64,000 bases of DNA from Parcubacteria group bacterium. GTDB taxonomy: Bacteria; Patescibacteriota; Minisyncoccia; Phycocordibacterales; WO2-35-19. The stretch covers positions 977 through 64,976 of the forward strand of contig JAAZAU010000008.1 of assembly GCA_012514175.1 (NCBI GenBank), written 5' to 3'. Every line of letters starts with the position of its first letter. Within the stretch, counting starts at the first letter, position 1. Shown here in pieces: positions 1 to 64,000 of this stretch. Position numbers and translations under genes: made by a program. The notes beneath the pieces are model-generated. The model worked only from the letters and a program-made list of their open reading frames with translations. It had not been told where the DNA came from and ran no database searches.

Positions 1-2
1 TA

Positions 3-245
3 GCCAGAAACTATTTACGATTGCCGTCTAGAGTGGCTTCTTTAATTACAGGCGAAAGTCTGATATCCGAACGCGGTGGTGGACAATCCGCTAAATTTCA
101 AATTAAAGATTCTTCCTGGTCGGTTGCTTATGGTCTTTGTATTATTGGAAATCTGCCGGATGAAGAAGAGGGGCTTGGTTTGAAAAAATACAGTCGAAAT
201 TTTTTTGTTAAAATTTGGCAAGTTTTAAAACAGTTTTTACCTTAG
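3..245 (+). CDS. ftsA: 3' end of a cell-division gene, probably ftsA (partial, continues upstream of window)
   Basis: Frame open from window start. The tail ...SWSVAYGLCIIG... followed by an amphipathic C-terminus resembles the FtsA C-terminus. It sits directly upstream of ftsZ in the canonical order. Confidence 0.4.
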   Translation, partial: ARNYLRLPSRVASLITGESLISERGGGQSAKFQIKDSSWSVAYGLCIIGNLPDEEEGLGLKKYSRNFFVKIWQVLKQFLP

Positions 246-313
246 TTTTAAGACACAAATATACTTTTTGACAAGTTTTATAAATTTGATTTTTTTTGCT
301 ATTATACAGACGT

Positions 314-1510
314 ATGCCACAAATAAAACCAGAAATAGAAGTGTTTGCTAGAATAAAAGTTGTTGGTGTTGGTGGTTCCGGTGGAAACACCATAAACCAT
401 ATGATAAATTCCAAGGTCCGAGGAGTAGAGTTCATTACTGTTAACACAGACGCTCAAGACCTTATTAAATCTGAATCTAAGAAAAAAATTCATATAGGTA
501 AAAATCTAACTCGGGGACTTGGCACTGGTATGAATCCGGAGCTTGGAAGACGCGCGGTAGAAGAAACCAAAGAAGAAGTTCAGGAAGCTCTAAAAGGAGC
601 TGATATGGTTTTCGTAGCTTGCGGTATGGGTGGTGGCACAGGCACTGGGGCCGCTCCTGTGGTTGCTAAAACTGCTAAAGAACTTGAAGCTCTAACTGTA
701 GCGGTAGTGACTAAACCATTTTCATTTGAAGGACAACAAAAGATGCGTATAGCTGAAGCTGGTCTTGAAGAACTAAGACAATCAGTTGACGCTCTTATTG
801 TAATTCCTAACGACAGACTTTTGGCAACTATAGATAAAGACACTACAGCCAAAAATGCTTTTGCTATTTGTGATGATATTTTGAAATCAGCAGTGGAAGG
901 TATTTCAGACCTTATCACTATGCCAGGAATCATTAACATAGACTTTGCTGATGTCAGAGCCATTATGGAAGGTGCGGGAGGCGCTCTTATGGGTATTGGG
1001 CGAGCTTCTGGTGAAAAAAGAGCTGAAGAAGCCGCTAAAATGGCTATTAATTCCCCTCTTTTGGAGGTTTCTATCAATGGAGCTAAAGGAGTATTGTTCT
1101 CTATTGCTGGTGGTGACGATCTTACTATGTTTGAAATTCATGATGCCGCTAAAGTTATCACCGAATCAGTTGATCCAAACGCTAAAATTATTTTTGGAAC
1201 AGTCAGAGACGACAAACTCAAAAAAGGTGAAATTAAAATCACTGTCATCGCTTCTGGTTTTCCAGATAGTGTTATGAAAAAGAGTCTTTTTGGAGACAAA
1301 AACTTTTCTGAAAATATAGATACTGACGCAACCAAGGGTAAAATATTTAATTCTGTATTTAGTAGAAATGAAAAGGTTGAAAGAAAAGACGCACCACAAA
1401 CAGAAGAAGAACCAACTGAAGAACCTGAAGAAAAAAAGCAAAATGTTATAGAAGAAGATGACGAGTGGGGCGCTGTGCCAGCTTTTCTCAGGCGCTCAAA
1501 ATTAAAATAG
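314..1510 (+). CDS. ftsZ: Cell division GTPase FtsZ
   Basis: Tubulin signature GGGTGTG ([15 protein letters not shown]) and N-terminal GVGGSGGN motif. Acidic C-terminal tail. The track ORF starts at TTG 296; the ATG at 314 is the more plausible start. Confidence 0.95.
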
Positions 1511-1520
1511 TAAATAATAA

Positions 1521-1548
1521 AAAATCCTGATGTAAATCAGGATTTTTT
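1521..1548 (+). terminator. Rho-independent terminator after ftsZ
   Basis: Hairpin aaaatcctga-tgtaa-atcaggatttttt followed by a T-run. A TATAAT -10 element lies immediately downstream, ahead of trxB. Confidence 0.7.
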
Positions 1549-1563
1549 GGTATAATTACCTTT

Positions 1564-2493
1564 ATGTATGATTTAATTATTATAGGTGGCGGACCAGCTG
1601 GCGCGGCAGCGGGCGTTTATGCTGCCAGAAAACAAATAAAAACCGCCCTCATTACTGAAAATTTTAATGGTCAGAGTGTAGAATCTAATGAAATTCAAAA
1701 TTGGATAGGCACAATAGCTATTTCTGGAATAGATTTAGCTAAAAAATTGAAAGAGCATGTTAAATTTTACGCAGGCGATTTTGTTGATATAAAAGAAGGT
1801 GAAAGAGTTGAAAACATAGAATGTGTGGAGAATGATCTTTTTTTGGTTTCTACCAACAAAGCTTTTTACAAGACTAAAACTGTGCTTATCGCGAGTGGTA
1901 GTCGTAGAAAAAAATTAGACATTCCTGGAGCTAAAGAATTTGAAGGTAAAGGGATTACTTATTGCGCTTCTTGTGATGGACCATTTTTTGCTAAAAAAGA
2001 TGTAGCGGTTATCGGTGGCGGTAACGCTGGTTTTGAAGCTGCCGCTGAACTTTTAGCTTATTGCAAAAGTGTCACCCTTGTTTCTCGTAGTGAATTTCGC
2101 GCCGACCCAATTACCATAGAAAAAGTTTTGGAAAATCCAAAAATGACAGCTCTTACCTACGTTAAACCTCTAGAAATACAGGGTAATGATTGGGTTAAAG
2201 GTTTATTTTATAAAAAGACATATCCATTTGTAAGTGATGTAAAAATAGAAGTGCAAGGTATTTTCGTAGAAATAGGACACAACCCATCCACTGATTTTGC
2301 AGAAAATATAGGATTGGATATGGACGAACACAAACAAATAAAAATTGACCCTAGAACTCAAAGAACCAATGTAAAAGGTGTCTGGGCGGCTGGAGATTGC
2401 ACAGATGGTCTTTACCGTCAAAATAACATCGCGGTCGGTGACGCTATTAAAGCCTTGGAAGATATTTATCTAGAATTACAAAAAATGAAGTAA
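1564..2493 (+). CDS. trxB: Thioredoxin-disulfide reductase (FAD/NAD(P)-binding)
   Basis: N-terminal GGGPAG FAD motif, redox-active CASCDG (CxxC), second GGGNAG NAD(P) motif, length 309 aa. Confidence 0.9.
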   Translation: MYDLIIIGGGPAGAAAGVYAARKQIKTALITENFNGQSVESNEIQNWIGTIAISGIDLAKKLKEHVKFYAGDFVDIKEGERVENIECVENDLFLVSTNKAFYKTKTVLIASGSRRKKLDIPGAKEFEGKGITYCASCDGPFFAKKDVAVIGGGNAGFEAAAELLAYCKSVTLVSRSEFRADPITIEKVLENPKMTALTYVKPLEIQGNDWVKGLFYKKTYPFVSDVKIEVQGIFVEIGHNPSTDFAENIGLDMDEHKQIKIDPRTQRTNVKGVWAAGDCTDGLYRQNNIAVGDAIKALEDIYLELQKMK

Positions 2494-2529
2494 AATGTTT
2501 TTGTAATTTTTAATTATTACATATAAATC

Positions 2530-3786
2530 CTAAATAGCCTCAACCTTCACCTGATTAATAATCATAGAATTTTCATTGTTTAGAGGACTCCACATTTCTA
2601 AAGCAACTGTGCCAACAAGTGGCATTGGGAAAATAGCTTTATGTGTTACCTTAACTTCACCATTTGAAAAACAAGAAACGGTATCACCCACAACTTCAAT
2701 ACCCAGACTGTCAGTTGACGTCCATTTATATTTTCTTGTTTTTAAATAATTCGGTGAACTACCTAACTCTATTTGTTTACCATTTTGAAATTGATAAAGT
2801 ATCACATTCTTACCATCGTCAAAAAACGAACAAGAGAAAAAATTTTCGGGAGTATATCTGGCTAACAAATTTATAGAATCCCCTTCAGCCCAATCGGTAT
2901 AAATTGTATACCTATAATTGAACCAAAAATGTCCACCGTTTAATTTGAAAAAGGCATAATTGCTGTCTGTTGCGGTGTTCACACGCATTTTATTAAAAGT
3001 GTTTTCAATAATTCCATTTTCTGTTTTCCAATCATTTGGTTTATTATAAAAATCAGAAATGTAAGGAAGGTTTATGGGTTCAAAGTAGTCTGTCAATAAA
3101 TAGTCGGCATCGTAACTATCATTAGCCCACTTAGGGAATGATATATTTTCGTCACCAAATCTTATATCATCTAAAAAAATTACGGATGGTTCATTGCTTA
3201 TGATAGAAATCCCACCTATTTTTATATTGTTAGCATTAAGATTAGCTAAAGGTATAATTAAATCGTACCAAACGTTAGGTTTTAAAATCTTTTCGTCAGT
3301 GTACCAAGGTAATGGTTGATTCCCAATAGTTTTACCATCCACATCTGTAATTTCAATTAAGAGATCGTTTTTTGTCTTATCATTATCTACAAAAACCGAG
3401 AGTTTTATTGATTTGTATGGCGAAGTATTAAAATGAGGAGCGTGTATCATAAATCCCGAATTGGGTTTGTTAAATTCTACTCTTATAGAATTGTCACGTT
3501 CCAAAGAAACATACGATGAAAAATCTAAGTGAGTATCCCAAGACCAGTTTTCCCAACCACGGGTTAAAGTATCTGAATATATAGTAGGTAGTTCTACAAA
3601 GATATTTTCTCTAACCACCTCATCGGAAGCGCCCAGCACTAATTCAACAGGAGCATTTGTGATAGGACGATAAATGTTTGTATTTAAAATGATAACTATC
3701 CCAATAACTATGGACAATCCTACAAATGATATTATAGAAATATAACGTTTCCAGAATTTGTCTTTTCGCTTGTCTAACATCGGCAT
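2530..3786 (-). CDS. Hypothetical exported/membrane-anchored protein (N-terminal TM, beta-rich ectodomain)
   Basis: Long ORF with an N-terminal hydrophobic anchor (SIISFVGLSIVIGIVIIL). No recognisable catalytic motif. Neighbours a polysaccharide-synthesis gene. Confidence 0.5.
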   Translation of the reverse strand: MPMLDKRKDKFWKRYISIISFVGLSIVIGIVIILNTNIYRPITNAPVELVLGASDEVVRENIFVELPTIYSDTLTRGWENWSWDTHLDFSSYVSLERDNSIRVEFNKPNSGFMIHAPHFNTSPYKSIKLSVFVDNDKTKNDLLIEITDVDGKTIGNQPLPWYTDEKILKPNVWYDLIIPLANLNANNIKIGGISIISNEPSVIFLDDIRFGDENISFPKWANDSYDADYLLTDYFEPINLPYISDFYNKPNDWKTENGIIENTFNKMRVNTATDSNYAFFKLNGGHFWFNYRYTIYTDWAEGDSINLLARYTPENFFSCSFFDDGKNVILYQFQNGKQIELGSSPNYLKTRKYKWTSTDSLGIEVVGDTVSCFSNGEVKVTHKAIFPMPLVGTVALEMWSPLNNENSMIINQVKVEAI

Positions 3787-3823
3787 AGGATGCTACTATA
3801 AACTAAATTATTAAAAAAGTCCA

Positions 3824-4516
3824 ATGCGGATTATAAATAAAAAAATAATATATTTTGTCGTTTTGTTGTTCATTTTAGTCGGTTTAGGAGGGGTTTGGGA
3901 ACGCACAAAAGAAGAGCCAACAAGAGAAAAACAAGAAGAAGACATCTTGTATAAGAGTGTTATGACAACAGTTTTTTGGGTGGGAGAAAATTCAGACGAA
4001 AGCAACGGATTTATTCCAAATCATAAAAGTTATTGGGACTCTCTCTGGCTGGAACATTATGGTGGCATAGATGATCCAAACGATAGATGTGGTTATAATC
4101 CTTGCGCATTCATTCCCAAAGAAAATCCTTTCTATTTTGCCCTACCTTACGGTGATAGAAATGAAGATGGGACTCAGAAAGATTCTGTAAAACTCATTCC
4201 TTGGTACAAAAACATCTCAAATAAAGAATCTCAAATAAAAAATGTTTGGATAGAAATAAAATACAAAAACAAAATATGTTACGCACAATGGGAAGATGTG
4301 GGACCTTTTGAGGATGATGATTTTGATTACGTTTTTGGAAAATCTGAACCAAAAAATATTTTTGGAGTTTCTGCTGGTCTTGATATATCGCCTGCCACCT
4401 GGGATTGTCTTGGTATGACCGACAATGCGGTAACAAAATGGAGATTTGTTGAAGAAAAAGATGTCCCTGAAGGACCGTGGAAACTTATCATAACGAAAAG
4501 CAGTGTCAGTTTTTAA
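3824..4516 (+). CDS. Hypothetical exported protein (N-terminal TM/signal anchor)
   Basis: Hydrophobic N-terminus (IIYFVVLLFILVGLGGVW), Cys-containing ectodomain. No family recognised by eye. Confidence 0.5.
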   Translation: MRIINKKIIYFVVLLFILVGLGGVWERTKEEPTREKQEEDILYKSVMTTVFWVGENSDESNGFIPNHKSYWDSLWLEHYGGIDDPNDRCGYNPCAFIPKENPFYFALPYGDRNEDGTQKDSVKLIPWYKNISNKESQIKNVWIEIKYKNKICYAQWEDVGPFEDDDFDYVFGKSEPKNIFGVSAGLDISPATWDCLGMTDNAVTKWRFVEEKDVPEGPWKLIITKSSVSF

Positions 4517-6978
4517 GCTAGTTTTTCAAAACTTGAAAAATAGTATTTTTGACTGTCGCCTCTCTTTATAACTTTACCCCAGATTTCTTCACTACCTTCA
4601 ATAGCTTTGATTATACTTTTAATAACAACGTAACAAATAACCTGACGATAATAAAGCCTCTGAATAGGAACAAATAAAAGTTGACTCCAGTCCTTATTTT
4701 GTCTCACAAAAGCTAAAGAAGAATAAATTACATCAACGCCGGTAAATATAATATAAGTTATAATCACCTGTTTCCACGAACCAGTGATTATGGCAAAAAG
4801 AAAAACCGCGTCAATTATAGGATAAAAAAGAGGCATAATTATATTAAATAACAACGTATTTGGCATAATAACCAAACTAAATGAAGAGATTGGTTTTTTA
4901 ACAATATAACTCTTATATTTCCATGCACATTGAAAAGTGCCATAAATCCACCTAAAACGTTGCTTTAAGAAATCTTTTAAAGTGTGTGGAGTTTCGGTAT
5001 AGGCTATTGCTTTCGGTTCATATACAATTTTGTATCCGTTGGTTATCACAGCTAAAGTAAGATCCTGATCTTCAACCAAAGTTTCGTTACTGTAACCTCC
5101 ACACTTTATGACTACTGGTTTTCGCCACGCCCCAACTGGGCCAGGCACCACGCTTATCGCATTTACTGAAGCAAAAGCTTTTTTCTCTATATTTTGACCA
5201 ATTTCATATTCTATACTCTGAAAAATGTTCAAAATATTGTGTGATTTGGTGGTTTCTACTTTGCCAGCCACAGCTCCAACCGATTTATCGTTAAAATGTT
5301 TCATCAGATTACTTATGGTGTCTGGCGCAAATATTGTATCGGCATCCATAGCAATGAAAACATTGTATCTGCACGCTTTAATGCCAACGTTCAAAGCGTT
5401 GAACTTGCCACTGTTCATTATGTTTATTATTTTTATTTCCTTGGGGTATAAAACCTGCATCTTTTCAGCCACTTTTAGGGTGCCGTCAATTGAGCCATCA
5501 TTTATAACTATGATTTCTTTAAGGGGATAATCATTTTTTAAAACACTTCTGATAGATGATTCTATGTTTTCTTCCTCATTATAGGCAGGAATTAAAATAC
5601 TTACTCCACCTTTATATTGTGGAATTTTCTTGTTTTTTCTTTCTTTTATATTTTTTGTAATAGAAAAAATAAAAAGCCCAACAACAATAATTATTCTAAA
5701 AATAATAAAAACTATCGCAAATTTAAACACGTATTTGAAAACTGAAACAACCCAAGAAATTAAAGAGAGGTTAAAGCGTTGTAAAGCATCATTTGCATTA
5801 AAAGTATCCATTGTCTGTATTGCGGATATACTAAAAACTTTTGAATTGCTTGAAGTTGCAAATATAGCCTCACTTGTTTTTTTACCCACAGTTCCATATT
5901 CAGATTTATTTATGTCACCTATTGAGACAACTTTATTTTCAATTTGCCAATTCTTTAAAGCTTCCATAGTTACCGTATCAAACTTACCACCCACTGATTC
6001 ATAATCAAGAAAACCTTCGGAATATAAAAACCACTGAAGCAAAGAGACTTCATTATTGGTGTTTGCATCAACAGAGCCTAAAGAAAGCTGATTCTCTATG
6101 TTTATAAAAGATGGAGGCACAAAAAGATCTCTCAGGGACACAAATTCATAACCACTATCTTTTAAAATAACAATTATTTTTTCAAGAGCTTCCGCCATAT
6201 ATTTTGTATCAGCACTACCTCCCCCGTCATGAAGTAAAGCTATGTGTCCATTTGGGACCTCTTTTAGCATATTTTGTAAAAGTTCCTCTGAAGATTTGAC
6301 CGTCCAGTCTTTAGCATCTACGTCTGCCCCCACGGGTATATATCCATTTTGCAAAGCAAAATGGAGAGGTTTTTCTACTGGAGTGTCTGGATTTATAATA
6401 GGATCGGTGCCAATGTCTAGAAGATAAGGTGGCCGATAAAATAAGGGTGTCTTTTTTGTTGCTATTTCTATTATTTTACCACTAGTCCTAAGTTCATTTT
6501 CAAGTTTTTCGTTGGAATTATGCACGAGTGGTGAATGGGTAAAAGTGTGGCTACCAATTTCAAAGCCAGCGTCGGAAACTTCTCTAGCAATATTTGGATA
6601 TTTAAAAACATTTTCACCAACAAAAAAGAAAGTAGCTGGCACATTATGTTTTTTAAGTATAGAAACAATAATTGGAGTATAAATCGGATCGGGACCGTCA
6701 TCAAAAGTTAATGATATCTTTTTATTGTTTAAGGGAGTGTAATAATATCTATATGATTTAGTAATATCTAAACCGTCTATATTGTTACTTTTTTTAGAGG
6801 CAAAAAGAATACTAATGGCAAGACTCACGGTAAGGCTAAAAGCTAGCACAGCAGATATGACAAAAAAACCTCGTATATACTTTTTTCTTTTATCTTTTGA
6901 ATCGTAAAAAATCATGTAGAAAACCAACAAAAGGCTCAAAATAGACACCAGACCAGGGGAAAACAGTTGTAAAAGCAA
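4513..6978 (-). CDS. Bifunctional polysaccharide deacetylase (NodB/CE4) fused to a family-2 processive glycosyltransferase (PgaB/PgaC-like or chitin/PNAG-synthase-like)
   Basis: The N-terminal half has the NodB motif TFDDGPDP. A TM segment follows. The C-terminal half has GT2 hallmarks: a D,D,D...QRFRW arrangement (DADT, QRFRWIYG) and C-terminal TM helices. Confidence 0.85.
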   Translation of the reverse strand: MLLQLFSPGLVSILSLLLVFYMIFYDSKDKRKKYIRGFFVISAVLAFSLTVSLAISILFASKKSNNIDGLDITKSYRYYYTPLNNKKISLTFDDGPDPIYTPIIVSILKKHNVPATFFFVGENVFKYPNIAREVSDAGFEIGSHTFTHSPLVHNSNEKLENELRTSGKIIEIATKKTPLFYRPPYLLDIGTDPIINPDTPVEKPLHFALQNGYIPVGADVDAKDWTVKSSEELLQNMLKEVPNGHIALLHDGGGSADTKYMAEALEKIIVILKDSGYEFVSLRDLFVPPSFINIENQLSLGSVDANTNNEVSLLQWFLYSEGFLDYESVGGKFDTVTMEALKNWQIENKVVSIGDINKSEYGTVGKKTSEAIFATSSNSKVFSISAIQTMDTFNANDALQRFNLSLISWVVSVFKYVFKFAIVFIIFRIIIVVGLFIFSITKNIKERKNKKIPQYKGGVSILIPAYNEEENIESSIRSVLKNDYPLKEIIVINDGSIDGTLKVAEKMQVLYPKEIKIINIMNSGKFNALNVGIKACRYNVFIAMDADTIFAPDTISNLMKHFNDKSVGAVAGKVETTKSHNILNIFQSIEYEIGQNIEKKAFASVNAISVVPGPVGAWRKPVVIKCGGYSNETLVEDQDLTLAVITNGYKIVYEPKAIAYTETPHTLKDFLKQRFRWIYGTFQCAWKYKSYIVKKPISSFSLVIMPNTLLFNIIMPLFYPIIDAVFLFAIITGSWKQVIITYIIFTGVDVIYSSLAFVRQNKDWSQLLFVPIQRLYYRQVICYVVIKSIIKAIEGSEEIWGKVIKRGDSQKYYFSSFEKLA

Positions 6979-7055
6979 AATTAAAAACCTAACGTTAATT
7001 TAGGCTTTTACTGATTCGTATACTAATGATAATTAGTTAAATGTCAACTAATTTA

Positions 7056-7586
7056 TTATTCTAAAGGGGTGCCAAACATTTGCACCACAAAGACAGCTTC
7101 CCTACCTTTATATATGCCGGTGGAAGTAGCGATACCAATTTCGGTGTATTTTGGATTCATAATATTAAGAAAATGACCTCTAGAATTCATCCAAGCTGTC
7201 TGCACGTCTTCACTGTTTTGAAAATTAACCGCTAAATTTTCTCCAGCATAAGCATAACTATATCCCGCTTCTTTGAACCAGTGCCAAGGAGTAAGACCTT
7301 CAGGTGTGTTGTGCGCAAAATAACCTCTAGTAGCCATATCATCAGCTTTGAGTTGAGCCGCTTTTTCCAGTAAAGGATTAACTTTGAGTTCAGCAATATT
7401 TGCCGACGCCCTATTTTGATTGGTCAAATTAACTAAGACACTAGCATAAATAGCGGATAAAGAATCTAAAATATTGACTCTAAGTGTTGGAATGGCGCCA
7501 ATCAGAACTATCAAAACCACCAAAATAGAAACGTATATTTTTAATTTCATAATTTCTTTTTTATTTTTATTACTTTTTTTAGCCAT
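7056..7586 (-). CDS. CAP/SCP (YkwD-like) domain protein, membrane anchored
   Basis: N-terminal TM. CAP-domain motifs HYTQVVW-like (GHFLNIMNPKYTEIG) and GENLA. Confidence 0.75.
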   Translation of the reverse strand: MAKKSNKNKKEIMKLKIYVSILVVLIVLIGAIPTLRVNILDSLSAIYASVLVNLTNQNRASANIAELKVNPLLEKAAQLKADDMATRGYFAHNTPEGLTPWHWFKEAGYSYAYAGENLAVNFQNSEDVQTAWMNSRGHFLNIMNPKYTEIGIATSTGIYKGREAVFVVQMFGTPLE

Positions 7587-7683
7587 TATGTATAATTATC
7601 ACATTTTTCAAGAAAAAACACCACCAAATGTTAACAAAAAAACTCCCATTAAATGAGAGTTTTTTTGTTATCAAATTTCTAAC

Positions 7684-10600
7684 TTATGGAAGTGGTGGAA
7701 CTGGAGTGCTAGTAATCAATTCAGGGCATTTTAAGATGTTTATCCATCTCTGAGTAGTCTTGTAAACATAACCAGTTGGACCATTGGTAGGAAGTCCTGC
7801 AATTGACCAAGGAGTAAGAACTGCTGCTTCTTGGTGTGTTTGGAATTTATTAACCATATCTTGAGTTATAGGACCATAAAAGCCGGTAACTGGATTATTT
7901 ACTTCAAAGAATTGGTTAAGGAAAATCTGAAGTTTTTTAACCTCTTCAGGATCATTTTTGGCTCCAGCTTTGATGTAAGTTTTTAAGTATGGTTCACACA
8001 TTAAACTTCCATCAGTTGAAGCGCCCAAAACCTCTCCGATACTACCAGAACTATTACCCGAAACACTTCCTCCCCAAAAACTTCTTACCCCATGTCGTCT
8101 ACCACTACCCGATGACTGATTACTTGTTGGTTGGTCATTGTTGTTTGAAGAACCATTTTCTTCATTTCCGTTTCCATTTTCATTTTCATTTGAAGTATCA
8201 CCTTCTTCTTGACCGTCACCATTTGGAGGAGTTATGTCTGAAGAACCATCTCCTTCTTCTTGATCTTCTTGATCATCTCCATTTGGTGGAGTGGTTGACT
8301 CACCAGAATAGTCAGGTTTATCGCAATACTGGTTGACCACTACATTTGTATCAGCAGAACCTTCAAGATCTTTACCATTAGTTTTAGCTGTAAATGAAGC
8401 GGTGTTATCAACGCCACAAAGCGAAGGTAAGATGTTATAAGCCTCTACTGCATCTACATCATAACCGTCATCTGCTTTTCCAAAGAGATTAACGTTAGAA
8501 ATATCAGTAAGTTTTATAGCGGTGGTGTATCTGAGATTTGAACCAAAATCAATTGCGCCGTCTTTGTTCAAATCACCCAAAGACACCCATTCACCCTTGT
8601 CCGCATCCCAACCATCTACATGCACTCTTTCAATTGGATAATTAGGATTTCCAGCAAAGGTGGTCTCATAAACTTTTAAGTCGGCGCCATCACCATTAAA
8701 TATGGTGCCGTCAAAAGTCAGAACAATACTTCCACCAAATCCAAGTGAAAAGAATGTGTTGTTCAATGAATTATCCGCGTTAGAATCCCACTCTTCACCC
8801 AAAGTTTGAGCGGCTCCGAGAGCGTATTCAGGATTAGACCTGTCTACGAGAACATTCAAGCCATCTTTTCTCTTACCTTGATTGTTTTCCAAAACGTCAC
8901 TAGCCCACTTTAAGTTTGGGTTGTTGGTGAAAGCGTCAAGTGAAGCGACAAAGCTAATTGTGCCATTGCCAATACCTGTATTGCCAAGATTCCAAACAAC
9001 ACTATTCTCGTTTAAGGTTCCGCCATTATCAGCACTTACAAAGGTAAGCCCTTCCGGAATTACATCTGTTATTACAAAATCTGTTACTGGACCATCCAAC
9101 ACTTCCCAATCAATCTTGAAAGTTATTTCACCATTTTCAGTGTTATATTCACCAGATTTTTCTAAACTAACACGACCATCAACAACAGGAGGAGGCACTT
9201 CTCCGTTATCGCAAGTAACTATCCAAGAGAGATTATACAAAAGACCCCCTGGGTTTTGTTCTTGAGCAAGATTTGATCCAGCCCAATTACGAACTTCTAT
9301 CTTTAAATTATTTGAACCATCTTTAAGATAGCTAGACACATCCCAACTATCGGCAACCGAGTGATTGTCTTCTGTGCTATCTCCACCCACAAGCTCTTCA
9401 TTTACCCAAATTGTGTAAGAGTTATCGGTGGCAATTTTTAGATTCCCTGTCAAAGTGCCATTTTTAGCATCTATTTCAAAATCACGAGAAAAAGTTACCC
9501 ATTTATCTGTTTGCCAATCTGCATCATAAGGATCTTCTGACCAGACCCATTTAGCGTCAGCGTCCTCAACATCAGCATCCCAAACAGTCTCTCCTAAAGT
9601 CTGAATTTCTGAAATTTTAGTGACAAGTTTAGCGTTGAAATTACTCTCAACTGCTGGATCATCACCAACTCTTACAGAAGCAACCATTGTTTCTTCATCA
9701 CTAACAATGTTTCCAGATGAAGGGGTGCATATATTAGCAGTATCACGATTTACTACAGAGAAAGTTTCGTTTGCCTCGTCTACAACCACGCTACCCAAAC
9801 CAGACACACCTTCCCAACCGCTCTGCATTATTTCGTCAACGTTGTAAGTGCCGAGAGGAACATCTGTGAAAGTTACGCAACCACTTTCGTCTGTTAATCC
9901 CGCATATCCAGAATAAACCTCAACATTAATTGATCCAGAATTATCACCATATATGTCGTCTAAAATTCTGAATGAAAATTGACCGGCTTCGTTGGTGCTC
10001 GTTGCGTGAGCATAGACGTGTAATGGATTAAATATAGAACCCCAATCAGTATAAGATTCATTAACCTGAATACCGAGCCAACCCACACGTGATGGACTAA
10101 AATTATTTACTTTAACCCAAGGCAAAAATTGATGTTGATCACTTAGACTGCTATCAGCTTTGACAGCTAAATAAATAGGATCCGTAGGTAATCTCAAAGA
10201 ATAAGCAGCATCTGAAGTTGAAGCAGTAGGATTGTTCGGTCTATAAATATAACTACCTTTAGCTAAGAGCACATAAGGACCAACTTCTAAAGAGTTTGTA
10301 GTGCTGTAATTTTTACCATCAGGTAAAACATTTACTGTTTCAATTTTGTCTCCCAAAAGCATCATTGTCCAATTTGAGAGAGGATTTTGTTGTTCATCAG
10401 TCTTGCAAATCTTAACGGTAGCTGAATCTGGTTGAACTTCTTTTTTAACATTGAACGCCACACAATAATAATCTTTCCTTGCTTTCATATTTTCTACCCG
10501 ATCATAGTTGTCGTAATTGAAAATATCTGTATGACAATACATTTCTGCTGATTCATCTTGCCAACCATCGCTTGGATTTGTATCACCCGTAAATGGAATA

Positions 10601-11214
10601 TAATCTGGGTTTGCTTGTTCTCTCACCCAAACCTTACTGGTGCCTGTTGTCACAACTTTTGCACTTCCAGTTTTAAATGTAACCCAATTACCGCCTGCTT
10701 CAGCAATATTATCTCCAGGATTTTTTGTCCCATCTGGAGCCCATTCAAAAGTCCAAGAAGGTTCAATACGACAATTTGGATGCTTGTCTACAAAATCCTG
10801 AGCTGTGTTTTTATCAATCTTTGATTGTGAATTTCCATCACCCCAGTTTGGAAGATCGGTTTCAGATTCACAAATTATTTTTGTAGCATAGATTGTGGCA
10901 AGTTTTGAAGCATTGTTTTCACACCACCTATTACCATCTTTTGTTGGTTTGCCCTTTTTATCTAATGGTCCACTGTAAATAAAATCTCCGTGTGCTTCAT
11001 GAGCATCCCAAGCATTTTTGCTTATATTTATCGCTTCCCAAGGTTTCCTTTCGGAACCAGTAGCGTGACAAATATTTATTTTTTTATCATTATCAGGTTG
11101 AACTGCCAAAGCTACAGCTGGCACAAAAACTGCTCCCTGAAAAACGAGCATAGACAGAGACAAGAAAATAGATGTGAACTTCAAAAATCTTGTCTTGGAA
11201 GTTATGATTTTCAT
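7684..11214 (-). CDS. Large secreted multidomain surface/adhesin-like protein (DUF11-type repeat, Cna-B-like fold, jelly-roll/PA14-like region, acidic low-complexity linker, C-terminal PG_binding_1-like domain)
   Basis: Start moved to ATG 11214 (MKIITSK..., signal/TM). DUF11-like segment VITDVIPEGLTFVSADNGG...VVWNLG. Cna-B-like segment PLGTYNVDEIMQSGWE. C-terminal peptidoglycan-binding-like segment LQIFLNQ...GFYGPITQDMVNKFQ. Confidence 0.8.
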   Translation of the reverse strand: MKIITSKTRFLKFTSIFLSLSMLVFQGAVFVPAVALAVQPDNDKKINICHATGSERKPWEAINISKNAWDAHEAHGDFIYSGPLDKKGKPTKDGNRWCENNASKLATIYATKIICESETDLPNWGDGNSQSKIDKNTAQDFVDKHPNCRIEPSWTFEWAPDGTKNPGDNIAEAGGNWVTFKTGSAKVVTTGTSKVWVREQANPDYIPFTGDTNPSDGWQDESAEMYCHTDIFNYDNYDRVENMKARKDYYCVAFNVKKEVQPDSATVKICKTDEQQNPLSNWTMMLLGDKIETVNVLPDGKNYSTTNSLEVGPYVLLAKGSYIYRPNNPTASTSDAAYSLRLPTDPIYLAVKADSSLSDQHQFLPWVKVNNFSPSRVGWLGIQVNESYTDWGSIFNPLHVYAHATSTNEAGQFSFRILDDIYGDNSGSINVEVYSGYAGLTDESGCVTFTDVPLGTYNVDEIMQSGWEGVSGLGSVVVDEANETFSVVNRDTANICTPSSGNIVSDEETMVASVRVGDDPAVESNFNAKLVTKISEIQTLGETVWDADVEDADAKWVWSEDPYDADWQTDKWVTFSRDFEIDAKNGTLTGNLKIATDNSYTIWVNEELVGGDSTEDNHSVADSWDVSSYLKDGSNNLKIEVRNWAGSNLAQEQNPGGLLYNLSWIVTCDNGEVPPPVVDGRVSLEKSGEYNTENGEITFKIDWEVLDGPVTDFVITDVIPEGLTFVSADNGGTLNENSVVWNLGNTGIGNGTISFVASLDAFTNNPNLKWASDVLENNQGKRKDGLNVLVDRSNPEYALGAAQTLGEEWDSNADNSLNNTFFSLGFGGSIVLTFDGTIFNGDGADLKVYETTFAGNPNYPIERVHVDGWDADKGEWVSLGDLNKDGAIDFGSNLRYTTAIKLTDISNVNLFGKADDGYDVDAVEAYNILPSLCGVDNTASFTAKTNGKDLEGSADTNVVVNQYCDKPDYSGESTTPPNGDDQEDQEEGDGSSDITPPNGDGQEEGDTSNENENGNGNEENGSSNNNDQPTSNQSSGSGRRHGVRSFWGGSVSGNSSGSIGEVLGASTDGSLMCEPYLKTYIKAGAKNDPEEVKKLQIFLNQFFEVNNPVTGFYGPITQDMVNKFQTHQEAAVLTPWSIAGLPTNGPTGYVYKTTQRWINILKCPELITSTPVPPLP
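8150..8300 (-). repeat. Imperfect in-frame tandem repeat encoding an acidic Gly/Asn/Asp/Glu-rich linker
   Basis: Two units of roughly 60 nt (tcaccatttggaggagt... / tctccatttggtggagt...) encode PPNGD(G)QE(D)... within the adhesin gene. Confidence 0.6.
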
Positions 11215-11430
11215 ATACGATATAAGATTATTAATAAATTGATTAATAAAACTAAAAACCAAAATTATACACTAATAACTTATATTATATACTTTTTAAA
11301 ATACATTGTCAACAACACAATTTATAGACAATGACCACAAAAAACGTCCAAAAATAGACTTAAATTGGGTGTTTTCTTTCGGGGTTGCCGAGCGGAGCGA
11401 GGCGATTCATTCAGCGATTTTGGAAATAGG

Positions 11431-11503
11431 TGCGCGATAGAGGACTTGAACCTCTGACCCTCTCAACGTCAATGAGATGCTCTACCAACTGAGCTAACCG
11501 CGC
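11431..11503 (-). tRNA. tRNA-Val (anticodon GAC)
   Basis: Manual cloverleaf: acceptor GCGCGGU/AUCGCGC, D-stem GCUC/GAGC, anticodon stem UCUCA/UGAGA with loop UUGACGU, T-arm AGAGG-UUCAAGU-CCUCU. No encoded CCA. Confidence 0.8.
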
Positions 11504-11652
11504 AATTTTACTATTAAGATAACATGTTACTGAAAAAAAATCACCTTTGTGCAGATAATTTTTCAGTATTTTATAAAATAGGTTAAAAAAGAAATCAGCA
11601 AAATTAAACTAGCTTTCAGAACTAATTTAAGTTTTTAAATTTGAGTAATAAA

Positions 11653-12060
11653 TTATTCATAATTACCCTCGGCTTCAGGTTGATGTAAAATTTTCTCCAC
11701 TTTAAGTTTTTTCTTACCACCAGGAATATCAACTTCAATCAAATCACCTATTTTGTAACCCAACAAAGCGCAACCAATTGGAGAAAAGATTGATATTTTT
11801 TTCTGAGTAATATCGGCATCTTCAGGAAAAACCAACCAATATTCCAATTGGTTTCCTGATTGAGTATCGGAAAAAATGACTAATGAATTCATAGTTATAA
11901 CATCATTAGGAATTTCTTGAGACGCCACTATTGTCGCTCTACCTAATTCTGCCAACAAATTTTTGTCATGCTCATCGTAGCTTGATTTTTCGTTTATCAA
12001 ACTCATCAGTTTTTCATAATCGTTTTTTGTAATATAAATAGTATTCATAACCACAAACAA
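11653..12060 (-). CDS. GreA/GreB-family protein, short form (Rnk-like regulator of nucleoside diphosphate kinase)
   Basis: The C-terminal FKBP-like GreA domain motif SxxSPIGxALLGxxxGDxIEV..PGG is present. The 135-aa size matches Rnk rather than full GreA. Confidence 0.7.
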   Translation of the reverse strand: MFVVMNTIYITKNDYEKLMSLINEKSSYDEHDKNLLAELGRATIVASQEIPNDVITMNSLVIFSDTQSGNQLEYWLVFPEDADITQKKISIFSPIGCALLGYKIGDLIEVDIPGGKKKLKVEKILHQPEAEGNYE

Positions 12061-12149
12061 AAACCTTATACGAGCAAAAACCGCTATTTGGTTTAGCTCT
12101 AGTAATTACTATTCTAATATAAAAAAATAATAAAGCAAAAATACAAAAT

Positions 12150-12189
12150 AGCAATAAATAAAAAAGCGGCACCTCGTTTGGCACCGCTT
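12150..12189 (-). terminator. Rho-independent terminator of paralog 1
   Basis: On the minus-strand RNA: AAGCGGUGCC-AAACGA-GGUGCCGCUU (10-bp stem with two G-U pairs) followed by UUUUUUAUUUAUU. Confidence 0.6.
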
Positions 12190-12209
12190 AATGTGGCAAA
12201 AATGCACCA

Positions 12210-12674
12210 CTATTCTATTATAGGATAAGCAGAAAGAGTTTTCTGCATTTCCTCAAGAATCCTAATAACCTCAGAGGAACCGTTGGTTGCTTCTGTAGTT
12301 GCCTTCAGTTTAGCCACACTGTCCAACGTCTGTTGGTATGTATGACCAAACTTTTTGGCGTTACGCTCTTCATACTCCAAACACTTTTTCAGTTTGTCTA
12401 GAGTGGCAATGAGATTATCTGACGCACAATCAGACAACGTCAAGCCAAGACCTTCAAGTGTAGACACCATCTCCCGCACAGTTATACCGCCGGGGAAAAA
12501 TCCTTCCAAAGCTTCAATCATTGAATCTTTTGGTTTTGAGGCTTTGGAAGCTGAAAACCACTTATCCTCTATTTTTATGAGAACATTATATGCGTGAGGA
12601 TAAGAATATTCGCTTCGGCGACTCAAAAACAACTCTCCGTCACCAACAAAATGAGACGGTGGTTCTGTTTTCAT
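12210..12674 (-). CDS. Hypothetical protein, paralog 1 of a duplicated pair
   Basis: Start set at MKTEPP, preceded by SD aagggagga. Shares the core ...KWF(S/A)AS...MIEAL...GLTLSDCASD.L..TLDKLKKCLEYEERNAKK with 13255-13710. No known domain recognised. Confidence 0.6.
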   Translation of the reverse strand: MKTEPPSHFVGDGELFLSRRSEYSYPHAYNVLIKIEDKWFSASKASKPKDSMIEALEGFFPGGITVREMVSTLEGLGLTLSDCASDNLIATLDKLKKCLEYEERNAKKFGHTYQQTLDSVAKLKATTEATNGSSEVIRILEEMQKTLSAYPIIE

Positions 12675-12751
12675 AACATCCTCCCTTACCATCAGTGTGG
12701 TTATATTGCAGTTTATAAAAGAACTGACAACCTGCATTACTATACATTCAT

Positions 12752-12783
12752 TAAATTTTTTGTCGAGCATTTTTTGTGGTATT
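12752..12783 (-). promoter_or_regulatory. Conserved about-30-nt leader motif (ctcgacaaaaaatttaatgaatgtatagt) upstream of paralog 1
   Basis: Near-identical copies lie upstream of paralog 2 (13771-13798). A partial copy lies at 18734-18752 at the edge of repeat B. The motif is non-coding once SD-supported starts are used. Confidence 0.45.
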
Positions 12784-12869
12784 GCAAACATCATCTAATA
12801 AAACAAAAGAAATTAACCCGTTTGACTCGCAAGTTCAAATATGCTGTCATATTAAGCAGGAGGTGTAGG

Positions 12870-13118
12870 ATGAAATACTTGTTTTTTGGTTTGCTAATTT
12901 CCGCGGTTTTTTTGTTTTTTGGAGCGTTGGCCTTGCTGGTATTCGCTTTCAAATTGATGCAAACTATGCCACCAGAGTTGTTAATTTTGCTTGTGGCATA
13001 CATTATGATGAGAATATCAATTTTGCTCGTGTTCACTAGCATGGTTGTCGGGCTACTAATACCAATTAGGCAAGCCATCATTCAATGGGGAACCAAAAAT
13101 GCCATTGAGGAAAAATAA
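12870..13118 (+). CDS. Small two-TM membrane protein
   Basis: SD aggagg at 12858-12863, ATG 12870. 82 aa with two hydrophobic helices. Followed by a terminator. Confidence 0.5.
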   Translation: MKYLFFGLLISAVFLFFGALALLVFAFKLMQTMPPELLILLVAYIMMRISILLVFTSMVVGLLIPIRQAIIQWGTKNAIEEK

Positions 13119-13133
13119 TCCCGCTTTCTAACG

Positions 13134-13158
13134 AGACCCGTAGGAGGCGGGTCTTTTG
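13134..13158 (+). terminator. Rho-independent terminator
   Basis: agacccg-tagga-ggcgggtct followed by tttg/t-rich sequence. Confidence 0.6.
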
Positions 13159-13169
13159 TTTACATTTAC

Positions 13170-13213
13170 TAAAAACAAAAAAACAAAAAAAGCGGCACCT
13201 TGTTTGGTGCCGC
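13170..13213 (-). terminator. Rho-independent terminator of paralog 2
   Basis: Perfect 9-bp stem agcggcacc/ggtgccgct. On the minus strand it is followed by a long T-run. Confidence 0.7.
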
Positions 13214-13254
13214 TCGGTGCGACTGGTTGAAAACTTAAACTCCTTCCCCACCAT

Positions 13255-13710
13255 CTACAAATTACGAGACTTTACTGGATAAACCGAAAGAGTTTTTTGC
13301 ATCTCGTCTAGCAACTCAATGATTTCCGTAGGACCGCCTATGGCCGCTTCTTTCAATTTAACGAGATGAAACAGGATTAGTCGGTGCACATAACCGACTT
13401 TTTTAGCGTTACGTTCTTCATACTCCAGACACTTTTTTAATTTGTCCAAAGTGTCTGAAAGATCATCTGACGCGCAATCAGACAACGTTAAGCCCAGAGC
13501 GCAAAGCCCGCGTTCCAAAGAACAAATAGAACGACCGTAAGCTTCAACCAAGGCTTCAATCATTGAAACTTTTGGTTCGGAGCAATAGCTAGCCGCGAAC
13601 CACTTGTCCCCCATTTTGATAATAAAGGGAACATGAAATGAATAAAAAGGCCAAGACGTAGTCCTGCTACCTAAAAACAGTTGGCCGTCACCAGCATATC
13701 GTGTTTTCAT
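13255..13710 (-). CDS. Hypothetical protein, paralog 2 of a duplicated pair
   Basis: Start set at MKTRYAGDG, preceded by SD aaggagg. About 50% amino-acid identity to paralog 1, with a near-identical nucleotide stretch across the LTLSDCASD...EYEERNAKK core. Confidence 0.6.
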   Translation of the reverse strand: MKTRYAGDGQLFLGSRTTSWPFYSFHVPFIIKMGDKWFAASYCSEPKVSMIEALVEAYGRSICSLERGLCALGLTLSDCASDDLSDTLDKLKKCLEYEERNAKKVGYVHRLILFHLVKLKEAAIGGPTEIIELLDEMQKTLSVYPVKSRNL

Positions 13711-13779
13711 ATTGCCTCCTTGTGCCACTGGCACCGCATTGGAATTGTGTAAAAGAACTAATACCTTGCACTATACATT

Positions 13780-14020
13780 CATTAAATTTTTTGTCGAGTT
13801 TGAATATTATAAAATAAAAAGCCCCGCCTGTAATAGCGCGGGGCTTAGAGAAAGCGGAGTTAGGTTCTTATTCTCCAACTAAACCCTTCTTCCTTGAGGG
13901 TGAGTTGGAATTACCCTTTTAGGGAGCCTACTTAGGCCCCACTCTGGCTTTCTCGGACTGGCTTTACATCTCCCAACCATCGTGGTTGGGAGAGTTGGGC
14001 GAGAATATCACTTCCACCAA
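13780..14020 (-). repeat. Repeat copy A (about 241 bp; contains terminator-like hairpin, TATAAT, and three further conserved hairpins)
   Basis: About 95% identical to 18734-18970. Hairpins: gccccgcc...ggcggggc, tccaact...agttgga, ctcccaacc-atcgt-ggttgggag. Confidence 0.8.
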
Positions 14021-14331
14021 TTTACTATGAAAATTAAATTTCAGGATAAACTCAAACGATTTAACAAATTTCAGAAAACTGTACTGGGGTTGAATGAACC
14101 TAAAGTCATCCATGAAGGTACTGACCTAAAAGTCTGCGCCAAGTATATTTTGAAGGAAGGTTCGAACAAAGAAAAAAGGGAAATTATGGAGTATCTCAAG
14201 TTGAAAATAAAAATTTCCAAAGAATTTGTAAAAATTACAAACAGTTAACAATAATGAATAAATACTTATTATTGTGTCTAGACAGAGCATGCGCTCTACT
14301 GTTGTTTGAAACTCAATCAAGGAGGCCCAAA

Positions 14332-14523
14332 ATGGCTAAACCGAGAAATCCAAAAAAGGATATAACCAGCATCCGGCTCTGCGGTGTTCGAGGCTGCTGT
14401 CCTGTTGTGGAGGTCCATCACGGATACAACAAAATCGTCATTACTGATGATGACGGTGGTAAAGTTACGCTTACCAAGGAGCAGTGGCGGGAAGCGCTTA
14501 CTAAAGTCAATATTGATGACTAG
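14332..14523 (+). CDS. Small Cys-rich peptide (63 aa), candidate precursor/substrate of the adjacent radical SAM enzyme
   Basis: SD caaggagg 14318-14325, ATG 14332. Sequence MAKPRNPKKDITSIRLCGVRGCCPVVEVHHGYNK...; stop 14521-14523. Sits 80 nt upstream of the rSAM gene. Confidence 0.5.
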   Translation: MAKPRNPKKDITSIRLCGVRGCCPVVEVHHGYNKIVITDDDGGKVTLTKEQWREALTKVNIDD

Positions 14524-14603
14524 AGTCATCACAGAATCAACACTCCAACCCCTGCGCCGTAACAGACGCAGGGGTTTCCTTTCATTTGTTAAAGGAGAAA
14601 ACC

Positions 14604-16133
14604 ATGACAGATCTACATAACGCTTTGTATTGGTTCCTGTCGCGAACAAACCAGATCACTTGGAGAGCAAAACAATTTTACGCTTCTTGTTTTCTGCAAG
14701 TTTTCCGCAGAAATGGATTGGTGGCGCTTGTTCACCAACTTCACCCGGAACCAGTATATGTTTCGGAACGCACCTGGGCTGATATTCCCAAGAAAGTTAT
14801 CACGGGAACACCATCTGGAAAAATGGACGATCTTGTCCAAGAGCTTATCTCTCGCAAGGTATTCATCAGCAATCCCAACACCGATCTGCAAGAATTAAAT
14901 AATGCGCGTAAACGCACTTTGCAGATGATTAATCGTCCGACCATCCTATATCTTATGATGGCTCAAGGTTGCAACTTTGCTTGCAACTATTGTCCCATTC
15001 CAGATCTCGCCAAACAATATGGTGAGCACCTGTTATCTTTTGAAGATGCTATCGCTGGTATTAAACTCTGGCGGAAGCACATAGAAGAACAGCCACAAGA
15101 TAATAGTCCATACTTTCTAATCTTTTACGGGGGTGAGCCCTTGTTAAATCGGGAAGTGTTGGAAAAGTTACTGCCCCACATAGCCAAGGAAAAAAATGCT
15201 GGACATCTTCCTGCAAAGCTCGAACTTATGCTTTGTACCAATGGGTCTTTGGTGGACGCTGAACTTTCAAAGTTGCTAGCCCGTTACAAGGTTGTGGTAG
15301 CAATAGGTATAGATGGTCCGCAGAAACACAACGATCTCGTTCGTACAACCACCAGTGGCAGTTCTACTTTTACAAGGATCGAGCATTCGGTGAGACAACT
15401 TGTGAGCGATGGTGTTCGTGTCGTGGCCTCAGTGACTATCACTCCAGCAAATGTCAATGAAATTGATCAGTATCCACGCTTTTTGCAAAAACTAGGTTTC
15501 TCTCAATTTGGTTTTAACCTGATGAAGGGAAAAGTTTTGGTACAGCAGCTTGCCGGACAAAGCATGGAAAACTATTGTCGTGCTGCGGTTCGAGGTGTTT
15601 TGCAAGGGCTCGAAGACATTACTGCAGAGGGACAATGTTACGAGTATCAACTGGAAAAAAAATTGGTCGCTGTACGCAACGGTCTACCGTTTTCAGTTGA
15701 TTGCACTTGTTACGGTAATCAGTTGGTTATTCAAGCAGATGGACAGGTAAGCAACTGTCCATTTCTCCGATTCGACCAAGGACAAGTTAGGGAACTTCCT
15801 GATTCATTCAGGATTAGACAGACCAAAGCAGTAGAGACGTGGAGGCGCCGCCTGCCAATTCTCAATGCTTCAGTTAAAGTTGATGGCCACAAAGATATAT
15901 TCAGCGGTGGTGGATGTGCCCGAAGTTCTTTTGACCTCTATGGTGATATTGAAGCCGAAGACACCGCAAATACTATCTTCACAAAGGAGATAACACATGA
16001 ACTCATCTGGACACTCCTGCCTGGAGAACAAGCCAATGCTATTCGCCAAGAAAAAACCACTCATTGGAGTTATCGGCGGGTCAGGAATCTGTCAGTTACC
16101 GGAACTTGTGATTTCCGAAAACGTCGAAACTAA
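14604..16133 (+). CDS. Radical SAM enzyme with C-terminal SPASM/twitch auxiliary-cluster domain (peptide-modifying or anSME-like maturase)
   Basis: SD aaaggag, ATG 14604 (track start 14586 is TTG). Radical SAM motif CNFACNYCP (CxxxCxxC). C-terminal Cys pattern CTCYG...NCPF...GGGC. About 110-aa N-terminal extension before the core. Confidence 0.85.
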   Translation: MTDLHNALYWFLSRTNQITWRAKQFYASCFLQVFRRNGLVALVHQLHPEPVYVSERTWADIPKKVITGTPSGKMDDLVQELISRKVFISNPNTDLQELNNARKRTLQMINRPTILYLMMAQGCNFACNYCPIPDLAKQYGEHLLSFEDAIAGIKLWRKHIEEQPQDNSPYFLIFYGGEPLLNREVLEKLLPHIAKEKNAGHLPAKLELMLCTNGSLVDAELSKLLARYKVVVAIGIDGPQKHNDLVRTTTSGSSTFTRIEHSVRQLVSDGVRVVASVTITPANVNEIDQYPRFLQKLGFSQFGFNLMKGKVLVQQLAGQSMENYCRAAVRGVLQGLEDITAEGQCYEYQLEKKLVAVRNGLPFSVDCTCYGNQLVIQADGQVSNCPFLRFDQGQVRELPDSFRIRQTKAVETWRRRLPILNASVKVDGHKDIFSGGGCARSSFDLYGDIEAEDTANTIFTKEITHELIWTLLPGEQANAIRQEKTTHWSYRRVRNLSVTGTCDFRKRRN

Positions 16134-16875
16134 AACTCCTTACGGCAAACCATCCGGAATCATCAGAGTGGGAGAACTGTGCGGCGAAAGAGTTGCTTTC
16201 TTGCCAAGACATGGCGAGGATCATACCATTCCACCTCACAAAGTACCATACAAAGCAAACCTCTCTGCTCTGAAATCAATCGGTGTGCGACACGTAATCG
16301 CCACCTGTGTTGTCGGAAGCTTGCGGAAAGAAATTAGACCTGGTGCGTTTGTTGTCCCGGATCAGTTCATAAACTTTACGTGGGGCCGAGATGACACCTA
16401 CAGAGTTGATCGTCAACTCGTTCACTTACAGATGGCAGAATCATACTGCGAGCATGTACGAAACATTATCTCTCGCGAAATTAAAGCGATGAACGTTAAC
16501 TACCGGATCAAAGGTACAGTAGTTGTTATACAAGGTCCGAGATTTTCTACCGTCGCTGAAAGCAAGATGTTTGCACTTTGGGGAGGAGACATAGTAAATA
16601 TGACTCAATACCCAGAGTGCTTCTTCGCTCGCGAGCTCGGCATATGTTATGGGGTTGTCGCCACAGTAACCGATTACGATGTTGGTGTGCCAAGCTTGAT
16701 TTCAATGCGGACTGAATCCGTGGATGCAGTTCTGAAGGTATTCCACCGCAACACAAAGGCAACCCTATCACTGATTCAAAGGCTCGCTAGTGCCTCCAAA
16801 GAAATAACTGACTGCGTATGCGCAACCAATCGAATTGCCGAGTATTACAAATTGGCAAACATTGATAGTTCTTAA
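16036..16875 (+). CDS. mtnP: 5'-methylthioadenosine/purine nucleoside phosphorylase (MTAP/PNP family)
   Basis: Strong colinearity with MTAP: IGVIGGSG, FLPRHG..HTIPPHKV, VGSLR, VPDQFI, GPRFST.AES, GGDIVNMT.YPE. The ATG at 16036 overlaps the rSAM gene 3' end by about 98 nt. Confidence 0.85.
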   Translation: MLFAKKKPLIGVIGGSGICQLPELVISENVETKTPYGKPSGIIRVGELCGERVAFLPRHGEDHTIPPHKVPYKANLSALKSIGVRHVIATCVVGSLRKEIRPGAFVVPDQFINFTWGRDDTYRVDRQLVHLQMAESYCEHVRNIISREIKAMNVNYRIKGTVVVIQGPRFSTVAESKMFALWGGDIVNMTQYPECFFARELGICYGVVATVTDYDVGVPSLISMRTESVDAVLKVFHRNTKATLSLIQRLASASKEITDCVCATNRIAEYYKLANIDSS

Positions 16876-16912
16876 TGACCCTCGTGTTTTTGACACGAGG
16901 GTCATCTTTTTT
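16876..16912 (+). terminator. Rho-independent terminator after MTAP gene
   Basis: gaccctcgtg-tttttga-cacgagggtc followed by tcttttttc. Confidence 0.75.
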
Positions 16913-16916
16913 CAAA

Positions 16917-16945
16917 TTGACATTATATAAAAATTCTGTTAAATA
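16917..16945 (+). promoter_or_regulatory. Putative sigma70-type promoter of the ABC-F gene
   Basis: TTGACA at 16917-16922, 17-nt spacer, TAAATA at 16940-16945. A roughly 90-nt leader follows, containing a 5-codon uORF (ATG 17001-TAA 17018). Confidence 0.45.
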
Positions 16946-17036
16946 CAATAAGAGTCCTGGTGTTTCTAACATCAAGAAACGGTACTTTGACGTTTCCTGG
17001 ATGAAGAATCTAGGATAAAATAGGAGAAATATAGAT

Positions 17037-18677
17037 ATGGAGATAAAAGCGGATAAAATTCACAAAGCCTACGGCACCATTACCATACTCGATGATGTGT
17101 CCTTCTCTTTAGAGAAAGGTCAGAAAGTTGGTTTGGTGGGGTACAATGGCACTGGCAAAACTACGCTCCTTAAAATCATTGCTGGTGTTATTGAACCGGA
17201 TGGCGGAAAAATCAGTATCCGCAGAGGAGCGAAACTTGGTTACATGCCACAAGATACAAGCTTGGTCTCAGACGAGACCGTGAGCGACTATTTATGGTGC
17301 GTTTCCGGCATGAAAGAGTTGGAACAACGCATAGATGAGTCATTGGAAGCGTTGACTGATTACGAAAACAGAAACGGTTACGCATTCGATTATCGCATGG
17401 AGATGACCCTTGCAGGTTTCGGTTTGCAAAACATATCTAACAGAAATATCAATTCCCTTTCGTCTGGGCAAAAAAGCAAAGTGTTCATGGCTGGAGTCTT
17501 ACTTTCCGATCCGGATATTTTGGTGCTTGACGAGCCGACTAATAATCTCGATCTTCCAGCTCTGATCTGGCTTGAGAATTTCTTGATGCGTTGCGAGACC
17601 ACCTGTCTTATGGTTTCGCATGACCGCCTCTTCCTTGATCGGATAGTCAGAAAGATTTTTGAGATAGACTGGAACACCAGAAAACTCATAATTACGAACG
17701 GCAGATACTCAGATTATTTGGAGAGAAAGGAGAAAGAAACATCAAGACAACTCGCTGAACATAAAGCTCAGCAGGAAGAAATAAAAAGATTGACCGATCA
17801 AGCCAGGAAGAAAAAAGCTGAAGCGGTTCAAGGTTCTCGATATGTCGGCACGGACAATGACAAGTTTCTGCGCGGATTCAAACGTGACAGAGCTGCTAAG
17901 TCCGGGAAAACGGCGAAAGCAATCGAGAAACGCATTGAACAGATGGATGTGCTTGAAAAACCTGTTGAACGTGATGCTTTTCGTATCCACCTACAACCAA
18001 CCAAACCCGAAGGGTCGCGAGATATCAACTTGAAGGATGTGGTCGCCGGATATTCTGCTGATGGATTCCGTGTTGGTCCAATTTCTGCCCACATGTCATA
18101 CGGATCACGTACTCTAATTCTCGGTCTCAATGGATCGGGTAAATCCACTTTGCTTAAAACTCTAAGTGGAGAGCTTGACCTTATCAGTGGCGAAGTTACA
18201 GTTGGAAATGCCCTGGTTGTAGGAAATCTAACTCAAGAACACAACAACTTACCCCGAGAAGAAAGCATAAAAAACTTTCTAATAAGACGAGCTGGGGTTG
18301 AAGTTCAGATTGCTTACGCACTTGCTGTTAAATTTGGTTTCAAGGCCGAAGAAATAGACAAAGAAATTTCGTCTTTGTCTCCCGGTGGTAGGGCCAGACT
18401 GTTGTTTGCTTTATTTTCTGCCCTGTCGGTAAACGTCCTGTTGTTAGATGAGCCGACGAACCACCTGGATCTTGAAGCGCTCCAAGCGCTTGAAGAAGCT
18501 GTTTCGCAATACGAGGGCACTATCATTCTCGTATCGCATGATCGCCATTTCCTTGAAAAGTTCAAAGCTACCGATACCTATGTTCTTTTGGACGGAAAGC
18601 TTGAGCGTCAGCAAAGCTTCAGTCTGTACATGAAGAATGCTGAACATGAAGCAAAACGTCTAATCAGTATGTTATAG
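17037..18677 (+). CDS. ABC-F family ATPase (two tandem ABC domains, no TMD; EttA/ARE-type translation factor)
   Basis: NBD1: GYNGTGKTTLLK, LSSGQKSKV, ILVLDEPTNNLD. Charged helical linker. NBD2: GLNGSGKSTLLK, LSPGGRARL, VLLLDEPTNHLD. 546 aa. Confidence 0.9.
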   Translation: MEIKADKIHKAYGTITILDDVSFSLEKGQKVGLVGYNGTGKTTLLKIIAGVIEPDGGKISIRRGAKLGYMPQDTSLVSDETVSDYLWCVSGMKELEQRIDESLEALTDYENRNGYAFDYRMEMTLAGFGLQNISNRNINSLSSGQKSKVFMAGVLLSDPDILVLDEPTNNLDLPALIWLENFLMRCETTCLMVSHDRLFLDRIVRKIFEIDWNTRKLIITNGRYSDYLERKEKETSRQLAEHKAQQEEIKRLTDQARKKKAEAVQGSRYVGTDNDKFLRGFKRDRAAKSGKTAKAIEKRIEQMDVLEKPVERDAFRIHLQPTKPEGSRDINLKDVVAGYSADGFRVGPISAHMSYGSRTLILGLNGSGKSTLLKTLSGELDLISGEVTVGNALVVGNLTQEHNNLPREESIKNFLIRRAGVEVQIAYALAVKFGFKAEEIDKEISSLSPGGRARLLFALFSALSVNVLLLDEPTNHLDLEALQALEEAVSQYEGTIILVSHDRHFLEKFKATDTYVLLDGKLERQQSFSLYMKNAEHEAKRLISML

Positions 18678-18680
18678 CAA

Positions 18681-18716
18681 AGGAGGTTGGGTTTTCACTC
18701 GACCTCCTTTTTTTGT
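18681..18716 (+). terminator. Rho-independent terminator after ABC-F gene
   Basis: aggaggt-tgggttttcactcg-acctcct followed by ttttttt. Confidence 0.7.
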
Positions 18717-18733
18717 TTGGTTAAAGATCAAAG

Positions 18734-18970
18734 CATTAAATTTTTTGTCGAGTTTGAATATTGTAAAATAAAAAGCCCCGCCTGTAATAGCGCGGGGCTT
18801 AGAGAAAGCGGAGTTAGGTTCTTATTCTCCAACTAAACCCTTGTCTTGGGGAGTTGGAATTACCCTTTTAGGGAGCCTACTTGGGCCCCACTCTGGCTTT
18901 CTCGGTTGTCTGGCTACATCTCCCAACCACCGTGGTTGGGAGAGTTGGGCGAGAATATCACTTCCACCAA
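18734..18970 (-). repeat. Repeat copy B (about 237 bp), near-identical to copy A
   Basis: Same hairpins as copy A. Differences are confined to loops and short indels (for example atcgt to accgt in the ctcccaacc...ggttgggag hairpin loop). Confidence 0.8.
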
Positions 18971-19147
18971 TTCCCGCACCAACCCTTCTGCGAACGCCAT
19001 GGCTTCCTCGGTTGTGATGCCGAGGGCCTTGGCCCAGTTGCCGACCTGGCGCCGAAAGTCATTCGGCCTCAGTCGGACACCTTCTTCCTGAAGCTTAAGC
19101 TTCAGGAACATGAGAGCAATCTGCCCTCTCCTCTCTTCTGTCATCAT
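18914..19147 (-). CDS. Small hypothetical protein (77 aa) whose last about 19 codons are encoded by repeat B
   Basis: Strong SD (aaaggaggagga) immediately 5' of ATG 19147. Sequence MMTEERRGQIALMFLKLKLQEEGVRLRPNDFRRQVGNWAKALGITTEEAMAFAEGLVRELVEVIFSPNSPNHGGWEM. The same frame and stop are preserved in repeat A. Confidence 0.5.
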   Translation of the reverse strand: MMTEERRGQIALMFLKLKLQEEGVRLRPNDFRRQVGNWAKALGITTEEAMAFAEGLVRELVEVIFSPNSPNHGGWEM

Positions 19148-19179
19148 TCCTCCTCCTTTCTTTTTTATTTTTTTACAAC

Positions 19180-19216
19180 CTACTATATAGTAGAACAAAT
19201 ATACAGATTTAGTCAA
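19180..19216 (-). promoter_or_regulatory. Putative promoter with a 14-bp perfect palindrome overlapping the -10
   Basis: On the minus strand: TTGACT (19211-19216), 18-nt spacer, TACTAT. The palindrome CTACTATATAGTAG (19180-19193) overlaps the -10, as an operator would. Confidence 0.45.
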
Positions 19217-19387
19217 GTAAAATCTGTTTATATCTTTTTAAAATAGTTTTGCCTATTAGGTTCAAGCAAAAACCCCCGAACTCATATATTATTAACCTAT
19301 TAGTTTTATTTTTATAATATTGCTATAATTTAAATTACTTTAAGTATCCAGTTTACAAAAACAATCTGCGATTATAATTAAGATAGT

Positions 19388-20035
19388 ATGGAAAAATTAA
19401 AACCACACCAAGAAGAATTTCCCCACAAGAAACCATTGGTTGCTTCAGAGTATTCTTATCACATAAAAAATAAAGAAAAAGAGATTTTAGCAAATTTTAC
19501 ACCTGAACAACAAGCTGAAATTGAACATAAACGACAGATCCTTTCATCGTTAGCTTACTTCATTGGTAAAGATTTTCACATACCGGTTGAACTCAATAAG
19601 CCTGGAGCTGGTTGGCATTGGGATTTTGAAAAAAACGTAATCCGAATTGATCCGAAAGATCTTCTAGAAAAATCTATGGATTACTTAAGGTTTGTGATTT
19701 CTCACGAAGGAGGCCATCGCAGAATTAGCCGGGTTGACTTTGTTCCTCTTGAAGAATGGAGACAACCTGGATTTTCTTTTATGATGAATGCTATTGAAGA
19801 TCCTCGAGATAACAATTTTGTGGCAGAAGCGTATCCAACATTTCAAGAACAGATGAATCTTGCTTATAAACAAGATTTAGATTTTGAAGCAAAAACTAAA
19901 GAAAAAGCCGACCAAAAACTTGGATATCAACCACGCTTTATACAAGCGGGTTTTGAATATATAAAGCAGCGGAGGGTAAGAGATTCGAACTCTTGGTGGG
20001 TTTCCCCACACACGCTTTCCAAGCGTGCGCACTAG
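19388..20035 (+). CDS. HExxH-motif protein (putative zinc metallopeptidase-like); 3' end overlaps tRNA-Ser antisense
   Basis: Contains ISHEGGHRRI (HExxH). The last about 22 codons are antisense to tRNA-Ser, so the true C-terminus is uncertain. Confidence 0.5.
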   Translation: MEKLKPHQEEFPHKKPLVASEYSYHIKNKEKEILANFTPEQQAEIEHKRQILSSLAYFIGKDFHIPVELNKPGAGWHWDFEKNVIRIDPKDLLEKSMDYLRFVISHEGGHRRISRVDFVPLEEWRQPGFSFMMNAIEDPRDNNFVAEAYPTFQEQMNLAYKQDLDFEAKTKEKADQKLGYQPRFIQAGFEYIKQRRVRDSNSWWVSPHTLSKRAH

Positions 20036-20054
20036 ACCACTATGCGAACCCTCC
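19970..20054 (-). tRNA. tRNA-Ser (anticodon GGA)
   Basis: Acceptor GGAGGGU/ACCCUCC, anticodon stem CACGC/GCGUG with loop UUGGAAA, long variable arm UGUGGGGAAACCCAC, T-arm AAGAG-UUCGAAU-CUCUU. Confidence 0.8.
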
Positions 20055-20184
20055 CTTTAAAACCTTCAAGGTTTATAATTATAATTTAACATTTAATCTT
20101 GATTTTGAAAACTTTGTCTTAAAAAACCAAAACCTAGAAAGTAAGGTTTTAAGGTTTTCAGAAACAACAAAATTTGCGATTTTA

Positions 20185-20787
20185 TTATTTTTGACAAATC
20201 GTCACTTTGTTGCGTCCGGTTTCTTTAGATACATACAAGGCTTCATCGGCTCTTTTAATGAGTTCTTCAAAATTGGAAGCTATCTCTGAAGAAACAATGC
20301 CAATACTAACAGTAACTTGAAGGTCTGGAGCTTCGGGAAATCTTAGAGCTTCAACATTACTTCTTATCTCTTCAGCTTTGATTCTAGAGTCTTCTAAATT
20401 AGCGCCCAAAAGAGAAGCCACTATTTCTTCCCCGCCCCAACGCGCCACAGTATCTCCAACTCTAACACTTTGCATTACAGTTTGAGCCACTTTTTTCAAA
20501 ACCAAATCCCCCACATCGTGCCCATAAGTATCATTAACTTTTTTAAAATGATCAATATCTATAAACAGAAAGGAAATGTTTTTGAATCCAAACCATTGTC
20601 TTCTTTTTCCAGCGCTTAAATTATTGATCAAATCCAAATAAACTTTTGATTCTTCTTCAAAAAACATTCTGGTTTTTAGGCCAGTTAAGTGGTCGTGTAT
20701 AAGATCTTTCTCTAAACTCTGAACCTGAGATTCCAGATCAGCAATACGCGACAACAGTTCTTCTTGTTTTTTTTCTTCATCATTCAT
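20185..20787 (-). CDS. GGDEF-domain protein (diguanylate cyclase-like) with N-terminal coiled coil
   Basis: DHLTGL, DIDHFKKVNDTYGH..GD, and RWGGEEI (a GGEEF variant with Ile in place of Phe). Confidence 0.8.
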   Translation of the reverse strand: MNDEEKKQEELLSRIADLESQVQSLEKDLIHDHLTGLKTRMFFEEESKVYLDLINNLSAGKRRQWFGFKNISFLFIDIDHFKKVNDTYGHDVGDLVLKKVAQTVMQSVRVGDTVARWGGEEIVASLLGANLEDSRIKAEEIRSNVEALRFPEAPDLQVTVSIGIVSSEIASNFEELIKRADEALYVSKETGRNKVTICQK

Positions 20788-20788
20788 A

Positions 20789-21730
20789 TTACATACTTCT
20801 TAAAAGTCTAATGCGTTCCTCTATAGGAGGATGGGTATTGAATAAATTAGTCACAGGTTTGCCAGAGGCAGTTTTTTTGACGGGAACAGGGTTGGAAATA
20901 AAAAGGTGAGCTGTTGCGTTGCGAGCGTTTTTCATTGGCATATTGTAGTTTGAAATTTTTTCTAGCGCGCGAGCTAAACCTTCGGGATAACGAGTTAAAA
21001 GCGCGCTTGAGCTATCTGCTAAATATTCTCTCTTACGAGAAATAGCTAGCTGAATAAGAGTAGCAACAATTGGTGAAAGTATAATAAAAACTATTCCAAT
21101 AATTGCTAAAATTCCACCCGCTCCTCCATTTTTATTATCACGGCTACTGCTAAAAAATGAGGTTCTTAAAAACATATCAGAGATAATAGAAACAAAACCC
21201 ACCAAAACCACGACCACACTCATCAATAAAATATCACGATTGCCAATATGAGAAAGTTCGTGAGCAATCACTCCTTCTAGTTCGGGTCTTTCTAATTTTT
21301 GCAAAAGACCTGTGGTAACAGCTATCACGGCATGATCTTTGTTTCTGCCAGTTGCAAAAGCGTTTGGAGCAGGATCGTCAATAACGTAAACTTTGGGCAT
21401 CGGAAGCCCCGCGGTAATTGAAAGATTTTCGGTTACTGTGTAAAGATCAAAATATTCCTCGCGTTTAGCAGGTTTGGCTTTTGATAAACCTAAAACTATT
21501 TTATCTGACCACCAATAACTAGTGATATTCATCATTACACTAAAAATAATAGCAATGTAAAGTAGCCCGGGATTGCCATAATATTCAGAGACAAAATAAC
21601 CAAGCCCAACCACTACCACCAAAAATAAACCCATTAAAAGATAGGTTTTAAAAACATTGGAACTTCGTTGAGTGTAAACCGTGGCCATCGCGAAGATTAT
21701 AACACAATTTATTATAAACTGCTTAACCAC
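20789..21730 (-). CDS. htpX: Zinc metalloprotease HtpX (peptidase M48)
   Basis: Multi-TM protein with HELSH (HExxH) and a downstream E. Typical HtpX architecture. Confidence 0.85.
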   Translation of the reverse strand: MVKQFIINCVIIFAMATVYTQRSSNVFKTYLLMGLFLVVVVGLGYFVSEYYGNPGLLYIAIIFSVMMNITSYWWSDKIVLGLSKAKPAKREEYFDLYTVTENLSITAGLPMPKVYVIDDPAPNAFATGRNKDHAVIAVTTGLLQKLERPELEGVIAHELSHIGNRDILLMSVVVVLVGFVSIISDMFLRTSFFSSSRDNKNGGAGGILAIIGIVFIILSPIVATLIQLAISRKREYLADSSSALLTRYPEGLARALEKISNYNMPMKNARNATAHLFISNPVPVKKTASGKPVTNLFNTHPPIEERIRLLRSM

Positions 21731-21785
21731 AGCTTATTCATTTTTGGAAGTTTGAGAGAGGTTAAATTTTAGTTATCATAAGTAT

Positions 21786-23183
21786 ATGGTTCAGACTAAA
21801 AAAAATCATTTACGCGTGCCTCCCAACAACGTAGAAGCTGAAAAAGCTTTACTCGGTTCAATAATGCTAAAACCAGAAGTAATGTTTGAAATAACCGACA
21901 TAATACAAGCGCGCTCTTTTTATTCCGAAAAACACCGCATTATTTTTGAAAATATTTTAGAGCTTTTTTCCAAACGCAATCCGACTGATATGCTCTCGGT
22001 TTCAGCCAAACTCAAAGAGAAAAAAACTGGCGCAAACGGAAACTTGCTTGAGGAAATTGGTGGCAACGCATACCTCAGTGAATTAGTGAATTCAGTGCCT
22101 TCCGCTTCTAATGCTGTTTATTACGCTCAAATTATCCAAAAAAAATTCATCGCCCGCAATCTTATCAGCGCCGCCGATTTCATATCTTCTTTAGGTTATG
22201 ACGAAACAGCAGAATTAGAAGTTTTGTTAGATGAAGCTCAAAAGAAAATTTATGATGTGACCAATATTTCCAGCATTCATAAATTTGTAGAACTCAAAGA
22301 GGAACTTGATGAAGCTTGGGAAAGACTTGATAAACTTCACAATTCCGGCAATGGTTTGCGAGGTGTGCCAACTGGTTTCAAAGACATAGACGACAAACTT
22401 TCTGGTCTTCAAAAATCTGATCTGATTATCTTAGCTGCCAGACCTTCAGTCGGTAAAACCGCCTTAGCGCTTGATATTGCCCGCCAAGCTGCCGTTTATC
22501 ATAATGTGCCTGTTGGCATCTTTTCTTTAGAAATGAGCTCTCAACAGCTGGTAGATCGTATGCTGGCCTCTCAATCAAATGTTGACGCTTGGAAACTGCG
22601 CACTGGCAGATTGAGCCGTGAAGACGATTTTGCCGCCATCAGACAATCGCTTGATGTGCTTTCTAAAGCTCCCATCTTTATAGACGATCAACCCGGAAAT
22701 AATATTCTCAAAATGCGTTCAGTGGCTAGAAGACTCAAAAATGAAAAGGGTTTAGGGCTTGTAGTGGTGGATTATTTGCAATTGATGATGCCAACCAAAA
22801 ATTACGATTCTATGGTTAATCAAGTTACCGAAATATCTCGTTCACTCAAAAATTTGGCTCGTGAACTTGAGGTGCCAGTGTTAGCTCTTTCTCAACTTTC
22901 TCGCGCTGTTGAACAACGTGGTGGCAAACCAAAACTTTCAGACCTTAGAGATTCTGGTTCTATTGAACAAGACGCCGATGTAGTTATGTTTATTCACCGT
23001 GAAGATAAAACAAAAAGCTCTGAAGAAACAGAAAAAACCAACATCGCCGAGATTTTAATAGAAAAACATCGCAATGGCGCTACTGGTAAAGTGGATCTCT
23101 TTTTCAACGAGAAAAAAGCTTGTTTCCTGCCCCTGGAAAAAGCCGAATTTAGTGGCGCTGAGAGAGAGTTTAGAGAATTTTAA
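21786..23183 (+). CDS. dnaB: Replicative DNA helicase DnaB
   Basis: DnaB N-terminal domain (VPPNNVEAEKALLGS...), Walker A ARPSVGKTA, helicase motifs. No intein insertion. Confidence 0.9.
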   Translation: MVQTKKNHLRVPPNNVEAEKALLGSIMLKPEVMFEITDIIQARSFYSEKHRIIFENILELFSKRNPTDMLSVSAKLKEKKTGANGNLLEEIGGNAYLSELVNSVPSASNAVYYAQIIQKKFIARNLISAADFISSLGYDETAELEVLLDEAQKKIYDVTNISSIHKFVELKEELDEAWERLDKLHNSGNGLRGVPTGFKDIDDKLSGLQKSDLIILAARPSVGKTALALDIARQAAVYHNVPVGIFSLEMSSQQLVDRMLASQSNVDAWKLRTGRLSREDDFAAIRQSLDVLSKAPIFIDDQPGNNILKMRSVARRLKNEKGLGLVVVDYLQLMMPTKNYDSMVNQVTEISRSLKNLARELEVPVLALSQLSRAVEQRGGKPKLSDLRDSGSIEQDADVVMFIHREDKTKSSEETEKTNIAEILIEKHRNGATGKVDLFFNEKKACFLPLEKAEFSGAEREFREF

Positions 23184-23203
23184 CAGTGTGGATTTATAAG
23201 CAA

Positions 23204-23818
23204 ATGAATAGCATAGAAAAACTAACTCAAATATTTTCAAATTTTCCAGGTGTTGGACCGAGACAAGCTAGACGATTTGTTTATTATTTACTCACCAGAG
23301 CTAATAATTCGTTGGACGAACTGGCGCAAAATATCAAGGAACTCAAAAATGAAGTAACAATATGCGTTGATTGCAAGAGATTTTTTCAAAGTAATAATAA
23401 AACAAATCTATGCAAAATCTGTTCCGATTTAACCAGAGACAGATCAACTTTAATGTTGGTTCAGCGCGACACCGATTTAGAATCAGTAGAAAAAAACGGG
23501 AGTTTTAAAGGTATCTATTTTGTGCTTGGAGGTTCAGTGCCGATACTTGAAAAAGAGCCCGAAAAAAAGATCCGAATCAAAGAATTGAAAATTTTTGTAG
23601 ATAAAAAAATAAAAGAAGGATTAAAAGAAATAATCCTTGGCGTCAATTGGAATCCGGAAGGAGAAAATACCGCCGATTATGTAAAAAAATATTTAAAACC
23701 CACTTTAGAAAAACACAAAATTAAAACCTCTCATTTGGGTAAAGGGCTTTCTATGGGCACAGAACTGGAATATATAGATCCAGATACTTTAAAAAACGCT
23801 CTCCAAAACAGAGCTTGA
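23204..23818 (+). CDS. recR: Recombination protein RecR
   Basis: HhH GVGPRQARR, C4 zinc finger CVDCKRF...CKIC, Toprim domain. The ATG at 23204 is preferred over the GTG at 23186. Confidence 0.85.
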   Translation: MNSIEKLTQIFSNFPGVGPRQARRFVYYLLTRANNSLDELAQNIKELKNEVTICVDCKRFFQSNNKTNLCKICSDLTRDRSTLMLVQRDTDLESVEKNGSFKGIYFVLGGSVPILEKEPEKKIRIKELKIFVDKKIKEGLKEIILGVNWNPEGENTADYVKKYLKPTLEKHKIKTSHLGKGLSMGTELEYIDPDTLKNALQNRA

Positions 23819-23840
23819 TAAATGTTATAATAAATAAACT

Positions 23841-24482
23841 ATGTCAATTCAAAAATCTTATCCTTACATATTAATAATAGGCAGTATTATTGGACTTCTA
23901 GCTTCTTTCGTTTTAACCGTAGACACTATTAAATTTATTGAAAATCCAAATGTAGATGTTCTTTGCAACATCAACCCGTTTATTAGTTGCACTTCAGTGG
24001 CAAGTGAATGGCAAAGTTACATTTTTGGTTTTCCTAATTCTTTGTTGGGTATCGTAGCTTTCTCAATGCTTTTTGCTATGGGTATAATGCTCTATTTTGG
24101 TGGTCCCGATTCTTCCATTTTGGATAAAATCAGCGGTCAGAATAAAGCCCGAAAACCACTTTGGTGTTTAGTAAACTTAGGAACCGCTTTCGCTATGATT
24201 TTCGTAATGTGGTTCGTTTATGAAAGCGTGTATGTAATTAATTCGTTGTGCTTATATTGTATGATGGTTTGGGCTGTTACTTGGCCAATATTTCTCTACA
24301 CCACTATTTGGAATTTTAAAGAAGCCAATTTTTCTATCATAAAAGTTAAGCCGGGAAATTTTGCCAGCAAGGTTTTAGCAGTAATCTCTAAAAACCATAT
24401 CCAGATCTTAATTTTGTGGTATGTTGTTATAATTTTCTTAATTCTATTTCAATTTAAAGATTTCTTTTTCGCCTCGTTCTAG
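23841..24482 (+). CDS. Vitamin K epoxide reductase (VKOR) family membrane protein
   Basis: Loop Cys pair spaced by 7 residues (CNINPFISC) and the membrane CxxC (CLYC), as in VKOR. Multi-TM. Confidence 0.7.
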   Translation: MSIQKSYPYILIIGSIIGLLASFVLTVDTIKFIENPNVDVLCNINPFISCTSVASEWQSYIFGFPNSLLGIVAFSMLFAMGIMLYFGGPDSSILDKISGQNKARKPLWCLVNLGTAFAMIFVMWFVYESVYVINSLCLYCMMVWAVTWPIFLYTTIWNFKEANFSIIKVKPGNFASKVLAVISKNHIQILILWYVVIIFLILFQFKDFFFASF

Positions 24483-24535
24483 TTTTAGGAAAGCAATTGG
24501 TTTAATTAAAAAAACCGACACAAGTCGGTTTTTTG

Positions 24536-24967
24536 TTATCCTATTTTTTCAATCTTCACTTTAAAAAATGGTTGACGATGACCGCTCTTCTTAAAATAAC
24601 GACTTTTTGATTTGTATTTGATAACAGTCACTTTAGCATTTCGGCCAATTTCAACTAATTTACCAGAAACTTTAACGCCATTAATATAAGGGGTGCCGAT
24701 ATCAGTAAAATCACTTCCGTTATCAAACAAAAGAACCTTGTCAAAAACTACCGGATCTCCTTCTTTCAGTTCTGTGTTCAGTTTTTCAATTTTTATGGTA
24801 TCACCAACAATTACGCGATATTGTTTGCCTCCAGTTTCAATAACGGCAAAAGCGCCGTCTTCTGGCTTAGTCTTGACTGGGGCTGCTTTTTTGACAGTTT
24901 TTACAGCTTTTGAGGCCTTTGCGGGGCCTTTTTTTGATTCTTTTTTGGCTTCTTTTTTCTCTGCCAT
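24536..24967 (-). CDS. rplU: 50S ribosomal protein L21 with Lys/Ala-rich N-terminal extension
   Basis: L21 core AVIETGGKQYRV...GD. A roughly 40-aa KA-rich N-terminal tail. ATG at 24967. Confidence 0.85.
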   Translation of the reverse strand: MAEKKEAKKESKKGPAKASKAVKTVKKAAPVKTKPEDGAFAVIETGGKQYRVIVGDTIKIEKLNTELKEGDPVVFDKVLLFDNGSDFTDIGTPYINGVKVSGKLVEIGRNAKVTVIKYKSKSRYFKKSGHRQPFFKVKIEKIG

Positions 24968-25047
24968 AACAGATACTACTTTACAGGATTTACTTAAATA
25001 ATGCAATAGTTTAAAGCGGTTATCGTCCACCGCTCCTAAAAACCCCT

Positions 25048-26088
25048 TTATTTTTCGGTATCTGGTTTATCCAAAACTGAAGTTTCAAAAGATGGCGAAA
25101 CGCCAGTTATCCTAACGACATCTTTGTCTATTTTTTTAAATTCTTTACTAGAATTATTAAAATGATTGACTACTGTCTCTAAAGAATTCCCTAATTTGCC
25201 GTGATACACTTCATACTTTTTGAGATGTTCGCTAAGCTCACCAACCCGTTTGATAATGTCTTTAGCTGTCTCTTCTATTTGCATCGCTTTTAGACCTTGT
25301 AAGACAGTCTGAAGATATGCCAAGAAAGAAGTCGGGGAAACGATGATAACTTTGTATTTACCGGCCGCTCTTTGAATCAGATTTTCGGTGTCTTCAGCCA
25401 CTGCTCCAATTTTGTTTATTAATAAATCATAGTAAATAGCTTCGTGCGGAATAAACATAAAAGCAAAATCCATCGTCCCTTCAGTTGGTCTGATATATTT
25501 TGAAGTTTCTGTGATGCGCAATTTGAGATCGTTTACGAAAATTTTTTCCAATCTTTCTTTTTCAGCTGGATCGCTAGTTTCTGCCAAACGATTATAATTT
25601 TCTAAAGAAAACTTAGAATCAATCGGTATAATTTTATCTTTAACAAAAACCACCGCGTCCACAATTTCTCCATTGGTAAAAGCATACTGCATTTGATAAT
25701 TGCTCGGTGGCAAAACATTTCTGAGCAGTGTTTCTAAATAATATTCGCCAAGTATTCCCCGCTGTTTTGGATTTTTTAAAATATTTTGTAAATTTTGAAG
25801 CTGGTCAGCAAAAGTGATTACTTGCTTATTTGTCTCATCAAGTTTAGTTAAACCTTTAGTAACTTCTCTGATTAAATTAGCCGACTCACCAAGCTGAGCT
25901 TTGATAGTCTCATTTGTTTGTCTAGAATTTTCCCCAATCTTAGCATCCACAGTGCGATTGAGTTCGTTTATTTGTTGAAGAATTAATTTAAAACCAGTGT
26001 CGTCAGTTTTAACTTCTTTTTTGCGAAGTAAAGCAAAAATAGCGACCACTAAACCTATTGCTAAAATTACAATAACCAAATTTTCCAT
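25048..26088 (-). CDS. rmuC: DNA recombination protein RmuC
   Basis: N-terminal TM, long coiled coil, C-terminal RmuC domain. ATG 26088 (MENLVIV). Confidence 0.8.
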   Translation of the reverse strand: MENLVIVILAIGLVVAIFALLRKKEVKTDDTGFKLILQQINELNRTVDAKIGENSRQTNETIKAQLGESANLIREVTKGLTKLDETNKQVITFADQLQNLQNILKNPKQRGILGEYYLETLLRNVLPPSNYQMQYAFTNGEIVDAVVFVKDKIIPIDSKFSLENYNRLAETSDPAEKERLEKIFVNDLKLRITETSKYIRPTEGTMDFAFMFIPHEAIYYDLLINKIGAVAEDTENLIQRAAGKYKVIIVSPTSFLAYLQTVLQGLKAMQIEETAKDIIKRVGELSEHLKKYEVYHGKLGNSLETVVNHFNNSSKEFKKIDKDVVRITGVSPSFETSVLDKPDTEK

Positions 26089-26213
26089 AAAAGAAATTAT
26101 ACCAGAAAAAACAATCCATCCCCACCCCTTTTCAAAACAAAAATGAAGTGTAATAAAAAAAGGCGGCAGTTTGCGCACGCAAACTGCCGCCAAAAGACCA
26201 ACCGTCCCAACAA

Positions 26214-26510
26214 TTAACGGAACAGGTTGGTCATTGTCCCCGTCTCGGTCTCCTCATTAAAAAGGACACAGAGACTGTGCCCGCCATTGGCCCACACAAC
26301 TCGGCCACTATGGCGGACATACTTGACATCTTTCCCGAAATAATGCCCGTCGGGAAAGATGTCAACAATAACCTCTCCGTTAAAGGAGAGGGTACAAAGG
26401 GCATCTCTCCTGTCTCCATGCAGGAGATGGCGCCCCTCTTTGGGCCGTCTCCACTCAAACGGCCCAAACTTCTTTTCAACTTCCCGGACGAACCACACCA
26501 TGTCTTTCAT
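26214..26510 (-). CDS. Hypothetical protein in a GC-rich (about 50%) micro-island
   Basis: SD aaggag plus ATG (MKDMVWFVREVEKKFGPFEW...HGDRRD...GH..). The region's composition differs clearly from its flanks. The start is uncertain (alternative ATG at 26516). Confidence 0.4.
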   Translation of the reverse strand: MKDMVWFVREVEKKFGPFEWRRPKEGRHLLHGDRRDALCTLSFNGEVIVDIFPDGHYFGKDVKYVRHSGRVVWANGGHSLCVLFNEETETGTMTNLFR

Positions 26511-26805
26511 TTCCATCTCCTTTCCCATTTCTGGGACAAAAACTTCCAGTCGTAAAGGAACCATTCCTTCACAACAAAACGGTTCAAGGCATCCGACCCT
26601 GACCGATCCCATTTCTGGGTATTATGACAAAAAACTAACTATACTTATAGTATAGCATATTTGGATACTTAAGTCAAGTATTTTTATAATAAATACCTAG
26701 AAATAAGGTTATTTTGGATTTTTAGAATCAGAATTTCCTTTATTCCCTTTAATTTTCCGACCACAACTGATAAACTTTAAGAACTTTAAGATTAATTTAA
26801 AAAAT

Positions 26806-27255
26806 ATGCACGAAAAAATACAAAACCAAATACCTGAAGCTATGCGAGCTAAGGATCAAACCAGACTTACTACTTTGCGAGGGATACTTTCTGCTTTTGT
26901 AAACGAATCGGTGGCGCTTAAACGCACCCCTCAAGACAAACTTTCAGACACAGAAGCTACAGCTGTTATTCGCAGATTAGTCAAACAAAGAAAAGATTCC
27001 ATAGAACAATTTGAAAAAGGTAACAGACAAGATTTAGCTGATAATGAAAAAGCAGAACTGAAAATTTTGGAAGAATTTTTGCCTGCCCAAATGACTGAAG
27101 AGCAAATCAGAGAAATCGTTTTGAAGAAAAAAGCTGAATTAGGCGAAATTGACAAAACTAAAACAGGGCAATTTATGGGAGCAGTAATGAAAGAAACCAA
27201 AGGTAATGCTGACAGTGTTTTAGTAAAAAAGATTATAGAAGAAATATTGCAATAA
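26806..27255 (+). CDS. GatB/YqeY domain protein
   Basis: Full-length similarity pattern to YqeY (about 149 aa, ...TGQFMGAVMKETKG.AD...). Confidence 0.8.
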   Translation: MHEKIQNQIPEAMRAKDQTRLTTLRGILSAFVNESVALKRTPQDKLSDTEATAVIRRLVKQRKDSIEQFEKGNRQDLADNEKAELKILEEFLPAQMTEEQIREIVLKKKAELGEIDKTKTGQFMGAVMKETKGNADSVLVKKIIEEILQ

Positions 27256-27257
27256 AA

Positions 27258-27998
27258 TTAAAATTGAAGACTATTTTTAATTTGATAATCACCTACTCGG
27301 GTACGTTTGATAGAGAGAACGGTAGCACCACAACCCAAAGTATTACCCATATCATTCACTAAACTCCGAACATAAGTCCCACTAGAAACGTGAGCTTTAA
27401 AGTGACCAAGAAAAATTTTATTTTCAGGATGTTTGAAAAGTTTTTCTTGCCATAATTCTAAAATCTCAGCTTGTCTAAAATCGCCTTTGACTTTTGATAT
27501 ATCCATAAGAATGCGACCAAAAAACTCTTTATGCGAAAGTGTTTCTAATTTATTAGTTTGCAATTTATATATAAAAATTTTTCTTGAAAATTGAGAAGAA
27601 TCGCTTGCTAGAGAATAATTTTCCCAACCTTGTATTTTTGAAGAATATTTTGGATATTTCTGTTCCCTTTCTCCTTCATAAATCATCGCCACTTTTCTTA
27701 TTTCCATTTCATTTAAATCATCAACGTTTTCTTCTCTCACCACCTTTCCCATAATATCGTAGGTATCGGTTGCAAAACCAAAAACTGCCACGAAGTCATA
27801 TTCTTTGTCTAAAGCAAAAAATTTTTCCCGATTTTCTTGACTAGTATCTTCCCCACTACCAACTAGAAGCACTCCTTCTGCTAAAGGATCTAATCGTCCT
27901 AAATAAGTCATTTTGTCTTGAATATTCTTTGCTTTCCTAAACTTTTGCAGACACTCAAGCGGTGTTTCTCCTTTTTGTTTGTATAAATTAAAAATCAT
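27258..27998 (-). CDS. truB: tRNA pseudouridine(55) synthase TruB
   Basis: Catalytic motif GRLDPLAEGVLLV with the conserved Asp. Confidence 0.8.
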   Translation of the reverse strand: MIFNLYKQKGETPLECLQKFRKAKNIQDKMTYLGRLDPLAEGVLLVGSGEDTSQENREKFFALDKEYDFVAVFGFATDTYDIMGKVVREENVDDLNEMEIRKVAMIYEGEREQKYPKYSSKIQGWENYSLASDSSQFSRKIFIYKLQTNKLETLSHKEFFGRILMDISKVKGDFRQAEILELWQEKLFKHPENKIFLGHFKAHVSSGTYVRSLVNDMGNTLGCGATVLSIKRTRVGDYQIKNSLQF

Positions 27999-29194
27999 TT
28001 ATAGTTTTTTAAAAACTCTTCTTTAAATTCAGAAAAAGTGTCGTTTAAAATAGACGCCCTGATTTTCAACATTAAACTATTTAAAAAATAAACGTTATGG
28101 ATTGAAGCAAGAGTGCAACCAAGCATTTCTTTGGAACGAAAAAGGTGTGCCACATAGGCAACGCTAAAGTTTTGACAAGTATGACAACCGCAACCTTTTT
28201 CAATTGGCTCTAACAAGTCTCTGTATTTTGCGTTTAAAATGTGAATTTTCCCCGTGTGAGTAAAAAGAGTGCCATTACGACCAATACGCGTTGGCGAGAC
28301 ACAGTCAAAAGTATCACAACCATTTTCTACTCCTAAAATTAAATCAATCGGTTCGCCCACCCCTAAAAGATGCCGAGGTTTTTCTTCGGGTAAAATTTCG
28401 TTTACCCATTTAACCGCTGTCGCCATATCTTCCTTTACAAAAGAGCCACCGATACCAAAACCGGCAAAATCCATACTTCCTATTGTTTGGGCGCTTTCTC
28501 TTCTTAAATCTTTATGTCGACCACCTTGAACGATACCAAAAAGTTGCTGAAAATGTGCCGAGGAAGAATTTTGCAATTTGATATGTTCGTCCAAACTTCT
28601 CTTAGCCCAACGATGAGTTCTTTCCATAGCTTCGCGTAAATATTCTTTAGAAGCATGAGGCGAAGTGCATTCATCAAAAGCAAAAATAATGTCCGCTCCA
28701 ATATCGTTTTGAATTTGGATTGATTTTTCAGGAGTGAAAAAATGTTTACTGCCGTCAATGATAGACTGAAATTCAACTCCATCTTCAGTGATTTTCGCTT
28801 TTTTGATTTTCCTTTCATCATAAGCCTCTTCTATTTCTGTTGGTGTAGGAGCGTCGCTCGCGATAAATTTATTTAAATTATTGCCAAAAGCGACACCTAA
28901 CGAGAAGGCTTGAAAACCACCCGAATCGGTCATAGTTGGTCCAGACCAATTCATAAATTTATGCAACCCACCCGCCTTTTTGATTATTTTTTCTCCCGGT
29001 TCTAAATAAAGATGATAGGTGTTGGCTAAAACCACTTGAGAACCAGCCTCTTTCACTTGTTCTGATGAGAGCGATTTAACAGTAGCTTTAGTGCCGACAG
29101 CAGCAAAAGCGGGCGTCAAAATATCGCCGTGAGGTGTAGATAAAATACCAGCCCTACCCAAAGAATCCTTTAACTTTTTTTCAATTTTAAACAT
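27995..29194 (-). CDS. tgt: Queuine tRNA-ribosyltransferase
   Basis: TPAFxxVGT, the catalytic D of DECTSP, and Zn site GCGCHTCQNFSVAYVAHL. ATG 29194 (MFKIEKK). Confidence 0.85.
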   Translation of the reverse strand: MFKIEKKLKDSLGRAGILSTPHGDILTPAFAAVGTKATVKSLSSEQVKEAGSQVVLANTYHLYLEPGEKIIKKAGGLHKFMNWSGPTMTDSGGFQAFSLGVAFGNNLNKFIASDAPTPTEIEEAYDERKIKKAKITEDGVEFQSIIDGSKHFFTPEKSIQIQNDIGADIIFAFDECTSPHASKEYLREAMERTHRWAKRSLDEHIKLQNSSSAHFQQLFGIVQGGRHKDLRRESAQTIGSMDFAGFGIGGSFVKEDMATAVKWVNEILPEEKPRHLLGVGEPIDLILGVENGCDTFDCVSPTRIGRNGTLFTHTGKIHILNAKYRDLLEPIEKGCGCHTCQNFSVAYVAHLFRSKEMLGCTLASIHNVYFLNSLMLKIRASILNDTFSEFKEEFLKNYK

Positions 29195-29284
29195 CAAGAT
29201 TAGATTACCACAGAGACACAAAAGAAAAAACCAAACGAATTCGCTAGTCACACTTAAGCGTTGTTTGGTTTTTTAAATTTTTAA

Positions 29285-29791
29285 CTATTGGGTAGCTTGC
29301 TCAGGCGATTCAACATCCAAAAGTTCAATGGTAAAAACTAAAGTAGAGTTCGGAGGAATTGGGCCGACTTGATCAGAACCATAAGCTAAATCTGGAGGAA
29401 TGATTATAGTGCGGATACCGCCAACTTTCATACCATCAAAACCTTGTTCCCAACCTGGGATCACTTCGCCAGCACCTAAAGTGAAAGCAAAAGCACTGCC
29501 AAAATCTTTTGAATTTTGAATTACAGTGCCGTCAGCAAGAGTTAAAATGTAATTTACAGAGACTGTGTCGCCCACTTTCGCCTCTGCTCCACTACCCACC
29601 GCTAAATCAGTTATGGTTACTCCACTCGCTGTCCTAATATTTTCGCCAAGGTTGATATTTGCATTTGCATTTTCGCTCATTGTATTAGTTGCTTGAAATA
29701 AATTTATAATATGACCGCCAAATAAAGCATAGGCCACAAAAACGCTAGCTACCACTACTGCAACCCACTCTTTTTTTGATAATTTTTTCAT
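29285..29791 (-). CDS. FKBP-type peptidyl-prolyl cis-trans isomerase, membrane anchored
   Basis: FKBP domain GDTVSVNYILTLADGTVIQNS...GAGEVIPGWEQG..GMKVGG.R...IPP.LAYG. Confidence 0.8.
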   Translation of the reverse strand: MKKLSKKEWVAVVVASVFVAYALFGGHIINLFQATNTMSENANANINLGENIRTASGVTITDLAVGSGAEAKVGDTVSVNYILTLADGTVIQNSKDFGSAFAFTLGAGEVIPGWEQGFDGMKVGGIRTIIIPPDLAYGSDQVGPIPPNSTLVFTIELLDVESPEQATQ

Positions 29792-29867
29792 AGAATTTGA
29801 TTTAATTTATAAAATCACCTTTTGACCAACATTATCATATTGCCTTATTATTTAAAACCGCTACAAT

Positions 29868-30644
29868 GTGGATATGGATTCTGCTGAAAGTAATAACCCG
29901 CTCACTCTTAATGAAATAACTGAAGCTCTTCAAAAGCGAGTTAATTTTATTTCTGAAGAGTTTAAAAATGGTTTTGAATTCGTTAAAAATTACCCGCGTT
30001 CGGTTACTTTTTTTGGCTCAGCTCGCACCAAAGAAGACGAACTTTATTACCAAAAAGCCAGAAGTCTCGCTGGACGCATTGTTTCTGAACTGCATTATTC
30101 GGTAATGACTGGTGGTGGTCCTGGTATTATGGAAGCTGCTAATCGTGGCGCTTTTGAAGCGGGTGGTAACTCGCTCGGATTAACTATTGAACTTCCGCAG
30201 GAACAAAAAGATAACCCTTACCTAACAGACAAAGAAGACTTCCATTATTTTTTTAGTCGCAAAGTTTGTCTTTCGTTTTCCGCAGAAGCTTATATTTTTT
30301 TCCCGGGTGGTTTCGGCACTTTAGATGAATTTATAGAAATACTAACACTAGTTCAAACCAATAAGATACCTAAAGCGCCTATTATTTTGATTGGCGATTT
30401 CTTTTGGCAACCTCTTGAAAATTTCTTTAAAGAAGTATTAGTTAAAGCGAAAACTATCGCGCCAGAGGATACTTTGCTCTATACAATCACCGAAGACGAA
30501 GATCAAATCCTAGATATCATCAAAAAAGCTCCGGTGCGTTTAGGACTCAGGTATAATAAAAATTTAGAAAATAAAAAACGAAAAAGTAGCACCCACAGGG
30601 CCCACAATCCTTTAGATAGTCTCTTCAAAAAAATCAAGTGGTAA
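29868..30644 (+). CDS. LOG-family nucleotide 5'-monophosphate nucleosidase (TIGR00730 / Lonely-guy)
   Basis: VTFFGSAR, TGGGPGIMEAANRGA, PGGFGTLDE motifs. Confidence 0.8.
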   Translation: MDMDSAESNNPLTLNEITEALQKRVNFISEEFKNGFEFVKNYPRSVTFFGSARTKEDELYYQKARSLAGRIVSELHYSVMTGGGPGIMEAANRGAFEAGGNSLGLTIELPQEQKDNPYLTDKEDFHYFFSRKVCLSFSAEAYIFFPGGFGTLDEFIEILTLVQTNKIPKAPIILIGDFFWQPLENFFKEVLVKAKTIAPEDTLLYTITEDEDQILDIIKKAPVRLGLRYNKNLENKKRKSSTHRAHNPLDSLFKKIKW

Positions 30645-30736
30645 GTTAGTGATAATACGAATAGCTATTATTTTATTTATCACATTTTAATCTCCACTTT
30701 GCGATCCCAAATTTTTCATAGACTTTATACCAATAA

Positions 30737-31033
30737 TTATTTTTTTGAATTAGTATTAGAGAAATGTCGCGTTATTTTTAAAAATATATACATAATTACA
30801 AATATAATTAAAGAAGGAACACCTAAAGACGACATGTTAACATAAAGAACTCCGAGAATTGGACGCTGTATTAATAATGTAAAAGGATTCTCACCGGCGA
30901 TTCCCCATAAAGCACAAACAACAAATATTACAAGAACAAAATACTGAATACTAAAAGTAAATATTAACGCGTCTCTCATTAAACGATTTTTATCATCAGG
31001 TTTTGCCAAACCTTTCAATTCCAAATTTTTCAT
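30737..31033 (-). CDS. Small two-TM membrane protein
   Basis: 98 aa with two hydrophobic helices. Immediately downstream of the nucleotidyltransferase gene. Confidence 0.35.
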   Translation of the reverse strand: MKNLELKGLAKPDDKNRLMRDALIFTFSIQYFVLVIFVVCALWGIAGENPFTLLIQRPILGVLYVNMSSLGVPSLIIFVIMYIFLKITRHFSNTNSKK

Positions 31034-31160
31034 AGATCTAAAATTAATACACTAATTACTTTTATAAACTTAGTTATATCTATATAATTATAGCAAAAAC
31101 AAAAAAAACCAACTCTGTTACCCTCAGTGCAATCTTTTTGAATAAATCTAGGTTTTATTT

Positions 31161-31943
31161 TCATATAGTTAAACTGTCCCAAAACTTATTTAAGTTTTGG
31201 TCATATTGATCTTTACTTGAAATTGCGATGACAAAATCATCATCCCACTTTTGATATTCACCAAAGAAAATAGCGTGAAATAATTCACTATACCATTTCA
31301 TTTTCTCCGTTAAAGAATTGCTGTTTGTGTATTTTTCAAAAATGGAAAGAAGATCTTTGTCATTCAACTCAAGATACTTTATGGCCGATTTTTCTCCACG
31401 CCATGGAATATCGCGAAAAGAAAAATAAGCCGTGATTAGTTCAATCACACTGTAAAGCAACCTTAATTCAAGAGCTTTGTGATAAATATCATCCTTTGAA
31501 TTGTAATATCTAGAATTAGCTATAAAGTTATAATTTGTTTTAATCCAGAGATCTCTTTTTTCTGAATCATCTATTTTTTGTTTGGGTGAAGTTTCTCCAA
31601 TTTTATCTTTAAGATTTGACAGCAGATTTTCGGGATCATATTCTATTTTTCCTTTTCTCAACCATTCCAAAAAAATTCCGTCAAAATTATTTCCAGAAAC
31701 TTCACTCTTATCTTTTAGCTGATTTAGGAAATCAATATCAAAGAAGTAAATATCAGCAAAACGATTCTCAATTGTTGTAAAAATTGATTTGATTTCCTCT
31801 GAATTTTTATCAATAATCACAATCAAATCAATATCGCTGGATAGCGTAAGGGATGTCGCGGTTGTGCCAGTAGAAAAAATACCTTTCACCCTCGGTGAAT
31901 TTTTCAATTTTTCTATTAGTTTTTCAAGAGAAGGATATCTCAT
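31161..31943 (-). CDS. Nucleotidyltransferase-domain protein (Pol-beta superfamily; ANT(6)/AadK-like architecture)
   Basis: N-terminal G(I)FSTGTTATSLTLSSDIDLIVI (GS..h[DE]h[DE]h). The C-terminal helical domain has an LWIKT segment reminiscent of YWIKRP in ANT(6). Confidence 0.55.
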   Translation of the reverse strand: MRYPSLEKLIEKLKNSPRVKGIFSTGTTATSLTLSSDIDLIVIIDKNSEEIKSIFTTIENRFADIYFFDIDFLNQLKDKSEVSGNNFDGIFLEWLRKGKIEYDPENLLSNLKDKIGETSPKQKIDDSEKRDLWIKTNYNFIANSRYYNSKDDIYHKALELRLLYSVIELITAYFSFRDIPWRGEKSAIKYLELNDKDLLSIFEKYTNSNSLTEKMKWYSELFHAIFFGEYQKWDDDFVIAISSKDQYDQNLNKFWDSLTI

Positions 31944-31994
31944 ATCTATTTCAAAAGCTCATCAGACGCGACTAATTCCGCTGTAAATAAACTT

Positions 31995-32068
31995 TGGTGG
32001 ACTCACGGGGAGTTGAACCCCGAACTCATCCATGCCATGGATGCGTATTACCGCTATACTATGAGCCC
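31995..32068 (-). tRNA. tRNA-Ala (anticodon GGC), CCA encoded
   Basis: Acceptor GGGCUCA/UGAGUCC with a G3:U70 wobble (the Ala identity element). Anticodon stem CAUCC/GGAUG with loop AUGGCAU. T-arm CGGGG-UUCAACU-CCCCG. 3' ACCA present. Confidence 0.8.
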
Positions 32069-32156
32069 TGACACTAATAAATATAACCCAAAATCACCCA
32101 AAATAAAACCTCTATAATCTATAAACAGAGTAGTTTTGAGTTTTGGTTTTTAGTCA

Positions 32157-32438
32157 TCACAATTGCTCAGTTATTTCTGGTTCCGACTCTGGTTCTTCTG
32201 TTGTTTTGTTTAATTTTTTGCTGAAAATATAGATATATAAAATTTCTAAGACACCAACAGTATTGACAACCAAAAGAAATACAAACCAAGATTTGCTTTT
32301 ATTTTGAGCAGCCTTCCAAAGGGATATACCTTTCCAAACAAAAGACCACAAGCCCAAAATAAAAAACCATACCCCCATTTGTTCTATTAAATTTAAAGAG
32401 GCAGAAGTAAGATCATTAATATAATTTTGCCAATCCAT
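32157..32438 (-). CDS. Small two-TM membrane protein with acidic C-terminal tail
   Basis: 93 aa with two hydrophobic helices and a C-terminus EEPESEPEITEQL. Confidence 0.4.
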   Translation of the reverse strand: MDWQNYINDLTSASLNLIEQMGVWFFILGLWSFVWKGISLWKAAQNKSKSWFVFLLVVNTVGVLEILYIYIFSKKLNKTTEEPESEPEITEQL

Positions 32439-32637
32439 AATGTTTAATAAATTATCAATAAAAATTCATTATTATTTTACAATAAAAAACTGTTTGTAAC
32501 AAATAAAAACCCCTTTTTACCACGCACAAATACATTTGACAGCAAATCTGTATATGGTATAATTAGGGGTAGGTAATAGAAAATTGTCTTTTTTCTTCTT
32601 TTTCTTCCCCTCTCTCCCAAAAAAGAAAGGAGGTTTT

Positions 32638-32877
32638 ATGGGTAAAAAACCCAACAGGCGTGTTGAGGAGGCTCTCAACAAGCTCCGCTCAGGAGATGAG
32701 AGCGCCCGAAAAACCCTCCAAAAGCTAGGTCAGAAAGGGGCCCAGAAAAGATGGGCCAAGGAAAGGGAGAAGTCTGAGTTGCAAGAAGAACTCAGACTTC
32801 TTAAGGAAGAAAAAAACCTGGAGGAGGTGTTGGAAAGGCTCCACCAGGGGAACGAAATTAAGTTTCCTCCACACTAG
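32638..32877 (+). CDS. Small basic coiled-coil protein in a GC-rich insert
   Basis: SD aaaggagg plus ATG 32638. 79 aa (MGKKPNRRVEEALNKLRSGDESARK...). Local GC is far above the flanks. Confidence 0.45.
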   Translation: MGKKPNRRVEEALNKLRSGDESARKTLQKLGQKGAQKRWAKEREKSELQEELRLLKEEKNLEEVLERLHQGNEIKFPPH

Positions 32878-32900
32878 GTCCTTTCCCCTAGCTGATGGAG

Positions 32901-32937
32901 GGGCGCTCAAGATGCTACGGCATCTTGGGCGCTTTTT
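32901..32937 (+). terminator. Rho-independent terminator
   Basis: gggcgctcaagatgc-tacg-gcatcttgggcgc followed by ttttt. Confidence 0.7.
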
Positions 32938-32943
32938 AAATAT

Positions 32944-35706
32944 TTAACAAAATCTATATTTTTCTAAAATTAATTCTTCTACTTCTGCTAAAGGTTTGCC
33001 ATATTTGAGATATGAGATTTCTTTAAGTTTTTCTATTTGGTCTCTGTTACCTTTTGGTGGCGGTGGCACTTCTATGTTGAAAGGTGTTGCTGGTCTACCA
33101 TTAACTAAAAGACGCAAATAAGCATTTCTGTTATCTATATTTATTAAATCACTTGGTTCAAAAGTTGGCATAAAATGGCTCTTCAAATCTTCAGCGTCCT
33201 CGGCACCCACTCTGAAAGCGCACATTGAACCGACGTTACCAAAAACCGAATCTTTTATTTTTTCATCAAGCTGGGCGATAAATTGGTGAGCAATAATCAA
33301 AGAAAGTTTATATTTTCTAGCCTCAGAAAGAATGGTGGAGATTGAATCGGTTGTAATATTTTGAAACTCGTCAATGTAAAGATAGAACGGAGGGAAATTT
33401 TTACCAAACGAGTCGGTGCGAGAAAGAGCCGCTATTAAAATCTTGCCCACCAAAATGAGTCCAATGAGGTTAGCGTTAATATCACCCAGTCTACCTTTGG
33501 AAAGATTTACCAAAAAGATTTTCTTGTTATCCATTATTTCACGGAAATTGAAAGAAGATTTTTCTTGAGCGATCACTGGACGCATAATTTCGTTAGCCAA
33601 AAAGATATCAAATTTACTGGTGATATATTGCGTGTAGTTGGACAAACCATAATCACCAGAAGTTTTTTCGGCGTTAGACCAAAATTGGTTAAGCAGAGGA
33701 TTTTTGCATTTAGATAATTTGTAATCTCGATATCTTTTGTCTGAAAGCACTCGTGATATATCAATGAGAGTGTTCCCTGAAGCCGGATCTTCCATCACTA
33801 GAAGCGCCGAGTTTCTAAAATATTGTTCAAAAGCTGGCCCCATTGATTCTGGAAGAGCGGCAAACAACTTTCTAAAAATACTAAGAAGTTCATTAACGAC
33901 AAAAGTTTTTTGTTCTGGATAATTTTCGTCAAATTCAAGCATATTAAGAGCCATTGGTCTGGCAGTATAGGCCGGATCAAAATAAATTAAATCATCATAT
34001 CTTTCGGGAGGAATACTGGCTAAAACGTCTTGAATATCCGAACCGTGCGGGTCAATCATACAAACACCATTTCCCATTTCAATATCTTGAATAATCATTT
34101 CTTTAAGCAAAGTAGATTTACCAGTACCTGTTTGTCCGATACAGTAAAAATGTCGCAAACGATCATCTTCAGTCATTCTAATTTCGGTAGAAACATTGCG
34201 ATATTTATTTATCCCAAGCAACAAACCTTCTTTTGATTTGGTGATATCTAGCGGGGGTGGAGCTGAGGCGCTTTTCAGCTTTTTCAAACTATCACCAGAT
34301 TTCAAAGCTTTCGTGTGGAAATGCATAAAAGAAGTAACTTCTCTTAAATTCAAAGGCAGAGCAGTAGAATCATCAAATATTCTAAAACTGAAATTTCTAA
34401 CTAATTTGCGTAGATCACCTTTTTCAAATTTGTGCCATTTAAAAGAATTACCAGTCGTGTTATCAAATTGGTTAAAACTAGATTTCATACTCTCTAAAAT
34501 TTCTTCAGCTTCAGCTCTGTTGTTTGAAGAAGCCATAAGACGAATATTGCACTTAACGATCGGGGCTTCAATTTTAGCGTTGATTTCAGCGACCGCTTTT
34601 TCATCAATTGGTTCTGGTTTTTCAGGTTCGTTTTTTTCTTGGTTTTTTTCTTTTTCAGATTTGGTAAAAATAGTTTTGAATGTGTGAAATATTTCTTCTG
34701 AAAAACTGTCGGGGATATTTATAGCCTCCTTTAAAGGCACTCCTTTTCTTATTTTATTTAAAGCTTCTTTATATCTAGCTAAATATTTATCACCAACAGG
34801 AGACCAAATCAGTTGGATAGCGGCGCCTTCTCCATCTCGGTTAACCTTAGAAAAAGAAGAAAGAATAACGTTTAAAGGATCGTGGGAAAATTTATCGTAA
34901 GTTTTGATCGGATAAATTGGATTTTTAACAAGATCAGCGCAAGCACCAACAGTAAATCCAAATTCATTAAAAATATTATAATCGTCTATTTTTTCGGAAA
35001 TTTTAGCATTATGAAATATCGATAGAATATGTTCTTCAAAAAGATTTTTTTTAGACACCGGCACCGCAACATAAAAAACCACTTCCTGCGAAAAATTAGC
35101 ATTGGCAATCTCAAGCGCCATCCAATTCTCTGAAGGTTTTTTCGGATCACTAATGGAAAGCATACCCGCATAAAATTGCTCCATACTGGATATAACTTCT
35201 TTCAAGTTGGAATCATCGTTATGATCAAAATCTTCTGGAATTAAAACTTCATAAAGTGCCATATTAAGCCCTTTAGAAAGTTTCTCTTTCTTATCCAAGC
35301 CCGGTAAAGTAAAACCTTCTTTTAAATATTCAGACAAAAAACGATGAAAATCGTCAGTCAAATGAAAGTTTTGCATTTTTTCAACGACCGAGAGTGCGTT
35401 TCTTATTCCCTTCCCTTTGGCTATTTTTAGAAGCTCAAGAACTTGTTTATCGTGTTTTTCTGGAGAAAGATTAAGAACGATATTTTCCACTTCAGTATCA
35501 GCCATTTTGTATTTTGGATCAAGAGCTTGTTCTGCTGGAGTAGTTTTGTATTGCGCCAAAGTTTCCTTAGTAGAAGCTAAAGATTCTTTCTTTAGACCGA
35601 CAGCTTCCAGATGTTTCTCTTTCTCGGCTATTAGAGCACGCAAATGAGATATCTCATCTTCTGGATTTTTGAAAGGAGTTTCTGGTAAAGGAAATTTGTA
35701 TTCCAT
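32944..35706 (-). CDS. Large P-loop NTPase of the FtsK/HerA/TraD(VirD4)-like (DUF87-type) superfamily
   Basis: 920 aa. Walker A GQTGTGKST at about aa 520, Walker B FYLYIDEFQN, and a downstream AHQ. Roughly 450-aa helical N-terminal region of unknown function. Confidence 0.6.
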   Translation of the reverse strand: MEYKFPLPETPFKNPEDEISHLRALIAEKEKHLEAVGLKKESLASTKETLAQYKTTPAEQALDPKYKMADTEVENIVLNLSPEKHDKQVLELLKIAKGKGIRNALSVVEKMQNFHLTDDFHRFLSEYLKEGFTLPGLDKKEKLSKGLNMALYEVLIPEDFDHNDDSNLKEVISSMEQFYAGMLSISDPKKPSENWMALEIANANFSQEVVFYVAVPVSKKNLFEEHILSIFHNAKISEKIDDYNIFNEFGFTVGACADLVKNPIYPIKTYDKFSHDPLNVILSSFSKVNRDGEGAAIQLIWSPVGDKYLARYKEALNKIRKGVPLKEAINIPDSFSEEIFHTFKTIFTKSEKEKNQEKNEPEKPEPIDEKAVAEINAKIEAPIVKCNIRLMASSNNRAEAEEILESMKSSFNQFDNTTGNSFKWHKFEKGDLRKLVRNFSFRIFDDSTALPLNLREVTSFMHFHTKALKSGDSLKKLKSASAPPPLDITKSKEGLLLGINKYRNVSTEIRMTEDDRLRHFYCIGQTGTGKSTLLKEMIIQDIEMGNGVCMIDPHGSDIQDVLASIPPERYDDLIYFDPAYTARPMALNMLEFDENYPEQKTFVVNELLSIFRKLFAALPESMGPAFEQYFRNSALLVMEDPASGNTLIDISRVLSDKRYRDYKLSKCKNPLLNQFWSNAEKTSGDYGLSNYTQYITSKFDIFLANEIMRPVIAQEKSSFNFREIMDNKKIFLVNLSKGRLGDINANLIGLILVGKILIAALSRTDSFGKNFPPFYLYIDEFQNITTDSISTILSEARKYKLSLIIAHQFIAQLDEKIKDSVFGNVGSMCAFRVGAEDAEDLKSHFMPTFEPSDLINIDNRNAYLRLLVNGRPATPFNIEVPPPPKGNRDQIEKLKEISYLKYGKPLAEVEELILEKYRFC

Positions 35707-35892
35707 ATTCTTTTATTATAACAAAACAGAGGCACTAATATAGAGTATTGTTATTCACATCACTAATTAATTTTGATTTACACTTAAAAATCAGGCAAAA
35801 ACCTATCCTAGAATTAAAACAGGGTTGAAAAAAATAATTTTTTGTAAATTAAAATGATTTTTTGTGAAAATATGTTATAATTTGCGCACAAA

Positions 35893-35964
35893 CGGCCCTA
35901 TCGTCTAACGGTTAGGACGTCGCCTTCTCAAGGCGGTAATCAGGGTTCGATTCCCTGTAGGGTC
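35893..35964 (+). tRNA. tRNA-Glu (anticodon CUC)
   Basis: Acceptor GGCCCUA/UAGGGUC, D-stem GUCU/GGAC, anticodon stem UCGCC/GGCGG with loop UUCUCAA, T-arm AGGGU-UCGAUUC-CCUGU. Confidence 0.8.
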
Positions 35965-35974
35965 ATGGGTAGAA

Positions 35975-36002
35975 AAAATACCAGCACTGAGCTGGTATTT
36001 TT
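35975..36002. terminator. Bidirectional hairpin terminator between tRNA-Glu and ftsI
   Basis: aaaataccagc-actg-agctggtatttttt. A-run and T-run flank the stem. Confidence 0.65.
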
Positions 36003-37714
36003 TACAAAGCCACATCTTCAGGTCTATCTGGAGGAATTTGGTAATAGTTTATGAGAAATTTGGCTATGTTAAGAAAAGGATCGGTAAGTGTCTCTGAAGC
36101 ATATCTAACACCTTTAGGATGGGTATGGAGCATAAATACTAAAAATTTAGGATCATAAGCTGGAAAATAACCAAAGAAAGAGTGTAGATACTTCCCCTCT
36201 ACGTATCCCGCATGACCTTCTTCGGTCATTTGAGCTGTTCCAGTTTTAGCGGCAACAGAATAGCCGGGTATTTTACCATTACCTCCACGTAAAGCTTTGT
36301 CTACAACTTCTACAAGCATTCTAGATATTTCTTCAGAAGTTTCTTTTTTTATAACTTGTTTACCTGGTGCAAACGACATTTTTTTATAAAGACCGTTTTG
36401 GTATTCTATTTTTTTAACAAGATGCGGAGTAACCAAAGTGCCGCCATTAGCTAAAGCAGCTAACGCTCTAACGGTAGCAACTGGTGTAAAAGCTACTCCT
36501 TGACCATAAGAAGCGGTAGCTATTTCAATCTCTCTCTTGCTATCTAAGTTACTTATAAGACCAATACCTTCATTTGGCAAATCAATACCGGTTTCAGTGC
36601 CTACCCCAAAATTTTTCATATATTCAACAAATTTTTCACCGCCAACTTTTTGAGCAATATGCGCCACACCCAGGTTTAAAGATTGACTCAAAACTTGTTG
36701 CATCGGAGTCGTGCCTCGAGCCACACCATCATAATTACAAAATCTTTTATTATTCAAAACTGCGCAACCCGTATCATAATAAGTAGAATTAGAGTTTACT
36801 GCGCCACTATCAAGACCAATAGCCATTGTAATCGCTTTAATAATAGAACCCATTTCGTATCTACTTTCCACTAAAGGATTGTTAAAAAGACGAACACTAC
36901 TATCTTTGAAATTGTTTAAATCAAAGGAGGGCGACCAAGCCATAGCGACTATTTCACCAGTCTTGGGATCCATAATAATACCTCCCGCTTCATCACTCCC
37001 CCATTTTTCTCTAGTGGCTTTAAGTTCGTTTTCAAGAAAAAGTTGTGCTGAAGGTTCAATAGAAGTGACAATGCTACCTTCTTCTTGAGGGTAATCGCTC
37101 ATAGATTCTTTAACGGTTGAAAAAAATTCAGCAAAAAAATTGTTGTAAGCCTTAGAAGGATCTATCTTAAGGATGTCTTCGTAATATCTTTCTAAACCGT
37201 AACGTCCAGCTAGTTCATCTCCATTAAAAGCCACAAAACCTATTGTGTTAGCAGCCAATTTGCCACCTGGGTAAAACCTCCATTTATCTTTGGATATAGT
37301 GACACCAACAAAATTTAACTCTTTTATTTTTTCCATAGTTTCAGAATTTAAATGTTCCGCAAGTTTTTCGTAGGTGCGAGATTTATTTGAAATTTTTGAA
37401 AAAAAATCCTCTTTATCTAAAACTATAATCTGGCTCAAAGAGTTGTATATTAATTCTGGATCTTTAATAATTTGCGGATTGATAGCAACGGTAAAACCAG
37501 AACGCGAAATAGCTGCTGGGATACTATCTCCGTCTTTATTTTCAAAATATATTTCTCCCCGATTATAAGAAATTGTGTTTTCGTTAACATTTTGTCTTTC
37601 TGCTTCAGACACAAAAGAGTCGCCATGAACTATTTGCACAAAATATAAGCGCACTATCATAAGTAACGCCACTAAAATTATAATACCGGATAAAAAACGG
37701 ATTCTTGCAGTCAT
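36002..37714 (-). CDS. ftsI: Penicillin-binding protein (class B transpeptidase, FtsI-like)
   Basis: N-terminal TM. SxxK (GSIIKA), SxN-like (SQS.N), and KTGTA motifs. Sits in the dcw cluster. Confidence 0.85.
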   Translation of the reverse strand: MTARIRFLSGIIILVALLMIVRLYFVQIVHGDSFVSEAERQNVNENTISYNRGEIYFENKDGDSIPAAISRSGFTVAINPQIIKDPELIYNSLSQIIVLDKEDFFSKISNKSRTYEKLAEHLNSETMEKIKELNFVGVTISKDKWRFYPGGKLAANTIGFVAFNGDELAGRYGLERYYEDILKIDPSKAYNNFFAEFFSTVKESMSDYPQEEGSIVTSIEPSAQLFLENELKATREKWGSDEAGGIIMDPKTGEIVAMAWSPSFDLNNFKDSSVRLFNNPLVESRYEMGSIIKAITMAIGLDSGAVNSNSTYYDTGCAVLNNKRFCNYDGVARGTTPMQQVLSQSLNLGVAHIAQKVGGEKFVEYMKNFGVGTETGIDLPNEGIGLISNLDSKREIEIATASYGQGVAFTPVATVRALAALANGGTLVTPHLVKKIEYQNGLYKKMSFAPGKQVIKKETSEEISRMLVEVVDKALRGGNGKIPGYSVAAKTGTAQMTEEGHAGYVEGKYLHSFFGYFPAYDPKFLVFMLHTHPKGVRYASETLTDPFLNIAKFLINYYQIPPDRPEDVAL

Positions 37715-37724
37715 CCCCTTAATC

Positions 37725-38048
37725 TTAATCCATTTTAAGAGAAAGTGCAGTATTTTTGCCTTTTATTATAAAAGTAGGGTTGCTCACTTCAACAAAACCG
37801 GCTTGCAAAGCTTTTTCAATACTGATATTAGTTTCTACCGCCAAACGTTTGGATTCCATATCGCTAACTTTAATACTTAAAGATTGCATTTCTGACTTAC
37901 TTTTTTCTAGAGCGGTTAAAGTTCGCACCGTCATATGGGCAAAATAAATATAAAATAAAGCCGCCAAAGCTATCATAAGAGAAAGTGTATAGATAGTTGA
38001 TTTTCTCAAACTTAACACTGCGATATTTCGTCCTACTGTTTTAATCAT
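37725..38048 (-). CDS. ftsL: Small bitopic membrane protein, FtsL-like (dcw cluster position)
   Basis: 107 aa, single TM plus coiled-coil. Position between rsmH and ftsI. Confidence 0.5.
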   Translation of the reverse strand: MIKTVGRNIAVLSLRKSTIYTLSLMIALAALFYIYFAHMTVRTLTALEKSKSEMQSLSIKVSDMESKRLAVETNISIEKALQAGFVEVSNPTFIIKGKNTALSLKMD

Positions 38049-38073
38049 GGCTTTTATTTTTATTTAATAATTT

Positions 38074-38970
38074 TTATATTGAAATTTTTTTAATAATTCT
38101 AAGTTTTGCGCTTCTAGCTCTAGGGTTTCGGATTAACTCTTCTTCGGTCGCTACTATTGGTTTTTTAGTTATAATTTCCGCTTGGTCTTCTGAAGAAAGT
38201 AATTTAAAGAAATTTTTGACTATTCTATCTTCAAGACTATGAAAAGAAATCACTGCCATTCGTCCATCTTGCTTTAAAATTTGAAAACCTTTTTTTAAAC
38301 CTTCTTGTAAAGCATTCAACTCATCATTAACCGCTATTCTAATCGCTTGAAAAGTTCTAGTAGCCGGATGAATGCGACCAAAACGATAAAATACAGGAAC
38401 TGCATTTTTTACAATCTCAGCTAACGTTTTTGAGGTCTCAATGGGTTTTAACTTTCTTGCACTGACAATGCTTTTAGCAATTCTTTTAGCGTATCTTTCC
38501 TCGCCATAACCTTGTAAAATGCTTACCAAACTATCTTCGCTCCATTTATTAACAACATCGTATGCTGTGGTGTCTTCCTCGTCTGTGTTGCTCTTGAAAG
38601 TCATTATGAGTGGTTCATCTTTTTGAAAACTAAAACCTCTACCACCTTCTTCAAACTGATCAGAACTCCAACCAAGATCAAATAATATTTTAGTTGGGAC
38701 TATTCCAAACACCTCAGGCGCTCTTTCTATATTTTTAAAATTAAGCACCATTAGTTTCGGTTTAGCACCAGCCAATTCAAGTTTCTCCTTGCTTATAGCC
38801 ACCGACATTTCATCAGCGTCAATGCCATAAAGCTGAACTTTGCCTTTGGTTGCTTCCCAAACAGCATGCATATGTCCTCCACTACCAACAGTAGCGTCAA
38901 AATAGACGTCACCATCTTGCAAATCAAGACCCTCTATTACTTCTTTTAAAAGAACACTCTCGTGGGCCAT
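38074..38970 (-). CDS. rsmH: 16S rRNA (cytosine1402-N4)-methyltransferase RsmH (MraW)
   Basis: DATVGSGGH motif. Full-length MraW pattern. Confidence 0.9.
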   Translation of the reverse strand: MAHESVLLKEVIEGLDLQDGDVYFDATVGSGGHMHAVWEATKGKVQLYGIDADEMSVAISKEKLELAGAKPKLMVLNFKNIERAPEVFGIVPTKILFDLGWSSDQFEEGGRGFSFQKDEPLIMTFKSNTDEEDTTAYDVVNKWSEDSLVSILQGYGEERYAKRIAKSIVSARKLKPIETSKTLAEIVKNAVPVFYRFGRIHPATRTFQAIRIAVNDELNALQEGLKKGFQILKQDGRMAVISFHSLEDRIVKNFFKLLSSEDQAEIITKKPIVATEEELIRNPRARSAKLRIIKKISI

Positions 38971-38976
38971 AATTTT

Positions 38977-39414
38977 TTACATTATGCCGAGACCTGATAG
39001 TTTTTCGGCCAAACCATCAGCCTGTTTCTCTACCTGTCTCTTATAATCGGTCCACGACTTCTCGTTCCATATTTCCAAACGATTTTGCACTCCAATCAAA
39101 ACCACTTTAGTTTTGAGATTGGCGCGCTCTCTCAGGAAATCCGGAACCAGAATTCGTCCGATATTGTCCACGTCAACTTCGCTTGCTCCACCAAACATAT
39201 ATCTAGTAAAACTTCTCATATCACCACTAAGCATTGAAGCATTTTCTGAAAGTCGGCCAGCAATCTTTTCCCATTCTTTTAAAGTGAAAACGAAAAGACA
39301 TCTATCTAAACCTGGTGTAATAACAATCTTTTTACCCATAAGAGATCTAAATTTAGACGGCAGAGAAACTCTGTTTTTGTCATCTATGGTGTGTGTATAT
39401 TCTCCTATAAGCAT
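38977..39414 (-). CDS. mraZ: Transcriptional regulator MraZ
   Basis: MLIGEYTHTIDDKNRVSLPSKFR and a duplicated DxxxR motif. ATG 39414. Confidence 0.85.
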   Translation of the reverse strand: MLIGEYTHTIDDKNRVSLPSKFRSLMGKKIVITPGLDRCLFVFTLKEWEKIAGRLSENASMLSGDMRSFTRYMFGGASEVDVDNIGRILVPDFLRERANLKTKVVLIGVQNRLEIWNEKSWTDYKRQVEKQADGLAEKLSGLGIM

Positions 39415-39546
39415 ATTATTGTATCCCACTTTTTCCCACTTGGTTCCATTCTATACCACTCGGATACACAAGTCCACCACTTTACTGCTGTGGATAACAA
39501 AAAAGCCCTGATTAGGGCCTTTTTTTAATTAAATTTTTATGTTGGT

Positions 39547-41022
39547 CTATTCTTTTGGACGCATAAGAGGAAAAGTTTGAAGATCGCGAAGAGGTTTACC
39601 AGCTAAGATAGCGAAAAGTCTTTCGCCAAAACCAAAACCGCAAGTTGGAGGCATACCATATTCAAGCATTTCTACAAACTCAAAATCTGGCATCATTGCT
39701 TCCTCATCACCAGCCTCTATCAGTTTACCTTGAACTTCAAATCTTTCTCTTTGGTCTATTGGGTCATTAAGTTCAGAATAACCCCTACCCACTTCACTGC
39801 CAGCAATTATTGGCTGAAACTCTTGGACCACTTCCCGACCTTCTACTTTTTTTGCTAAAGGCGCCACCAAAACCGGATGGCCCACTAAAAACGCCGGCCC
39901 AGAAATATTTTTACGACAATACTTCCAAAGTGTGTCTAGCAAACGTTCACGGTTAGCACCCTTATAATCAACACGTAGTTCGTTTAATTTGTTTTTGATA
40001 GTTTGGTCATCGGCTGTATTGATATCTATATTAGTTTGCTTTTTGATCTCTTCAGCGTAATCAATTATTCGCCATTCCCCTCCCAAATCAAATTTATGAC
40101 CATTATACTCAAATTCAGTTTTACCAAAAACCTTCAAAGCAATTTCTTTATAAAGCTCTTCAGCCAACTTCATACCATCTTTATAATCTGCGTAACTCCA
40201 ATAAAATTCCATATTGGTAAATTCTTGTAGATGCTCGGGAGATGTGCCTTCATTTCTATACACTCGCCCAATTTCAAAAGTTTTCGGAAATCCCCCAGCC
40301 ATCAATCTTTTCTGCCACAGTTCACCTACCGAAATACGCAGATAAACATCCAAATCAAAATCATTATGGTGAGTCTGAAATGGTCTAGCTTCTGCGCCAC
40401 CAGTGGTAATTTCTAGAGTTGGAGTTTCTACTTCTAAAAAACCTTTTTCTTTCAAAAAATTTCTAGTCACATCCCAAAATTGAGATTTTTTAACGATGAG
40501 TTCACGCAATTCTTGATTCGTGACAAAGTCAAGATAACGTTTACGATAACGCTCTTCTACATCTTGAAGACCGTGCCATTTTTCAGGTAACGGACGTAAA
40601 CTTTTGGTAAGCATCTTCCACCTATTTACCTGAAGAGTTTTTTCTTCTTTTTTGGTAACAAAAAGCGTTCCTGAAGTTTCTATAAAATCACCAATATCCA
40701 CTGTTTCCATAAACAAATCAAAATCCTCGTCAGAAATACCATCACCTTTTCTGAGCAAAATTTGAAACTTGCCAGTTTGCGCAGAAACACTAGAGCCATC
40801 AAACAAATCCGCGAAAGCCACCTTACCTTGAGCGCGCAAAGCCATCACTCTACCAGCAATAGTAACTGTGCGATTTTCTTTCTGAAGATCTTGAAACTCA
40901 GCGACAAGTCTACTTATTTCAAAATCTCTCGCGGTTTTGGCAGGATAAGGATCCATACCAACATCACGCAACTTTTTCAGTTTTTTCAAACGCGTTTCTC
41001 TTATTTCTTCTAAAGAAGCCAT
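39547..41022 (-). CDS. lysS: Lysine--tRNA ligase (class II)
   Basis: N-terminal OB anticodon-binding domain. Class II motifs 1-3 (for example FEIGRVYRNEG). 491 aa. Confidence 0.9.
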   Translation of the reverse strand: MASLEEIRETRLKKLKKLRDVGMDPYPAKTARDFEISRLVAEFQDLQKENRTVTIAGRVMALRAQGKVAFADLFDGSSVSAQTGKFQILLRKGDGISDEDFDLFMETVDIGDFIETSGTLFVTKKEEKTLQVNRWKMLTKSLRPLPEKWHGLQDVEERYRKRYLDFVTNQELRELIVKKSQFWDVTRNFLKEKGFLEVETPTLEITTGGAEARPFQTHHNDFDLDVYLRISVGELWQKRLMAGGFPKTFEIGRVYRNEGTSPEHLQEFTNMEFYWSYADYKDGMKLAEELYKEIALKVFGKTEFEYNGHKFDLGGEWRIIDYAEEIKKQTNIDINTADDQTIKNKLNELRVDYKGANRERLLDTLWKYCRKNISGPAFLVGHPVLVAPLAKKVEGREVVQEFQPIIAGSEVGRGYSELNDPIDQRERFEVQGKLIEAGDEEAMMPDFEFVEMLEYGMPPTCGFGFGERLFAILAGKPLRDLQTFPLMRPKE

Positions 41023-41038
41023 TACTTAATATAATACA

Positions 41039-41506
41039 CTATTTTATATTAATTATCTTGTATGTGATAGAACCAGAGGGTGCTTCATAAGAAAATTTCT
41101 GACCTTTTTTCTTTCCAATTACAGCTTTACCAAAAGGAGAATGAACTGAAATTTTAGCATTAGCTAAATCAGATTCTTCTCCGCCAACAATTTCGTAAAC
41201 TTTCTCATTTTTATCACCTTCCCTCACAACCGTCACTTTTGAACCGAGAGCCACTACATCAGTGCTACGTGGAGAAGCCACGATAATCGCGCTTTTGAGA
41301 ATGAGTTCTAATTTATTTATTCTGTCTTCTACCATACCTTGCACATCACGAGCTTCGTGATATTCAGCATTTTCAGAAAGATCTCCTAAAGACTTAGCAT
41401 ACTCTAACTGCTCAGCCACCTCCTTGCGTCTGGTTTTCTTAAGATACTCAAGCTCATCAGAGAGTTCTTTGTGTTTTTCTTTTGTAATATATTCTTCTCC
41501 GTTCAT
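41039..41506 (-). CDS. greA: Transcription elongation factor GreA
   Basis: N-terminal coiled-coil with the GDLSENAEY acidic tip. C-terminal FKBP-like domain. Confidence 0.9.
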   Translation of the reverse strand: MNGEEYITKEKHKELSDELEYLKKTRRKEVAEQLEYAKSLGDLSENAEYHEARDVQGMVEDRINKLELILKSAIIVASPRSTDVVALGSKVTVVREGDKNEKVYEIVGGEESDLANAKISVHSPFGKAVIGKKKGQKFSYEAPSGSITYKIINIK

Positions 41507-41622
41507 TTTATTTATTTGAAATAGAAGTGTATTGTATTAGTTTCTAATTAAAAGTCAACCTTGAAACAAGGTTTTAATGCTTATTTTGCTTTATACTTTT
41601 AATATTATGCCAAAATACACTG

Positions 41623-42885
41623 TTAAACCAATCCTTTCTTTTTCATCCATTCAGCATCTTGACGAACTAATTTAGAAATGTCCGACTGATTAGCCAATAA
41701 AGGCTTGATGGCCTCTTCAGCAAACACCCCGTTTTGAGAACCTTTAGCTAATATAAAAGCTCCTGTTTTTACCTTGTCTCGCAAAAAGATACCAGCCTCC
41801 GTAGAATTTTTGGCTTCATAGACTTCACAGCCGGCTTTTCTAGCTTCAGGAGCTAAAAAATTATTGGCGTCTTTACCTATTGTCACCACTAAATCCAAAA
41901 GTTTCGGATTACAGTATTGACCTATTTTTTTATGTTCATTTTCTGAGATTTCACCCAACTCGTTCATCATTCCTAAAATAGCAATCCTTTGGGGAGCCTC
42001 AAAAGAGTAAAGAGTGTCCAGAGCCATCTTAACCGCATCGGGACTAGCGTTGTATGTGTCATCTATAATTGTAGAATTTTTGAGACCTTGCAACCTTCTC
42101 ATTCGTCCAGAAAAACTAATTTCCCCACAAATATTTTTCTTAATTTCTTCAAGAGGTAATTTGAGAACATCCGCGATAGAAACAGCGACACAAATTGAAT
42201 ACAACTGAACTTCTGACAAAGCTTCACAGGAAGAATTAAATATTTCCTTGCCTTCGCGCGAAATACTAAAAGCAAAACCGTTTTTGGTTTTGGAAATATT
42301 TTCTATTTTATAAAAAGAACCAAAATCTTTACCATAAAACAGAACTTTTTTATAATCTATATTTTCTGGAATTATTTGGCAAAGATCTTTATTAACAAAA
42401 ACTTTGTCGCTGAAAAAACTCACTGACCATTCTTCTTCAGCCACTTTATGCAAAGTTTCAAAAAATTCCATATGTTCTAGCGCTACGGATGTAAGCACAG
42501 CAATATCCAAATGTAAATATTTACGAAATTGACTTATCTGACCAGGCGCATCAGTGCCAAGCTCAACCAGCACTATGTCAAAAGGATAATTAAAAAATAT
42601 TTGAAATTCGTTTTTTATAAAAATACGAAACCAAGCTAAAAAGTTCCAAATTGGAGGCATTTTGTGACCAAAAAACACTAACGGCACACTTACGATATCA
42701 TTATAATTACCTTCTTGATAACGCACTCTTTTACAAGACATCAAAGCTTTGGCAATAGCAATTTTAGTTGAAGTTTTACCCATACTGCCAACAACACCGA
42801 TTATTTTAAAATCATGCTTTTTGCGCAATCTTTTAACTTGCCCCCCTAAAATCTTAACTAATATTTTTTTTAGAATTGATTTCAT
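41623..42885 (-). CDS. Mur ligase family protein (MurF-like)
   Basis: ATP-binding GVVGSMGKTST. The Mur ligase middle and C-terminal domain organisation is present. Short (420 aa). Confidence 0.65.
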   Translation of the reverse strand: MKSILKKILVKILGGQVKRLRKKHDFKIIGVVGSMGKTSTKIAIAKALMSCKRVRYQEGNYNDIVSVPLVFFGHKMPPIWNFLAWFRIFIKNEFQIFFNYPFDIVLVELGTDAPGQISQFRKYLHLDIAVLTSVALEHMEFFETLHKVAEEEWSVSFFSDKVFVNKDLCQIIPENIDYKKVLFYGKDFGSFYKIENISKTKNGFAFSISREGKEIFNSSCEALSEVQLYSICVAVSIADVLKLPLEEIKKNICGEISFSGRMRRLQGLKNSTIIDDTYNASPDAVKMALDTLYSFEAPQRIAILGMMNELGEISENEHKKIGQYCNPKLLDLVVTIGKDANNFLAPEARKAGCEVYEAKNSTEAGIFLRDKVKTGAFILAKGSQNGVFAEEAIKPLLANQSDISKLVRQDAEWMKKKGLV

Positions 42886-42968
42886 AAGATCAATAAATTT
42901 TAACTCAAAATTTCAGTAAAATAAAGGGGTGGAAATCCGCCACTTTATAGAAAGAGTTTAGAAATCAA

Positions 42969-44675
42969 CTATTCTAAATACTCGGGAGTATTTACTGCCA
43001 TCCAATCTAAAAGAGTGCGCATTACGAAAGTGCCCCCAATAAGATTTGTAACAGGACCTTTTTCCATTACTACGGTAAAAGCATACTTGGGATTTTCGTA
43101 AGGCCAAAAACCAATAATCCAAGAGTTTACAAATTGTTTATAAGCGCCAAGTTCGGCGGTCCCAGTCTTGCCCGCCACTTTAATCGCAGAAGTGTTGAGT
43201 CCAGAAGCCGCTCCTTCTGTAATAGACATTCTCATACCTTCTCTAGCTATTTGAAAATTCTTTTCTTCTCCTGATACTTTTTTCCCAGAAGCAACAGTGC
43301 TGGTGCTAGTAAACAAAATAGAAGGGGTTAAAAGTTTACCACCATTAGCTAAAGCTGAAGTGGCTACCACCGCTTGTATGGGAGTAATTTGGGTTCCATA
43401 TTGACCAATAGCGGTATGATAAGTATTCCCAACTCTCCAAACATCACCTTCAAAAGTTTTTTCTTTCCACTCCGGGTCTGGAATAACTCCAGTTTCTTCT
43501 TTTTGAGAATCAAAACCAGTTTTTTTAGTAAAACCAAAAGCTTCTAAATATTTTTTTATATTTGCGATTCCTAAACCTTTTTGATCACCAAAACCGCCCC
43601 CTATTTGGTAAAAATAAATATCTGAAGAAACAGCAATAGCTCTCCTCATATCTACAGCACCATGGACTTTCCAGTCTTTAAAAATAGTAGGTTTATCTGG
43701 ATTGTAAGGATTAGGCACAACCAATTGACCAGTGCTCATTATTTCTTTCTCTGGGGTAATAATATTTTCCTCCAAAGCAGCGAAAGCCAAAAAAGGTTTG
43801 ACTATGGAACCCGGAGTATAAAGACCAGAAATAATTCTGTTTAAAAAAGGATTACGACTATCTTTATAATAACTTTCAATTTTTTCTACATCCTTACCTT
43901 CCGTCATTATTTCAGAATTGTATTCAGGAAAACTGATTAAAGCCAAAAGTTCGCCCGATTCAACATCCATAATAACTCCCGCGCCACCCTGAAAACCAGA
44001 TGAACCAGCAAGATTTTTGATAATATCAAAAAGTTTAGCTTGCACCCTAGAGTCAATTGACAAAACCACATCTTCACCATCTTTAGCAGGCCTCACCACA
44101 CTTTGAGAAACAATACTACCGTCAACCGCAGTTTCTACAAGCTTAGAACCGTTACGTCCTGTGAGTATTTCGTTCAAATATAATTCAACACCATCTTTAG
44201 GTGAAAATTCTTCTTCGTAATAAAAACCTGATTTATCCTTAGCGGGATATTTTACGAAACCGAGTAAGTTAGAAAAACCTGATTCTTCATAATATTTTCG
44301 CAGGGGAAAATCAGCATCTGCGTCAGTCTTGTCATTCCAAATTAATTTTTGTCCTTCTCGACTATAAACAGCGCCCCTAGGAGCAACAAGAAGTATTTGT
44401 TTAAGTTTGTTGTTTTCACTTCTATTTTTATAAAATTCTCCATTTGCTATCTGCAAGGAACCAAATTTAAACAAAAAAACACCAGCAATAACAAGACAAA
44501 CAAAACCTAGAATCGGAAATACTTTGGGAGAAATAGACTTTTCTAAACGACCTTCAAATTGGTAAATATCAAAATGTGGCAAATTTTTAGAATCAATAAA
44601 AATATCTTCAGGATCTATCGCCTCGTATCGCTTTTTTTTCCACTTTCCTATTAACTTATTTAAATAACCGAGCAT
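42969..44675 (-). CDS. mrdA: Penicillin-binding protein 2 (elongasome transpeptidase)
   Basis: SxxK (GSIVKP), SSD, and KTGTAE motifs. Adjacent to mreBCD. Confidence 0.8.
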   Translation of the reverse strand: MLGYLNKLIGKWKKKRYEAIDPEDIFIDSKNLPHFDIYQFEGRLEKSISPKVFPILGFVCLVIAGVFLFKFGSLQIANGEFYKNRSENNKLKQILLVAPRGAVYSREGQKLIWNDKTDADADFPLRKYYEESGFSNLLGFVKYPAKDKSGFYYEEEFSPKDGVELYLNEILTGRNGSKLVETAVDGSIVSQSVVRPAKDGEDVVLSIDSRVQAKLFDIIKNLAGSSGFQGGAGVIMDVESGELLALISFPEYNSEIMTEGKDVEKIESYYKDSRNPFLNRIISGLYTPGSIVKPFLAFAALEENIITPEKEIMSTGQLVVPNPYNPDKPTIFKDWKVHGAVDMRRAIAVSSDIYFYQIGGGFGDQKGLGIANIKKYLEAFGFTKKTGFDSQKEETGVIPDPEWKEKTFEGDVWRVGNTYHTAIGQYGTQITPIQAVVATSALANGGKLLTPSILFTSTSTVASGKKVSGEEKNFQIAREGMRMSITEGAASGLNTSAIKVAGKTGTAELGAYKQFVNSWIIGFWPYENPKYAFTVVMEKGPVTNLIGGTFVMRTLLDWMAVNTPEYLE

Positions 44676-44681
44676 AATTAA

Positions 44682-44975
44682 TTAAAGAAATCGACGCCAG
44701 TAAATTTTGTCACTCATAAACATCACCAACATCACAAGACAAATAGAAAATATCAAAAATAAATATGTATGTATAAACCCATCTCCAAGATAATAAACCA
44801 TATCAAGCAACACTCCTACAAAAATTATTTCATAAGGCGAATTAACAAAGCAGGCAAAAATAAAAGCCAACGGGAAAAAAAGCCACCAACCAAACATAAT
44901 TGGAATCACAACCACAGCTAAAGAAGATAATATTCTAAAAACCAAAAACATTGATCTATTGATTTTGACACACAA
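44682..44975 (-). CDS. mreD: Small polytopic membrane protein, MreD-like by position
   Basis: 97 aa, about 3 TM segments. Lies between mreC and PBP2. Confidence 0.4.
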   Translation of the reverse strand: MCVKINRSMFLVFRILSSLAVVVIPIMFGWWLFFPLAFIFACFVNSPYEIIFVGVLLDMVYYLGDGFIHTYLFLIFSICLVMLVMFMSDKIYWRRFL

Positions 44976-45747
44976 AAACTATACCGATTTTTGAAATATC
45001 AACCGGTAAAGACATCATAGCATTTTTGAATCCCGAAGAACTATCTTCATCTACAACACCAACAACAGCTATAAGATACTCGGAAGAACCACCTACCATT
45101 ATTTTGTCTCCAACAATTATATCAAAATCAATAGGCACTCTAACTTCCAAATTACCACCCCCCACACCTTCTACTTCTACAGGTTCATTAGTGCGAGCCA
45201 CATAACCGTAAGAAATCTGACCAACAAAAGAATTTAGTTTTACAATTGCTTGATTACCAGATTTTTCTGCAATTTTCCCTATCATAACTCTGTCACTCGC
45301 TAAAACCAACCCTCCTTCTTCAAGATTATTATCAAAATTTGTATCAATAAATATAGAATCTAAAGGAACTTGCGGAGGTTTTGCTGTCACAGCAACAGCA
45401 ACAAAATTATCTATGGGTTTTAATTTAAGTTCCTCTCGTAATTTTTGATTTTCATATTTTAAAGATTCATAATCTAAAACAGCGAGACGCCAATCTTCAG
45501 ACTGAGATCTTAATAAATTATTTTCTTCAACAAGATCATCTTTATCAGAAAAATATTTTGGTATTTGACCAAATTTATCATAAAAATAATTACCAGATTT
45601 AAACAAAGGAGAAAATATATTTGAAAAAACAGAGCGCACTGGTTTCAACGTGCCAAGCACAACCAAAAGACCAGCCACAATTAAAACTATAAAAAACTTG
45701 GTGGGAGTTTTTTTAGGTCTTTTAGTGGTTTGTATTAGGTACGTCAT
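44956..45747 (-). CDS. mreC: Rod shape-determining protein MreC
   Basis: N-terminal TM, coiled coil, C-terminal beta-rich domain. Immediately downstream of mreB. Confidence 0.7.
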   Translation of the reverse strand: MTYLIQTTKRPKKTPTKFFIVLIVAGLLVVLGTLKPVRSVFSNIFSPLFKSGNYFYDKFGQIPKYFSDKDDLVEENNLLRSQSEDWRLAVLDYESLKYENQKLREELKLKPIDNFVAVAVTAKPPQVPLDSIFIDTNFDNNLEEGGLVLASDRVMIGKIAEKSGNQAIVKLNSFVGQISYGYVARTNEPVEVEGVGGGNLEVRVPIDFDIIVGDKIMVGGSSEYLIAVVGVVDEDSSSGFKNAMMSLPVDISKIGIVFVCQNQ

Positions 45748-46789
45748 TTTCGTCAGCGATTAATATATCTTTAAATTCTTCTAATTTTTCCAAAATAATA
45801 CCAGTGCCACGAACTACACAAGTAAGCGGATCATCAGCTATATAAACCGGCATTTTTATTTCTTCTTTTAGTATTTCCGCAAATCCTTTAATCAAAGCAC
45901 CGCCACCAGCTAAATAAACACCTCTATGCATTATGTCGGAAAGAACTTCTGGTGGTGTCACTTCCAAAACTTCTTTAACTGCTTCAACTAATATTTCTAT
46001 AGAATGAGAAATAGCTTCTCGCACATCAGAATCGGTTACAACAACCTCTTTAGGTAAACCAGTTATAAGATCTCTACCTCTCGCTTGTGTTTCTAGTGGG
46101 TTTTCTGTAGGTAAAAGAGAAGTTATAGAAACTTTAATATTTTCTGATGTTTTTTCACCAATAATAATTTTAAATTCACTTCTTACATAAGCAGAAATAT
46201 CAGAATTGAGTTTATCTCCCGCAATACGCACATTTTTAGTGCTAACCACACCGCCAAGTGAAATAACCGCAATATCGGCAGTGCCTCCACCCATATCTAT
46301 AACCATATTACCGACTGGCTCTTTTATTGGTAAATGCATACCTATGGCAGCAGCCATCGGCTCTTCTACAACATGCACTATACTAGCACCAGCATTTTTG
46401 GTAGCATCTCTGACCGCTCTGGTCTCAACATTAGTAATACTTGAAGGCACCCCGACAACTACCCGAGGACCTAGAAACTTTCTTGAAACCTTCTGAGCTT
46501 TGTTAAGAAGATAACGGAGCATTTCTTCGGTTACTTCAAAATCCGAAATAACTCCACCAACAATTGGTCTTACAGCAACAATGTGTGGAGGGGTGCGACC
46601 AAGCATTCTTTTAGCCTCAGTGCCCACAGCAACCACCTGACCTGTCTTTTGATTAACAGCAACAACCGAAGGCTCATTCAAAATAATGCCTTTACCTTTC
46701 ACATAAAGCAGTGTATTGGTTGTTCCTAAATCAATACCAATATCGTTGCGCAAAACTCGCATCCATTGCTCTAATTTCTCTTTTAACAT
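45722..46789 (-). CDS. mreB: Rod shape-determining protein MreB
   Basis: Actin-fold phosphate motifs DLGTTNT and GGGTADIAV. Confidence 0.9.
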   Translation of the reverse strand: MLKEKLEQWMRVLRNDIGIDLGTTNTLLYVKGKGIILNEPSVVAVNQKTGQVVAVGTEAKRMLGRTPPHIVAVRPIVGGVISDFEVTEEMLRYLLNKAQKVSRKFLGPRVVVGVPSSITNVETRAVRDATKNAGASIVHVVEEPMAAAIGMHLPIKEPVGNMVIDMGGGTADIAVISLGGVVSTKNVRIAGDKLNSDISAYVRSEFKIIIGEKTSENIKVSITSLLPTENPLETQARGRDLITGLPKEVVVTDSDVREAISHSIEILVEAVKEVLEVTPPEVLSDIMHRGVYLAGGGALIKGFAEILKEEIKMPVYIADDPLTCVVRGTGIILEKLEEFKDILIADENDVPNTNH

Positions 46790-46847
46790 ACGTACGAATA
46801 ATTTAACACAAATTTCTGAATTCGTCGCTGTTTTGTTTTTTAGGTTT

Positions 46848-48092
46848 TTATTTCAAAAGATTGTCAATTTCACTTTCGGAAATCATTTTAACTTCACCGG
46901 TCTTTCTATTTTTGAATTCTAATTTTCCAGAAGCAACATTTTTTTCGCTAACAATAATTTGGTAAGGCATCCCAAGCAGATCTGCATCTGCAAACTTTTC
47001 TCCAGCTCTTGCGTCTCTGTCATCATACAAAACGTTATTTTCGCCAAGTTTTTTATAAATCTTTTCTGACATTTCTTTCACTTCAGGTTTTTCTGAAGGT
47101 ATTTCAACTAAACTAAATTTAAAAGGCGCCACGCTCTCCGGCCAAACAATTCCTTTGTCATCAGAAAACACTTCAACAATAGTCCCCATAAGTCTCCCTA
47201 ATCCAATACCATAACAACCCATAAAGACTGATTCAAATTCTCCTTTTTCATTTTTGTATTTTAAATCAAATGGTTCTGAAAATTTAGTGCCAAGATTAAA
47301 TATATTTCCAACTTCAACAGCCTTTTTTTCAATAAGTTCATCTTTTTTCAACCCCAAACTTTCTATCGCCTCATCAGTATAAACTTCCTTATTGATAGCT
47401 ATTCTTTGTTGTTCATCAACATATATAGTGTCTTCGCCAGCTTCTGTTAAAGTTTGAAATTCGTGAGAAGATTTAGAAAAAGTGCCTCCAGACGAAAGAG
47501 TTATGTAAGTTGAGTTACCAATACCAACTCTTTCAAATATGTTTTGATATGCAACCTTTGCTTTCTCATAAAAAACATTATGCTCAGCTTCGTTTTTAGA
47601 AAATGAATACAGAGCTTTCCAATAAAATTCTCTACCTCTCATTATTCCAGATTTACTTCTGGCTTCATTCCTGAAAATCTCTTTAAAGTCATAAGGATAG
47701 ATCGGTAAATCTTTATAAGAGTTGATATATTGTTTTAAAATGTTGGAATAAGCTTCTTCATTAGTCCAGGACAAACCAACATCTGTCCCATTTTTTAATT
47801 TTGTTTTAAACCAGTTGTCCACCACACCATCATCCCACCTGTTTGTTTTTTCCCAAACTTCTTTGTTTTGAAGTATAGATGTTTTCATTTCGGTACCTCC
47901 GATAGCGTTCATTTCCTCTCTAATAATACCTTCTATTTTTTTAATCACACTCAAACCAAGTGGTAAATATGAATACACTCCCGCCATCTCTTTATGAACA
48001 TAACCGCCACGTATCAAAAATTGTGCATTTTTAGCGGTTTCATCTGCTGGCGCTTCGCGTCTGGTTTTTGTAAAAAGTCGTGATTGTCTCAT
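46848..48092 (-). CDS. proS: Proline--tRNA ligase (short form without editing insertion)
   Basis: Colinear with ProRS: RGGY...AGVYSYLPLG, class II motifs, REFYWKALYSF. Confidence 0.8.
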   Translation of the reverse strand: MRQSRLFTKTRREAPADETAKNAQFLIRGGYVHKEMAGVYSYLPLGLSVIKKIEGIIREEMNAIGGTEMKTSILQNKEVWEKTNRWDDGVVDNWFKTKLKNGTDVGLSWTNEEAYSNILKQYINSYKDLPIYPYDFKEIFRNEARSKSGIMRGREFYWKALYSFSKNEAEHNVFYEKAKVAYQNIFERVGIGNSTYITLSSGGTFSKSSHEFQTLTEAGEDTIYVDEQQRIAINKEVYTDEAIESLGLKKDELIEKKAVEVGNIFNLGTKFSEPFDLKYKNEKGEFESVFMGCYGIGLGRLMGTIVEVFSDDKGIVWPESVAPFKFSLVEIPSEKPEVKEMSEKIYKKLGENNVLYDDRDARAGEKFADADLLGMPYQIIVSEKNVASGKLEFKNRKTGEVKMISESEIDNLLK

Positions 48093-48140
48093 TTTTTTAT
48101 CTTACCTTAAACATTTATTTTTTGCATCAAAATAAAATTT

Positions 48141-49301
48141 TTAAAAAAGTTTCAAGATATCACGGTAAGTGATGACAACCATAAGAGCAATAAGTAAAAA
48201 GAAGCCGATAGTGTTAAGAGTGTTAGCCACCTTAGGGTTGATAGGTTTTCTAGTAATACTTTCTATTATCACAAAAAGCACTCTACCCCCATCAAGCGCG
48301 GGAAATGGAACTAAATTGATGACCGCTAGATTAATAGATATTAAAGCTGTAAAAGTTAAAAGATAAGCAAAACCGAGTCTGCTCGCGTCGCCCACCAAAC
48401 CAATAATACCAACTGGACCAGAAACTTGAGAAATATTAGCTTGACCTTTCACAGCGTCTTTTATGAGCCCCGCTATGCCTTTCACGGTCAAGACAGAAAT
48501 CTCAGCAGTGCTTCTACCACCTTGATAAATTGCTTTATGAACGGGTAAAGAAAGTGTTCCTACCATATCCATATTGATACCTATCATTTTTTTACTTTGT
48601 GAATCATCAACTTTAGGAACAATTTCAAAATCTAAAATTTCCCCACCACGATCAACCCGAATAGACATCTCCCCAGAAGAATCATTTATAAAATTAGGCA
48701 CGTTATCTAAAGTTGGTAACTCTAATGTGCCAATATTTGAAGAAAGTTCTTTAATTTTATCACCAGCTTTAAGACCAGTCTCTTGAGCTGGCCAACCATC
48801 AATCGTTTCTATTATAGTCAACGAAGGATCTTTCACGTCACCACCAAAATTATTGTCAACTGAAACCGGCACCCCAAACATAAAACTGATGGAAAAAAGA
48901 AACCAAGCAAAAAGAACATTAAACGCAACACCCGCGCAAAGCACCGCAGCCTGCCACTTTTTAGAAACTTGAGTGAATCTTTTACCCACAGAAACATCTC
49001 CCGAAGAAAGTTTATCTGAGCTTTGTAAAGAAATCTGAGTATTTTCTGAAAAAGAATTTTCTTTTGAATCTGGCTCATCTTCTTCATAATCTTCTCCAAA
49101 AATTTTGACAAAACCTCCAAATGGAATCCAATTTAAAGTAAACAAAGTCCCCCATTTCTTACCAAGAATTTTAGCGCGTGGCGGAAACCCGAGGCCAAAT
49201 TCATCCACCCTAATCCCAGCTTTTTTGGCAACCAAAAAATGCCCAAGTTCATGGACAAAAACCAGCACCCCTAAAATAATCAGAAAAATTAAAAATGTCA
49301 T
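48141..49301 (-). CDS. rseP: RIP site-2 metalloprotease RseP (M50)
   Basis: HELGHFLV in TM1, a PDZ-like middle region, and the LDGG motif near the C-terminus. Confidence 0.85.
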   Translation of the reverse strand: MTFLIFLIILGVLVFVHELGHFLVAKKAGIRVDEFGLGFPPRAKILGKKWGTLFTLNWIPFGGFVKIFGEDYEEDEPDSKENSFSENTQISLQSSDKLSSGDVSVGKRFTQVSKKWQAAVLCAGVAFNVLFAWFLFSISFMFGVPVSVDNNFGGDVKDPSLTIIETIDGWPAQETGLKAGDKIKELSSNIGTLELPTLDNVPNFINDSSGEMSIRVDRGGEILDFEIVPKVDDSQSKKMIGINMDMVGTLSLPVHKAIYQGGRSTAEISVLTVKGIAGLIKDAVKGQANISQVSGPVGIIGLVGDASRLGFAYLLTFTALISINLAVINLVPFPALDGGRVLFVIIESITRKPINPKVANTLNTIGFFLLIALMVVITYRDILKLF

Positions 49302-49306
49302 TAAAA

Positions 49307-49855
49307 CTAATTTCTTATTTCAGACTCTTTCTTGTCAGTTAATTCTTGTAATTTGGTATTAGCGGCATCTATTATTTTTTGCATTTCTTCCTTCAGTCTA
49401 AATTTGTCATCTTCACCCATACCACCAGCTTTTTCTTTTTCGTCTATCGCCTTGCTTGTTTTATCACGCAAAGCTCTAATAGAAACTTTAGCTTCTTCAA
49501 ATTTTTGTTTAGCAACTTTTACAAATTGGAGCCTTCTTTCTTCAGTTAAATCTGGAAAAATGATACGCAAACCTTTTTCAAAGGGCGCCACCGATAGACC
49601 TAAATTTGAATCATTGATTGCTCTTTCAATGTTCTTACCAATAGTAGCATCCCAAGGTTCCACCCTTACAGTTTTAGCATCTTCGGTTGTTATGTTGGCC
49701 AATTCCCTGACAGGCATACGTGAACCATAAGCCTCAACTTGAACTGTATCAAGAATAGCGGACGTAGCACGACCAGTGCGAATAGAAGTAAACTCTTTCG
49801 CGAGCCATTTTTCTATATCTTGGCACTTTTCTTTTAATTCTGAAAAATCAAACAT
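49307..49855 (-). CDS. frr: Ribosome recycling factor
   Basis: Full-length RRF pattern (182 aa, IRTGRA..LD.V.VE.YG). Confidence 0.9.
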   Translation of the reverse strand: MFDFSELKEKCQDIEKWLAKEFTSIRTGRATSAILDTVQVEAYGSRMPVRELANITTEDAKTVRVEPWDATIGKNIERAINDSNLGLSVAPFEKGLRIIFPDLTEERRLQFVKVAKQKFEEAKVSIRALRDKTSKAIDEKEKAGGMGEDDKFRLKEEMQKIIDAANTKLQELTDKKESEIRN

Positions 49856-49859
49856 AATA

Positions 49860-50558
49860 CTATTGTAACATACAAGCCAACCATTCCAAAAGCACCTTTG
49901 GAGAACTGCCTTTGTTTGAAGCTAATATCTTAGCTTTTAATAAATAATCTAAATTCTTCGCGTCAGTTTTATTTAATTGTGAATTTTTGGTCAAATGTTG
50001 ACGATACACTTCCTCTAAATTTTTCAAAACTTCTCTAGCATCGGTTTTGTCAGCATTTTTCGTGAGTGTTTTTATCATTGTAAACTTGTCATTTATATCT
50101 GAATTTAAAAACTTCAGAGCTCTTTTTTGAGCGAGAGAAACTGTAGAATTATTCTCTTGTTCAGAAAAATTTTCTATAATCCTAACTCTGGAAAGAAAAG
50201 TCGGCAGGACGCCACCTAAACTGGCGAGATTTATAAAGATGTAAGTCCCAAATGGTGGTTCCTCTAAAGTTTTAAGCAAAGCGTTTTGAGCTTCGTGAGT
50301 AATAGACTCCACATAAATAAAAGAGGCTTTTATTTTCCCCACGAGAGGCTTGCCGATAACCCAATTTTCAAAATCACGCACATCGCTTATACCAAAAGAT
50401 TTATTTTCAATTAACAAAAAATCGGGATTGGCGTGAATGTCAAAATTTACCCTTTCTTTCAATATTTTATAAACAAAATTACGGCCATCTCCCCCTACCA
50501 CTAAGTTAGCGTGATGTAATTTTATTTCCTGATCCATTTTTATATTATCTTTTCGCAA
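49860..50558 (-). CDS. holB: DNA polymerase III delta' subunit-like clamp-loader protein
   Basis: The sensor-1 region ALLKTLEEPP is typical of the delta'/tau family. No Walker A and short length, consistent with delta'. Confidence 0.65.
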   Translation of the reverse strand: MRKDNIKMDQEIKLHHANLVVGGDGRNFVYKILKERVNFDIHANPDFLLIENKSFGISDVRDFENWVIGKPLVGKIKASFIYVESITHEAQNALLKTLEEPPFGTYIFINLASLGGVLPTFLSRVRIIENFSEQENNSTVSLAQKRALKFLNSDINDKFTMIKTLTKNADKTDAREVLKNLEEVYRQHLTKNSQLNKTDAKNLDYLLKAKILASNKGSSPKVLLEWLACMLQ

Positions 50559-51558
50559 CCATTACTCTTTTGTAAGAATCTAAATGCTCCAAAGCGATAC
50601 CTGTGCCCTTAGCCACACAATAGAGTGGTTTTTCCGCCAATCTAGTTTTAACACCAACTCTTCTAAAAACAAGTTCTGGCAAATTACGAAGAGCAGAAGT
50701 GCCACCAGTCATAATGATGCCGTAATCTATAATATCCGCCGCAAGTTCTGGAGGAGTCTCTTGTAAAACATCTTTGATGGCTTTTATTATTTCTCTTAAT
50801 TCTCTTGAGATAGCTTTAACAATTTCGTTGGTTTTAATTTCCACCGATCTAGGAAGTCCCGAAACAAGATCTCTCCCCTTAATCACCATAGAAAATTCTT
50901 CATCTACCGGCAAAGCTGAGCCAATTTTTATTTTTATTTCTTCAGCGGTTTTATCACCAATAGCCAAGTTAAAAGTTTTTTTGATGTAATCAGCAATACT
51001 TTCATCTATTTTATTGCCAGCACATTTAACTGAAGTAGAAGAAACAATACCACCAAGAGAAATAACCGCCGCATCAGTCGTCCCACCGCCTATGTCCACC
51101 ACAATGTAACCTTTAGCTTCATAAATAGGAATACCAGCACCGATAGCCGCAAGTATAGGTTCTTTTACAACAAAAGCATTTTTTGCTCCAGCTTTAATCG
51201 CTGCTTCTATCACGGCACGTCTCTCAGTGGAGGTAACACCCGCCGGAACCGATATGAGCACTTCTGGCTTCACAAAACTAAATCTACCTAAAGCTTTTTT
51301 CATATAATAAGAAAGCATAGCTTCGGTCACTTTGTAATCGGCAATGACACCATCTTTCATGGGTCTGTAAGCCATAATGGCTTCGGGAGTTCGCCCAATC
51401 ATCACTTTAGCTTCATTACCCACAGCCAAAATTTTGTTGTTTTCAAGCAAAACCGCAACAACTGAAGGTTCATTTAAAACCACCCCTTTACCCGGCAAAA
51501 AAACCAGAGTATTTACGGTGCCTAAATCAATACCAAGTTTTTTATAAAAAAGTTTCAT
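50545..51558 (-). CDS. MreB-family actin homolog (second paralog in window)
   Basis: DLGTVNT, DIGGGTTD. About 45% identity to the mreB at 45.7-46.8 kb. Confidence 0.85.
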   Translation of the reverse strand: MKLFYKKLGIDLGTVNTLVFLPGKGVVLNEPSVVAVLLENNKILAVGNEAKVMIGRTPEAIMAYRPMKDGVIADYKVTEAMLSYYMKKALGRFSFVKPEVLISVPAGVTSTERRAVIEAAIKAGAKNAFVVKEPILAAIGAGIPIYEAKGYIVVDIGGGTTDAAVISLGGIVSSTSVKCAGNKIDESIADYIKKTFNLAIGDKTAEEIKIKIGSALPVDEEFSMVIKGRDLVSGLPRSVEIKTNEIVKAISRELREIIKAIKDVLQETPPELAADIIDYGIIMTGGTSALRNLPELVFRRVGVKTRLAEKPLYCVAKGTGIALEHLDSYKRVMVAKR

Positions 51559-51657
51559 TACACTAGAATTGAATAATATAATGATTTTATCTTTATTTCA
51601 AATATATAAGGCTTTGAAAAACTTGCGACTTTTTGATTTTTGTTTTTTACTTAAAGT

Positions 51658-53577
51658 ATGTTCCTAATTAACTGTCTACCATTTTTAAAAGGTCTGAATA
51701 AGGAGTCCCTTTCTTATTTTGGCCCAAAGTATATCAAACCAGGTTCTCTTGTAAAAATAAATGTAAGAGGAAAAGGTTTGCCTGCATTGGTGTTGGAAAG
51801 TAAAAATATAGTTGAGAAAAAAGCGGAGATAAAATCAGCGGATTTCAAATTGAAAAAAATCTCGGCAGTTTCTGCTAAACCTTTTCTACAAGAAGAATTT
51901 TTTGAATCTATCAAACAAATTTCAGAATATTTTGCATCACCATCAAGTGGTATTCTCGCTCATCTTATCCCAGTTTTTATTTTAGAAAATCCAGAAATTC
52001 TTTCTATATTAAAAGAACGTTCTACCAACAAAAAAAAGTTTGTAGAAAATGTTAAAAGTGAAGTCTCAGTTTTACAGGCTTCAGAAGATGAAAGATATAT
52101 ACATTACCGTTCTCTAATTAGAGAAGAATTTGCCAAAAAAAAATCAGTTTTTCTTTGTTTGCCTCAAAATGAGGATATCAAACATGCTAAAGAAAGATTG
52201 GGGCGTGGTATAGAAACTTACGTTTGCGCTTTTCATAAAGATATGAACACAAAAGAACTCAAGAAAGAGTGGAAGAAAGTGGTTTCTATGTCACATCCCG
52301 TTCTGATAATTGCTACCGGAAGATGGCTTTTTATACCTCGCGATGATATGGGCACCATTATCATAGACAAAGAAAATAGTAATGGTTGGAAAACTCTTTC
52401 GCGTCCATTTATAGATCTTAGATATTTTGCAGAAACACTAGCCAGCAAAAAAAATAGTCGCCTTATAATCGGTGACACATTTTTAAGAACAGAAACTTTA
52501 TACCGATACAAAAAAGGTGAAATCTCTGAATTTGAAAACGTTAAATGGCGTCTGCTGTCAGAAGTCCAAACCTTTATAATAGATTTAAAAAAGAACACAA
52601 AAAAAGAAAAGGAATTCAAAGCGGTATCAAACGAGTTACATAATCTTATTAAAGAGACAATAGAAAAAGGTTCGCGTATGTTTATTTTTGCAGCAAGAAA
52701 AGGTTTGTCGCCGATAACTATATGTAGAGATTGTGGCGAACAAGTAAAATGTTCCAATTGTGAATCTCCGGTAGTTTTATATAAAATCCGCTCAACTAAA
52801 GACGGAACAAGTAATGGTGCTTTTAAATGTCACCAATGTGGAGAAACTAGAGACGCCGCTGAAGTTTGTCAAAATTGCCGTAGCTGGAAACTAGCTGCTT
52901 TTGGTTCAGGCATTGATAGAATAGCAGAAGAAATAAAAAAAGAGCATCCTAATATAAAATTTTTTGAAATCCATAAAGACGCAGTTAGCACTGCCACTAA
53001 AGCCACTAATATTGCGGAAGATTTTTATAAAAACCGAGGGGCTATATTGCTGGGCACCGAGATGGCTTTTTCTTATTTAAATAAAAAAGTAACCAATTCT
53101 GCCATCGCTTCTTTTGATTCGCTTTTTTCTATACCGGATTTTCGCATTAGAGAAAAAATTTTCAGCACCATATTACAAACCAGAAATTTAGCAAAAAAGA
53201 ATTTTTTGATTCAAAGCCATAACCCAGAAGACCAAACGATTAAACTCGCCACAGCTGGTAATTTAGCGGATTTTTACAAAATAGAAATGGAAGATCGCGA
53301 AACTTTAGGTTATCCGCCTTTTGGTATATTTATAAAAATAACAGTAAGAGGCACCAGAAGTTTTGCTATCAAAGAAGCTGAAAAAACCAAAGTCATTCTG
53401 CAAGACTGGAATCCTGCCATTTTTTCCTCAGTTCACGAAAAAAAAGGTGAACAATTAGCGATCAATATAGTCATCAAAATATCTAGAGAAAATTGGCCAA
53501 ACAACGATTTAAAAAATATTTTGAAACTTTTACCACCGCATTTTGAAATAAAAATTGATCCAGATAACATCTTATAA
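51658..53577 (+). CDS. priA: Primosomal protein N' (PriA)-like protein with degenerate helicase motifs
   Basis: PriA-type N-terminal 3'-DNA-binding domain. Cys-rich zinc insert CRDCGEQVKCSNCESP...CHQCGETRD...CQNC. No recognisable Walker A, and the DExH box is degenerate. Confidence 0.6.
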   Translation: MFLINCLPFLKGLNKESLSYFGPKYIKPGSLVKINVRGKGLPALVLESKNIVEKKAEIKSADFKLKKISAVSAKPFLQEEFFESIKQISEYFASPSSGILAHLIPVFILENPEILSILKERSTNKKKFVENVKSEVSVLQASEDERYIHYRSLIREEFAKKKSVFLCLPQNEDIKHAKERLGRGIETYVCAFHKDMNTKELKKEWKKVVSMSHPVLIIATGRWLFIPRDDMGTIIIDKENSNGWKTLSRPFIDLRYFAETLASKKNSRLIIGDTFLRTETLYRYKKGEISEFENVKWRLLSEVQTFIIDLKKNTKKEKEFKAVSNELHNLIKETIEKGSRMFIFAARKGLSPITICRDCGEQVKCSNCESPVVLYKIRSTKDGTSNGAFKCHQCGETRDAAEVCQNCRSWKLAAFGSGIDRIAEEIKKEHPNIKFFEIHKDAVSTATKATNIAEDFYKNRGAILLGTEMAFSYLNKKVTNSAIASFDSLFSIPDFRIREKIFSTILQTRNLAKKNFLIQSHNPEDQTIKLATAGNLADFYKIEMEDRETLGYPPFGIFIKITVRGTRSFAIKEAEKTKVILQDWNPAIFSSVHEKKGEQLAINIVIKISRENWPNNDLKNILKLLPPHFEIKIDPDNIL

Positions 53578-53616
53578 CCTCTTTTTTATCAAGTAATTTT
53601 GTGTTAAAATAAAGAG

Positions 53617-54192
53617 ATGAATGAGATAGTCCAAAAAGAAAATAAAGTCTTGAGACAAATTGCTCAAGAAGTATCTGTTGAAGATATAAGAAGTCGCAAA
53701 ATAGAAACTATCATTAGAAGAATGATTAAAGCTCTCAACAATCAAGATGATGGAGTAGCTATTGCCGCCCCACAGATCGGAGAAAATCTTCGCATTTTTG
53801 TGATATCTAAAAAAATTTTTGAAATAATAGAAGAAGAACAAAAAAGCAACGGGAAGAAATCAAAAAGAGAAAATTTAGACGAGTTTGAAAACTCAAACAA
53901 AAAAAAGGAATATAAAGATTTAATTTTTATAAATCCAGAGATAATTAAAATTTCAAAAAAGAAAATGAAGGTTGATGAAGGTTGCTTGTCAGTGCGTTGG
54001 CTTTACGGCAAAGTAGAAAGAGCGGAAAAAATCACCGTGCGAGCTTATGATGAAAATGGCAAACCCTTCACTATGGGTGCCTCCGGTCTTCTCGCCCAAG
54101 CTTTTCAGCACGAAATAGACCATTTAAATGGCATACTTTTTATAGACAAAGCAACCGATTTGAAAGAAATGATTCCAGAAGAAACCGAGTAA
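53617..54192 (+). CDS. def: Peptide deformylase
   Basis: Motifs GVAIAAPQIG, EGCLSV, HEIDHLNG. Carries a charged insertion (about 40 aa, K/E-rich). Confidence 0.9.
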   Translation: MNEIVQKENKVLRQIAQEVSVEDIRSRKIETIIRRMIKALNNQDDGVAIAAPQIGENLRIFVISKKIFEIIEEEQKSNGKKSKRENLDEFENSNKKKEYKDLIFINPEIIKISKKKMKVDEGCLSVRWLYGKVERAEKITVRAYDENGKPFTMGASGLLAQAFQHEIDHLNGILFIDKATDLKEMIPEETE

Positions 54193-54216
54193 TAATAAAT
54201 ATTTAGCTGAAATAAA

Positions 54217-55083
54217 ATGGAAAAAGAAAAAATAAAATTTGTTTTTTTTGGCAGTTCAGATTTTTCAGTCCACGCATTAAATGAATTAAAAATCCACAAC
54301 ATTCTACCTAATCTAATTATAACGACTCCAGACAAACCTAAAGGGCGAAAGTTGACGCTCACTCCAACCCCAGTAAAGATTTGGGCTAAAGAAAATAATG
54401 TTGAAGTTATGGAACCTGTTTCTCTTAAAAATTCTGATCTTGTTTCAAATCTCGTGTCTCGTAAATCTGATTTATTTTTAGTCGCCTCTTATGGCAAAAT
54501 AATTCCCCCTGAAATCTTTAAAATACCGGAACACAAAACCTTAAACCTCCATCCTTCACTGCTTCCAAAATATCGTGGCGCTTCCCCTGTTCAAAGTCAG
54601 ATTTTAAATAACGAAAAAAATATCGGTGTGTCTATTATGCAAATAGATGAAGGTATGGATACGGGACCAGTGGTGGTGCAAAAGAAAAGCAATTTTAATA
54701 ATTGGCCTCTTGGTAGAAAAGAGCTAGAAAAAGAGTTAGCAGTAGAAGGTGCCAGACTTTTGATTTATGTATTACCAGAATGGATTCAAGGGGTTATTGA
54801 ACCTATAATGCAAAATGAAAGAGAAGCCACTTACTGTAACAAAATAGAAAAGAAAGACGGAGAATTAGATATAGATTTAAACGATTTAGAAAAAAATGCG
54901 CTTGAAAATTTACTTAAAATTAAAGCTTTTGAAGAATGGCCGACCGCTTATTTCTTTTTAAAGAATAAGCGAATTATAATTACTGACGCCGAAATTCAAA
55001 ATAATAAATTAGAAATCTTGCGCGTAAAACCTGAGGGCAAATCTGAAATGCTTTTCGTGGATTTTCTGCGAGGAATCAAATAG
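54217..55083 (+). CDS. fmt: Methionyl-tRNA formyltransferase
   Basis: Formyltransferase N-terminal domain with NLHPSLLPKYRG and the SPVQ.QIL motif. C-terminal domain present. Confidence 0.9.
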   Translation: MEKEKIKFVFFGSSDFSVHALNELKIHNILPNLIITTPDKPKGRKLTLTPTPVKIWAKENNVEVMEPVSLKNSDLVSNLVSRKSDLFLVASYGKIIPPEIFKIPEHKTLNLHPSLLPKYRGASPVQSQILNNEKNIGVSIMQIDEGMDTGPVVVQKKSNFNNWPLGRKELEKELAVEGARLLIYVLPEWIQGVIEPIMQNEREATYCNKIEKKDGELDIDLNDLEKNALENLLKIKAFEEWPTAYFFLKNKRIIITDAEIQNNKLEILRVKPEGKSEMLFVDFLRGIK

Positions 55084-55091
55084 TCAACTGT

Positions 55092-55460
55092 CTATTTTTT
55101 TCTTTTAATACCTCGCAATATTTTTTTGATTTTAGCACCACCCTGTCTTAACTTACGAACATTTTTCTTTTTCACAGAAGAAAGCTCATAACTGATTTTG
55201 TCTTTTACAATGTCAATAGCGGCATAAAGATCATCAGTTTTAGCTTCTGCATAATAAGTTTCCCCGCCACAAACAACTTGAATTTCTGCTCTAAAAATAT
55301 TTCCAGACTTATGGCGTTCAGAAGTTTTTCCTACCTCAACATTTATTAAAACCTCTTCAGGTTTTGGAAAAAATTTTTTTAACATTTTTATTTTTTTGTC
55401 CAAATAGCCAGAAATTGAAGGGGTCAGAGATATGCCTGTAGCTTTTGTGTTGATCTTCAT
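55092..55460 (-). CDS. hpf: Ribosome hibernation promoting factor (HPF/RaiA, short form)
   Basis: 122 aa. Ribosomal_S30AE-type sequence including FRAEIQV...Y.AEA..DDLYAAID. Confidence 0.85.
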   Translation of the reverse strand: MKINTKATGISLTPSISGYLDKKIKMLKKFFPKPEEVLINVEVGKTSERHKSGNIFRAEIQVVCGGETYYAEAKTDDLYAAIDIVKDKISYELSSVKKKNVRKLRQGGAKIKKILRGIKRKK

Positions 55461-55500
55461 TTTTTATGTTATTAACATTAATAATTAAACTGATAAACTT

Positions 55501-56352
55501 TTAATTAAAAATATTGATAAGATAAGAATCTATCGTGCGCTGATCTAAATCATAAAAATATTCTCCATCTTCATAAAGTCTTTTGGCTAGACCCTTGCCT
55601 ACAAAACGCCAATGCCAAGGTTCAAATTGATAATAATTGTTACCTTCTGGGTAAGAAATAACAAAACCATATTTATAAGCGTTACTCAAAAGCCAATCAT
55701 ACGCTGAACTACTTTTAAAATTGTCAAAATTGGCTCCTAATTCAGGAGTAGTAAAATCAATTGTCGTTCCTAATTGATGTTCGGAGAATCCTTGATCAGC
55801 AGAAAATTGATTAGCACCGCTTCCATAAGTAACCAAATAAGCATTTTTTAAAGCCCCCTGTTCACCAAACGAACGAAATCCAGAAATTATTTTCAAATTA
55901 ATACCATTTCTTTTGGCAGACACCAACATTTCTTGAAGATAAGGAAAAGCTTTCGTGTGAAATTTGATTTTCTTACCTTCTTCATAAACATAATCAGGCG
56001 GAATATTTACTAAATCTTCAGGTATATAATTTTCATTCAAAAAATAGACTTTGGAATATTTTTGTAAAAGTTCTTTGTCGGTTTTAGATAATATGTCTAG
56101 TTTGCCAACTGTGCCGGCGATTTGTTTAATCTGACTTGCAAATTCACTATTTTTTTGTTGCTCTTTATAAAGAGCATCGGCTAAAAACATATTTTGATCT
56201 TCTAAATCTGAAATTTTTGCCTCCAAAGCAATAGCATTCTGAGCTACTTCTTTTTGAAATAAATAATAAAAATAACCCAAAACTACAAGCTCTGCGAGCA
56301 ACACCACAAGCAACACAAACGAGATTATTTTTTTATTAAAACGCCCTTCCAT
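55501..56352 (-). CDS. D-alanyl-D-alanine carboxypeptidase, VanY / peptidase M15B family
   Basis: N-terminal TM. SGFRS...Q, SEHQLGTTIDF, EPWHWRFVG motifs. Confidence 0.8.
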   Translation of the reverse strand: MEGRFNKKIISFVLLVVLLAELVVLGYFYYLFQKEVAQNAIALEAKISDLEDQNMFLADALYKEQQKNSEFASQIKQIAGTVGKLDILSKTDKELLQKYSKVYFLNENYIPEDLVNIPPDYVYEEGKKIKFHTKAFPYLQEMLVSAKRNGINLKIISGFRSFGEQGALKNAYLVTYGSGANQFSADQGFSEHQLGTTIDFTTPELGANFDNFKSSSAYDWLLSNAYKYGFVISYPEGNNYYQFEPWHWRFVGKGLAKRLYEDGEYFYDLDQRTIDSYLINIFN

Positions 56353-56382
56353 AGAGTAATTTTATCACAGAAATGGAAAAAG

Positions 56383-56409
56383 GGGGCAAGACCCGAAGGT
56401 CTGCCCCCA
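56383..56409 (-). terminator. Hairpin terminator closing the GC-rich operon
   Basis: gggggcaagacc-cgaa-ggtctgccccc. The T-run follows on the minus strand. Confidence 0.6.
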
Positions 56410-56634
56410 TAATGCACTAAGTGCGTCTCTTAATCGCTATTGATTTGATTAATTTTCCAAAACATCTTTAGGTTTTGTAAACGCTCATTGAGCGGTCAGT
56501 TAATCTAACTGACAAGGATATCATCCCTTTTCAACACTGATCCAGTGTTGCACAAAACAAAAATTGTTTGGGAAAATTTCACTATTTCCAAAAACGATTA
56601 AGAGAAAGAACAATCCAGTCCCCTGAATTAAAAA

Positions 56635-57303
56635 CTAAATGGGGACTTCAAAATAACAGTAGGAAGCGTTGGCGACAAAATCACCACCATCCCCTACCAT
56701 TTGAGCCTGAAAGACAGATTGAGATTCTGTCTCTGAGACTCCGATTATTCTCTCTGGAGTGGAGGAGAAATTCCCCTCCTCATCCTTCAAGAATTCGTGG
56801 ACGAAAAGGTTACCCTCTTCGTCCTCCGCCAGGATGGGCGCGAGTTTGTCAACCACCGCCACCCGAACCTCTCCGCCAAACTTCCAGTCAATATAACCGG
56901 CTCGTTTGGCGATATTTGTCGCTTGTGCCTCAGCCCACTGAGTCACAGCGACCATGTCAGTCACATCACCCTCAAACCGATACTTCTTAAAAGTTTGGGG
57001 TGAGGCAAGCAACTGTTTGGTGAAGGAACTTACGTAACCTCCACCAAGACCAATGGTTGCCACTGACAACCTCTCGGTCTTTGTAACCCCCGTTTCCGTT
57101 TTTGCAACAACGGGAGTCACCGGGCCGGTAGCGGTAACTTCTGTTGAGACTTCCATTCTGGTGGAAGCCTCCGCTGTCACCACCAAAAGCTGTTTTCTCA
57201 GCTGGTGGTTCTGGACGGCAACCGTCACAACCATTGCTACCATAACAATGTTGGCAACGGCGCGCGTCCAGATTTTCATCCGAGACAAAAAACTTGCTCT
57301 CAT
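56635..57303 (-). CDS. Hypothetical exported protein (GC-rich island)
   Basis: N-terminal hydrophobic anchor. No recognised domain. The fourth gene of a co-directional GC-rich cluster. Confidence 0.5.
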   Translation of the reverse strand: MRASFLSRMKIWTRAVANIVMVAMVVTVAVQNHQLRKQLLVVTAEASTRMEVSTEVTATGPVTPVVAKTETGVTKTERLSVATIGLGGGYVSSFTKQLLASPQTFKKYRFEGDVTDMVAVTQWAEAQATNIAKRAGYIDWKFGGEVRVAVVDKLAPILAEDEEGNLFVHEFLKDEEGNFSSTPERIIGVSETESQSVFQAQMVGDGGDFVANASYCYFEVPI

Positions 57304-58205
57304 CTCCCTCCTCCCTCAAAAAAAATTGTTTCTTTCCTATCTCTATCGGCCATTTTAAAAAAAATAGGCCGATAATAAGTGCTTCGCTTTTCACCAACGA
57401 AGCACCTTTTTAGATTCCTGACAATCTCTTTCGGACTGTTTCCGTGCACAGTCTTCCAAACAGTGCTCTTGGAAACGTCCATCAGAGGAATGGGAGAGAG
57501 CCAAACCCCATTGGTGTCTTTTCTGACCTCAACCAAATATCGGAGGTCCTTTTCCGCATCAGACACCTGGATAAATTGCTTTTCTCCCTTGGAAACAAAA
57601 GGGAAATTTAATATATCCTTCCTGTTTCCGTTTATTTTTTTTGGAGGGTCGTTGCGGACAATGAGCCTACTAAAAAAATAGACTCCCAGCCCGACAACCA
57701 AAACCCAGAGAAAGACCACTCCCCATTTGTTCCTCACGGACATCTGGGACATCTGGGGCATCTGAGGAGGCGCCTCTGCTTCTGCCTCTGCCACCAAAGT
57801 GCAAATCACTCTGATGGCTCTGTTATTTCCCGCATCACCAACTGTCCTGGTGGTGATGTTGTTCGGAGGAATAACAGCGAGCTTCTCGCTGATGAAGGCT
57901 TTAGCTTGCAATGCCCTCCTGTCTCCGAGGTCTTGGTTCAGATTTCGGCTTCCCGTGGTGTCGGTGTAGCCGATAACGGAAATCCGAATCTGCTCTTCTC
58001 CAACTTTTTTTTGGAGAAGTTTTTGGATCGGAGAGATAACCCTCCTTTCCAAATTTTTGGACACTTCGCCACCGTCCACGATAGCGAATTGCCCAACCTC
58101 AAATCCAACAACAACCTCATCAATTATGGTTTCGGTTTTTGGAGCCGAAACCAAACTCATTGACGAAAAAGAAAAAAATGCGAACAACCAGAAAAATTTT
58201 TTCAT
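57300..58205 (-). CDS. OmpA/MotB-like domain protein with internal TM segment
   Basis: Signal peptide MKKFFWLFAFFSF. OmpA-C-like segment ISVIGYTDTTGSRNLNQDLGDRRALQAKAF. Internal TM VVFLWVLVVGLGVYFF. ATG 58205. Confidence 0.6.
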   Translation of the reverse strand: MKKFFWLFAFFSFSSMSLVSAPKTETIIDEVVVGFEVGQFAIVDGGEVSKNLERRVISPIQKLLQKKVGEEQIRISVIGYTDTTGSRNLNQDLGDRRALQAKAFISEKLAVIPPNNITTRTVGDAGNNRAIRVICTLVAEAEAEAPPQMPQMSQMSVRNKWGVVFLWVLVVGLGVYFFSRLIVRNDPPKKINGNRKDILNFPFVSKGEKQFIQVSDAEKDLRYLVEVRKDTNGVWLSPIPLMDVSKSTVWKTVHGNSPKEIVRNLKRCFVGEKRSTYYRPIFFKMADRDRKETIFFEGGGR

Positions 58206-58308
58206 CTCTCCCCCCCCTTGCCCATCGGGCAAAAAAGTCTACCGCACTGATCCAGCACAGTAGATAAAAGAAGTTTCTGGAGGGCCCCACAGGAGCCCCC
58301 CAGGAGAA

Positions 58309-59607
58309 TTATTCACCAGCAGATGATTGCCCAACAACACGGACAATCACCCTCCGATCCTGAGGATTGTGTTCGGAGCGGGATTTGTCCTCGCTTAGCG
58401 AGACAAATTGCTTCATATTCTCTGCCCCGAACTCAACCAGCTGGTTATAAACCTTCTTGGCGCGACTTCGCGCCAAGACCGCATTATATTCCGGCGACCC
58501 CGCAGAGCAGGCGTGTCCCTCCACTTGTAGAAGGCACGCGCTTTTGCTGCGCTCTGCGAAGTTTTTGATCTCTGACAAGTATTCCGACTTTATGTCGGAC
58601 TTGTCGAAATCAAAAAAAACTTCAAGTGGAGGCAGATTGCATTCCTCCACTGACTCCCGAACCGCGACAGGTTCCGCCACCGCTTGGGCAACGGTGGGAG
58701 TCGGTAGGGGTTGAGGTTCTGGCTTGCTCATATTTGCTATGAGCGCCTTAGCCACCTCTTCCCAAGGGTTGACTTCCGGCTCCGCCGGTTGCGAAGGGGC
58801 CGAAACGATTTCCACTTCCTTTTCAGGAGGCGGTTTCGGTCCTTCAATTGGCCCGTCATTCATACAGTAAAAACTGTATTCGGGCCAATCTTCTGGGGAG
58901 GTTATTGATGTTCCTTTGCCATAACCCAAGGCAGAGCCAAGGGCTACGTCATTGGAACCGTTCACGCTAGCCCCTCCCAAACTCAAACCTTTGATGCTGG
59001 TTTGAGTTTTGGAAGCCATAATAACCTTCCCGAACATAGCAACCCGGTTGGCGCCGGTTTGCTTCTTGCACTCTTTGGCACCTTCAGCCTGGAATCGGCT
59101 TTCGGGCCAAAGAGGCAACCCTTTGACGGTGACCTCGCCCAGGATTTGGTCTTGGATGACCGCATCCTGGATAAAGGCCAGCTTGCCGGGGTTGTAGTCC
59201 ATAAATTCTACAAACCCCTTGTCCTTTACCTTTCCTTTCTGGTATCGGACAAAGAAGACTCTCTTTTCCCTGGCCAAATGTTTTACAGGGAAAAGAATGT
59301 CGGACAAGCCGACCCCGTCTCCCTTTGCCATTTGGTTGATCTGTTCAACAGACCAACGTTTTGCCAAAGGGACACTTTGGCTTTCCTTACTCATCCCAGA
59401 ACTCCCAGGTCCTGGAATGACGTAAGTGGAAGGTCCCGCCGGCATTGCCGGCGAAAACTGCCTTGGGATCCCACCGCCCCCACTACTACTACCGGGATTA
59501 TTGTAAATAATCGCGGTAGCTTCGCTAGTGGCACTTGCCAACGGATCTGCTTCTTGAGCAAATCCAAACGTTGGCAAAAGAAGCAAAACACTGAAAATCT
59601 TTTTCAT
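58309..59607 (-). CDS. OmpA-family protein (signal peptide, Gly/Pro-rich linker, C-terminal OmpA-like peptidoglycan-associating domain)
   Basis: Signal peptide plus AQEA. C-terminus: FFDFDKSDIKSEY...VEGHACSAGSPEYNAVLARSRAKKV...RRVIV. Confidence 0.7.
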   Translation of the reverse strand: MKKIFSVLLLLPTFGFAQEADPLASATSEATAIIYNNPGSSSGGGGIPRQFSPAMPAGPSTYVIPGPGSSGMSKESQSVPLAKRWSVEQINQMAKGDGVGLSDILFPVKHLAREKRVFFVRYQKGKVKDKGFVEFMDYNPGKLAFIQDAVIQDQILGEVTVKGLPLWPESRFQAEGAKECKKQTGANRVAMFGKVIMASKTQTSIKGLSLGGASVNGSNDVALGSALGYGKGTSITSPEDWPEYSFYCMNDGPIEGPKPPPEKEVEIVSAPSQPAEPEVNPWEEVAKALIANMSKPEPQPLPTPTVAQAVAEPVAVRESVEECNLPPLEVFFDFDKSDIKSEYLSEIKNFAERSKSACLLQVEGHACSAGSPEYNAVLARSRAKKVYNQLVEFGAENMKQFVSLSEDKSRSEHNPQDRRVIVRVVGQSSAGE

Positions 59608-59661
59608 TGGATCCTCCCTTTCTGGGAGCGACGGTTTTTACCGTCGCCCCCAAACATTAGG

Positions 59662-60504
59662 TTAATCGCAAACAGAGCCTCCGCAGGCCCCGCCGTTGAC
59701 GACGGAACTGGAGGCATTGTGGGCTCCAGCGGACATAAAGTCCGCGCCCAAATTAATGAAGGAATCCCCCACACTCTGCAGGGATCCCGAAAGGGGCCCC
59801 GCGTCACTGGCTTTGTAATTGGCAAAGCCATTGAAACCAGCGACGCCAGAAAAATTTTGGTCAGCTCCTCCCATCTGAATCCAGGAGCCAACCGCACCGA
59901 CTCCCTCCACAAAGGAGGTAGTTCCGCCGGCCGTGTTGGGGGTTACTATGGCAAAGGATGAATCCTTTGTCATAGCATTCGCCTTCTTGGAAACGGCGTC
60001 CCCCGAAAGCGATACGGCTGTATTGCCATTGGCACCAGCCTTGCCGCTATCACTCACAGAGCCGGTTCCGGAGATAAAGTTTCCATAACCGGCGAGGGTA
60101 TTCCCCCAGCCGCTAGAAAACTCATCCCCCCTGTTGATAGAAGCCTCGTTAAACTGATTAACGAGACCCTCCGCCCCAACCTCGGCCTTGGTTGTTCCCT
60201 TAGCCCACGATTGAAACTCGTTGTAGGCTTTGGAAAACGACGATGCCGAGTCGGCACCCTGATGGCTAGCCCCAGTGGACCAACCATTGTTCAGGGTGTC
60301 TCCAGAGGCATCACAAGGACCCTCGGAGTTGAAAAATGAGAACGACACCTCGCTGGCAATGCCGCCAGTAAATTCGTTCCCATGCTCCCAGGATGTCTCC
60401 TGGAAAGCGTTCCCGGACGCCTGCTGGGTAGGAGCGGCCTCCTGAGCCAGAGCCATCCCCCCAGCGAACACTCCTAAAAACAGGCAAAACAACAAATTTC
60501 TCAT
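59662..60504 (-). CDS. Secreted Gly/Ser/Ala/Asn-rich protein
   Basis: Signal peptide (ALA-QEA). Low-complexity G/S/N-rich sequence with recurring (N/S)GW motifs. C-terminal CGGSVCD. Strong SD aaggagg. Confidence 0.55.
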   Translation of the reverse strand: MRNLLFCLFLGVFAGGMALAQEAAPTQQASGNAFQETSWEHGNEFTGGIASEVSFSFFNSEGPCDASGDTLNNGWSTGASHQGADSASSFSKAYNEFQSWAKGTTKAEVGAEGLVNQFNEASINRGDEFSSGWGNTLAGYGNFISGTGSVSDSGKAGANGNTAVSLSGDAVSKKANAMTKDSSFAIVTPNTAGGTTSFVEGVGAVGSWIQMGGADQNFSGVAGFNGFANYKASDAGPLSGSLQSVGDSFINLGADFMSAGAHNASSSVVNGGACGGSVCD

Positions 60505-60649
60505 TTTTCTTTCCTCCTTTTTTCTTTTTTGTTGGTTTGTGCTAGTTTTAAAAAACCAAAACTAGCACCAAAAAGCGCGTAATGTCAAAGGACACTTACG
60601 CGCTAGTGATACCATATTTTGGATAAAATTGCAAGTCCTAACTCGTGTT

Positions 60650-60919
60650 TTAATCTTTTTTACTTACCCGCTTACTTTTCTTTGTTGGAGGAGGAGAAAA
60701 AAGCCTAAAGAGTAAATTATTTTCTAGCTTTTCTTTTAGGTCTTCTATGAACTCTTCAGAGCCGATTCTAACAGTATTTTTAATCACTCTGGTGATAGCT
60801 TGAAGATTTCTGCTAGCCTTGATCAAATTAATTAGAACTATAGAAAAAAGAATTGTCAATATGATAGTAGCTATTGACGCTATGAAAAAAAAGATTTCTG
60901 ATTTCATCAGTGGTTCCAT
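60650..60919 (-). CDS. Small membrane protein
   Basis: 89 aa, one N-terminal TM, charged C-terminus. Confidence 0.35.
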   Translation of the reverse strand: MEPLMKSEIFFFIASIATIILTILFSIVLINLIKASRNLQAITRVIKNTVRIGSEEFIEDLKEKLENNLLFRLFSPPPTKKSKRVSKKD

Positions 60920-61027
60920 ATTTATCTTACATTATATCTAGTCTATTTTCGTGGTCAAACCAAAAAGTTGATAAGCTCATATCTTAAAACTTCGGTTTTT
61001 TGTTTTTTCCGCTTTATTCCAAACCCA

Positions 61028-61474
61028 TCATTTCTCAACTAATCTTTTGAGTTCATCTATAACAGCTTTCTCCCAATATTTCATAGAGTACCAACTAATC
61101 AATGGTTTAGCGACAACACGAAGCCAAGGTTTACGAATAAAAACTTTATACGTGTAGTTTATTACAGTCTCCTCCTGATTTTCAGAAAGTAAAAATTCCT
61201 CATGACCAGAAATGCCGAGTTTAGAATTTTCGTTATCTGAAATAAAACCTCTCTCAGGAAGTATTTGGTATTTCATTTTTACTAAAAATTTTTGACCAAA
61301 CGACTTGACGATCGCTTCTATTTTCAAATTGTTTCCATCACGATTTATAACTCGTATAGATTCCGCGACTCTGGGAAAATATTCAGGCCATTTTTCAAAA
61401 TCCGTCATAATGGTAAAAACTTTTTTAAGGGGTGCTTTGATTAACCATGAGGCACGAAGAGTAATATTTTTCAT
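61028..61474 (-). CDS. SRPBCC (Bet v1/START-like, polyketide cyclase/RatA-like) family protein
   Basis: 148 aa with the SRPBCC pattern (W.ikAP...VF.....E.WPEYFP...). Confidence 0.55.
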   Translation of the reverse strand: MKNITLRASWLIKAPLKKVFTIMTDFEKWPEYFPRVAESIRVINRDGNNLKIEAIVKSFGQKFLVKMKYQILPERGFISDNENSKLGISGHEEFLLSENQEETVINYTYKVFIRKPWLRVVAKPLISWYSMKYWEKAVIDELKRLVEK

Positions 61475-61563
61475 ACAAAAATATTACCACAAAATTGATC
61501 AATTTTTCGTATAAACAAAAAAGAATTTAACACATTGCACAATGACTCCAATTTCTGCTATAA

Positions 61564-61637
61564 TGCAAAGTATTCCGCGGTGGCGCAGCGGTAGCGCAGT
61601 CGCCTGTTAAGCGATTGGTCGTAGGTTCGAATCCTAC
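61564..61637 (+). tRNA. tRNA-Asn (anticodon GUU)
   Basis: Acceptor UCCGCGG/CCGCGGA (U1:A72 as in E. coli tRNA-Asn). D-stem GCGC/GCGC. Anticodon stem GUCGC/GCGAU with loop CUGUUAA. T-arm GUAGG-UUCGAAU-CCUAC. Confidence 0.8.
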
Positions 61638-63130
61638 CCGCGGAGCAAAGTAGGATGGTTAGACGCTTTTGCGATGCAAGAAAACGGTTCTCGCATTGTA
61701 AATACTGGCTTTTTACCATCAACAACAGAGTTCTGAAGTAGAAACTTCATAAACTGATTTTTTTCAGCTACTTCCGAACTTTCAAATATCTCTTCAGCTT
61801 TTTGAGCTATATTCAGTACCGTTTTAGCAACGATATGGTAGTTTTCGTCTGCTTGTGTAAGCTCATCTTTTTGGATGCCTAAATCGTACTGCTGTTCCTT
61901 GTACTCTTTTAGTTTTGCGTCATATATGTCCTTAGTAATACTACCGTCAGCAAGCAAGTCAAAAGACCTGCTTATTCTGTTTTGGATTTCATCGTACTTC
62001 TGATTGATTTCTTTTATTTTCTTCGTGTGGTACAGAGCCTGATTTTCGTGGTTCTTTTTGAGATACGTTACAAGCTGAGCTATCTGCTCGTCATCCAGTT
62101 TTATTTGCCCCAAAAATCGCTTTATAGGCTTTAGAAGCACCTCTTCCTTCACATACTCTCGCTTGCAGTTTTTCTTCCCATTTGAACAACTGTAATAGAT
62201 ATATTTGCCTTTCTTCAGCTCTGCACTCATTGAGCATCCACATCTCGCACACTTCAGAAGTCCACTAAATATAAACTCCTTTCTTCCAGTGGTTTTTATT
62301 GGATTACTGTTCTTCTTTTCTAATTCATCCTGAACCTTAAGAAACAGCTTCTTAGTAATAAGTGGCTGGTATCTATGTTCGTAGTACTCATCATATTTCT
62401 TAGAATATGCCATTCCATAGTAGAAAGTGTTTTTGAGAATGTTGTGAATAACACTTTGATACAAAGGTTTGCCGTGTGCTGTTTTTATCTTTCTTTTAGA
62501 CATTTCATCAGCCAACTTCCGGCAAGAGTAATTACCTGTTGAGTATTTTTCAAAAAGCTCAACAACAATATGGCTCATCTCAGGATGCGGAATAATATCC
62601 TTTCTAAGGCGCTTATTCTCGTCCAGAGGCACATTTTTATAGCCAAATGGTATTCCGCCTATCCATTCGCCTTTCTTGCGTTTCTGCTCAAAAGCTCGTT
62701 TTACATTGTCGCTGATAGCATCGGAATAGTACTTTGCTAAACCTAAACTCATTCCAAATTGAAATTTCTCAACTGCGGACATTTTGGAGTTTATGATTTG
62801 TCCATCCGAGACAAAATGAAGCTCAATTTCATCAGCAACCGCTTTTTCATAAAGTAGTGATACTCTCTTATCAAAAACATTTCTTGAAAGCCTATCTACC
62901 TTGTCAAAACAAATCGCAACCTTCCCTTTACTTTCTTTCAGGTACTCTAAAACCCTGTCAAACTCATCTCGCTTAACTTTGTAGGCACTTTCATCAAAGC
63001 TGAAGGTTTCGTCTATTTTGAAATCCTTTCTCTTACAGTAGTCCTCAATACGCCTAATTTGAGCTGGTAGCGAGTTACCGGCATCCTTTTGCTCTTCTGT
63101 TGATACTCTGGCTAATATTACTGCTTTCAT
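61634..63130 (-). CDS. Large serine recombinase (resolvase-domain integrase)
   Basis: N-terminal resolvase domain with the catalytic Ser in ARVSTEEQ, plus DRLSR. Recombinase domain and Cys-rich zinc ribbon CARCGCS...YYSCSNGKKNC. Coiled-coil C-terminus. The 3' end abuts or overlaps the tRNA-Asn 3' end. Confidence 0.9.
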   Translation of the reverse strand: MKAVILARVSTEEQKDAGNSLPAQIRRIEDYCKRKDFKIDETFSFDESAYKVKRDEFDRVLEYLKESKGKVAICFDKVDRLSRNVFDKRVSLLYEKAVADEIELHFVSDGQIINSKMSAVEKFQFGMSLGLAKYYSDAISDNVKRAFEQKRKKGEWIGGIPFGYKNVPLDENKRLRKDIIPHPEMSHIVVELFEKYSTGNYSCRKLADEMSKRKIKTAHGKPLYQSVIHNILKNTFYYGMAYSKKYDEYYEHRYQPLITKKLFLKVQDELEKKNSNPIKTTGRKEFIFSGLLKCARCGCSMSAELKKGKYIYYSCSNGKKNCKREYVKEEVLLKPIKRFLGQIKLDDEQIAQLVTYLKKNHENQALYHTKKIKEINQKYDEIQNRISRSFDLLADGSITKDIYDAKLKEYKEQQYDLGIQKDELTQADENYHIVAKTVLNIAQKAEEIFESSEVAEKNQFMKFLLQNSVVDGKKPVFTMREPFSCIAKASNHPTLLRG

Positions 63131-63133
63131 ACG

Positions 63134-64000
63134 CTAACTTATAAGCTTATCGTAAGCTTCAGTAAATTCTTTAGTGTCCTTTTTATTGAACAGTGGTAAG
63201 CCAATCAAGCTATAATCCTTGCCCTCTATTTTTAGGATTTTATTATCGGAATATTTCTCAGTAATCTTTTTAAGGAAATCATTCTTCCATTTATCAGCAT
63301 CCAAAAGGTTATCTCCTTTCGGTTCAATGAAAATCTGATAGTAGAGCTTTGATTTATCTTTTAGGAAAAGGATAAAGTCAGGCTGGAAACCCTGTCCGGT
63401 AGTGAAGTCATATATCTTGTACTGCTCTTCATTTCTTAACAGATACACCTCTTTATATTTACCTTGCAGATTGACTATAGTTTCTTGTATAAACTCAATC
63501 AGCCCTTTTTCCTCACTTGTTCCATAAAACTGGTCTAATACATACCAGTCCTGATATTTAAGTTCATCTTCAATTCGCTTACTTTCCTCATCTTTTTTCA
63601 CACTCTTTCTAACCTCTTCGTCAAAAAACTCTTGCAACTTGTACGCACTAAACTCAGTACCAATATGCGGATTGATGTTCTGCTTAAGCTCAATAAGCAA
63701 GGTGTCAAAAAACTTCACTAATACATCAAGCTTCTCTTTATTGCTTACTTCATCAATGCTCTTTTTGGTGGTAACAAGTTTGATTTCAAAATCTCCTACA
63801 ATCTTTTCTCTGAAATCCTCAATACTTTTTATTTGTAGCTCTTCCTTCAGTAGCTCAAACCTCAGCAAAGACTTATCGCTCTTTGCCTTTATGTTTATAG
63901 CTTTTTGGAAGATATGTTTTTCAAAATCTTTTACCTTTACTGGAATAGTTTTCTTGTTTTGTTCGTTTATATTCAAGCGTTCTGTATCAGCGTCATCGCT
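63134..64000 (-). CDS. Hypothetical protein (5'-partial; frame open to window end)
   Basis: Long minus-strand ORF immediately upstream of the recombinase. No recognised motif. Confidence 0.4.
   Translation of the reverse strand, partial: SDDADTERLNINEQNKKTIPVKVKDFEKHIFQKAINIKAKSDKSLLRFELLKEELQIKSIEDFREKIVGDFEIKLVTTKKSIDEVSNKEKLDVLVKFFDTLLIELKQNINPHIGTEFSAYKLQEFFDEEVRKSVKKDEESKRIEDELKYQDWYVLDQFYGTSEEKGLIEFIQETIVNLQGKYKEVYLLRNEEQYKIYDFTTGQGFQPDFILFLKDKSKLYYQIFIEPKGDNLLDADKWKNDFLKKITEKYSDNKILKIEGKDYSLIGLPLFNKKDTKEFTEAYDKLIS

What the first reader, a model, noticed from the sequence alone, without database searches (positions are those of the whole stretch)
61564..64000. Large serine recombinase abutting the tRNA-Asn 3' end: edge of an integrated element
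A 498-aa serine integrase (catalytic-Ser resolvase domain, recombinase domain, zinc ribbon, coiled coil) terminates within about 10 nt of, or overlapping, the 3' end of tRNA-Asn(GUU) on the opposite strand. Further minus-strand ORFs continue to the window edge. tRNA-adjacent integrases mark attL of prophages or integrative elements.

Coordinate note: by my line counting the stop codon falls at 61624-61626, 10 nt from the ORF-track end of 61634. The track coordinates are kept in the features list.
Basis: partly seen in the sequence, partly recalled or inferred. Interest (0 to 1): 0.55.

Follow-up and report, generated by a model that had tools for sequence, protein, structure and literature searches.

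The report
Serine-recombinase defence island in tRNA-Asn
The window ends inside a 9.5-kb mobile island that carries a restriction-modification system; it sits in the 3' end of tRNA-Asn, inserted by a large serine recombinase whose own gene is cut by the insertion, so the enzyme has one tail when integrated and another when excised.

Summary
A 498-aa large serine recombinase (LSR) gene (61634..63130, minus strand) converges on tRNA-Asn(GTT) (61574..61646). Its stop codon lies 13 nt inside the tRNA.

It is not a prophage. It is the attL end of a 9,489-bp island: unknown 519-aa protein, G2P-like rolling-circle Rep candidate, excisionase-type HTH, Type III Mod and Res, then the LSR.

Contigs 99.99% identical in the host flank show three states of this site: empty, this island, and a different 7.4-kb island with a 54%-identical LSR. 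The junctions place strand exchange inside 5 bp, GGAGC (61642-61646, tRNA nt 70-74). There is no long direct repeat.

The attP core lies inside the LSR reading frame. Integration removes the last 34 codons to the far end of the island. That detached piece is conserved across the family (pN/pS 0.28). It is joined to the LSR again in one apparently circular 9.2-kb contig and in tandem arrays.

The family is large (at least 2,493 protein clusters), mostly in Patescibacteria-labelled MAGs. It nearly always sits on a tRNA 3' end and mostly carries restriction-modification cargo. I found no description of it. I rate it a new variant of a known kind.

The parts
61574..61646 (+). tRNA-Asn(GTT), the integration target. 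It is intact after integration. Position 75 now reads A (GGAGCAA) instead of the empty-site C (GGAGCCA).
   Evidence: ARAGORN; Rfam RF00005, 70.9 bits; empty-site sequence in L062. Other host tRNAs also lack an encoded CCA.
61642..61646 (.). Common core GGAGC (GCTCC on the LSR strand), tRNA nt 70-74. Strand exchange occurred within these 5 bp.
   Evidence: Comparison of attB (L062), attL (window/L002/L063) and attR (L002/L063). The base 3' of the core (61647) differs between attL (element-derived) and attB/attR, which sets one limit. The first base on the other side of the core sets the other limit.
61634..63130 (-). Large serine recombinase, integrated (3'-truncated) form: residues 1-496 from the element, then R497-G498 and the stop read from the antisense of the tRNA.
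   Evidence: Pfam; NCBIfam and PHROG integrase hits; the reconstructed full-length ORF is 530 aa.
61647..64000 (.). Element DNA present in the window: the attL-proximal 2.35 kb of a 9,489-bp island. The rest lies beyond the window and the contig end.
   Evidence: L002 is 100% identical to window 61528-64000 and carries the whole island; core-to-core length. Host homology of the empty-site contig stops at 61651.
63134..64000 (-). C-terminal 288 codons of the Type III restriction Res subunit (901 aa in L002). It ends 3 nt upstream of the LSR start, so the two are probably co-transcribed.
   Evidence: Pfam ResIII on the full protein.

Best explanation
The window ends inside a small integrative island of 9,489 bp. 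A large serine recombinase inserted it into the 3' end of tRNA-Asn.

Shown:
- The same host occurs with the site empty, with this island, and with a different 7.4-kb island of the same family.
- The junctions share only GCTCC. The exchange therefore took place within tRNA nt 70-74. The island supplies the nucleotides downstream of that point, so the tRNA stays whole.
- The attP core lies inside the 3' end of the LSR reading frame. In the integrated state the gene ends after residue 496 with two tRNA-antisense codons (RG, then stop). The last 34 codons (PLQDALRTLNWAKIKQELEFSSIVSFFPNLALQN) sit at the opposite end of the island with no start codon of their own.

Inferred:
- Excision to a circle rejoins the two parts into a 530-aa protein. 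That full-length protein, made only from the circle or from tandem copies, carries out attP x attB integration.
- The truncated chromosomal form, together with the conserved 60-aa excisionase-family HTH protein as the likely directionality factor, carries out excision.
- The conserved 373-aa protein with a filamentous-phage G2P-like fold nicks and replicates (or mobilises) the circle.
- The Type III restriction-modification genes are cargo. They pay for, or enforce, the island's maintenance.
For: Site and junctions:
- Empty site versus two islands in hosts 99.99% identical over 10.6 kb.
- Exact att sequences.
- Reconstructed ORFs of 530 and 532 aa.

The detached C-terminal piece:
- It was found at the far end of the element, or fused to an LSR, in 21 loci.
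- It is 68% identical between the two islands of this host, against 54% for the whole protein.
- pN/pS is 0.28 over 10 pairs, and 0.31 for codons 14-36, which lie beyond any plausible attP arm.
- A continuous LSR-plus-extension ORF occurs in L039, a 9,155-bp unit with a 75-nt terminal overlap, apparently circular.
- It also occurs in the tandem arrays L030, L034 and L056.
- About 10% of the best 120 database homologues carry it. The others mostly end just after the core with tRNA-antisense tails such as LRG or LRGQDSNL.

Conserved module:
- A p373 homologue is present in 41 loci and the HTH_17 gene in 39.
- The HTH protein matches TIGR01764 'excisionase' at 3e-12.
- The p373 model has pLDDT 87. 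Its BFVD matches reach probability 1.0 and include an inovirus G2P (E 2.7e-5, TM 0.46-0.48). Pfam PF05144 matches 3 of 35 members.

Cargo:
- The census is dominated by DNA methylases and restriction enzymes.
Against: - No read-level or experimental evidence of excision, of an attP circle of this particular island, or of activity of either protein form.
- The empty allele could be ancestral rather than the product of excision.
- AlphaFold gives the extension only moderate to low confidence (pLDDT 39-75), so its structural role is unknown.
- The circularity of L039 rests on a 75-nt terminal overlap only.
- The Rep assignment rests on remote fold and profile similarity; PDB matches were weak.
- Four family copies (L036, L042, L045, L046) are pseudogenes, so some islands are decaying in place.
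- Tandem arrays imply recombination at a hybrid site. Canonical LSRs do not do this, and it is unexplained.
Confidence: 0.85

Rival explanations
1. It is the integrase end of a prophage, tailed or filamentous. The G2P-like protein is the phage replication initiator, and morphogenesis genes are simply unrecognised.
For: The p373 fold resembles inovirus G2P. Island size (5-10 kb) is in the inovirus range. Inoviruses with serine recombinases have been reported, as have inoviruses in the Candidate Phyla Radiation (PMC6813254). The 519-aa and 48-aa proteins have no known function.
Against: No pI/Zot ATPase, coat, capsid, tail or lysis family was found in this island or in the cargo census (66 ORFs from a further 15 islands plus this island's 519-aa protein). 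There is no close relative in IMG/VR; the best phage-collection matches are at most 36% identical, and the two I examined are chromosomal fragments with the LSR again reading into a tRNA. More than half of the island is a Type III restriction-modification system.
Confidence: 0.06
2. This copy is a fixed, immobile remnant. Integration cut the recombinase gene, the truncated 498-aa protein is inactive, and the island is now only a chromosomal restriction-modification locus.
For: The chromosomal gene lacks 34 conserved codons. Some family members are clearly decayed, with internal stops in L036, L042, L045 and L046. The empty allele may be ancestral.
Against: Both halves are intact and in frame in L002. 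The detached piece is under purifying selection across the family, which requires regular passage through the joined state. Two different islands and an empty site coexist in 99.99%-identical hosts. Assemblies break at the att sites, as in L009 and in the source contig itself.
Confidence: 0.1
3. The overlap of attP with the ORF is incidental. The far-end piece is conserved as DNA (attP arm or regulatory site), and the extension has no role in the protein.
For: The first ~10 codons of the extension coincide with where an attP arm would lie, and they are the most conserved (pN/pS 0.18). AlphaFold confidence for the extension is modest.
Against: Synonymous sites are highly diverged (pS 0.5-0.75) while the peptide is kept over all 34 codons, including codons 14-36, which lie 40-100 bp from the core. 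The length and the terminal ..LQN-stop recur in most of the 16 copies examined.
Confidence: 0.1

Closest known systems
Large serine recombinase (serine integrase) integrative elements: phiC31, Bxb1, A118, SPbeta, SCCmec CcrAB, Tn4451 TnpX
   Same: Same enzyme architecture: resolvase catalytic domain with Ser-10, recombinase domain, zinc ribbon and coiled coil. A short common core without long direct repeats. The recombinase gene sits at one end of the element. A small accessory protein is the likely directionality factor.
   Different: The target is the extreme 3' end of a tRNA gene rather than a protein-coding gene. The literature I read says serine integrases more commonly use coding regions and that tRNA sites are the habit of tyrosine integrases (PMC6109161, PMC9262239, PMC4383910). 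The attP core lies inside the recombinase ORF. Sequence identity to any annotated phage or plasmid LSR is at most 37%.
Integration-dependent immunity of mycobacteriophages BPs/Brujita (Broussard et al. 2013, as reviewed in PMC9262239)
   Same: attP lies inside the 3' end of an ORF, and the attB overlaps a tRNA 3' end. Integration removes a C-terminal tail, and the host sequence supplies a new stop. The protein therefore differs between the free and the integrated state.
   Different: There the split gene is the repressor, the tail is an ssrA-like degradation tag, and the recombinase is a tyrosine integrase with a 35-bp common core. Here the recombinase itself is split, it is a serine enzyme, the core is 5 bp, and the tail ends ..LQN with unknown function.
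SSV1-type archaeal integrases (my own knowledge, not checked here)
   Same: attP lies within the integrase gene, so integration into a tRNA gene partitions the integrase ORF.
   Different: Those are tyrosine recombinases, split into two large parts that are thought to be inactive. Here only the last 34 of 530 codons are removed.
Actinomycete integrative elements of the pSAM2 type (my own knowledge, not checked here)
   Same: A small element that integrates in a tRNA 3' end, excises with an Xis-type protein, and carries a rolling-circle Rep for replication of the circle.
   Different: pSAM2 uses a tyrosine integrase and an FtsK-like transfer protein. No transfer gene was recognised here. The host range is Patescibacteria and other uncultured phyla, by the records' own labels.

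Membership tests
Large serine recombinase (serine integrase) | N-terminal resolvase-type catalytic domain with the serine nucleophile | tested here: met
   PF00239, E 4e-23, residues 3-156. R8-V9-S10-T11-E12-E13-Q14 is invariant in 44 homologues.
Large serine recombinase (serine integrase) | Recombinase domain, then a zinc-ribbon domain with a coiled-coil insertion | tested here: met
   PF07508 and PF13408 above gathering score. Cys 294/297/315 are invariant and Cys 299 is nearly invariant (>=90%). The coiled coil (helices 347-426) appears in the AF2 model of a 75%-identical homologue.
Large serine recombinase (serine integrase) | Element bounded by attL/attR that share only a short core containing the crossover dinucleotide | tested here: met
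   5-bp core GCTCC, from attB, attL and attR of two islands in one host.
Large serine recombinase (serine integrase) | Catalyses attP x attB recombination; reversal needs a directionality factor | not testable with these tools
   Only indirect: site polymorphism, one apparently circular contig, and a conserved excisionase-family gene.
Prophage (tailed or filamentous) | Virion structural or morphogenesis genes (capsid, tail, or pI/Zot ATPase and coat proteins) | tested here: not met
   No such Pfam or PHROG family in the island or in the cargo census (66 ORFs from a further 15 islands plus this island's 519-aa protein). No close relative in IMG/VR.
Integrative conjugative element | Type IV secretion genes, coupling protein and relaxase | tested here: not met
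   None found. The islands are 5-10 kb. The G2P-like protein could in principle act as a relaxase, but that is untested.
Integrative rolling-circle plasmid (pSAM2-like) | Rolling-circle replication initiator on a tRNA-integrated, excisable element | tested here: inconclusive
   Fold match to inovirus G2P (probability 1.0, E 2.7e-5) and to an unnamed viral protein (E 4e-8). PF05144 in 3 of 35 members. Only a weak PDB match to RepDE. Catalytic residues were not mapped.
Integration-dependent ORF truncation (BPs-type switch) | attP core inside the 3' end of an ORF, so that the integrated and free forms encode different C-termini | tested here: met
Integration-dependent ORF truncation (BPs-type switch) | The removed tail is a degradation tag that changes protein stability | not testable with these tools
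   The tail ends in a conserved ..LQN and is predicted disordered over its last 13 residues. It is not ssrA-like.

The most novel reading that the evidence does not exclude
The C-terminal swap is a built-in state sensor for a serine recombinase. Only the circle (or a tandem copy) can make the 530-aa enzyme, and the 34-aa tail sets its direction or its lifetime. Examples would be a tail needed for attP x attB synapsis, or a tail that acts as a C-terminal degron giving a short burst of integrase. The chromosomal 498-aa form would then be the excision-competent, or the silent, form. This would be a new layer of directionality control in large serine recombinases, used by thousands of tRNA-targeting islands that spread restriction-modification systems through Patescibacteria.
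Probability: 0.3. Interest if true: 0.8.

Novelty: new variant of a known kind. Interest (0 to 1): 0.6.

Why it matters
Serine integrases are prized genome-engineering tools, and their directionality control is an active structural question. A large natural family whose attP sits inside the enzyme's own reading frame gives a ready-made experiment: the free and integrated states make different proteins, so the 530-aa and 498-aa forms can be compared on four short sites.

The family also breaks the usual rule that tRNA genes are targets of tyrosine integrases. Its target is a highly conserved 3' tRNA half, and related clades have switched to Asp, Gln, Arg, Leu and Glu tRNAs. This makes it a possible source of integrases with predictable landing sites in uncultured, hard-to-engineer bacteria.

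Biologically, it appears to be a recurrent vehicle for restriction-modification genes in Patescibacteria.

Tried and rejected
- Long direct repeat of the tRNA 3' end in the sister contig L002: none with up to 3 mismatches. The repeat is only 5 bp.
- The 17-20-nt tRNA-like repeats first seen in L014, L021, L042, L046 and L050. For L014, L021, L042 and L050 they lie 160-260 nt outside the true left end defined by the detached LSR piece; L046 was not re-examined. They are not the island boundary.
- Half-site symmetry of attP and attB. A GCGTC..GACGC pair in attP and a T-loop-like GTTCGTATC in this host's B arm both centre near the core. The spacings are odd-numbered, other hosts have only terminator hairpins in the B arm, and coding constraints confound the P' arm. 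I draw no conclusion.
I used a metagenome protein scan and a host-flank protein look-up instead.
- The 519-aa protein has no hit in Pfam, NCBIfam or PHROGs. Only its last ~100 residues are conserved, in 14 loci.
- AlphaFold of a full-length LSR, to see where the tail docks: the tail is helical but of low to moderate confidence, and no contact information was available.
- Literature: nine searches and seven papers read. None describes a tRNA-Asn-targeting LSR family or an attP inside an LSR ORF. This is absence in the held library, not proof of absence.
Full report
**1. The observation**

tRNA-Asn(GTT) lies at 61574..61646 on the plus strand by ARAGORN and at 61574..61645 by Rfam. A 498-aa ORF lies at 61634..63130 on the minus strand. 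It matches Pfam Resolvase, Recombinase and Zn_ribbon_recom, all above the gathering scores. It also matches the PHROG integrase family phrog_95 at 2e-87, and NCBIfam CcrB and XisF well below their cut-offs. It has the RVSTEEQ serine motif and the zinc-ribbon cysteines. An AlphaFold model of a 75%-identical homologue shows the long coiled coil.

The stop codon TAG is the reverse complement of 61634-61636, inside the T-stem of the tRNA.

The next minus-strand ORF, from 63134 to beyond the window, is the C-terminal part of a 901-aa Type III restriction Res subunit. It ends 3 nt before the LSR start.

**2. The whole element**

The source contig (JGI 3300026311, 68,212 bp) stops about 1.1 kb past the window. 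A second contig, L002, is 100% identical to window 61528-64000 and carries the rest of the element. Its genes in order are:
- a 519-aa protein and a 48-aa protein with no known family;
- a 373-aa protein (p373);
- a 60-aa HTH_17 protein that matches the excisionase family TIGR01764;
- Type III Mod (684 aa) and Res (901 aa);
- the LSR.

**3. Proof of insertion and exact ends**

I looked up the host gene next to the tRNA (window 61031-61474). This returned contigs 99.99% identical to the window over 10.6 kb, in three states:
- L062 (a 442-kb contig) has no element. serS and other housekeeping genes run up to the tRNA.
- The window and L002 carry island 1.
- L063 and L065 carry a different island at the same position: 7,439 bp, with a C5 methylase, a 362-aa protein, a Bro-N protein, an HTH_17 protein, a p373 homologue and an LSR 54% identical to the window's.

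The sites on the LSR strand are:
- attB: ..GTTAAACTTG GCTCC GCGGGTAGGATTCGAACC..
- attL of island 1: ..CATCCTACTTT GCTCC GCGGG..
- attR of island 1: ..GTTAAACTTG GCTCC CACTACAGGACGC..

The base before the core is T in attL but G in attB and attR. The base after the core is G in attB and attL but C in attR. Exchange therefore took place within GCTCC. This corresponds to GGAGC, window 61642-61646, tRNA nt 70-74.

Island 1 is 9,489 bp from core to core.

The empty site encodes ..GGAGCCA, and the occupied site encodes ..GGAGCAA. Three of the four other tRNAs in the window also lack an encoded CCA, so the host presumably adds it (inference).

**4. The recombinase gene crosses the attachment site**

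In the integrated state the ORF is residues 1-496, then R-G-stop read from the antisense of the tRNA. At the far end of the island, directly after the core and in frame, lies PLQDALRTLNWAKIKQELEFSSIVSFFPNLALQN followed by a stop. A stop codon lies just upstream in that frame, and I saw no start codon between it and the core. Joining the two ends gives a 530-aa ORF for island 1 and a 532-aa ORF for island 2.

The same peptide was found by tblastn in 21 loci, either at the far end of an element or fused to an LSR. Sixteen copies align without gaps. They share a consensus WLPLVD.FRT.NW..IK.EL.FSGI..LFP.L.LQN, and most stop at the same place.

Between the two islands of this host the piece is 68% identical, against 54% for the whole protein. 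Over ten pairs pN/pS is 0.28; it is 0.31 for codons 14-36, which lie 40-100 bp from the core. This is conservation of a protein, not only of a DNA site.

The uninterrupted ORF is seen in these places:
- L039, a contig with a 75-nt terminal overlap that closes to a 9,155-bp circle with a 531-aa LSR;
- L010, L029, L030, L035 and L040;
- the tandem arrays L030, L034 and L056, where the next element's left end completes the upstream LSR.

Among the best 120 of at least 2,493 database homologues, about 10% carry the extension (517-553 aa). The rest mostly end just after the core with tails such as LRG, LRR or LRGQDSNL. DSN is the antisense reading of the T-loop.

AlphaFold predicts the extension as two or three short helices of pLDDT 39-75, with the last 13 residues disordered.

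**5. A family trait**

I examined 44 loci from other genomes (L003-L046), with LSRs 44-75% identical over the best-matching segment. The outcomes were:

| Junction downstream of the LSR | Loci |
|---|---|
| ORF runs into tRNA-Asn | 22 |
| ORF runs into tRNA-Gln | 3 |
| ORF runs into tRNA-Asp | 2 |
| ORF runs into tRNA-Arg | 1 |
| tRNA-Asn 3' half followed by intron-like sequence | 5 |
| Joined form (LSR plus extension) | 6 |
| Contig ends at the site, or pseudogene | 5 |

ARAGORN misses the five intron-type genes. Rfam RF00028 confirms the intron in L011, L024 and L027. L005 and L017 are inferred from the conserved downstream sequence, because their records are cut or score below threshold.

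Even 34-36%-identical relatives, filed as unverified 'Bacteriophage sp.' scaffolds, read into tRNA-Leu and tRNA-Glu.

By record title the hosts are mostly Patescibacteria. There are also MAGs labelled Gammaproteobacteria, Bdellovibrionales, Dependentiae, Kapaibacterium and Maricaulis. I could not check these labels.

**6. Gene content**

The p373 homologue is present in 41 loci and the HTH_17 gene in 39, the latter at 60-80% identity. The order is constant: detached tail, variable minus-strand genes, a p519-like gene, p373, HTH, cargo, LSR.

The p373 family has no annotation (407 clusters at E <= 1e-5). Its AlphaFold model is confident (pLDDT 87). The model matches an unnamed viral protein (E 4e-8, TM 0.53) and an inovirus G2P replication protein (E 2.7e-5), both at probability 1.0. 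Pfam PF05144 (G2P N-terminal) matches 3 of 35 members. I read p373 as a rolling-circle initiator, or possibly a relaxase. This is an inference.

In a census of 66 ORFs (65 from 15 further islands, plus the 519-aa protein of island 1) the recognisable families are mostly restriction-modification:
- C5 methylase (6 ORFs), N6/N4 methylase, D12 methylase;
- BpuJI, Mrr and HpaII restriction enzymes, and Type III components;
- also DUF3800, a SocA/Panacea antitoxin and a Schlafen-type domain.

No virion, pI/Zot or type IV secretion family appears. There is no close relative in IMG/VR, and none above 37% identity in the phage or plasmid collections.

**7. How it most likely works**

Shown: the site polymorphism, the 5-bp core, the split ORF, protein-level selection on the detached piece, and the conserved LSR, HTH and G2P-like module.

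Inferred:
- The circle expresses the 530-aa enzyme, which integrates at the tRNA-Asn 3' end.
- The chromosomal 498-aa form, with the HTH protein as directionality factor, excises the island.
- p373 replicates or mobilises the circle.
- The restriction-modification cargo favours retention of the island.

What the tail does is open. It could serve site synapsis, direction, or protein lifetime. The widely conserved extreme C-terminus (..LQN) and its predicted disorder would suit a terminal recognition motif.

**8. Comparison with known systems**

The enzyme is a bona fide large serine recombinase. The unusual points are the tRNA 3'-end target and the attP inside the ORF. Papers I read state that tRNA sites are typical of tyrosine integrases and that serine integrases more commonly use coding regions (PMC6109161, PMC9262239, PMC4383910).

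The closest concept is the integration-dependent immunity of mycobacteriophage BPs. There attP lies in the repressor gene, and integration removes a degradation tag (PMC9262239). That system uses a tyrosine integrase, and the split gene is not the recombinase.

A large LSR survey does not mention tRNA targets (PMC10083194). A paper on Patescibacteria genomic islands with restriction-modification cargo mentions neither recombinases nor tRNAs (PMC12455944). I found no description of this family.

**9. Open points**

- Tandem arrays imply recombination at a hybrid site.
- Several loci carry a structured 130-230-nt segment, bounded by tRNA-like inverted copies and the core, just outside the left end.
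- L054 has tandem ~90-nt units, each ending in the core.

**Verdict**

The element is a new variant of a known kind. Interest is 0.6.

Noticed in passing
L024 2782-2997, L027 3480-3735, L011 11549-11790 (also likely L005, L017, L056, L059): The tRNA-Asn(GTT) gene next to the LSR is interrupted in the anticodon loop by a group I intron (Rfam RF00028, 57-84 bits). ARAGORN therefore reports no tRNA there. The window's own tRNA-Asn has no intron, although the near-identical island in L059 and the related island in L056 sit next to what look like intron-containing versions.
   Followed up: partly
L014 1806-2040; L021 3781-4000; L050 2117-2343; L042 2840-3000: Just outside the island's left end lies a 130-230-nt segment. 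It starts with a reverse-complement copy of the tRNA 3' end (17-20 nt) and ends with its inverted copy. Each copy of the core is preceded by a terminator-like hairpin. The L014 segment folds at -126.5 kcal/mol, z = -8.7, and matches no Rfam family. It could be a small RNA gene, a hitch-hiking mini-element, or a recombination scar.
   Followed up: partly
L054 1-410: Between an LSR 3' end and tRNA-Asn there are tandem ~90-nt units (partly masked by N). Each holds a hairpin and ends in the att core GGCTCC.
   Followed up: no
L030 10001-19735; L034 987-11579; L056 1-230: Two islands of the family sit head to tail at one tRNA-Asn, so the upstream LSR regains a full-length ORF from its neighbour's left end. 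This implies integration into a hybrid att site, which canonical serine integrases avoid.
   Followed up: partly
window 56500-60500: A block of about 52% G+C in a genome of about 33% G+C. It encodes OmpA-family and Gly/Ser/Ala/Pro-rich secreted proteins (ORFs 58309-59607 and 59662-60504, minus strand). In the otherwise near-identical strain L066, gene calls in the equivalent region differ (two genes of 177 and 103 aa where the window and L062 have 85-89-aa and 280-aa genes).
   Followed up: no
L069 (MT837677.1) and L070 (MT836653.1): Two GenBank records filed as unverified 'Bacteriophage sp.' from human faeces. They hold a distant LSR relative (34-36% identity) whose ORF reads into tRNA-Leu(CAG) or tRNA-Glu(TTC). 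They look like chromosomal fragments carrying the same kind of island, not phage genomes.
   Followed up: partly
L068 1697-1801 and 2261-2368: The C-terminal extension peptide occurs twice, once fused to the LSR and again about 560 nt downstream. This suggests a remnant of a further element.
   Followed up: no
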